Sequence record: SRR20825006_1582
Reading direction: 5' to 3' (one strand)
DNA length: 36,182 nt
Part shown: one piece after another, positions 1-36,182 of the stretch
How positions within the stretch are numbered: the stretch's first letter is position 1
Layout of the letters: every line of letters starts with the position of its first letter
Translations under genes and position numbers: made by a program
The notes under the pieces: generated by a model
Databases searched by the model: none
What the model was told of the DNA's origin: nothing
The model's input: the letters and a program-made list of their open reading frames with translations, nothing else

Positions 1-23
1 AAGCGAATTTCAAATTCACCACA

Positions 24-1292
24 CTAGCGCATCTCCTCGCCAGCCATCTTGCCGAGCATTTCGACAAGCTCTTTCTGATCTGGCCTGAACCCGTGATCGA
101 CCCACCAGACTTCCAATTTTGACAAAACCTCTCCGAGGCGCGGCCCCGGCTCCAGCCCGGCGGCAATCGCATCACTGCCTTTCACCGGAAACGCGGGTTT
201 TGCCCATTCGGTGGCACAGGTTTCAAGTTTTGTCAGACTGGCAGATGCCGCCGCAGACTTCAGATCGCCGCCGTCGGCCCTTGCCCGCGCAGCCGCCAGA
301 TCCAGCCTCAGGCGCATCAGAACACCTTCACGCCCGTTCCAGTACAACATGCGGTACAGTGCCGCTTCGGAAAGCTCCGGCGTGATTGCAGGCGTTCGGG
401 CAAAAGCCAGCAGGCGGTCCCGCTCTGCATTGGCCATTTTCAGCCGTTTTGCCATTTCGCCAACGCGATCCTGATCCGGCGGGATCATGGACGCAAGCCG
501 CAACAGCGTGTCCTGTTCCCATGAAAGAGCCTGTTCGGCGGCGATCAAGCCGGGAATGGCATCAATACCCCATTTCTCAGTTTCGGGCAGAATGATCGTC
601 AAAACACCGGTCTGACGCATCCACAAAAGTGCGCGCGAGGGATCTTCAGCAGACAGAAGTTTGCGGATTTCCGCCCACACACGCTCCGCTGAAAGTGTTT
701 TCAATCCGTCCCGCAAGCGGGTGCTGGCACGCAATCCGTCAGCATCCGGCCGCCCACGGCCATACCATGCGAAGAAACGGAAAAAACGCAGTATCCTCAG
801 ATAGTCTTCTTCGATCCGGGTCGCAGCCTCACCGATAAAACGCACTGTTTTCGTTTCGATATCCCGAAGTCCGTCAACCAGATCGATAATCTCACCGTCC
901 GGTCCGGCGTAAAGCGCATTGATGGTGAGATCACGTCGGGTCGCATCTTCGGCCCAGTCTGTTCCAAAACGCACAGTTGCATGACGGCCAAAGGTTTCCA
1001 CATCGGCACGCAATGTTGTCACCTCGAAGGGCTTTCCCTCGCAGACAACTGTCACCGTGCCATGTTCAATACCGGTTGGTACGGGCTTCAACCCCGCTGT
1101 TTCGGCCCGTGCGGTCACGGCGTCGGGTTTCAGCGTCGTCGCCAGATCAATGTCGCCGACCGGCATTCCCATCAGCGCATTGCGCACGGCACCGCCGACG
1201 ATGCGTGTTTCACCGCCGTCGCCATTCAGCAGATCCAGCACCTTCCGGAGCCGCGGTTCGTTGAACCAGTCTTCGTCTTTCAGCGTTGTCAC
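24..1292 (-). CDS. cca: CCA tRNA nucleotidyltransferase (class II, poly(A) polymerase family)
   Basis: GGAVRN..DIDLAT, EVTTLR, RRDLTINAL and EDYLRILRFFRF motifs; GTG start overlaps the TGA of the upstream Nudix gene (GTGA). Confidence 0.92.
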   Translation of the reverse strand: MTTLKDEDWFNEPRLRKVLDLLNGDGGETRIVGGAVRNALMGMPVGDIDLATTLKPDAVTARAETAGLKPVPTGIEHGTVTVVCEGKPFEVTTLRADVETFGRHATVRFGTDWAEDATRRDLTINALYAGPDGEIIDLVDGLRDIETKTVRFIGEAATRIEEDYLRILRFFRFFAWYGRGRPDADGLRASTRLRDGLKTLSAERVWAEIRKLLSAEDPSRALLWMRQTGVLTIILPETEKWGIDAIPGLIAAEQALSWEQDTLLRLASMIPPDQDRVGEMAKRLKMANAERDRLLAFARTPAITPELSEAALYRMLYWNGREGVLMRLRLDLAAARARADGGDLKSAAASASLTKLETCATEWAKPAFPVKGSDAIAAGLEPGPRLGEVLSKLEVWWVDHGFRPDQKELVEMLGKMAGEEMR

Positions 1293-1927
1293 GCATAAAG
1301 CCTTTCATAAACGGTTCTGACGATCCCGGCGGTAATGCCCCATATCCGGTAATCGCCGAAATTGATTTCATAGTAACGCCGCCTCTTGCCGGCAAGTTCG
1401 GCGCTTTTGCGCTCGTGATGCGCAGGGTCCATGATAAAGCCGAGCGGCACCTCGAAAATGTGATCGACCTCGCCCGGATTGGCCGTCAGCGCAAAGCCGG
1501 GGCGCACGACCGCCAAAACCGGCGTGATCCTGAACCCCGTTCCGGCAAGATAAACCGGCAGGCGGGCAACCGGCTCGACAAAGGCGCGATCAAGGCCGAT
1601 CTCCTCTTCTGTCTCGCGCAATGCTGTTTCTTCCGCGGAACCATCTTCTGCATCGACCGAACCGCCCGGAAACGCGATCTGTCCGGAGTGCTTCCTGAGT
1701 TTGCTGGCGCGGCGCGTGAAGATCACTCTTGCGCCTTCGGGATAATCAATCACGGGTATCAGAACGGCGGCGGCCTGCATCTCCAGATCCTCGTAATAAG
1801 CGAAAAGATCGGGATTGAGCTTGTGATCACCATGATCGCGCCAGGCATCGTCAAGCGATCGCCCGCGTTGACGAAGCGCACGCCGCCTGAAATCCGAAGC
1901 GCTCAGCGGATTAACAACGGGATTCAA
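1289..1927 (-). CDS. CoA pyrophosphatase (Nudix, NudL/PCD1-like)
   Basis: AAVLIP, TRRASKLRKHSGQIAFPGG, Nudix box ALRETEEEIGL, IWGITAG. Start re-assigned to TTG 1927, overlapping the DUF1285 stop (TTGA); the ORF-track start 2014 lies inside DUF1285. Confidence 0.88.
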   Translation of the reverse strand: MNPVVNPLSASDFRRRALRQRGRSLDDAWRDHGDHKLNPDLFAYYEDLEMQAAAVLIPVIDYPEGARVIFTRRASKLRKHSGQIAFPGGSVDAEDGSAEETALRETEEEIGLDRAFVEPVARLPVYLAGTGFRITPVLAVVRPGFALTANPGEVDHIFEVPLGFIMDPAHHERKSAELAGKRRRYYEINFGDYRIWGITAGIVRTVYERLYA

Positions 1928-2544
1928 AGCTTCTGCTCCAGTTCCGCCATCGGCATGACCGGAAATGTGGTACCGCCTGCGCGGATGACAAACATGTTCC
2001 TGCCCTCGACGCAAGCTGCTTCGCCCAGAGCCAGAAGATCATAGGTGAGTGCGCGTGAAAACAGCGCCTCAAGTCTGCCACGAACGAGTACATATGGCTT
2101 GAGTTCGGCGTTTTCTCCGACAATTTCGAACCGTAAAGGATGGTCAGCATCAATCGAAACCATGTCGCCGACATTGGTGCGAATGTGCAAGACCCGCATC
2201 CCTTCTTCTTCATTCACCGCCATGCCCACAGCCAGAAACGGCGCATCCTCGACACGGATGCGCACCTTTTCAACCGGCGTCACCAGATAGGTTTCGCCGT
2301 CGTCATCTTTTCGCAAAACAGTCGAGAAAAGCTGCACCAGCGCGGCACGGCCAATCGGCGTTCCGCAGTAGAACCATGTGCCGTCCCGACGGATTTCCAT
2401 ATCAATGTCGCCGCAAAAGTCAGGATTCCATTTTTCGACAGGCGCCGGACTGCGCCAGCCGGTTTCACCTCCACCGGACTGGCGCGCAATAGAAGCGGCC
2501 AGCCCCGAGGCATCATTCCTTGCATTTTCGCCGTTTGCTGCCAT
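1924..2544 (-). CDS. DUF1285 domain-containing protein
   Basis: [59 protein letters not shown]; start re-assigned to ATG 2544 to avoid overlap with moxR. Confidence 0.85.
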   Translation of the reverse strand: [206 protein letters not shown]

Positions 2545-2707
2545 CGTTCTGTCCAGTTTCAGGGCCGAAATAGGCCGACTCTCGAAATAGTCATTCCAAA
2601 CCGGCTTGTCAGCCGCCCACAGGTGATTATCCTTCACAAACGAAATACCAGAAATCAAACTGGTCTTTTTGCCATCAATGTTTTTCAAGTCTGCGGAGAC
2701 AATATAT

Positions 2708-3721
2708 ATGGGGCTGACCGAAGCAAAAGAAACGGGCGCCGATGCCAGCACGATTGTCCACCAGGCTGAGGCCGCGCTTGAAGACATTCAGAAAATTCGC
2801 TCTGAAGTCTCCAAAGTCATCTACGGTCAGGATGATGTTGTCGAGAATGTACTTCTGGCGATCCTTTCCGGCGGACATGCCCTGCTTGTCGGGGTTCCCG
2901 GCCTTGCCAAAACAAAACTCGTGACAACGCTCGGCACCGTTCTGGGGCTCAATGCCAACCGGATCCAGTTCACTCCCGATCTGATGCCGTCCGATATTCT
3001 CGGTTCGGAAGTCCTTGAAGAAAGCGAGACAGGCCGCCGCTCGTTCCGCTTTATCAAGGGGCCGGTCTTCGCCCAGCTTCTGATGGCTGACGAGATCAAC
3101 CGCGCCTCGCCGCGCACTCAATCGGCCCTGCTGCAGTCAATGCAGGAATATTCGGTTACGATTGCCGGTCAGCACTATGACCTGCCAAAGCCGTTCCATG
3201 TGCTGGCGACCCAGAATCCTCTGGAACAGGAAGGTACCTATCCACTACCAGAAGCGCAGCTTGACCGTTTCTTGCTGGAAGTCGATGTCGGCTATCCCGA
3301 TATTGAGGCCGAGCGGCGCATATTGCTGGAGACCACCGGCGCTGTGGAAGAAAAAGCGAACCCCGTTGTCACATCAGAACGATTGATGGAGATCCAGAGG
3401 CTGATCCGTAAAATGCCGGTCAGTGAAAACGTGGTTGACGCCATTCTGGCACTGGTGCGCGCAGCGCGTCCGGGACAGGGTTTCGAGGATACCGACCGCC
3501 ACGTTTCCTGGGGGCCAGGTCCGCGTGCCGGGCAGGCGCTGATGCTGACAGCCCGCGCGCGTGCACTTTATCAAGGTCGCCTCGCCCCCTCCATTGACGA
3601 TGTTCGTGCGCTTGCAGGCCCGGTTCTGCAACACCGCATGGCACTTAATTTTGCTGCCCGCGCAGAGGGTATCAAACTTGCAGACGTGATTGCCACCATC
3701 GCCACACGCGATCTGAACTGA
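2708..3721 (+). CDS. moxR: MoxR family AAA+ ATPase (CmdA/RL3499-like)
   Basis: Walker A GVPGLAKT, RIQFTPDLMPSDI, Walker B ADEINRA, ATQNPLEQEGTYPLPEAQLDRF; GGAG upstream of ATG 2708. Confidence 0.93.
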   Translation: MGLTEAKETGADASTIVHQAEAALEDIQKIRSEVSKVIYGQDDVVENVLLAILSGGHALLVGVPGLAKTKLVTTLGTVLGLNANRIQFTPDLMPSDILGSEVLEESETGRRSFRFIKGPVFAQLLMADEINRASPRTQSALLQSMQEYSVTIAGQHYDLPKPFHVLATQNPLEQEGTYPLPEAQLDRFLLEVDVGYPDIEAERRILLETTGAVEEKANPVVTSERLMEIQRLIRKMPVSENVVDAILALVRAARPGQGFEDTDRHVSWGPGPRAGQALMLTARARALYQGRLAPSIDDVRALAGPVLQHRMALNFAARAEGIKLADVIATIATRDLN

Positions 3722-3733
3722 CGGATTTTGCCA

Positions 3734-4648
3734 TTGGTTTCAATCGGACAAAACGTTCCCCGCACAACCGGCAATGCTGCACTTTCCCAGGCCAAACACC
3801 GCGCAGCATTGTTGCCCGATTGTCTGGTTGAGGCGCGGCGGATCGCCAACACGGTGACGGCTGGCTGGCATGGGCGCCGACGGCGCGGTCCCGGCGAAAA
3901 TTTCTGGCAGTTCCGGCCTTATGTGAGTGGAGAATCGCTTGCCAGAATCGATTGGCGGCGCTCGGCGCGTGACGATCACACCTATGTACGGGACATGGAA
4001 TGGGAAGCGGCTCATACTGTCTGGCTGTTTGCCGATCTCTCACCATCCATGCGTTTTCAGTCACGTCTTGCGCCGGTGTCAAAGGAATACCGAACGCTCG
4101 TCCTTCTGCTGGCACTTGCCGAAACGCTTTTGCGATCCGGCGAGCGTGTCGGCTATCCAGGACTGATGGAGCCGGTTTCCAGCCGCAATGGTGCCGAAAC
4201 AATGGCCCATATGCTGGCCGCAGCACCTGACAATCTGCCGCAATTGCCGGAAACGGCGATGATGCGGGGGCCTTCAGAACTTGTCATTCTCGGCGATTTT
4301 CTCGATGCGCCGGAAAAACTGTTCAGCAGGATCGCACCGCTTGCAGAACGTGGTCTTACCGCGCATCTGGTTGAAATCGCGGACCCGGCTGAAGAGAGCT
4401 TTCCCTATACCGGACGCACCGCTTTTTCCGATCCTGAAACCGGACAGGAACTGACACTCGGTCGCGCCGAATCCCTGCGTGAGCGTTATCTGGAGCACTA
4501 TCGGGCCAGGCGCCGCGCTATTGCCGAACACGCGGCAAAATCCGGCTGGTCGTTCATCACCCATCATACGGACCGACCCGTTTCAGAAGCACTCACAGCC
4601 GTTCACATGCGGCTTTCCGGCGAAAACGCTTCGGGAGAACAGCGCTGA
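3734..4648 (+). CDS. DUF58 (vWA-like) protein, MoxR partner
   Basis: G-H-RRRRGPGENFWQFRPY, RIDWRRSAR, MIDAS-like DLSPS; start TTG 3734 (3728 also possible); stop overlaps the next ATG. Confidence 0.88.
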   Translation: MVSIGQNVPRTTGNAALSQAKHRAALLPDCLVEARRIANTVTAGWHGRRRRGPGENFWQFRPYVSGESLARIDWRRSARDDHTYVRDMEWEAAHTVWLFADLSPSMRFQSRLAPVSKEYRTLVLLLALAETLLRSGERVGYPGLMEPVSSRNGAETMAHMLAAAPDNLPQLPETAMMRGPSELVILGDFLDAPEKLFSRIAPLAERGLTAHLVEIADPAEESFPYTGRTAFSDPETGQELTLGRAESLRERYLEHYRARRRAIAEHAAKSGWSFITHHTDRPVSEALTAVHMRLSGENASGEQR

Positions 4649-7449
4649 TGGGAGCCATCGCCTTTGCCAATCCGCTGGTGTTGCTGGCGCTTGTCGTACT
4701 GCCCGCAATCTGGTGGCTTTTGAAGCTCACGCCACCACGTCCCAAACGGGAGGTGTTCCCGCCACTTGCCATCCTGCTGAAGCTGACAAAGCGTGATGAA
4801 ACGGCTGCCAAAAGCCCTTGGTGGCTAACCTTGCTACGCATGGTTCTGGCCGCACTGGTTATCTTCGCTATCGCCAATCCGGTTATCAATCCTGACCGCA
4901 CGGAAATTGTTTCCGGCAAACCGCTGGGTCTTATGATCGATAATGGCTGGGCCACTGCAGAAGACTGGGCTGACCGGGCGCGGCAAGCGGAAACCCTCAT
5001 TAACGCCGCAGGGGAAGCCAATCAGCCGGTGATGATGGCCTTTACCGCCGACGCCACGCATTCCGCCGGGCCTGTTTCCGCTGCTCAGGCACGCGAACGC
5101 CTTGCTGCCAACGGCCCGAAAGCACTGAAACCGGAACGCATCGGCGCTGCCGAAGCTTTGGCAGAAGCGTTTGCAGAAAACCCGCCCGGCACTGTAGCGC
5201 TGATGAGCGATGGACTGGCTGCCGAAAATGATGAGGCCGCTTTGAGTCTGCTTGGCAGCTCCCGAGCCGATGATATTGTCGTATCAGAGGCAGAGAACGC
5301 ACCGCCTGCCGCCCTCATCCGTGTTGAAAACGATGCCGATGCCACCCGCATTTTCGCTTCGCGCGCTCAAACAGCGATCACCGACGAAATGATCGTCAAT
5401 GCCTATGACATTGAGGGCCGGACAATTGCCAGTACGCCATTAACGTTTGCCGCCGGGGAAAACAGCGCAACAGCGGAAATCCGTGCGCCCTTTGAGGTTC
5501 GCAATGATTTTGCCCGTATCGCCATTGAGAGTGCGGCAAATGCCGGGGCAGTTCATCTTCTGGATGACGGTTTTCGCCGCAGGCGGGTAGCGCTTGTCAC
5601 CGGTGCGCCGGATAATATGGCACAGCCGCTCCTCACCCCCGCCTATTATCTGGAAAAGGCACTTACCCCCTATGCTGACCTTGTCACCAGCGACGCCGGG
5701 ACATTTGCGGAAAAAATCGACGCTCTGCTGGACAAAAGCCCGTCCGTGCTGATGCTCAGCGATGTTGGAGCAATGCCGGATGAAACTCACGCAACCATCG
5801 AAACATGGGTGAAAAACGGCGGCACACTGATCCGCTTTGCCGGGCCGCGCCTTGCCGCCTCTAAGGGAGATGACAGCCTTTTGCCCGTGCGTCTTCGCTC
5901 CGGTTCCCGTGCCTTTGGCGGTGCCATGAGCTGGTCCACGCCGCAGCCTTTGGCATCGTTTCCGCCAGACAGTCCGTTCTACGGCCTGCCCGCCCCCGAA
6001 GATATTACCGTCACAAGGCAGGTTCTGGCCGAACCCTCGGGTTCCCTTTCGCAGCACACATGGGCCAGCCTTGCCGATGGCACCCCGCTGGTAACCGAAG
6101 CAAGCCTTGGCAACGGGCAACTTGTGCTGTTCCACACGTCATCGGACGCAAACTGGTCGAATCTCCCGATCTCCGGCTATTTCGTCGAAATGTTGCGACG
6201 GGTCGTCAATCTTTCACGCGCAAGCACCATAACTGACGACGAAAGCGGCAACGTAACTCTCCTGCCGCCCTATCGCCTGCTCGACGCAAACGGCGTTCTC
6301 TCCTCCGATACCAGCGGCGCGAAGCCGCTTGCTGAACGCAGGGACACAACCGACACAGCGGATTTTGAACACCCGCCCGGCCTTTACGGTTCGGCGGACG
6401 GTTTTATCGCGCTCAACCTTTTTGGCCCGGACGATCAGCTGGCACCATTTGATACGTCCGCCCTTGGCACCGGCGCACGGCTGCAACCGCTCGGCCAGAC
6501 CGCAGCGCTGGACCTCAAACCCTGGCTTCTGGCGGCAGCCATGCTGCTTATAATTGCTGACGGGATCATCATTCTGCTCATGAATGGAGCGCTTTCCCGT
6601 TTTCGTCCGCGCCGCCATATCGTACCTGCGATCCTGATTGCGGCTCTTGCAGCATTGTCTCTGTTATTTTCAACCGCTCCCCCTGCCAGGGCTCAGATGA
6701 GTGACAGTGAGATCGCCGACCTGCTTTATGAAACGCATCTGGCCTATGTAGAAACCGGCGAGGCAGACGTTGACCGGATTTCCGAGCGTGGTCTCAAGGG
6801 GCTTTCAAACTACATTGCCTACCGAACCGCACTGGAGCCGGGCGACCCAATCGGCGTTGACCCGGCGACCGATGAACTTGCCTTTTATCCGCTGGTCTAC
6901 TGGCCGGTTTCTGCGTCGGCGCCAATGCCATCGCAGGAAGCCATAGCGAAAATCGAGGCCTATATGCGCAATGGCGGAACCGTGTTGTTTGATACGCGCG
7001 ATGAGTTCTCGCCACTTGGAAGTGGCGCCGCCAACGCCAATACCCAACGCCTGCGTGCAATTCTCGGCAATATCGACGTGCCTCCGCTGGAGCCTGTTCC
7101 CGAAGGACATGTTCTGACCCGCTCGTTTTATCTGCTGTCGGATTTTCCCGGACGCTATGATGGTTCTCCACTGTGGGTGGAGGCACGAACTGGCAGCGAC
7201 GATACCCCGGCGCTGCAAATGAGCGGCGGTGACGGCGTTTCTCCGATCATCATCACCGGCAATGATTTTGCAGGCGCATGGGCAATCAACGCGGACAGCA
7301 CACCGATGCTGCCGACTGTTCCCGAGAATCCACGCCAGCGACAGCTTGCCTACCGCACCGGCGTCAACATCGTGATGTATATGCTGACCGGCAACTACAA
7401 GGCAGATCAGGTGCATATTCCCGCGCTGCTGGAAAGGCTGGGGCAATAA
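4648..7449 (+). CDS. Large membrane protein: N-terminal BatA-like double-TM region, degenerate vWA, GATase-like and C-terminal DUF4159 domains
   Basis: F-NP..LL-L..LP-IWWLL..PP-P....FP BatA-type N-terminus; C-terminal LAFYPLVYWP, YMRNGGTVLFD, GVNIVMYMLTGNYKADQVH. Confidence 0.85.
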   Translation: MGAIAFANPLVLLALVVLPAIWWLLKLTPPRPKREVFPPLAILLKLTKRDETAAKSPWWLTLLRMVLAALVIFAIANPVINPDRTEIVSGKPLGLMIDNGWATAEDWADRARQAETLINAAGEANQPVMMAFTADATHSAGPVSAAQARERLAANGPKALKPERIGAAEALAEAFAENPPGTVALMSDGLAAENDEAALSLLGSSRADDIVVSEAENAPPAALIRVENDADATRIFASRAQTAITDEMIVNAYDIEGRTIASTPLTFAAGENSATAEIRAPFEVRNDFARIAIESAANAGAVHLLDDGFRRRRVALVTGAPDNMAQPLLTPAYYLEKALTPYADLVTSDAGTFAEKIDALLDKSPSVLMLSDVGAMPDETHATIETWVKNGGTLIRFAGPRLAASKGDDSLLPVRLRSGSRAFGGAMSWSTPQPLASFPPDSPFYGLPAPEDITVTRQVLAEPSGSLSQHTWASLADGTPLVTEASLGNGQLVLFHTSSDANWSNLPISGYFVEMLRRVVNLSRASTITDDESGNVTLLPPYRLLDANGVLSSDTSGAKPLAERRDTTDTADFEHPPGLYGSADGFIALNLFGPDDQLAPFDTSALGTGARLQPLGQTAALDLKPWLLAAAMLLIIADGIIILLMNGALSRFRPRRHIVPAILIAALAALSLLFSTAPPARAQMSDSEIADLLYETHLAYVETGEADVDRISERGLKGLSNYIAYRTALEPGDPIGVDPATDELAFYPLVYWPVSASAPMPSQEAIAKIEAYMRNGGTVLFDTRDEFSPLGSGAANANTQRLRAILGNIDVPPLEPVPEGHVLTRSFYLLSDFPGRYDGSPLWVEARTGSDDTPALQMSGGDGVSPIIITGNDFAGAWAINADSTPMLPTVPENPRQRQLAYRTGVNIVMYMLTGNYKADQVHIPALLERLGQ

Positions 7450-9521
7450 TGGATATCAGCTTTGCACCACTTCTGCCGCTCTGGGTAATCTACGGCTCGC
7501 TCATTGCAGTGGCAGCTTTGATGATCATCGGCTACGCGGCGCATATGCGGGCCACAACATTGCGCGCCATTGCAGGCCTGCTGCTGGTCGCAGCAATCGC
7601 AAACCCCACGATCAGCCGGGAGGAGCGTGCGCCATTGTCTACCATTGTTCCGGTAATCGTTGATCGCAGCCAAAGCCAGTTGACCGGCGAACGCACAAGC
7701 CAGACCGATGAAGCGCTTGCAGCCCTTGAAGCACGGTTTGCCGACGAACCAATGATTGAGCCCCGCATTGTTGATGTGCAAACCGCGAATGAGAATGGAA
7801 GGGCAGAGACCAGAGGTTTTGCTGCGCTGAACGACGCAGTACGTGATGTCCCGCCAAGCCGCCTGGGCGCGGCTTTCTTCATTACCGATGGCCAGATCCA
7901 CGACATTCCCGAAAATGCGGCAGGCCTGCCCGCACCGGTTCCGCTCAATGCCATCATCACCGGCAGTGAAGACGAATTTGATCGGCGCATAGAAATCACC
8001 GAGGCACCGCGCTTCGCACTTGTCGGCGAAGGTTTGCCGGTTGCATTTACGGTTATCAATGATGGCCCGGTTCCCGGAGGCAATGCGCCCGTCACCGTAA
8101 CCGCTCGGCTGAATGGTGAAATCATTGCACAAACGCAGGTGACGCCCGGAACAACAAACACATTCCGGTTCGAGATTGAAAACGGTGGCGAAAACATCAT
8201 TGCGCTTTCCGTTGAGCCGATATCAGGCGAACTGACGGAGATGAACAACCGCGCAATCCAGATCGTTGAAGGCATCCGCGAAAACCTGCGCGTGCTTCTG
8301 GTTTCCGGTTCCCCCCACAATGGCGAGCGCACATGGCGCAATCTTCTGAAATCTGACGCCTCGGTTGATCTGGTGCATTTCACTATTTTGAGACCGCCGG
8401 AAAAGCAGGACGGAACACCGATCAACGAATTGTCGCTGATCGCGTTTCCCACACGCGAACTGTTTGTCGAGAAAATCAACGATTTCGACCTGATCATTCT
8501 GGACAGGTACCAGAATCGCGGCGTGCTGCCGCTGCTCTACTACGACAACATTGCGCAATATGTGACCAATGGCGGTGCGCTTCTGGTCGCCGCCGGTCCG
8601 GAAATTGCCGGGGCGGAATCCATTGCCAGCACACCGCTTTCCGCCGTTTTGCCAGCCCTTCCGACCGGCAATATTTCCGAAGGCGGTTTTCTCCCGCAGG
8701 TCTCTGAAACCGGCGCAAAGCACCCGGTCACCCGTGATCTGCCGGGCAGTGAACAAACCCCGCCGGATTGGGGCCGTTGGTTCCGCTCGATTGATGTTTC
8801 CGGTGTTGACGGTGAAACAGTTATGACAGCCAATAACGCACCGCTTCTGGTACTTTCGCGTAAAGGCGAAGGCCGGGTTGCCGAGTTTTTGTCCGATCAG
8901 GGCTGGCTCTGGGCGCGCGGCTTTGAGGGTGGTGGGCCATATGTTCCGCTTTACAGGCGCATTGCTCACTGGTTGATGAAGCAGCCGGCGCTTGAAGAAG
9001 AAGCCCTGCGCGCAAGCACTGCCGGTCAGACCATCGACATCATCCGCCAAACCATGGGGGGCGCTCCACCCGATGCGACGGTTCGCACACCGTCCGGTCA
9101 AACACTTTCCGTAGCGCTGCAAGAGGTCGAGCCCGGCTTGTTTCGCGGCACCGCCGAAGTCGATGAGATGGGGCTGTTCACGATTGAAAACGGCGGATTG
9201 GAACGGCTGATTAATGTCGGTGATCCGAATGCGCCAGAATTCAAGGCTATGATTTCCACGACCGAGACACTGGCACCGCTTGCAGGCCAGACCAATGGCA
9301 TGGTTGCCCGAATGAATGAAGTAACCGGGCGTGTTTTACCGCCGATCCGCGTGGCAGATGGACCGCTGCGCACCGGCAACAACGGCATGATGCCAATTGT
9401 TGCGACGACTGACAGCGAGCTTCAGAGTATCCGCTCGATACCATTGTTCAACGGGTTTCTGGCCATTTTTGTGTTGCTGGCGATAATCTCTTCAGCCTGG
9501 TGGCGCGAAGGTCGCTCCTGA
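7449..9521 (+). CDS. Conserved membrane protein with vWA-like and class I glutamine amidotransferase-like domains
   Basis: N- and C-terminal TM helices, DRSQS and ITDG, RVLLVSG-PH-GERTWRNLLKSD; ATG 7449 overlaps the upstream TAA (TAATG). Confidence 0.85.
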   Translation: MDISFAPLLPLWVIYGSLIAVAALMIIGYAAHMRATTLRAIAGLLLVAAIANPTISREERAPLSTIVPVIVDRSQSQLTGERTSQTDEALAALEARFADEPMIEPRIVDVQTANENGRAETRGFAALNDAVRDVPPSRLGAAFFITDGQIHDIPENAAGLPAPVPLNAIITGSEDEFDRRIEITEAPRFALVGEGLPVAFTVINDGPVPGGNAPVTVTARLNGEIIAQTQVTPGTTNTFRFEIENGGENIIALSVEPISGELTEMNNRAIQIVEGIRENLRVLLVSGSPHNGERTWRNLLKSDASVDLVHFTILRPPEKQDGTPINELSLIAFPTRELFVEKINDFDLIILDRYQNRGVLPLLYYDNIAQYVTNGGALLVAAGPEIAGAESIASTPLSAVLPALPTGNISEGGFLPQVSETGAKHPVTRDLPGSEQTPPDWGRWFRSIDVSGVDGETVMTANNAPLLVLSRKGEGRVAEFLSDQGWLWARGFEGGGPYVPLYRRIAHWLMKQPALEEEALRASTAGQTIDIIRQTMGGAPPDATVRTPSGQTLSVALQEVEPGLFRGTAEVDEMGLFTIENGGLERLINVGDPNAPEFKAMISTTETLAPLAGQTNGMVARMNEVTGRVLPPIRVADGPLRTGNNGMMPIVATTDSELQSIRSIPLFNGFLAIFVLLAIISSAWWREGRS

Positions 9522-9532
9522 ACACAGTGCCT

Positions 9533-10030
9533 TCAACCACGCCAGCGCATCATACCAACCATCTTCGCTTCAACACCTTCGATCAGCGGGTGGGCGAGAA
9601 TACGCCGCGGGTCCACCGGCCCCGGCAGCTTGAGTGTAGGCGGCACAATAGGTTTAAATCCAAGCGGGCCATAATAGGGCGCATCGCCAATCAGAATTAC
9701 GGTTTCAGAGCCAGCCTTGCCGGCAGCCTCAACGGCAATGCGTACGAGATTACGGCCTATACCCCGGCTTTTATGGGTTGGCCGAACAGCCAGTGGCCCG
9801 AGCATATGCCCTGCAGCCTTGCCCGCCCAAACGGGTGTCATCCGCACAGAGGCAATCACCTGCTCGCCATCCATACAGACGAAGGACAGGCTCATGTCAT
9901 GCGGCCCCTGCTCCCGGATACGGCTGGCTGTGCGCACGAAACGGCCCGGACCGAATGCCTCGGCATTGATGTCTTCTATGATCGTGTCGTGAGAGGCTGC
10001 TTCCGTAAGGTAGCACAATTCGGTTGTCAT
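9533..10030 (-). CDS. GNAT N-acetyltransferase (YhbS/COG3153-like)
   Basis: AFGPGRF, LGPLAVRP..KSRGIGR acetyl-CoA motif, LIGDAPYYGPLGF; start ATG 10030. Confidence 0.88.
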   Translation of the reverse strand: MTTELCYLTEAASHDTIIEDINAEAFGPGRFVRTASRIREQGPHDMSLSFVCMDGEQVIASVRMTPVWAGKAAGHMLGPLAVRPTHKSRGIGRNLVRIAVEAAGKAGSETVILIGDAPYYGPLGFKPIVPPTLKLPGPVDPRRILAHPLIEGVEAKMVGMMRWRG

Positions 10031-10105
10031 GTTTTCAGAACCTGTAAGCGAGGACGCAAAGAGCTTGCCCGGACACCACAGCCTGCCCGGCTTCATATCT
10101 CAAAC

Positions 10106-10129
10106 TCAGCGTCGTCGGAGGGTCCGCAT
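10106..10129 (-). CDS. Putative Arg-rich leader peptide MRTLRRR upstream of the GNAT
   Basis: ATG CGG ACC CTC CGA CGA CGC TGA between a sigma70-like promoter and the GNAT start; only a weak GGA SD; in-frame TTG at 10147. Confidence 0.4.
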   Translation of the reverse strand: MRTLRRR

Positions 10130-10158
10130 AACAAATCCAAATTTCAAAGTGGAAATGG

Positions 10159-10187
10159 CAGTAGCAGGAAAAATAAAGGCCGTCCAG
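10159..10187 (-). promoter_or_regulatory. Putative sigma70 promoter for the leader-GNAT transcript
   Basis: CTGGAC-N17-CTACTG versus the rhizobial consensus CTTGAC-N17-CTATAT. Confidence 0.45.
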
Positions 10188-10313
10188 ATACCTGCACGGA
10201 AAACAGTATCCTTTTGTCCGGTGACAACACACTGTTCAGCGATTGACGGCTGGCAAATCTGCATATGTGCCGTATCTATTGAAGACAGGAAACGCCAAAG
10301 AAAGGAGCAACCG

Positions 10314-11291
10314 ATGGGTATGCTGGTCGAAGGTGTCTGGAAGGATGTCTGGTACGACACCAACAAGACGAAAGGACATTTCAAGCGGGAAAGCTCCCAA
10401 TTCAGAAACTGGCTGACGGCCGATGGCAGTGCCGGCCCAACCGGTGAAAGTGGGTTCGCCGCAGAGAAAGGCCGATATCACCTTTATGTTTCGCTGGCCT
10501 GTCCGTGGGCACATCGCACCCTGATCTTTCGCAAGCTGAAGGGGCTGGAAGACTATATCGATGTGTCGATCGTTGATCCGTTGATGCTTGAAAACGGCTG
10601 GGAATTCAAAAACCGTAATGGCGGAACCGATGATCCTGTCAACGGTGCGGATTATTTGTGGCAGGTCTACACCAAAGCGGACCCGAACTATACCGGACGC
10701 GTGACCGTCCCGGTTTTGTGGGACAAAAAGCGTCAGACCATCGTTTCGAATGAGTCTGCTGAAATCATCCGCATGTTCAACAGAGCATTTGACGGGATAA
10801 CGGGAAACAGTCTCGACTTTTACCCGGAGGTTCTGCGCGATGGAATCGACGAGGTGAACGCGCTTGTCTACGACAACGTCAACAACGGCGTTTACAAATC
10901 AGGCTTCGCGACCACGCAGGATGCCTATGAAGAGCATGTCACCAAACTGTTCGGGACACTCGACACACTGGAAGACCGCTTGTCCGGGAAGCGCTACCTG
11001 ATGGGTGAAGCGCTGACTGAAGCCGACTGGCGCCTGTTCACGACACTGGTGCGCTTTGATCCGGTCTATGTCGGCCATTTCAAGTGCAATCTGAAACGGA
11101 TTGCCGATTATCCGAACCTCTATGGCTATCTGCGTGAACTCTACCAGGTAACCGGTATTGCCGATACAGTCAGCTTCGATCACATCAAGCGTCATTATTA
11201 TGGGTCACACAAGACCATCAACCCGACGCAGATTGTCCCGAAGGGACCGATCATGGATCTCCATGCACCACATGGGCGTGAAGTCATTTGA
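10314..11291 (+). CDS. yqjG: Glutathionyl-hydroquinone reductase (Xi-class GST, YqjG/ECM4 family)
   Basis: RYHLYVSLACPWAHR, GRVTVPVLWDKK, NESAEI, NNGVYKSGFATTQ; AGGAG SD before ATG 10314. Confidence 0.92.
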   Translation: MGMLVEGVWKDVWYDTNKTKGHFKRESSQFRNWLTADGSAGPTGESGFAAEKGRYHLYVSLACPWAHRTLIFRKLKGLEDYIDVSIVDPLMLENGWEFKNRNGGTDDPVNGADYLWQVYTKADPNYTGRVTVPVLWDKKRQTIVSNESAEIIRMFNRAFDGITGNSLDFYPEVLRDGIDEVNALVYDNVNNGVYKSGFATTQDAYEEHVTKLFGTLDTLEDRLSGKRYLMGEALTEADWRLFTTLVRFDPVYVGHFKCNLKRIADYPNLYGYLRELYQVTGIADTVSFDHIKRHYYGSHKTINPTQIVPKGPIMDLHAPHGREVI

Positions 11292-11304
11292 CTGATACAG
11301 GCCG

Positions 11305-11333
11305 CTTGCCGATGAAACGGCAGGCGGTTATGT
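11305..11333 (+). promoter_or_regulatory. Putative sigma70 promoter giving a leaderless metallophosphoesterase mRNA
   Basis: CTTGCC-N17-TTATGT, then 7 nt, then ATG 11341; no SD. Confidence 0.5.
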
Positions 11334-11340
11334 CTTCCTC

Positions 11341-12258
11341 ATGTTCAAGCTCGCACATATTTCCGATATTCATCTTGGCCCGCTTCCACGGGTTTCTCCG
11401 CGTGAACTGTTTTCCAAACGGATCACCGGCTTCGTGAACTGGCACCGCAGTCGCAGCAAGCATATCGGAACGGATACGCTGGACAAGCTTCTGCTGGCCA
11501 TTGCGCAACAGGCACCGGATCATCTGGCGGTCACGGGCGACCTGGTCAACCTGGCGACAGCAAAAGAAATCGAGAATGCAGCCACATGGCTGGAAAGTGT
11601 TGGCCCGCCGACCGAAGTGTCGCTGGTTCCGGGCAATCATGATGCCTATGTCGGCGGAGCATATGCGCGTATCAACAAAGCCTGGCGTGCCTATATGCAG
11701 GGCGACACACCGAGACCACCGAGCAAGGGATCTGAAATCCACAGCTTTCCTTACCTTCGAAAGCGTGACCGCGTGGCGCTGATCGGCTGCTCGTCTGCCG
11801 TTGCCTCGCCGCCATTTCTGGCCATCGGAACATTTGGCAGGCGACAGGCGCGCGCCACCACGGAATTGCTGCGGCAGGCCGGCGAGAAGGGCTTATTCCG
11901 AGTCGTGATGATTCACCATCCACCGGTGCGTGATGCAGCCGCACGCCACAAGCGGCTTCTGGGTATCCGCCGTTTCAAAGCCGCCATATCAACCGGTGGC
12001 TGTGAATTGGTACTGCACGGCCACACGCATCTCAACACCATCAATTTTATCGAAACGCCGAAGGGTAAGGTGCCGGTGATCGGAATTGCGGCGGCAGGTC
12101 AGGGGACGGGTGGCAAGAAACCGCCATCGGGGTTCAACATGATCGGGATCAGTGGACGCCCCGGCCAGTGGAAGATTGATTGCGAGCGCCACACACTCAA
12201 CCCACTGGGAAAGTTTGAGGCCGAAAGCGCCTTCCAGTTTTCCTACAATGATGATTGA
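11341..12258 (+). CDS. Calcineurin-like metallophosphoesterase (CpdA/Icc-like)
   Basis: SDIH, TGDLVN, PGNHD, HHPP, LHGHTH motifs. Confidence 0.9.
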   Translation: MFKLAHISDIHLGPLPRVSPRELFSKRITGFVNWHRSRSKHIGTDTLDKLLLAIAQQAPDHLAVTGDLVNLATAKEIENAATWLESVGPPTEVSLVPGNHDAYVGGAYARINKAWRAYMQGDTPRPPSKGSEIHSFPYLRKRDRVALIGCSSAVASPPFLAIGTFGRRQARATTELLRQAGEKGLFRVVMIHHPPVRDAAARHKRLLGIRRFKAAISTGGCELVLHGHTHLNTINFIETPKGKVPVIGIAAAGQGTGGKKPPSGFNMIGISGRPGQWKIDCERHTLNPLGKFEAESAFQFSYNDD

Positions 12259-12269
12259 CGTATCAAGGT

Positions 12270-12929
12270 TCAGGCGTTTTGCCGGGTATAGGCATCAAGC
12301 AGGGCGGTCAAACTGATTTGCAGCGTTGCAATAATCTGATCGCGCTGCTCGTCCCCGATAAGATCCCAGTTCAGATTGCGCATCACAATTTTTCGCCAGA
12401 CACGAAAGTAAAGGCATTGCCCCAGAATGGTGAAGGCAACAACGCGCGTCTCCTCGCTTTCGGGATCGCGCCCGGTGGCACGCGCAAACAGCTGACGGAT
12501 ACGCAAATGCTGCGGACAGAAGAATTCGGAATAAAGAAGGTCGAAAGCCTCACTGTTTTGCGAGAGATGCCGCATCAGGAAGACATGCACTTCTTCAGCA
12601 TCAGGACGGCGAATGACCGGAGCAACAAACATCGGCACAGCCTGAATCAGTTCCTGGCGCGCTTCTGCCGGTGTCAACTCCGGTGGCATAGGCGCCAGGA
12701 TCGACTTGCCATAGCTGCCCTCAATTGCCTCTACCGCATATCGGGCGCATGCCCGCATCAATCCCACCTTGCCACCAAAGTGATAGGCAATACTGCCAAT
12801 ATTCGCGTCTGCAAGATCGGCAATCTTGCGGGTTGAAACCGCATTGTATCCGTACTCGCCAAAAAGTCGCAACGCCGTCGAAATAAGTGCCTGGCGTGTT
12901 GCGGCAGCCCCTTTTAATGTTTCTGTCAT
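12270..12929 (-). CDS. TetR-family regulator, CecR/YbiH-like (DUF1956-type C-terminal domain)
   Basis: N-terminal HTH ALRLFGEYGYNAVSTRKIA..A.ANIGSIAYHFGGK; C-terminal TILGQCLYFR. Confidence 0.82.
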   Translation of the reverse strand: MTETLKGAAATRQALISTALRLFGEYGYNAVSTRKIADLADANIGSIAYHFGGKVGLMRACARYAVEAIEGSYGKSILAPMPPELTPAEARQELIQAVPMFVAPVIRRPDAEEVHVFLMRHLSQNSEAFDLLYSEFFCPQHLRIRQLFARATGRDPESEETRVVAFTILGQCLYFRVWRKIVMRNLNWDLIGDEQRDQIIATLQISLTALLDAYTRQNA

Positions 12930-13168
12930 ATTACTTCGTCATAAATCTCAGGTTCATTTTCAAAGGGTTACCCACACGAACAGTTCTGCCAGCCCCACCG
13001 GTTTTATACCTGTTACAGGCTAATACAGTAAGTTTCCTTTGATAAAGGCCGAACCGCAACCCACCAAATCAATTAGATCGCATTTTTGACATATTTTTTT
13101 CCTTACGGGATACTTTACTTCTTTAGTCGGCTCTGAATGACGGCAAAAAGTGTATCTCCATGCCTTGT

Positions 13169-13184
13169 TTACGCAATCCTTAAC
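13169..13184 (+). promoter_or_regulatory. Possible CtrA binding site
   Basis: TTAC-N7-TTAAC, one mismatch from TTAA-N7-TTAAC, in the divergent intergenic region. Confidence 0.3.
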
Positions 13185-13260
13185 GGGCATTATCGCCTCC
13201 ACATTCCAACGCTCCGCTCACGTCTGAAACAGGACCGGGTGCGGACATTTAAGAACGACC

Positions 13261-13869
13261 ATGGACATCGCTTTAAAAAATAAAAAAACTTCCATGCGCC
13301 ATGGATTCCCAAAACGCTCAGTCCTTGCAGTCGTTATCGGCTGTGCGTTGATCGGTATCGGTATGGCCACCGGCTTTGCTCTTTCGCGTGGTCACTATTC
13401 GCCCCAGGCAGAGACCGTCGATCTGCCACTGATCCAAAGTCATGACTGGATCGACGATCTCTGTTCCACCTTTCGCGTTTTCGGGCGAAAATATCAACCG
13501 ATGGTCGATATTGGCGCGGATGATCCCCAAGCGGTTTCAGAGCTGATCAACCGAACAACCGGGTTGCAGGTCAAGGTGCCGACCTTCACCGAAACGGAAC
13601 AATTGTTTGAAGGCGCACGTATCGTGGTGATCGACCGCACAACCGGCGTTGAACTGTTCTATCGCACCGGCGCCGGAGATCTTGCTTCAGTCTTCATCCT
13701 TGCCCGGCCACAGTCGATGAACAATCCGCTGACCGAGGTCAACGAGACCATTCGTGACAATCTCAGTGTTTCATGGTGGCAGGGGCAACAGGCTCTTTTT
13801 GCCGTTGTCGGCCCGTCTTCGGATGCAGGCTTGTCTGAAATGGCGCAGGCGGCCTACCTGAAGCTTTAA
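13261..13869 (+). CDS. Anti-sigma-factor-like single-pass membrane protein (RsiW/PrtR-type extracytoplasmic domain) with a short N-terminus
   Basis: One TM (VLAVVIGCALIGIGMATGFAL), then a domain resembling the transmembrane anti-sigma C-terminus (VKVPTF..F.GARIV..ELFY..G, WW...LFAVVG); start may be 13294. Confidence 0.6.
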   Translation: MDIALKNKKTSMRHGFPKRSVLAVVIGCALIGIGMATGFALSRGHYSPQAETVDLPLIQSHDWIDDLCSTFRVFGRKYQPMVDIGADDPQAVSELINRTTGLQVKVPTFTETEQLFEGARIVVIDRTTGVELFYRTGAGDLASVFILARPQSMNNPLTEVNETIRDNLSVSWWQGQQALFAVVGPSSDAGLSEMAQAAYLKL

Positions 13870-13873
13870 ACGC

Positions 13874-13902
13874 AAAAGACCGGCTGCATAACTGCAACCG
13901 GC
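13874..13902 (-). terminator. Intrinsic terminator of leuA
   Basis: Minus strand CCGGTTGCA-GTTA-TGCAGCCGG followed by TCTTTT. Confidence 0.6.
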
Positions 13903-13933
13903 CCATCATCATCGACAACTGTCGGCTTCAGCG

Positions 13934-15640
13934 TCAGGCCTGTTCTTCAATGATCTGGTTAGCCGCCGATACAATCGCTTCCAGTGATGCGGCAACGATA
14001 TTGGTGTTGATGCCGACACCGAACATGCGCCCACCTTCATAGGACACTTCCACATAGGCAATCGCCTTTGCATCAGACCCATGGTAGAGTGAGTGTTCTG
14101 AATAGTCCTCAACCGTGATCTTTGTTCCCAGGTAAGCCGACAGGGCATTTGTAAACCCGTCGACAGGCCCGTTACCGTTGGCTTCGAGACGCTTCTTTTC
14201 ACCATTATCGGTAATCTCGGCCCCCACAACGCGAATACCCTTCGTGTCGCCCTGCGGATAGGTGTGGTGATCGAGAAACTTGATGCGGCCATCAGGCTGG
14301 TCGACATAGTGGTCCATGAAGGCTTCATGGATACGCCTGGACGGCAATTCCCGCCCTTCATCATCAGTGATCTTCTGGATGTACTCGCGGAATGCCACCT
14401 GCAGGCCACGCGGCATGTTGATACCGTAGTCGCTTTGCATGATGTAGGCGAGGCCGCCCTTGCCCGACTGCGAGTTGATGCGGATGATCGCCTCATACGT
14501 GCGGCCCACATCCTGCGGGTCGATCGGCAGATACGGCACTTCCCAGACAGGTTTGTTCGCAACCTTGATCGCTTTCATACCCTTGTTGATCGCATCCTGG
14601 TGTGAGCCGGAGAAGGCCGTGTAAACCAGCTCCCCGACGTAAGGATGCCGCTCCGGGATCACCATCTGGTTGGAATATTCATAAACCGCCTTCATGCGCT
14701 CGATATCAGAGCAGTCCAGTTCCGGGTCCACGCCTTGCGTGAACATATTCAGCGCCAGTGTAACGATATCGACATTGCCGGTGCGCTCGCCGTTGCCGAA
14801 CAGCGTGCCTTCAATGCGGTCGGCCCCAGCCATAACACCCATTTCAGCAGCGGCAATACCCGTGCCCCGGTCATTATGCGGATGCACCGAAATGATCAGA
14901 TTTTCCCGATTGTCGAGGTTACGGCACATCCACTCAATCTGGTCGGCATAGATGTTCGGCGTCGACATTTCAACCGTAGATGGCAGGTTGATAATCAGCT
15001 TGTTATCCGCCGTCGGCTTCATTTCTTCGATGACGGCGTTGCAGATCTCCAGCGCCACGTCCAGTTCCGTACCGGTAAAGCTTTCCGGCGAATACTGAAA
15101 GCGATAGCCGCCTCCGGCCTTTTCGGCCATATCCGTGATCATCTTGGCTGCATCAACCGCTATTTGCTTGATACCGGCAACATCCTTGCCAAACACCACA
15201 CGACGCTGAAGCTCGCTGGTAGAATTGTAGAAATGCACGATCGGGCGTCTTGAACCCTTCAGCGATTCAAATGTTCTGGTAATCAGCTCCGGTCGGCACT
15301 GCACCAGCACCTGCAGGGAAACATCATCTCCAACCTGATCGTTTTCAACGCACCAGCGGGCAAAGTCGAAATCTGTTTGCGATGCAGACGGAAAACCAAT
15401 CTCGATTTCCTTGAAGCCCATGTCCAGCAACAGCTGGAACATGCGCGCCTTGCGGTCATGCCCCATCGGGTCAACCAGTGCCTGGTTGCCGTCACGCAGA
15501 TCAACCGAACACCAGATCGGTGCCTTTTCGATGCGCTTCGACGGCCATTGCCGATCTGTCAGGTTAATTTGCTGGTAGGGCTGATATTTCGTGCCTGCAA
15601 TCGGCATACCCTTGACGTTCTGGGAGTTATTCGCGTCCAT
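13934..15640 (-). CDS. leuA: 2-isopropylmalate synthase (yeast/LeuA type 2)
   Basis: WCSVDLRDGNQAL, YSPESF, LPSTVE, HPHNDRG, GNGERTGN, HQDAI; GAGGAAGAG SD before ATG 15640. Confidence 0.96.
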   Translation of the reverse strand: MDANNSQNVKGMPIAGTKYQPYQQINLTDRQWPSKRIEKAPIWCSVDLRDGNQALVDPMGHDRKARMFQLLLDMGFKEIEIGFPSASQTDFDFARWCVENDQVGDDVSLQVLVQCRPELITRTFESLKGSRRPIVHFYNSTSELQRRVVFGKDVAGIKQIAVDAAKMITDMAEKAGGGYRFQYSPESFTGTELDVALEICNAVIEEMKPTADNKLIINLPSTVEMSTPNIYADQIEWMCRNLDNRENLIISVHPHNDRGTGIAAAEMGVMAGADRIEGTLFGNGERTGNVDIVTLALNMFTQGVDPELDCSDIERMKAVYEYSNQMVIPERHPYVGELVYTAFSGSHQDAINKGMKAIKVANKPVWEVPYLPIDPQDVGRTYEAIIRINSQSGKGGLAYIMQSDYGINMPRGLQVAFREYIQKITDDEGRELPSRRIHEAFMDHYVDQPDGRIKFLDHHTYPQGDTKGIRVVGAEITDNGEKKRLEANGNGPVDGFTNALSAYLGTKITVEDYSEHSLYHGSDAKAIAYVEVSYEGGRMFGVGINTNIVAASLEAIVSAANQIIEEQA

Positions 15641-15737
15641 TATCTCTTCCTCGGCGGCCCGCATGAAAATCACGATCATCCTATTGAAGACGACGTGCGG
15701 CAGAGCCTTATAGTCTTGTTCAGGTTATTCAGGGGTG

Positions 15738-15800
15738 AAGGAGCGATTGCGCCGAACGGCTTTACGGCCGCCGGGCGCTCCTTAAAGGACCCGGCAACCG
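15738..15800 (-). promoter_or_regulatory. Structured leuA leader RNA (predicted pseudoknot or alternative helices)
   Basis: CGGTTGCCGGG (15800-15790) pairs with CCCGGCGGCCG (15775-15765); loop AAGGAGCG (15783-15776) pairs with CGCTCCTT (15745-15738). Confidence 0.65.
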
Positions 15801-15907
15801 CTTTTAAGGCCGAGGAGAAGAAGCGAGTTTAGCGAAGACGCAGCAACAGGCCGCGCAGCAAAGGCGCGTGCATCTGTCTTGATCGTGTATTCAGCCAAAC
15901 GTGTCAT
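15782..15907 (-). CDS. leuA leader peptide (41 aa, MTRLAEY...NSLLLLGLKSGCRVL)
   Basis: Four consecutive Leu codons (CTT CTT CTC CTC) just before the structured element; GTTGAT-N17-TTAAAG promoter ends 8 nt before the ATG. Confidence 0.65.
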   Translation of the reverse strand: MTRLAEYTIKTDARAFAARPVAASSLNSLLLLGLKSGCRVL

Positions 15908-15915
15908 GGCATTCG

Positions 15916-15944
15916 CTTTAAAGCCATTCAGCGTATGAATCAAC
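15916..15944 (-). promoter_or_regulatory. Putative sigma70 promoter of the leuA leader
   Basis: GTTGAT-N17-TTAAAG. Confidence 0.4.
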
Positions 15945-15970
15945 AACAAATCACCGGCGGCTGAATTCGA

Positions 15971-17164
15971 TTATTTCCCGGATGTAGATCTTCGGGTACA
16001 GGCCCGCTGAAAGCCAAAGATCGCAAGTCCTGACAGAAGCCCCCAAAAAGCGCCGGAAACACCGAAAAAAGACACCCCGGAGGCTGAAACCAGAAAGGTT
16101 GCCGCCGCAGCCTCGCGCGTGTTTGAATCCTTGAACGCGGCCATGGCAGAGCCGGTGAAAGCACCGATCAGCGCCAGCCCGGCGACCGCCTCGATCAGAA
16201 CCGATGGCGCCAGCGACACCAGCGCGACGACAAGGCCGCTCAAAAGCCCCAAAAACACATAGCCGATACCGGCGACAATCGCCGCCCAGTATCGCCGTTT
16301 CGGGTTGCTATGGGCATCGGCACCTGCGCACATCGCCGCTGTAATCGCAGCAAGATTAACTCCATGACCGCCGAAAAAGGCGGCTGGCAGTGAAAACAAT
16401 CCCGTCAGCGAGAACATCCTTCCGGCATTGGGCCGGTACTCGTTGATATTGAGGATGGCAATACCGGGAATATTCTGAGACGCCATGGTGACGATAAAAA
16501 GCGGCAGGGCAATCGAGACCGCCGCCTGCACGGTGAAGTGCGGCGCAACCCACTCCAGACGCGGGACAACCGAACCGGCCAGACCAGACCAGGCTTCCGG
16601 CGCAATATCGATACCGAAGATCAAAACAAGGACAAAAGCCACAAGCGCGGCAGGAACCGCCAGCAGACGGTTGAAAGCGCCAACCACAGCCCAGGCGATG
16701 ACAATCGGAAGTCCCAGCAGTGGATCGAAGGCCACAGCCTTAACCGGTGCGAAACAAAGTCCCATCAGAACGCCGGCCAGCATCGCATTGGCCAATGGCG
16801 CAGGGATTGATGAGATGGCGCGTCCGACCGGGCGCATCAGGCCTGCGGCGATAATCAGGGTATTGGCGATGATAAAAGCGCCGACAGCATCGGAAAAGCC
16901 AACACCCTGCACACCCGCAGTTGCCAGAAGCGCGGCGCCGGGCGTCGACCAGGCTATCGAAACAGGCATATGCGTGGCTGCCGATATAACAATTCCCGCA
17001 AACCCCATCGCCAGCGAAAGCGCCATAAGGCCGGACGCCGCTTGTGCCGGTGTCGCACCAACGCCTTCCAACCCCTGGAGGACCACGGAAAACGAACTGG
17101 CAAAGCCGACAAAAGCCACAAGCAAGCCCATGAAAAGGCTTTGCAGCGAAAATTCTTTCAGCAT
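15971..17164 (-). CDS. benE: Benzoate/H+ symporter BenE family transporter
   Basis: Hydrophobic multi-TM protein; AWSTPGAALL, LPLFIVTMASQNIPG, NLAAITAA, AFWGL. Confidence 0.9.
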   Translation of the reverse strand: MLKEFSLQSLFMGLLVAFVGFASSFSVVLQGLEGVGATPAQAASGLMALSLAMGFAGIVISAATHMPVSIAWSTPGAALLATAGVQGVGFSDAVGAFIIANTLIIAAGLMRPVGRAISSIPAPLANAMLAGVLMGLCFAPVKAVAFDPLLGLPIVIAWAVVGAFNRLLAVPAALVAFVLVLIFGIDIAPEAWSGLAGSVVPRLEWVAPHFTVQAAVSIALPLFIVTMASQNIPGIAILNINEYRPNAGRMFSLTGLFSLPAAFFGGHGVNLAAITAAMCAGADAHSNPKRRYWAAIVAGIGYVFLGLLSGLVVALVSLAPSVLIEAVAGLALIGAFTGSAMAAFKDSNTREAAAATFLVSASGVSFFGVSGAFWGLLSGLAIFGFQRACTRRSTSGK

Positions 17165-17222
17165 TCCCCTCTGTGTCCTCTGTATTGGTTGTTTTCAGCG
17201 CACAGAAGACAACTGCAAGCAC

Positions 17223-17258
17223 AAAAAGGCCGGGCAGAGCAAGGGCTCTGTCCGGCTT
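17223..17258 (-). terminator. Intrinsic terminator after clpP
   Basis: GCCGGACAGAGC/GCTCTGCCCGGC stem followed by CTTTTT on the minus strand. Confidence 0.75.
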
Positions 17259-17281
17259 ATCTGTTCTGGTCCGATGAGCAA

Positions 17282-17863
17282 TCAGATATCGCTGTGCGAT
17301 GTTACCTTGCGTGAAACCAGCCCGTATTCAATCGCTTCTTCGGCGGACAGCCAGTAATCGCGTTCAATATCGGCAGCGATCTTTTCATGTGTCTGACCTG
17401 TTGCATCGGCAAATATCTTGATCAGGCGCTCGTTCATCTTGATGATCTCGCGTGCCTGAATCTCGATATCAGATGCCGGGCCGCGTGTGCCACCGGAGGG
17501 TTGATGCAGCAGGAACCGCGTGTTCGGCAGGCAAAGGCGCCGCTCCTTGTCCGCAGCGGCGAAGATTAACGCCCCGGCGGAGGCAACCCAACCTGAACCG
17601 ATCATCACCACATTCGGCTTGATGAACTTGATCATGTCATGGATGGAATCACCGGATTCAACATGTCCGCCCGGCGAGTTCACAAACACGCGGATATCGT
17701 CGTCGCTAACGGCCGCCATCGCGACAAGCTGCGAGCATACGCGCTGCGCCAGCTCCTGTGTGATCGGCCCGTAAATGAAGATCGAGCGCGATTTGAAAAG
17801 GCTTGTCTCAGCCTCCTTGCCCAGCGGCATTTCCGTTTTCTTGTCGTCGTCTTCGTCGCTCAT
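17282..17863 (-). CDS. clpP: ATP-dependent Clp protease proteolytic subunit (stand-alone paralog)
   Basis: NSPGG, catalytic Ser (VASAG), His (LLHQP), Asp (RDYW); GGAG SD. Confidence 0.94.
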
Positions 17864-18003
17864 CAGCTTCTCCAGGAATCAAACGTCATAATACCCGACT
17901 TAATGGTATTAGCGTCGCAAGACAATGTCCGAGGTGAAACCCGACACGATTGTATTTTCTTCGCGGCCGCCGAAGGGAAATGAAAAGTCCTGAAAGCGGG
18001 CAC

Positions 18004-18924
18004 CTAGTCAATGCTCACCCGCACACCATGCGGCTTCACACCTTCCGGCTCGACATGAATGGCAAGCGTTGATCCGGGGATCGCCTGCTTGATCGCCACT
18101 TCCAGCCGGTCACAGATATCATGCGCTTCGCCAACGGACATATCCGGGGGAACCACAAGATGAAAATCGATGAAGGCCGCCGACCCGGCGCGGCGGGTTT
18201 TGAGATCATGGACACCGGACAATCCGCTGGCATTTTCAACGATCGCCTGCCGGATTGTTTCTTCTTCATCCTTTGCCAGTGCCGTATCCATCAGCCCGCC
18301 GACCGATTCAGCAATCAGCTGCCAGCCCGCATACAGAATATGAGCCGCGACCAGAAGCGCCAGCAACGGATCGAAAATCGGATATCCGGTCGCAAGCGCG
18401 ATGCCAAGTCCAACCACAACACCGATGGACGTCACAACATCGGTTCGAATGTGCTGGCCATCGGCCACCAGCGCCGGCGAACGGGCGGCCCGCCCCGCAC
18501 GGATCAACGTATAGGCCCAGACACCATTGATCAGACTGGCAACGACGTTCACGCCAAGACCGATGAAAATATCGTTCGGCATTTTCGGATGAAAAAGCTC
18601 AGCAAAGGCTTCACGGAAAATCAGGAGAGCTGCAACAATAATCGCAACGCCCTCGATCACCGCGGAGAGATATTCAGCCTTGTGGTGCCCGAATTGATGA
18701 TCATGATCTGCTGGTTTTGAAGCATAGACAATCGCAATGAACGCACCGACAGAGGCGACCACGTTGACGATTGATTCCAGCGCATCCGACAATAGTGCCA
18801 CCGAGCCGGTGACATACCAGGCCGCCAGTTTGATCGCCAGAACAAGTAATGAAAGCGGAATGGTATAAAACGCAAGCCGCCTCGGCATTGCGTTTCCATG
18901 TCCGTGGCTATGACCACCGCTCAT
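18004..18924 (-). CDS. Cation diffusion facilitator (FieF/EmfA-like Fe/Mn exporter)
   Basis: SVALLSDALES, KPAD.DHQFGHHKAE, ADGQHIRTD, C-terminal IHVEP; His-rich N-terminus. Confidence 0.9.
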   Translation of the reverse strand: MSGGHSHGHGNAMPRRLAFYTIPLSLLVLAIKLAAWYVTGSVALLSDALESIVNVVASVGAFIAIVYASKPADHDHQFGHHKAEYLSAVIEGVAIIVAALLIFREAFAELFHPKMPNDIFIGLGVNVVASLINGVWAYTLIRAGRAARSPALVADGQHIRTDVVTSIGVVVGLGIALATGYPIFDPLLALLVAAHILYAGWQLIAESVGGLMDTALAKDEEETIRQAIVENASGLSGVHDLKTRRAGSAAFIDFHLVVPPDMSVGEAHDICDRLEVAIKQAIPGSTLAIHVEPEGVKPHGVRVSID

Positions 18925-19038
18925 TCAGGCCTCCGTCCTCATCCCTGCCGGGCAGGCGTGCCGACCCGTCGAACCGGCACGCAGAATCATTTGACGGTTT
19001 GCTACGCCACAGATGCAACGCGAGCAAGACAGTATAAC

Positions 19039-21246
19039 TTACCCTGCCGCCCGTTTGCCCGCAGCAGGGGCATCACCGGAGCCGATAAGTTTGCCAATCA
19101 CATTTTCGATAATCCGCATACCGGCATCACCGCCAAGCGTCATAATCGATTCGGGATGAAACTGGACCGCGCCGACCGGCTCGCTGACATGCTCGATCCC
19201 CATGACGATCCCGTCATCAGTCTCGGCAGAAATCATAAACTCCGATGGCAGTTCCACAGCATCGGCAAAGATCGAATGATACCGGCCAACAGTGATCTCC
19301 TGCGGCAGTCCGTCAAACAGGCGACCATGCTCCAGAATGCGGATGCGCGAAGGCTTGCCATGCATCGGAACCGCCAGTTGCCTGAGCGTGCCGCCATAGG
19401 CTTCCGCCAGTGCCTGAAGGCCAAGGCAGACGCCGAAAATCGGCAACCCGCGTTTGCGTGCCTGCTGAATGGTTGTCTTGCAATCAAAATCCTTCGGCAT
19501 ACCCGGCCCCGGCGAAAGCACGACGAGATCAGGTGATACCCGTTTAAAGGTTTCATCCGACACCGGCGAACGCACGGTTGCAACCTCCGCACCTGTCTGG
19601 CGGAAATAATTCGCCAGCGTGTGCACGAAACTGTCCTCGTGATCGACCAGCAGGATTTTTACCCCGGCACCGAGCCGGGAGACCTGGCGTGCCGCAGGCT
19701 GAAGTTTTGCCGCATCCGCCTCGCGGATTGCCGCCAGCATGGCTGAAGCTTTCAATTCTGTTTCCGCCTCTTCTTCCTGCGGGTTTGAATCATAAAGCAG
19801 CGTGGCTCCGGCGCGCACCTCGGCAACGCCCTCCTTCACGCGGATCGTTCTGAGCGTCAGCCCGGTATTCATATCACCGTTGAAGCCGATCATGCCAATA
19901 GCACCACCATACCAGGCCCGTGGGCTTTTTTCATGATTCTCGATAAAACGCATCGCCCAGAGCTTCGGCGCCCCGGTGACAGTCACAGCCCAGGCATGGC
20001 TCAAAAACGCATCGAAAGCATCCATATCCGGGCGAAGACGGCCTTCGATATGATCAACGGTATGGATCAGGCGCGAATACATCTCGATCTGCCGGCGGCC
20101 AATGACCTTGACCGACCCCGGCTCGCAGACCCGGCTCTTGTCATTGCGGTCGACATCGGAACACATCGTCAGTTCGGACTCATCCTTTTGCGAGTTCAGC
20201 AGTTTGAGAATCTGCTCGCTGTCTGCAATCGGATCTTCACCACGCTTGATCGTTCCGGAAATCGGACAGGTCTCGACCCTGCGCCCGGTCACGCGGACGA
20301 ACATTTCCGGCGATGCGCCAATCAGATATTCCTGATTGCCCAGATTGATGAAGAAGGAATAAGGCGACGGATTGGTCGCTTTCAACCGTTTGGAAATCGC
20401 CGACGGCTTCGTCGCGCACCGCTCCATGAATTTCTGGCCCGGCACGGCTTCAAAGAGATCCCCCCGTACAAAGCTTTCCTTGGCTTTCATCACCAGTTCG
20501 GCATATTCACCGGGCTTGTGATCACTCTTCGGCGGCACGCGGTCAGACGCCTTGAACGGTTCAGGCGCAATATCTCCCGCCTTGCCTTCAGTCGTTAGAC
20601 CATCACGAGCGAAATCATAGCGGTCAATCCAGGCTTCAGCAGCATGGTTGTCAACCATCAGCACTTCGTCCGGCAGGTAAAGCAGCATGTCGCGCTGATC
20701 GTCAGGACGCTTCAGCTTCAGGTTCACCGCATCAAACTGGAAGGCAAGATCGTAACCGAACGCACCGTAAAGCCCGAGACTGGCATCGACGTCGGAGTAA
20801 AACAGATCGACAATAGCGCGCAGAACCGTGAAAACCGTCGGAGCCTTGGATCGCTCCTCTTCGGTGAACTGACGGTGCGGCTCGTCAACCTTGAGATCGA
20901 TGCGGTCTGCCGTCTTCGCAACGATTGAGACCTCTTCCAGATTTTCCAGAACCGGCAGAATGAACGATAGCAGAACCTCACCGCGCTCGTTGAACGCTTC
21001 CAGCCACATGGTCCGGCCATGACATGAAATACCCACTGGCGGATCAATGACCGCCGTGTCCCAGCGCGTATAGCGGCCCGGATACTCATAGTTGGAAGAA
21101 AAAACCGCACCGCGGCGTTCGTCCAGCCGGTCAATGTAGCTGGAAACGGAATCGTCATAGGGCACATAACGTCGCGTTCGCGTGATTGCGATACCGCCTC
21201 TGGTTTTATACTGCTCCCCGTCCCCGGACCGTTCATGAAGGCTCAT
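19039..21246 (-). CDS. trpE: Anthranilate synthase, fused TrpE(G)
   Basis: Chorismate-binding domain ([24 protein letters not shown]) fused to a GATase domain (SPGPG, GVCLG, QFHPES). Confidence 0.96.
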
Positions 21247-21343
21247 TTGAACTCTGCTCCACCGTCGTCATATGCAAGCCCGATTTCTGAAGCGGTCTTG
21301 CGCCTTTGGTTTCCTTGCCCTGAAATCAGGCGGCCCTCATAAC

Positions 21344-21373
21344 AAAAAAGCCGCCTCAGACTTCGGGCGGCTT
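21344..21373 (-). terminator. trp attenuator terminator
   Basis: AAGCCGCC...GGCGGCTT stem followed by a T-run, between trpL and trpE(G). Confidence 0.85.
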
Positions 21374-21410
21374 CATAGGATCAGAAAAACATACGTGATC
21401 GCGGCCGCCG

Positions 21411-21455
21411 TTAGCGAACCCACCACCACTTTGCAATGTTCTTAATTCTGATCAT
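21411..21455 (-). CDS. trpL: trp leader peptide MIRIKNIAKWWWVR
   Basis: 14-aa uORF with TGG TGG TGG, followed by GGCGGC (able to pair with the terminator 5' arm GCCGCC) and the terminator. Confidence 0.93.
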   Translation of the reverse strand: MIRIKNIAKWWWVR

Positions 21456-21462
21456 GCGTTTC

Positions 21463-21491
21463 TTCTACCCGAAGCCGCAAATACTGGCAAG
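21463..21491 (-). promoter_or_regulatory. trpL promoter (leaderless transcript)
   Basis: CTTGCC-N17-GTAGAA, then 7 nt to the trpL ATG. Confidence 0.6.
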
Positions 21492-21652
21492 CCGCAAACC
21501 CGCAAGCGTGATAAGATAAAACCGGCACGTTGAGGACGGCACCCAAGAGCACATGAATGAAATACCCTTTTCAGCGATGTTACTTGCCCGCCCCTACGCG
21601 CAAGGATATTCGGCTTTTTAGCGATTCTTCAAAACCCGACAGGAGTACCGAT

Positions 21653-23344
21653 ATGCCGGAAACCGCTCAAGAGACCGGCCAGTTGCAATGCTGGTGGAAG
21701 GAAGCCGTCGCCTATCAAATCTATCCACGATCTTTCGCAGATTCCAATGGAGACGGCATCGGTGACATTCCCGGCATCATCGAAAAGCTAGACTATATCG
21801 CCGATCTCGGCATTGACGTGATCTGGCTTTCGCCACACTTTGACAGTCCGAACGCCGATAACGGTTACGACATCCGGGATTATCGCAAGGTGATGGCCGA
21901 GTTCGGGACGATGGCCGATTTCGATCGCCTGCTTGCCGGGATCAAACAGCGTGGTATGCGGCTGATCATTGATCTCGTGGTGAACCACTCCAGTGACGAG
22001 CATGAATGGTTCGTGGAAAGCCGGTCCTCACGCGACAACCCGAAACGGGACTATTATATCTGGCGCGACGGAGCCAAAGGCGTTCCCAATAATTTCGTCT
22101 CCTACTTCGGTGGGTCAGCATGGGAAAAAGACGAGGAAACCGGCGACTATTACCTGCATTACTTTGCGAAAAAGCAACCCGACCTGAACTGGGATAATGA
22201 AGATGTGCGCGCGGAAGTCTACGACCTGATGCGTTTCTGGCTCGACAAGGGCGTCTCGGGGTTCCGTATGGATGTGATCCCCTTCATCTCAAAGGATTTC
22301 GAATTTCCCGATCTTACCGACGAGCAAATGAAAGATCCGGGACGGGTTTATGCCTCCGGGCCACGTCTGCATGAGTATCTGCAGGAGATGAACCGCGAAG
22401 TCCTTTCCCAATACGATTGCATGACGGTGGGCGAAGCCGCCGGTGTTTCCGATGCCGAGACCCCGCTTTTCGTCGACGAGGCCCGCAACGAACTCAACAT
22501 GATCTTCAATTTCGCCGTTGTCATGCTCGACCGCGATGGGTGGCGCTGGAAGGAACGCAAGCTCACCGACCTGAAGGCGACTTTTGACCGCCTCGACAAA
22601 GCCGTCGGCATGACGGGCTGGAACACTGTTTTCCTCGGCAATCACGATCAGCCACGCGCTGTGAACCACTTTGGCGATGCCAGTCCGACATTTCGCACTC
22701 TTTCCGCCAAGGCGCTTGCGACCATGATGCTGACCATGCGCGGCACCCCCTTCATCTATCAGGGGGAGGAACTGGGCATGACGAACTTTCCGTTCACCAG
22801 CCTTGATGAATTCGACGACATCGAAGTGCGTGGCCTCAGAAAAGACCATGTGGAAACCGGCAAGGTCAGCGCCGGGGAACTTCTCGAAAATCTTAACAGG
22901 AACAGTCGTGATCATGCCCGCACACCGATGCAGTGGGATGACAGCGCCAATGCCGGCTTCACGACCGCCGAAGAGCCGTGGCTTGCGGTCAACCCGAACT
23001 ATCCCGATATCAACGCAGAAGCCGAATGCAGCAATGAAAACTCAATTTACCACCATTATCGCAAGCTGATCGCACTGCGTCACAAAACCCCTGCCCTCGT
23101 TTATGGCAGCTACCGGGATATTGCGCCAGAAGACGAGCAGATATTCGCCTTTGAACGCATGCTTGGCGATAACCGTCTGATCACTGTCATCAACTTTTCA
23201 GGAGAGCCGGTGATGTGGGATGAAGAGGTTGTAGAAGGGTCTGAGGTTCTCATAAGCAATGACCAGCGGCGCGATACAACCATTCCCGGTCCAGAACTCA
23301 CGCTTCTGCCTTGGGAAGCCGTCGTTCTGCGCCCGGTGCGGTAA
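21653..23344 (+). CDS. GH13 alpha-glucosidase / oligo-1,6-glucosidase
   Basis: YQIYPRSF.DSNGDGIGD, DLVVNH, QPDLN, catalytic GFRMDV / TVGE / NHD; AGGAG SD before ATG 21653. Confidence 0.92.
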   Translation: MPETAQETGQLQCWWKEAVAYQIYPRSFADSNGDGIGDIPGIIEKLDYIADLGIDVIWLSPHFDSPNADNGYDIRDYRKVMAEFGTMADFDRLLAGIKQRGMRLIIDLVVNHSSDEHEWFVESRSSRDNPKRDYYIWRDGAKGVPNNFVSYFGGSAWEKDEETGDYYLHYFAKKQPDLNWDNEDVRAEVYDLMRFWLDKGVSGFRMDVIPFISKDFEFPDLTDEQMKDPGRVYASGPRLHEYLQEMNREVLSQYDCMTVGEAAGVSDAETPLFVDEARNELNMIFNFAVVMLDRDGWRWKERKLTDLKATFDRLDKAVGMTGWNTVFLGNHDQPRAVNHFGDASPTFRTLSAKALATMMLTMRGTPFIYQGEELGMTNFPFTSLDEFDDIEVRGLRKDHVETGKVSAGELLENLNRNSRDHARTPMQWDDSANAGFTTAEEPWLAVNPNYPDINAEAECSNENSIYHHYRKLIALRHKTPALVYGSYRDIAPEDEQIFAFERMLGDNRLITVINFSGEPVMWDEEVVEGSEVLISNDQRRDTTIPGPELTLLPWEAVVLRPVR

Positions 23345-23363
23345 CATAACAGGCTGAAACGGG

Positions 23364-23390
23364 AAACGGCGCCTCACCGGGCGCCGTTTT
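23364..23390. terminator. Probable bidirectional terminator between GH13 and secA
   Basis: AAACGGCGCC-loop-GGCGCCGTTTT between convergent genes. Confidence 0.7.
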
Positions 23391-23416
23391 GAATTCCATC
23401 ATATCAAAAGATACGA

Positions 23417-26200
23417 TCAGGCAAGCCGGCCGTGACAATGCTTGAATTTCTTGCCGGAACCACATGGGCAAAGCTCGTTGCGCCCGGTATTTTTCCACTC
23501 TTCCGGAAGCGCCGCCAGATCGGCCGCCGTCGCGGGTTGCGGTGCGGCCTCATCCATTTCATTTTCCCCGGTTTCCGGGTTGATGTGGCTCGCCTTTAAC
23601 TGTGAAGGGTCAACAGCGGGTTGAGGTTGCGGCTGGTTTTCACGAACCAGATGAACACGGGAAAGCTGCGAAATCGCCATTTCACGCATATTACTCAGAA
23701 GATGCTGGAAAAGCTCAAAGGCCTCGGCCTTGTATTCCTGCAATGGATCACGCTGGGCATAGCCACGGAACCCGACAACCGAACGGAGATGATCAAGGTT
23801 GACAATATGCTCGCGCCACAGATTATCAAGCGACTGCATAACCAGTTGGCGCTCAACATATTTCATGACATCGGGGCCAAACTGCGCGGCTTGCTGAGCA
23901 CGCTCTTCCGCAGCCTTGTCAGCCGCTTCTGAGATACGCTGTTCAATTTCCGGCTCGGCGATGCCATCTTCGGCAGCCCATTCTTCAATCGGCAGGTCGA
24001 GATTGAGAAGCTGGCGGCAATCTTCCTTCAGCCCGTCAACATCCCACTGCTCGGCATAGGCACGCTCGGGAATGCGACGCTTGACGATATTTTCGATCAC
24101 ATCACTGCGCATATCGGCAACAAGATCCGAGATATCCTCAGAATCCATCAGCTCCTTGCGCTGATCAAAGACGACCTTACGCTGATCATTCAGCACATCA
24201 TCATACTTCAGAAGGTTCTTACGGATATCGAAGTTGCGGGCCTCAACCTTCTTTTGCGCCCGTTCCAGCGCCTTGTTGATCCATGGGTGAACGATCGCCT
24301 CGCCTTCTTTCAGGCCAAGCTTCTGCAACATGCTTTCCATCCGGTCGGAACCGAAGATGCGCATCAGATCGTCCTGCAGCGATAGATAGAATTTCGAACG
24401 CCCCGGGTCGCCCTGACGGCCCGAACGGCCACGCAACTGATTGTCGATGCGGCGGCTTTCGTGGCGCTCGGTCGCGATCACATACAGACCGCCAGCGGCC
24501 AATGCCTGCTCTTTCAGACGCGCCACATCTTCGCGAATGGCTTTTTCCCTGGCGTCACGTTCCGGGCCCGGCGGCGTGAACTTGCGTTCGACTTCGACAC
24601 GTTCGCCTTTCTCGTTGGCAACAATTTCTGTCCCCGGCTCAAGATAGCCCAGCTCGGCCTGAATACGCATTTCGAGATTGCCACCGAGCTGAATGTCGGT
24701 ACCGCGACCGGCCATATTGGTCGCAATCGTCAGGGCACTTGGCACACCGGCCTGTGAAATGATGAAGGCTTCCTGCTCGTGATAGCGAGCATTCAGGATC
24801 TTGAAATCGGTGATGCCATCGCGCGTCAGCGCAGCCGCCAGAAGCTCGGATTTTTCAATCGAGGTGGTGCCGACGAGAACCGGCTGCCCCTTTTCCTTGG
24901 CGATCTTGATCTCTTCGACAATCGCCAGATACTTTTCCTGCACGGTCAGATAGACTTCATCGTCTTCATCCAGACGTGCAATAGGCAGATTGGTTGGCAC
25001 TTCAACCACGTCCAGGCCGTAAATATTGCCAAACTCTTCTGCTTCCGTCGAAGCCGTCCCGGTCATACCGGCGAGCTTGCCATACATACGGAAATAGTTC
25101 TGGAAGGTGATGGACGCCAACGTCTGGTTTTCAGGCTGGATCTTGACGTTTTCCTTGGCTTCCAGAGCCTGATGCTGCCCTTCGGAATAACGCCGCCCCG
25201 GCATCATACGTCCGGTAAATTCATCAATGATGACAACTTCGTCATTGCGCACAATGTAATCTTTGTCACGGGTAAAGAGTTTATGCGCTTTCAATGCGTT
25301 GTTCAGATGATGAACCAGCGCGACGTTCTCGATATCGTAAAGCGATTCACCCTTCATCTGCCCTGATTCGGTCAGCATCTGCTCCAGCTTTTCCATTCCC
25401 TTTTCGGAAAAGTTCGCGGAGCGCTGCTTTTCATCCAGTTCGTAGTCGTCTTCATCCAGAAGCGGAATAACCTTGTCCATCGCGACATAGAGGTCGGAAC
25501 GGTCATCTAGCGGCCCGGAAATGATCAGCGGCGTACGCGCCTCATCGATCAGAATGGAGTCAACTTCGTCGACAATCGCGTAGTTATGGCCGCGCTGCAC
25601 CATCTCGGCGCGCTGCATTTTCATATTGTCGCGCAGAAAATCGAAGCCAAGCTCGTTATTGGTTCCGTAGGTAATGTCGCAGGCATACGCTTCGCGGCGT
25701 TGCTCATCATTCAGGCCATTGTGGATGACACCGGTCGTCAGCCCCAAAAAACCATAGAGCTTGGCCATGCCCTCGCTGTCGCGCCGTGCAAGATAGTCAT
25801 TGACCGTAACAACATGAACCCCCTTGCCGGACAGCGCATTCAGATAGACCGAAAGGGTTGCGACGAGCGTTTTACCTTCACCGGTTTTCATTTCGGCGAT
25901 GGAGTTTTCGTGCAGGATCATGCCGCCGATCAGCTGCACATCGAATGGCCTCATCCCCAGCACACGCTGCGAGGCTTCACGAACAACGGCGAAGGCTTCA
26001 ACAAGCAGATCGTCCAGGGATTTCCCCTCGGCAAGCTGCTTTTTGAATTCCTCGGTCTTGGCCTTCAGTTCGTCATCGGAAAGGGCCTTTATCTTTTCTT
26101 CCAGCGCGTTGATCGCAGCCACACGAGGTTTAAAGGAGCGGATCCGGCGATCATTGGCCGATCCAAACAGCTTGCGGGCGACGCCACCGAGAGAGACCAT
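23417..26200 (-). CDS. secA: Preprotein translocase ATPase SecA
   Basis: [48 protein letters not shown]-terminal [13 protein letters not shown]. Confidence 0.98.
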
Positions 26201-26326
26201 TTCAAAAGCTTCTTTCTGAAAGTTTTCCTGTTCGTTTCATACACCCTGTCTTCGATAACAAAGGGCCATGAAGAGAATGCATTCTGTCTCATCCGCCGGG
26301 TGAAGACCTTTCGGCAGATGGCAGAC

Positions 26327-26355
26327 AGATAAGAGGGGGGGTGAAAGATGTCAAC
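26327..26355 (-). promoter_or_regulatory. Putative secA promoter
   Basis: GTTGAC-N17-TTATCT. Confidence 0.55.
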
Positions 26356-26471
26356 GTGCCAACAATGATGACGGCCCCCATCTGCTCCATATTGGCCACA
26401 TTCCTGTGTTTCCGCTTACCCCTTGCGAACATCCGTTCGTATACTTTTCGGCAGGAAGGAAGGACAGTTTC

Positions 26472-27335
26472 ATGCAGAAAAGACAAATCGCGGCAGCCGC
26501 GCTTCTGGCTGCTTTCATTGGTACAGGTGTTCCGGCTTTGGCGCAGGACGCCAAGGCGGGCACAGACCAAACCGTTATTGCAACCGTGGCCGATCAACCG
26601 ATCTACAAGTCGGAACTCGATGACACGATCAAACAATTCAAGGGACAGTTCGGCAATATGCCGGAAAAGCGGATTGATGCGCTTGCGCTATCCAGCCTGA
26701 TCGACATGAAGCTTGTCAGCACAGCGGCCAAGGCGGAAGGACTCGATGAAACGCCTGACTTCAAGCTGAGCATGGCCAAAGCCCGCCAGCAGGCCCTTTA
26801 TAACGAATTTTATGACGAGCACATCGCCAGCCAGGTAACTGACGATATGGTCAGGGCACGTTATGATCAGGACATCAAGCAGATGCCAAAGCAGAAAGAG
26901 ATCCATGCCCGGCAGATCCTGGTTGCTGATGAAGCTCAGGCCGACAAGGTCATCAAACAGCTGGATGACGGTGGCGATTTCGCCAAACTGGCGTCAGAAT
27001 ACTCGACCGGCCCCAGCGCTAAAAACGGTGGCGACCTCGGTTATTTCACCAAGGGCCAGATGGTACCGGAATTTGAAAAAGCTGCCTTCGACCTGAAGCC
27101 GGGTCAGTATACCGAAAAGCCGGTCAAGACTGAATTCGGCTATCATGTGATCGAGGTAGAGGATGTTCGCGACAAGGCTCCGGCAAGCTTCGATCAGGTT
27201 GCACCGCAGATCCGCCAGTCGCTACTGCGAGAAGAGTATGTCAAGCAGCTCAAGGCTCTGAAAAGCGACGGCACCATTTCGATCAAGGATAAGGCATTGC
27301 AGGCCGCGTACGATTCTGTCAACGACCAGCAGTAG
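26472..27335 (+). CDS. Parvulin-type peptidylprolyl isomerase (PrsA/Plp-like), copy 1
   Basis: Sec signal peptide (ALA-Q), HARQILV, GGDLGYF, MVPEFE, TEFGYHVI; AAGGAAGGA SD. Confidence 0.9.
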   Translation: MQKRQIAAAALLAAFIGTGVPALAQDAKAGTDQTVIATVADQPIYKSELDDTIKQFKGQFGNMPEKRIDALALSSLIDMKLVSTAAKAEGLDETPDFKLSMAKARQQALYNEFYDEHIASQVTDDMVRARYDQDIKQMPKQKEIHARQILVADEAQADKVIKQLDDGGDFAKLASEYSTGPSAKNGGDLGYFTKGQMVPEFEKAAFDLKPGQYTEKPVKTEFGYHVIEVEDVRDKAPASFDQVAPQIRQSLLREEYVKQLKALKSDGTISIKDKALQAAYDSVNDQQ

Positions 27336-27408
27336 CAGGAAGCACCGCCGGCCCAGCTGTCATGCACCGGGCCGGTGGTACACCGCGAGCAAAGCCAAAT
27401 CCCATTTC

Positions 27409-27424
27409 ATTACAATACTGTAAT
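27409..27424. promoter_or_regulatory. Palindromic operator candidate ATTACA-N4-TGTAAT
   Basis: Perfect 6-4-6 inverted repeat upstream of PPIase copy 2. Confidence 0.35.
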
Positions 27425-27528
27425 CCGGGTATGGACCTAAAGACGGTTCCATATGGCTTGTAACCTGTGCTACCGCTTGCCGGGAAGTTACACTTTAAAC
27501 ACGAATTACAAGCGATAAAGGTGATCAT

Positions 27529-28389
27529 ATGCAGAAAAGACAGTTTGCGGCAGCAGCATTGCTGGCAACGGTCGTTGGTTTCAGCGCTCCGGCTTTTGCA
27601 CAGGACACAGATGCCAGCAAGACCGTCGTTGCCACGGTCGCCGGTGAGCCTGTTTATCAGTCCGAACTGAATGAAACGGTCGATCAGTTCAAAGGTCAAT
27701 TCGGACAGCTTTCGGAAGATCAGCTGAAGGCGGTTGCGCTTTCCAGCCTTATCGACATGAGGCTCATTGTTGCCGATGCTGAGGCCAAAGGCCTTGATGA
27801 AACCGACGCGTTCAAGAAGCGCCTGGCCCAGGCACGAGAGCAGGAGCTCTACAATGCCTACTTCGATCAGGAAATCGGCGGAAAGATCACCGATGAAATG
27901 CTGAAAGCACGTTACGAAGAGGAAATCGCCAAGTCGCCTAAGCAGGACGAGATCCACGCACGCCACATTCTGGTTGAAACTCAGGAAGAAGCCGACGACA
28001 TCATCAAACAGCTTGATGACGGCGCTGATTTTGCCGAACTCGCGAAAGAACATTCCACCGGCCCGTCCGGTGAAAAGGGTGGCGATCTCGGTTACTTCGG
28101 CAAGGGCCAGATGGTACCGGAATTTGAAGAGGCCGCCTTTGCGCTTGAACCCGGCCAGCACACCGAAGAACCGGTTCAGACCGAGTTTGGCTTTCATGTG
28201 ATCGAAGTTGAGGATAAGCGCGAAAAAGCGCCGGTTGCTTTCGACCAGATCAAGGATCAGTTGCGCCAGCTCATCATCGGTGAGCAGTACAATGACGTCC
28301 TGAGCAGCATGAAGGAAGGCGATACGGTCGTAATCGAAGATGAGGGCTTGCAAGACGCCTATGAGGCGATCAATAAACAAAAGCAGTAA
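27529..28389 (+). CDS. Parvulin-type peptidylprolyl isomerase (PrsA/Plp-like), copy 2
   Basis: Signal peptide (AFA-Q), HARHILV, GGDLGYF, MVPEFE, TEFGFHVI; colinear paralog of 26472-27335. Confidence 0.92.
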   Translation: MQKRQFAAAALLATVVGFSAPAFAQDTDASKTVVATVAGEPVYQSELNETVDQFKGQFGQLSEDQLKAVALSSLIDMRLIVADAEAKGLDETDAFKKRLAQAREQELYNAYFDQEIGGKITDEMLKARYEEEIAKSPKQDEIHARHILVETQEEADDIIKQLDDGADFAELAKEHSTGPSGEKGGDLGYFGKGQMVPEFEEAAFALEPGQHTEEPVQTEFGFHVIEVEDKREKAPVAFDQIKDQLRQLIIGEQYNDVLSSMKEGDTVVIEDEGLQDAYEAINKQKQ

Positions 28390-28446
28390 GCAACATCTCA
28401 TCCGGCCCGTGCGAAAAGCGGGCCGGACCCATATCAGGGGGTATTC

Positions 28447-29688
28447 ATGTCGTCTGCCATTTCTCCGCTCGCGCCCAAATCATTTACCCCCATGCCGGCC
28501 ATAGACGGCGTTCGCCTTGCAACAGCTGCTGCTGGCATCAAATACAAGGGCCGCACAGACGTCATGATGATGATCTTTGACGGCGATGCCAATGTTGCCG
28601 GGCTTTTCACAAAATCCAAATGCCCCTCTGCACCGGTCGATTTCTGCCGTGCCAACCTTGATAACGGAAGCGCGCGCGTTCTGATCTGCAATTCCGGCAA
28701 TGCAAATGCTTTCACCGGCAAGAAGGGCGCCGAAGCAACCGCTATGACCGCGCGCAGTGCCGCCAAAGCGGCAGGATGTGATACCGGCGATGTCTTTCTG
28801 GCCTCCACCGGCGTGATCGGAGAGCCACTCGATGCCTCGAAATTCGACGGTGTGCTGGCCGGTATGGCGCGTGATGCACGCCCCGATGCGTGGCTTGCCG
28901 CAGCCAAGGCAATCATGACGACCGACACCTATCCAAAGGTTGCCACCCGTGGTGCAACCATCGACGGCGTATCCGTGACCCTGAATGGCATGGCCAAGGG
29001 GGCGGGCATGATTGCGCCGGATATGGCAACCATGCTGTCGTTCATTGCCACGGATGCCGCTATTTCCGCGCAGGCTCTTCAGGATATTCTGTCAGAAGGT
29101 GTCGGCGGCAGCTTCAACGCCATTACCGTCGACAGCGACACCTCAACATCCGATACCGTACTCGCCTTTGCCACCGGCAAGGCCGCGAATTTCGGCCAGG
29201 AGCCTGTTACCGCCGCCAGCGATCCGCGTCTCGATGATTTCAAGGCGGCTCTTCACGCGCTGATGACCGATCTGGCACTTCAGATCGTTCGCGACGGCGA
29301 AGGCGCACGCAAAATGGTAAGGGTCCATGTGACCGGTGCTGAAAACGATCGTGCAGCAGACCGGATTGCCCGTTCGATCGCCAATTCTCCGCTGGTCAAA
29401 ACCGCCGTAGCCGGTGAAGATGCCAATTGGGGACGTGTCGTCATGGCCGTCGGCAAGGCCGGCGAAAAGGCAGACCGTGACCGGCTGGCGATCTGGTTCG
29501 GCGATATCCGTGTCGCCGTCAACGGTGAACGTGATCCGGATTACTCCGAGGAACATGCTTCGATCGTGATGCGGGAAGATGAAATCACCATCCGTGCCGA
29601 TATCGGGCTCGGTGACGGGCAGGCAACGATCTACACCTGTGATCTGACGAAGGAATATGTTGCAATCAACGGCGATTACCGCAGTTGA
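28447..29688 (+). CDS. argJ: Bifunctional ornithine acetyltransferase / N-acetylglutamate synthase
   Basis: [36 protein letters not shown] autocleavage site, RDGEG, INGDYRS. Confidence 0.97.
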
Positions 29689-29822
29689 TGCGCGGGCTGG
29701 CGGCATTTTCGCGTTGCCACTTGGCCACACCTTGCAAAACAAGGTGTTAGAACGTGTTTACAGCACCAGACCCGCCACTATAGTTCCCGTCAAACAAGGG
29801 TCACGACGGAATCGGAAACACT

Positions 29823-30587
29823 GTGAGCACAGATCTACCACTTGTGCGCCGGCTGGAAGCCATGGCGTTGCGCGCATGGCCTGCCCGGGACGTTCACTAT
29901 GACGGTGCATGGCAGTTGCGCCTCACAGCCGGACATCCATCAAAACGCCTCAACAGCATCACCGTGCTGGACCGTTCGGACATTTCGGATATCGAAATCC
30001 GATTCGAGAAAGCCGCCCGCCGCTACGCTGCATTCGGGAGGCCGGTAACGCTGCGCGAAACGCCACTGACACCGCCGGCGCTTATGGAGTTTCTCAGAGC
30101 GAACGAGGCGACGGCGTTTGATGAAACCATCGTCATGACACTGAACCTGGCAAGCTTTGAACCACACAACGCAATTGAACGCCTGCCGAGCCAGGATGTC
30201 GGCCGGTTCGTGGAGGTTTCTCTGGCATTAAACCCCAGCGAGGGTCTGACCAAGGCCGGGCTGGCTGAGGTGGTGACAGCCATCAAACCGGTCCACGGTT
30301 TCTTTATCAGCCAGACGGACGACGACGTTCCGCTGGCAGCCGGGCTTTGTGTGCATGATTTTGATATGGCAGGCATAGAAGCGCTGGCTGTTGCCGCCAA
30401 TGTGCGGCGTGCAGGCCATGGCCGCAGCCTCACCGGCAGTATGTTGCGATGGGCAAAGACAAGAGGTGCCGGAACCGCATGGTTGCAGGTTGTCGCCGAG
30501 AACGAAGCGGCCCTTCGTCTATATGAGGACTTCGGTTTTACGGAGGCCTACCGTTATCGCTATTGGCGACAGAAGGTCAGAACATGA
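29823..30587 (+). CDS. GNAT N-acetyltransferase
   Basis: RAWPA, SKRLNS, RRAGHGR, WLQV..ENEAALRLY..FGF..AYRYRY; GTG start. Confidence 0.85.
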   Translation: MSTDLPLVRRLEAMALRAWPARDVHYDGAWQLRLTAGHPSKRLNSITVLDRSDISDIEIRFEKAARRYAAFGRPVTLRETPLTPPALMEFLRANEATAFDETIVMTLNLASFEPHNAIERLPSQDVGRFVEVSLALNPSEGLTKAGLAEVVTAIKPVHGFFISQTDDDVPLAAGLCVHDFDMAGIEALAVAANVRRAGHGRSLTGSMLRWAKTRGAGTAWLQVVAENEAALRLYEDFGFTEAYRYRYWRQKVRT

Positions 30588-30997
30588 CAGACAAGAATTT
30601 CAAAATCCTGCTGGTCGCAGCCTGTGCGCTGATTGACAGCGATGGCCGCATTCTTCTGGCACAGCGCCCGGAAGGTAAGGCGCTCGCCGGCCTTTGGGAG
30701 TTTCCTGGCGGCAAGGTGGAAGCCGGAGAAACACCGGAAGCCTGCCTGATCCGCGAACTGGACGAAGAACTCGGCGTGACCACCAAAGCAGCCTGCCTTG
30801 CTCCGCTCACCTTTGCCAGCCACACTTATGATGATTTTCACCTGCTGATGCCACTTTATGTCTGCCGCCGGTTTGAGGGTATACCGCAAGGCCGTGAAGG
30901 ACAGGCGATCAAATGGACCTATGCCCGTAATCTGCGCGACTTTCCCATGCCACCGGCAGACGAACCGCTGATCCCGATCCTTCAGGATCTGCTGTGA
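30584..30997 (+). CDS. mutT: 8-oxo-dGTP diphosphatase
   Basis: Nudix box WEFPGGKVEAGETPEACLIRELDEELG; ATG 30584 overlaps the upstream TGA. Confidence 0.9.
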   Translation: MTDKNFKILLVAACALIDSDGRILLAQRPEGKALAGLWEFPGGKVEAGETPEACLIRELDEELGVTTKAACLAPLTFASHTYDDFHLLMPLYVCRRFEGIPQGREGQAIKWTYARNLRDFPMPPADEPLIPILQDLL

Positions 30998-31021
30998 TAG
31001 CAATCCGGCTGCCTTTCGGTT

Positions 31022-31906
31022 TTATCGCTTCAGCTTGATCTCTTCTGTATTCAGCGCATCTGCAAGCCGGGTTTTGGCTGCCCCCGGCCTTAATGGTTTT
31101 TGCTGGCTTTCATGGGGTGCCCAGCCCGAAACATAGATCATGGAAAACGTTGCGCGAATACGTCCGTCCGGATCGGAGAAGCGCTCGGCATAAAGTTCGG
31201 CAGCGCGCAAAAAGAAGGTGCGGCTGACCGGCCTGTTCGGCCGCCCCAACAACGGGTTTGCCATGCCCATGGCCTTCAGATCCGCCATCAAACCAAACAG
31301 CGTATCATAGCGCACCGTGTAGCTTTCCTGATCGACCACCGGCAGCGCGAAGCCGGCGCGCTGCAACAGCCCGCCAACATCACGCACATCGGCAAACGGA
31401 ATGACGCGCGGACTGGCTCCACCATAAATCTCGGTTTCGGCAGTCAGCAGACATTCGCGCAATTCTGTCAACGTGCCGGAGCCCGGGATCGCGGCCAGAA
31501 ACAGGCCATCCGGCTTCAATGCCCGGCGAACCTGAATGAAAAAACCGGGCGTATCATTGGTCAGATGCAACGACAGCGGCGAAATGACAAGATTGAGAGA
31601 CTGATCCTCAAGACCGGGAAACTCCAGCGGCGCAACACGCAGATCTTCACCAGGTTCTGCGAAATCCGAAGCTGTCTCAACCCTGAAAATCCGACCGACC
31701 TTGCCGGAGGCCATGGCTGCGCGCGCACTGGAACCGGTCATGCCATAAAGCTCGGCAGCGTCTTCAAAGTGGCGTTCTACAACGGCCAGCCGGTCGGCTA
31801 TTTCCTCAGCGGCAATCTCAAGCAGAAAATCCGCCCCCGGTTTGGCTGCCCTGATCGCTTTCAGGCGATTGGCTTCGGCCAGATCAACGTCAAAAATAGG
31901 CTCCAC
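31022..31906 (-). CDS. SAM-dependent methyltransferase (NDUFAF5/BioC-like)
   Basis: LSLHLTNDTPG, LKPDGLFL, TLTELR, LLQRAGFALPVVD, GWAPHESQQKPL. Confidence 0.85.
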   Translation of the reverse strand: MEPIFDVDLAEANRLKAIRAAKPGADFLLEIAAEEIADRLAVVERHFEDAAELYGMTGSSARAAMASGKVGRIFRVETASDFAEPGEDLRVAPLEFPGLEDQSLNLVISPLSLHLTNDTPGFFIQVRRALKPDGLFLAAIPGSGTLTELRECLLTAETEIYGGASPRVIPFADVRDVGGLLQRAGFALPVVDQESYTVRYDTLFGLMADLKAMGMANPLLGRPNRPVSRTFFLRAAELYAERFSDPDGRIRATFSMIYVSGWAPHESQQKPLRPGAAKTRLADALNTEEIKLKR

Positions 31907-31987
31907 GCGCTTACAGCCCTTTCTGTTTCTTTGCTGTTTGCCAATTGACGCTCGAAATGCACCCTCGAACGCGATACTGTCAAGGAT

Positions 31988-32773
31988 ATGGGAGAGACCG
32001 GTTCAATGACACAACGCAAGCTTTTCGACCGCACACGGTCGGCAACGGCATGGCTTGCGACCTCTTTCGGGGATATCATTTTCCCACCGGTCTGCGCAGC
32101 CTGCGGCCGCAAGACCGGCGGGCACGCAGCTCTTTGCGTTTCCTGCTGGAGTGGCATCCGTTTTATCGAGCAGCCGTACTGCTCCGTACTTGGCACGCCG
32201 TTTTCTCACGATCTCGGCCCCGGAATTATCAGCGCCGCCGCAATAGCCAACCCACCGGAGTTTGACCGTCTGCGTGCAGCGGCGTTTTATTCCGGCTCGG
32301 TTCGAAATCTGGTTCAGGCCCTGAAATATCGCGACAAGACCCATCTTGCCGTGATGATGGCACGCTGGATGCTGCGCGCCGAGGATGGCATGATTCAGGA
32401 TTGCGACGGGATTATCGCCATCCCCCTGCACCGGAACCGGAGAGTTCAGCGACGCTTCAACCAGTCTGCAGAACTGGGGCGGGCTCTGGCAAAACTAACC
32501 GGGAAACCCTTCCTGCCGGGCCTTCTGCTGCGTACACACGCAACGAAGCAACAGGTGGGGCTGACACGCAATGCACGTGAAGACAATGTGCGGGGCGCTT
32601 TCTCGATTCAGAAGAGACACCAGGACAGGATCTTTGGCAGGAAAATCGTCCTGATTGATGATGTCTACACAACGGGCGCCACCGTTTCGGCGGCAGCAAA
32701 AGTCCTTAAGCGTGCCGGTGCTTCTGAAGTCAGCGTTTTAACCTTTGCACGCGCCCTCGACGAAACTATATGA
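31988..32773 (+). CDS. comF: ComF family phosphoribosyltransferase-like protein with N-terminal zinc ribbon
   Basis: CAAC...CVSC, IPLH..R..QRRFNQS, LIDDVYTTGAT. Confidence 0.88.
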   Translation: MGETGSMTQRKLFDRTRSATAWLATSFGDIIFPPVCAACGRKTGGHAALCVSCWSGIRFIEQPYCSVLGTPFSHDLGPGIISAAAIANPPEFDRLRAAAFYSGSVRNLVQALKYRDKTHLAVMMARWMLRAEDGMIQDCDGIIAIPLHRNRRVQRRFNQSAELGRALAKLTGKPFLPGLLLRTHATKQQVGLTRNAREDNVRGAFSIQKRHQDRIFGRKIVLIDDVYTTGATVSAAAKVLKRAGASEVSVLTFARALDETI

Positions 32774-32820
32774 ATTTCAGAACGTCCTTAAAGACAGACC
32801 ACCAGGGAGATAAACCAGGC

Positions 32821-33090
32821 ATGGCCAACGTCGATATCTATACGCGTGAGTTTTGCGGTTTTTGTGCACGCGCCAAAAAGCTGCTCGCTGACAAAGGCGT
32901 GAACTATCGCGAGTTCAACGCCACTGAAACACCGGATGTGCGCGCCGAAATGATCCAACGTGCCAATGGTGCGTCCACGTTTCCACAGATCTTCATCGAC
33001 GGCACGCATGTCGGCGGCTGCGACGAGCTTTACGCTCTTGAGCGTGCCGGAAAACTGGACCCGATGCTTTCCGGGCAGGCTCCGTCATGA
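32821..33090 (+). CDS. grxC: Glutaredoxin 3
   Basis: CGFC active site, TFPQIFI..HVGGCD; GGAG SD before ATG 32821. Confidence 0.93.
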   Translation: MANVDIYTREFCGFCARAKKLLADKGVNYREFNATETPDVRAEMIQRANGASTFPQIFIDGTHVGGCDELYALERAGKLDPMLSGQAPS

Positions 33091-33950
33091 CTGTAACAAA
33101 GGTCGCGGCCATACAGATGCTTTCAGGCGTTTCGCCAAAGCAGAATGCAGACGCGCTTGGTGATCTGGTCCACGAAGCCGCGACGCGCGGCGCCCGGTAT
33201 GTACAGACCCCTGAAATGACCGGGGCCGTTCAAAAAGACCGCGCCGGGCTGAAAGCGACACTGAAGCCCGAAGATGATGACCTGATTGTCAAAATGGCCT
33301 CCAGGCTGGCCAAAGATCTGGACATTTATCTGCATATCGGGTCCACGGCAATCGCAGTTGAAGACGACATGATCGCCAATCGCGCCTTCCTGTTTGCACC
33401 CGATGGCAGTATTGCCGCGCGATATGACAAGATTCATATGTTCGATGTTGATCTCGACAACGGCGAGAGCTGGCGAGAGAGCGCCGTTTACCGGCCCGGA
33501 GAGAAGGCGGTTCTGGCGCGCCTGCCCTTTGCAGCGCTTGGGCTTGGGATATGCTATGATGTTCGTTTCCCCGATCTTTTCCGCCAGCAGGCTCTTGCAG
33601 GCGCGGAAGTTCTGACAGCACCGGCAGCCTTTACCAGACAGACCGGCGAAGCCCACTGGCATGTTTTGCAGCGCGCCCGCGCCATTGAAAATGGTGCCTA
33701 CATGATTTCCGCAGCACAGGGCGGCACCCATGAAGATGGCCGCGAAACCTATGGCCACTCCATCATCATCGACCCCTGGGGGCAGGTTCTGGCCGAGGCA
33801 GGCGACGAAGGCCCCGCCGTGGTGCTGGCCGATATTGATACCGATGCGGTCAAAGCTGCACGCGGCAAGGTACCGAACCTGAAGAATATCCGGCCTTTCA
33901 GTTTTGAAAAGGTGACAACGCACGGACCCGCCGGAGATGATGGGCAATGA
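33087..33950 (+). CDS. Carbon-nitrogen hydrolase (Nit1-like, probable deaminated-glutathione amidase)
   Basis: Glu-Lys-Cys triad: TPE, YDKIHMFDV, ICYDVRFP; RARAIEN, TYGHS..IDPWG. Confidence 0.88.
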   Translation: MTVTKVAAIQMLSGVSPKQNADALGDLVHEAATRGARYVQTPEMTGAVQKDRAGLKATLKPEDDDLIVKMASRLAKDLDIYLHIGSTAIAVEDDMIANRAFLFAPDGSIAARYDKIHMFDVDLDNGESWRESAVYRPGEKAVLARLPFAALGLGICYDVRFPDLFRQQALAGAEVLTAPAAFTRQTGEAHWHVLQRARAIENGAYMISAAQGGTHEDGRETYGHSIIIDPWGQVLAEAGDEGPAVVLADIDTDAVKAARGKVPNLKNIRPFSFEKVTTHGPAGDDGQ

Positions 33951-34375
33951 TCCATTATGCGCTTTTTTGTGATAACGGCCATGAGTTCGATGGCTGGTTC
34001 GGCGGAAGTGAGGATTTCGAGCGTCAGCTTGAAAGTGGCTTCCTTACGTGCCCTGTCTGCAATTCAGCCCAGGTTTCCAAAGGACTGATGGCTCCATCGG
34101 TTTCAACGGCGCGCAAGCGGGATGAGCGAAAGGCGCTGATAATGGATTCTGCGCAGAAAGCGGCGATTGACAAACTGAAGACTGCCGTCGCCGAGATTCG
34201 CGCAAACGCCGATGACGTCGGCGAACGTTTTCCCGAAGAAGCCCGCAAAATTCATTACGGAGAGGCCAAAGAGCGCGGCATCATAGGTGCAGCAAAGCCG
34301 GATGAGGTGCGCGATCTCCTTGAGGAAGGCATCGAGATCATGCCTTTGCCGGTTTTGCCCGACGACAAGAACTGA
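33947..34375 (+). CDS. DUF1178 family protein
   Basis: MI.Y.L.C..GHEFDGWF, CPVC, F.EEARKIHYGE; ATGA coupling to the upstream gene. Confidence 0.88.
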   Translation: MIHYALFCDNGHEFDGWFGGSEDFERQLESGFLTCPVCNSAQVSKGLMAPSVSTARKRDERKALIMDSAQKAAIDKLKTAVAEIRANADDVGERFPEEARKIHYGEAKERGIIGAAKPDEVRDLLEEGIEIMPLPVLPDDKN

Positions 34376-34479
34376 CCCGGCGTTCACAAGCCGCGTCTGC
34401 CCGAAACCGAAGTAACAACGGCTCCTTGAATGTGGCAGAACCAAGGGATTATACTCGATGTAGGCTTATGCCCGTTCCT

Positions 34480-34760
34480 TTAAAAACGAACATAAACCAA
34501 TAATAAAAAACGTAAAAATCTGCTATCGCTTATATTAAATTTATTCTCTTAATACTTAATCAAATTCACTGACAAAAAAGGCAAAAACAACACAATTAAA
34601 AACCCTAATTACTTAGAATTACTGGATATCTCTATCAGATATTAATAAATATTATCGCAATATATAGATAATCTATGTTGAAATATAATGTACCATCAAT
34701 GCAACATGCGGCCAAAATTGGTTGCATAACACGCATTTATGGCTCTTTATAATTGTGCCG
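34480..34760. other. Very AT-rich non-coding region upstream of the porin
   Basis: Hand count gives 41 G+C in 180 nt (about 23%) over 34501-34680, far below the flanking genes. Confidence 0.85.
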
Positions 34761-34887
34761 AAGCTTTGACACGATATAGTTGCTCGCGAGGCGCGTATGG
34801 CAAAATTAAGCCATGCAGCAAAAATTGAAGACATCTGCCAAATTTGTTTTCAGATGACGTGACGGTCCAACCGGAGGATTGATTTTA

Positions 34888-35946
34888 ATGAATTCCAGGT
34901 ACTTGTTTGCTGGCTGTGTAACGGCAGCCATGATCGCAGCCAACGGAGCCATCGCCGCAGATCCGTTTGTGATAGAGTCGGCCACCAGGAACAATGTCGA
35001 AGTTTGTGACACATTCGGTGCTGGGTTTTTCTACATACCGGGGACAGAAACGTGCCTTTCAATCGGTGGATATGTCCGTTTTGAAACACAGTTCGGCGGC
35101 ATCCAGACCGGCTCGTCTGTTGACGGCGACTGGTCGCCGTACACCAAAGCCAATCTCTCCATTGTTGCAAAAACCGACACCGAGCTCGGAACGCTGACCT
35201 CAAACATGACGCCGGAACTCTATTTCTATTCAAATGGTACAGGTGACGATTTCAAATTCGACGAGGCTTATATCGACATCGGTGGTGCGCTTGCGCTGCG
35301 CGCAGGTTATGTCAAAGGTTACTGGAACGAGGACCTCTGGGGCGAACTGGACAATATTGATAATGTCAGCCGCTTCAACTCCGCGCGCCTGACCTATTAC
35401 AGCGCCAACAGCATTCAAGTCGCCCTATCGCTTGATACGATCTCGCCCGACGATAGTGACAACGCTTCAATGAACAAGCTCGGCCTGTCCGCACGTCTTG
35501 GTTATGTCATTGACGATAGCCACTATCTGAAGCTTGATGCTGCCTACGACACGAACACCGAAGCGTATGCTCTGCGCCCTTGGGCCGGTTTCGGTATCTT
35601 CGGCGGAACGTTCGAAATCGCCGGCCTTTATGCCAGCGATGAAATTGCATACGTTCCGAATTTCACAGCATCCAACTGGGATGACTCGCCAATTGCCGGC
35701 ACTTATCTGCAATATGCTGTCGCAGCTGACTACTATTTCAACATGACCGAGAAACTCGTTCTTGCTCCTCAGGCACAGTATAATGTCGCCAGCAACGACA
35801 AGGCATTCTGGGAGGCCGGTTTTACCGCCGACTGGGAAATGGTCGATGACCTTCACCTGAGGACCAACCTCAACTACGCCTTTCTTGACGACGACTGGAA
35901 TCAGCAGAACGTCTTTGGCTGGTTCCGTCTTGAAAGGGATTTCTGA
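34888..35946 (+). CDS. Alphaproteobacterial outer-membrane porin (Omp2b/RopA-like, Porin_2 family)
   Basis: Signal peptide, VEVCDTFGAGFFYIPGTETCL.IGGYVR signature, C-terminal RLERDF ending in Phe; GGAGG SD before ATG 34888. Confidence 0.9.
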   Translation: MNSRYLFAGCVTAAMIAANGAIAADPFVIESATRNNVEVCDTFGAGFFYIPGTETCLSIGGYVRFETQFGGIQTGSSVDGDWSPYTKANLSIVAKTDTELGTLTSNMTPELYFYSNGTGDDFKFDEAYIDIGGALALRAGYVKGYWNEDLWGELDNIDNVSRFNSARLTYYSANSIQVALSLDTISPDDSDNASMNKLGLSARLGYVIDDSHYLKLDAAYDTNTEAYALRPWAGFGIFGGTFEIAGLYASDEIAYVPNFTASNWDDSPIAGTYLQYAVAADYYFNMTEKLVLAPQAQYNVASNDKAFWEAGFTADWEMVDDLHLRTNLNYAFLDDDWNQQNVFGWFRLERDF

Positions 35947-36016
35947 GCCTCAAACGACCGCGCCCGGCACCATAAACGCTGCCGGGTGGCATCTTCATCC
36001 ATGTGAATTACATCTG

Positions 36017-36058
36017 AAAAAGCCCTTCGCACCAGTCAATGGCGCGAAGGGCTTTTTT
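36017..36058. terminator. Intrinsic (bidirectional-type) terminator after the porin
   Basis: AAAAAGCCCTTCGC-loop-GCGAAGGGCTTTTTT. Confidence 0.85.
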
Positions 36059-36109
36059 AAATTCCACAACAAAAGGCGGATATCATTTTGTTGGTCGCGA
36101 TGCTGTTTC

Positions 36110-36182
36110 AGAGCGCCGGGCATCCATTCGGGCGCACGGCACTCTCACCCACTGAATCTACGCATCGTGCTTTCCGAAAATC
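36110..36182. repeat. Rhizobial intergenic palindromic mosaic repeat (RIME-like), truncated by the window end
   Basis: Imperfect palindrome AGAGCGCCGGGCATCC-ATTC-GGGCGCACGGCACTCT followed by TGAATCTACGCATCGTGCTTTCCGAAAATC; resembles Sinorhizobium-type repeats as I recall them. Confidence 0.6.

Follow-up and report, generated by a model that had tools for sequence, protein, structure and literature searches.

A conserved leader reading frame with tandem CGA arginine codons, a candidate ribosome-read control element of a YhbS-like acetyltransferase gene in the order of Martelella

Results

The acetyltransferase gene and its leader

The window, that is, the whole stretch of 36,182 nucleotides analyzed here (sequence record SRR20825006_1582), carries on its minus strand a gene for a GNAT N-acetyltransferase. 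This gene is separated by a gap of 283 nt from a divergently oriented YqjG-type glutathione transferase gene, the start of which is at position 10314, and all the features of the original prediction fall inside this gap (Table 1). The GNAT protein matches only generic acetyltransferase families in Pfam, Acetyltransf_1 (PF00583) and Acetyltransf_7 (PF13508), and the names given to it in the sources are 'GNAT family' or 'YhbS' only. Its closest database protein is from Martelella mediterranea (89% identity), and a BLASTP comparison with E. coli YhbS gives 27% identity over 135 aa with an E value of 8e-12. Sampling of the order of Martelella showed a homologue in 193 of 201 genomes.

The GNAT start codon is the ATG at 10030-10028, with the residue of which the homologue alignments start. 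An alternative in-frame ATG at 10096 is without counterpart in three of the four Martelella relatives (L001, L002, and L004), and many database versions of the protein, 181-191 aa in length, probably begin too far 5', within the leader.

Two of the predicted elements were read directly in the 283-nt gap. The promoter-like pair CTGGAC-N17-CTACTG, expected about 130 nt before the GNAT start, is indeed present, 129 nt upstream of the GNAT ATG, and the seven-codon upstream ORF (uORF) with four Arg codons is found exactly as claimed. TGGAC and TTCCTGCTA are invariant across seven aligned leaders of Martelella and Rhizobium, and the -10-like word TGCTA occurs in 34 of 64 leaders compared with 4 of 64 background stretches; a generic sigma-70 scan did not flag the promoter-like element.

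Table 1 Features of the GNAT locus in the window, in order of position
Feature	Position	Strand	Remarks
YhbS-like GNAT N-acetyltransferase gene, 165 aa	9533..10030	(-)	next gene 3' of the leader
GNAT translation-initiation region, weak SD-like ACAGG	10031..10048	(-)	homologue alignments start at the ATG 10030-10028
GCGTCCTCG, proposed partner of the Arg codons	10049..10057	(-)	8/9 complementary, in the MFE fold; unproven
Hairpin CCGGGCA / UGUCCGG, 7 bp, 8-nt loop, 3' of the leader ORF	10069..10090	(-)	aligns with Martelella hairpins
Leader ORF ATG CGG ACC CTC CGA CGA CGC TGA (MRTLRRR*)	10106..10129	(-)	read directly, and orthologous short ORFs
Tandem Arg codons CGA-CGA-CGC, CGACGACGC, with invariant core CGACGACG	10109..10117	(-)	8-mer in 75/98 loci
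Promoter-like CTGGAC-N17-CTACTG; -35 at 10187-10182, -10 at 10164-10159	10159..10187	(-)	read directly; TGGAC and TTCCTGCTA invariant

Conservation of the leader ORF

The flanking DNA of GNAT homologue loci was compared, with one genome per species. The order-level set comprised 78 loci (the window, L001-L008, and L067-L135), of which 63 have an exact match to the 8-mer CGACGACG in the 310 nt upstream of the GNAT gene. In the flanks of this set, the same strand gives a background of 15 matches in 113,066 nt, or 0.04 per 310-nt region. Among 20 further loci with more distant GNATs, 12 carry the 8-mer and 14 a short ORF with CGA-CGA. The conservation of an RRR uORF upstream of orthologous GNATs, which the original prediction had left to be checked, is thereby seen in the order of Martelella, at 75 of 98 loci, where the 8-mer is part of an in-frame CGA-CGA-CGN run inside a short ORF; this count, as all statistics in this work, treats related loci as independent.

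The 8-mer is missing from the other 23 of the 98 loci, 7 of which keep a CGA-CGA short ORF and several of which are without a comparable ORF. Within the set of 78 loci, the exceptions number 15: several have a CGA-CGA ORF (MLFIRR*, MLVLRR*, ..IRRL*, or a five-Arg run ending in CGA-CGA), and about 7 have no comparable ORF. No such ORF is found at this position in the sufficiently long loci among L012-L035, which come from Sphingomonadaceae, Erythrobacter-type genera, Rhodobacteraceae or Paracoccaceae, and several unclassified MAGs.

Four Martelella and three Rhizobium-type loci share the same design, made up of the promoter-like pair, a short ORF, and a hairpin. The short orthologous ORFs encode MRILRRR*, MLNLRRR*, MLLNLRRR*, and MFISRNPRRR*, and end in CGA CGA CGC TGA. 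The commoner form of the leader ORF has 22-35 codons and is of the type M-x6-RRR followed by further codons: in most loci the ORF runs 10 to 25 codons beyond the Arg run, through the hairpin, as in MAWAFEQRRRSLRRGFSSRARVVAA and MSLTANLRRRQMRRGFQPPIAVRLLACRNR. The Martelella heptapeptide is thus a shortened variant, and the seven-codon form is not the ancestral design. What all forms have in common is a start, then some codons that vary, then the Arg run; the leader ORF is probably a control element read by ribosomes rather than a chance ORF.

Evidence for translation

Several properties of the short ORF (sORF) bear on whether it is translated. In 58 of 64 loci an in-frame ATG lies at most 75 nt upstream of the 8-mer with no stop codon between, compared with 1/64 and 9/64 in the other two frames, and in 25 of the 64 it lies exactly 21 nt upstream. 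SD-like words are enriched at the sORF starts relative to control ATG triplets: a 4-nt SD core precedes 24% of the former and 6% of the latter, and a word of at least 3 nt precedes 81% and 29%, respectively. Finally, the length of the leader ORF is constant within clades despite sequence change, with values of 32/32/32, 28/28, 25/25, and 22/22 residues. Judged from frame, start codon, SD-like words, and ORF length, which form a strong though indirect body of evidence, the uORF is almost certainly a conserved, translated leader tied to the GNAT gene.

These observations also weigh on an alternative in which GCGACGACGA and the hairpin would be recognised by a protein or an sRNA, as RNA or as DNA, with the open frame being incidental. 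Such a site would account for an invariant nucleotide core within a variable peptide and for the covarying hairpin that follows this core (see below). In addition, codon -1 ends in G in 52 of the 64 loci, which hints at the nucleotide motif GCGACGACGA, readable by a factor other than the ribosome. A binding site would not, however, explain why frame and start codon are kept, why the ATG is preferentially placed at 21 nt, why SD-like words are enriched at the sORF starts, or why ORF lengths are constant within clades, and no Rfam family matches either the window (E up to 10) or eight related loci (E up to 1). We consider a purely untranslated motif unlikely.

Identity of the arginine codons

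CGA is a slowly decoded codon. In the 25 long ORFs of the window it makes up 7% of the Arg codons, being the rarest CGN codon there, and none of the 50 adjacent Arg-Arg pairs in these ORFs is CGA-CGA. In the 64 leaders, by comparison, the third Arg codon is CGA in 51 loci, CGC in 10, CGT in 2, and CGG in 1. Since the 8-mer was required of the selected loci, the choice of loci partly dictates the first two CGA codons and leaves the third free; the evidence on codon identity therefore consists of the frequency of 75/98, the third codon, and the exceptions. Among the exception loci there is no RRR ORF written wholly in common Arg codons.

Apart from RRR itself, the peptide around the Arg run is variable. 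The bias of the third codon toward CGA, together with the lack of an RRR ORF in common codons among the exceptions, indicates selection on nucleotides and not on arginine alone. The conserved rare CGA codons fit a device in which the speed of the ribosome at the RRR run would be the input.

A motif shared by a wider regulon was also considered, with searches for CGACGACGCTGA in five genomes and for ATG-N18-CGACGACGA in five others. Only the GNAT leaders themselves precede a GNAT; wherever else in these genomes the 12-mer or ATG-N18-CGACGACGA occurs, no GNAT comes after it, and 17 other pattern matches were viewed for their ORF context alone. The regulon was rejected.

The hairpin downstream of the arginine codons

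The zone from +6 to +50 after the Arg codons has a mean folding z of -1.07, with 47% of the loci below -1 (n=64), compared with +0.15 for the 45 nt before the Arg run and -0.30 for the next 45 nt downstream. Aligned with MAFFT, 44 long forms show a 7-bp helix that begins 8-9 nt after the third Arg codon. Its cells are paired in 64.5% of cases, compared with 56.1 +/- 1.7% in shuffles (0/500) and 25-46% in slid controls; its covariation score is 0.250 compared with 0.138 in shuffles (0/500), and double-change cells number 36 compared with 18.5. The hairpin columns were picked from the same alignment, which favours them, and the sequences are related, so that these covariation figures are supportive and do not amount to proof. 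RNAalifold found no consensus pairs on the MAFFT alignment of the long forms.

The hairpin of the window, with an energy of -12.1 kcal/mol when evaluated alone, faces a competing local fold of -15.5. The aligned hairpins of the Martelella relatives (CCGGAGA/TCTCCGG and CGGGGC/GCCTCG) have another sequence at the same position. A covariance model built on the 44 long forms (R1) carries 0.48 bits per position. Among 151 genomes of the class it matches in only 2, in one case at a further GNAT leader and in the second at a site without an adjacent GNAT, the model being too weak to map the distribution of the element.

Within clades, the covariation of the hairpin arms makes use of synonymous changes, as in GTGGCT/AGCCAC, GCGGCT/AGCCGC, and GGGGC/GCCCC. 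This pattern is relevant to the idea that the short ORF encodes an arginine-rich micropeptide, made together with the GNAT and acting in trans as a partner, substrate, or regulator. Two peptide patterns recur beyond RRR, namely RRR-x2-3-R-G-F-x-P and RRR-x3-4-R-D-x2-S-R, and trans-acting leader peptides are known in the order, peTrpL being an example (PMC7298713). The recurring patterns, however, coincide with the hairpin arms that have compensated synonymous changes. Moreover, peptide lengths span 7 to about 40 residues, Martelella, Rhizobium sp., and other loci can do without the residues that follow RRR, and no Pfam or NCBIfam family matches the leader peptides. Nor would a preference for CGA over the common Arg codons be expected if the peptide alone mattered, and a trans-acting micropeptide appears quite unlikely to us.

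Pairing of the arginine codons

The original prediction included two pairings in the leader. The first, between the Arg codons CGACGACGC and GCGTCCTCG, has the claimed 8/9 complementarity and takes part in the MFE fold predicted for the leader in the window; this fold as a whole has a z of -1.0, and 32 of 200 shuffles fold equally well. The second, a crossing pairing between CGGAC (10126-10122) and GTCCG (10074-10070), is likewise complementary in 5/5 positions. Across 64 loci neither of these proposed switch pairings exceeds what dinucleotide composition gives. The longest helix between the Arg-codon arm and the downstream sequence averages 4.81 bp with Watson-Crick pairs and 5.56 bp with G-U allowed, compared with 4.77 and 5.49 bp in dinucleotide shuffles, and the pairing probability of the Arg-codon arm is slightly higher than in shuffles (0.66 vs 0.59). 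The MFE folds had suggested a conserved stem in which the Arg codons pair with a CGUCGUCG-like arm located downstream; this stem did not survive the dinucleotide-shuffle controls. With downstream pairing at the shuffle level, the conservation of CGA is left with codon identity or with a sequence-specific binder.

Terminators and arginine synthesis

Amino-acid-sensing leader ORFs are textbook cases for Trp, His, Leu, Thr, and Phe; to our knowledge, those that sense arginine are rare and poorly documented. With the trpL and hisL attenuators, the leader described here shares a short translated ORF with tandem codons of one amino acid directly before a gene. It differs from them in that the alternative pairing of the regulatory codons is at the shuffle level, that the downstream gene is no recognised arginine-synthesis gene, and that a terminator is lacking. 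The absence of a U-rich terminator, as originally noted, is borne out: a tool scan found no hairpin followed by a U-run in the window leader, and our own scan for a hairpin and a T-run, with loops of 3-12 nt, gave hits in 8 of 64 leaders where shuffles predict 6.5. As a positive control, the same scan found the terminator of the trp leader present in the window itself (trpL, 21455-21411). We rejected a classical attenuator on this basis.

The scan bears equally on the possibility of an arginine-starvation leader that is switched on at low Arg-tRNA, with the GNAT being a cryptic N-acetylglutamate synthase (NAGS) in genomes that have ArgJ only. There is room for this idea, since ArgJ is over the cut-off in all five related genomes considered, and in the same five neither classical ArgA (0/5) nor a short mycobacterial-type NAGS (0/5) is; new GNAT-only NAGS types are also known from Corynebacterium (PMC3827942). 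Yet ArgJ may itself be bifunctional. The GNAT scores 11.1 bits on NF005921, far below the cut-off of 180, TIGR01890 is not among its listed matches, there is no NAGS among its matches to solved structures, and other GNATs of the same genomes match NAGS models better. In the window the gene stands about 18 kb from argJ, outside any arg operon, and the leaders do not have the terminator/antiterminator design of a starvation attenuator. A cryptic NAGS under arginine control thus seems improbable.

Discussion

Proposed mechanism

We propose that the translated leader ORF regulates, in cis, the YhbS-like GNAT gene directly downstream, and give this reading a probability of roughly 0.6. The conserved promoter-like element would produce an mRNA whose first reading frame is the short leader ORF. 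With two or three CGA codons and a hairpin behind them, the Arg run would be decoded slowly by the ribosomes, for a dwell time that could be set by the supply of charged CGA-reading arginine tRNA or by general translation stress, and the amount of GNAT made would follow from where on the leader the ribosome stands. The analysis shows the conservation, the reading frame, the codon identity, the hairpin, and the lack of an intrinsic terminator; we infer the pausing itself, what triggers it, the direction in which GNAT output changes, and the output step. Our confidence in a translated, pause-sensing leader as the mechanism is moderate, and in any specific output step it is low. The original prediction held that ribosome stalling on RRR remodels the leader; the conserved leader with its run of rare CGA codons fits the first half of this statement, and the proposed pairing switch, being at the shuffle level, does not sustain the second.

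Two output steps are the likeliest candidates. The ribosome on the leader might open a pairing between the 5' part of the leader and the GNAT initiation region, or its progress might tune Rho-dependent polarity or decay across the spacer, which in most loci puts 44-100 nt between the sORF stop and the GNAT start. A hint of the former comes from predicted folds, in which the initiation regions of the GNAT gene and of the sORF (-33 to -5 of the Arg run) pair with a value of 0.35 compared with 0.23 in shuffles. This pairing is above shuffles in 36 of 59 loci and is heterogeneous between loci; the predicted pairing of the GNAT initiation region is 0.03-0.16 with the Arg codons and 0.04 with the hairpin after RRR. 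With a ribosome footprint placed over the Arg codons, the predicted accessibility of the GNAT initiation region goes from 0.36 to 0.40, with a rise in 22 and a fall in 5 of 64 loci. The predicted effects on this region are small and uneven, with values for single loci going from 0.79 to about 0, and unmasking is taken as one candidate.

As to the latter, C exceeds G in 52 of 64 spacers, and the start of the GNAT coding sequence is equally skewed. The skew of the spacer being no greater than that of the coding sequence, it gives no specific support to a rut site, and a Rho site defined by composition was set aside as not specific. A frameshift site, made of slow codons and a hairpin, was rejected as well: counted modulo 3, the spacing between RRR and the GNAT ATG can be 0, 1, or 2 depending on the locus, so that there is no conserved fusion frame.

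The leader ORF might act on GNAT translation without sensing anything, by loading ribosomes that keep the leader unfolded or that reinitiate, and so set the level of translation of a GNAT gene with a weak SD. A 4-nt SD core is found at only 3% of the GNAT starts compared with 24% of the sORF starts, the spacer is short in most loci, and leader-gene reinitiation has been proposed as a general effect (PMC4833913). Such a uORF would leave unexplained that rare CGA codons, placed in tandem, and the hairpin behind them have been kept in an ORF that otherwise drifts, and we judge it highly improbable as the whole explanation.

A more specific version of the pause-sensing leader, which we put forward as doubtful, is that the CGA-CGA-CGA run is a dedicated sensor of inosine-wobble decoding, responding to the charging or the A34-to-I editing of the CGA-reading tRNA, with the GNAT as effector. 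In yeast, CGA-CGA codon pairs, which are decoded by inosine wobble, are inhibitory. The likeness lies in adjacent CGA codons as a slow-decoding site; in yeast these pairs are a general translational liability subject to quality control, whereas here they would form a candidate conserved regulatory device in bacteria. If this is true, bacteria would here be using for regulation the slow CGA-CGA pair that has been described in yeast.

Relation to known leaders

The drug-inducible translation-attenuation leaders of the ermC and cat types consist of a short ORF and a hairpin before the gene of a modifying enzyme. The leader of the GNAT gene has this layout as well. It differs in that sequestration of the RBS by the hairpin is not evident, given the predicted pairing value mentioned above for the hairpin after RRR, and in that the GNAT is near-universal in the order and not an accessory resistance gene.

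A closer parallel is offered by orf34 of Salmonella speF (SpeFL), a short upstream ORF with two consecutive Arg codons that is reported to involve Rho, unfolding of the RBS, and mRNA decay (PMC6386406). Consecutive Arg codons in a short upstream ORF are common to both systems. According to the same report, the progress of the ribosome on orf34 acts via Rho-dependent termination and not via an intrinsic terminator, which is also absent here. The differences are that speF encodes an ornithine decarboxylase, not a GNAT, and belongs to another host order; that in the present leader the rare CGA codon itself is conserved, usually three times; that no Rfam family matches it; and that its peptides have no evident ornithine-sensing domain.

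As the original prediction supposed, the element appears to be undescribed: it has no match in Rfam, Pfam, or NCBIfam, and we found no description in the literature of a leader before this GNAT gene, nor any report of a leader that conserves one particular rare codon in tandem. The main texts of the S. meliloti Ribo-seq paper and of the uRBS paper contain no mention of a uORF of an acetyltransferase, and the sORF may stand in their supplements (PMC10117765, PMC13285730). We rate the element as belonging with the leader-ORF regulators, with the tandem rare CGA codons as its unusual conserved feature. If confirmed, it would provide a compact, order-wide model of codon-specific ribosome pausing as a regulatory input in Alphaproteobacteria, in an order that includes the rhizobia and many environmental genera, and a first regulatory handle on a near-universal GNAT.

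YhbS of E. coli is described as HqbA, an Hfq-binding regulator (PMC10710024). The GNAT of the window is a distant homologue of this protein, a likeness that consists in sequence similarity only. The genes also differ in their setting: yhbS of E. coli is part of an operon-like arrangement in which it overlaps ubiT, with no space for such a leader.

Overlap of upstream stop codons with ATGs in the GNAT frame

In three Rhizobium-type relatives (loci L005, L006 and L067), the stop codon of the short leader ORF is overlapped, in a TGATG arrangement, by an ATG that lies in the frame of the YhbS-like GNAT, and no stop codon interrupts this frame before the GNAT is reached. In databases, the YhbS-like GNAT is often listed with 181–191 residues instead of about 166; these longer entries would be either mis-started inside the leader or products of a coupled alternative start. 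The locus L110 is devoid of the RRR run upstream of the GNAT and carries instead a 10-codon ORF, MHFLPHRQRP*, with one CGA codon. Because the TGA of this ORF overlaps the GNAT ATG (ATGA), the arrangement suggests a direct translational coupling of the two frames in this lineage.

The word ACCGGA (or TCCGGA) is located 10–20 nt 5′ of the GNAT ATG in 14 of the 64 spacers, delimited by the leader ORF stop and the GNAT ATG in related loci (L068, L081 and L103, for example), versus 0 of 64 background stretches. This word may belong to a weak SD context, or it may be a site of its own.

A trp leader, a possible leu leader and other genes in the window

The YhbS-like GNAT is convergent with a Bat-like cluster, the end of which is 12 nt from the GNAT stop. 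A second, unrelated GNAT belongs to an argJ/GNAT/NUDIX cluster (28447–30994, +), situated ~18 kb away from the leader ORF–GNAT element.

The fused trpE(G) gene is preceded by a classical trp leader, composed of a small ORF followed by a hairpin and a T-run. Leucine runs are observed upstream of leuA, in a small ORF and in a 41-codon ORF with SLLLLGL, and these ORFs may constitute a leu leader.

Coordinates of other features in the window
Feature	Position	Strand	Description
Bat-like cluster	2678–9521	+	MoxR AAA ATPase, DUF58 protein, BatA/DUF4159 protein, 747-aa membrane protein
leuA	13937–15679	-	
Leucine-run small ORFs	15782–15927	-	5′ of leuA; includes MHAPLLRGLLLRLR*
trpE(G)	19042–21246	-	fused anthranilate synthase, downstream of trp leader
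trp leader terminator	~21343–21378	-	hairpin GAAGCCGCC...GGCGGCTT, then T-run
trp leader	21411–21455	-	classical type; ORF MIRIKNIAKWWWVR*
argJ	28447–29685	+	
Second GNAT	29823–30584	+	Rv0428c_C-like domain
NUDIX gene	30584–30994	+	starts at end of second GNAT (shared position 30584)
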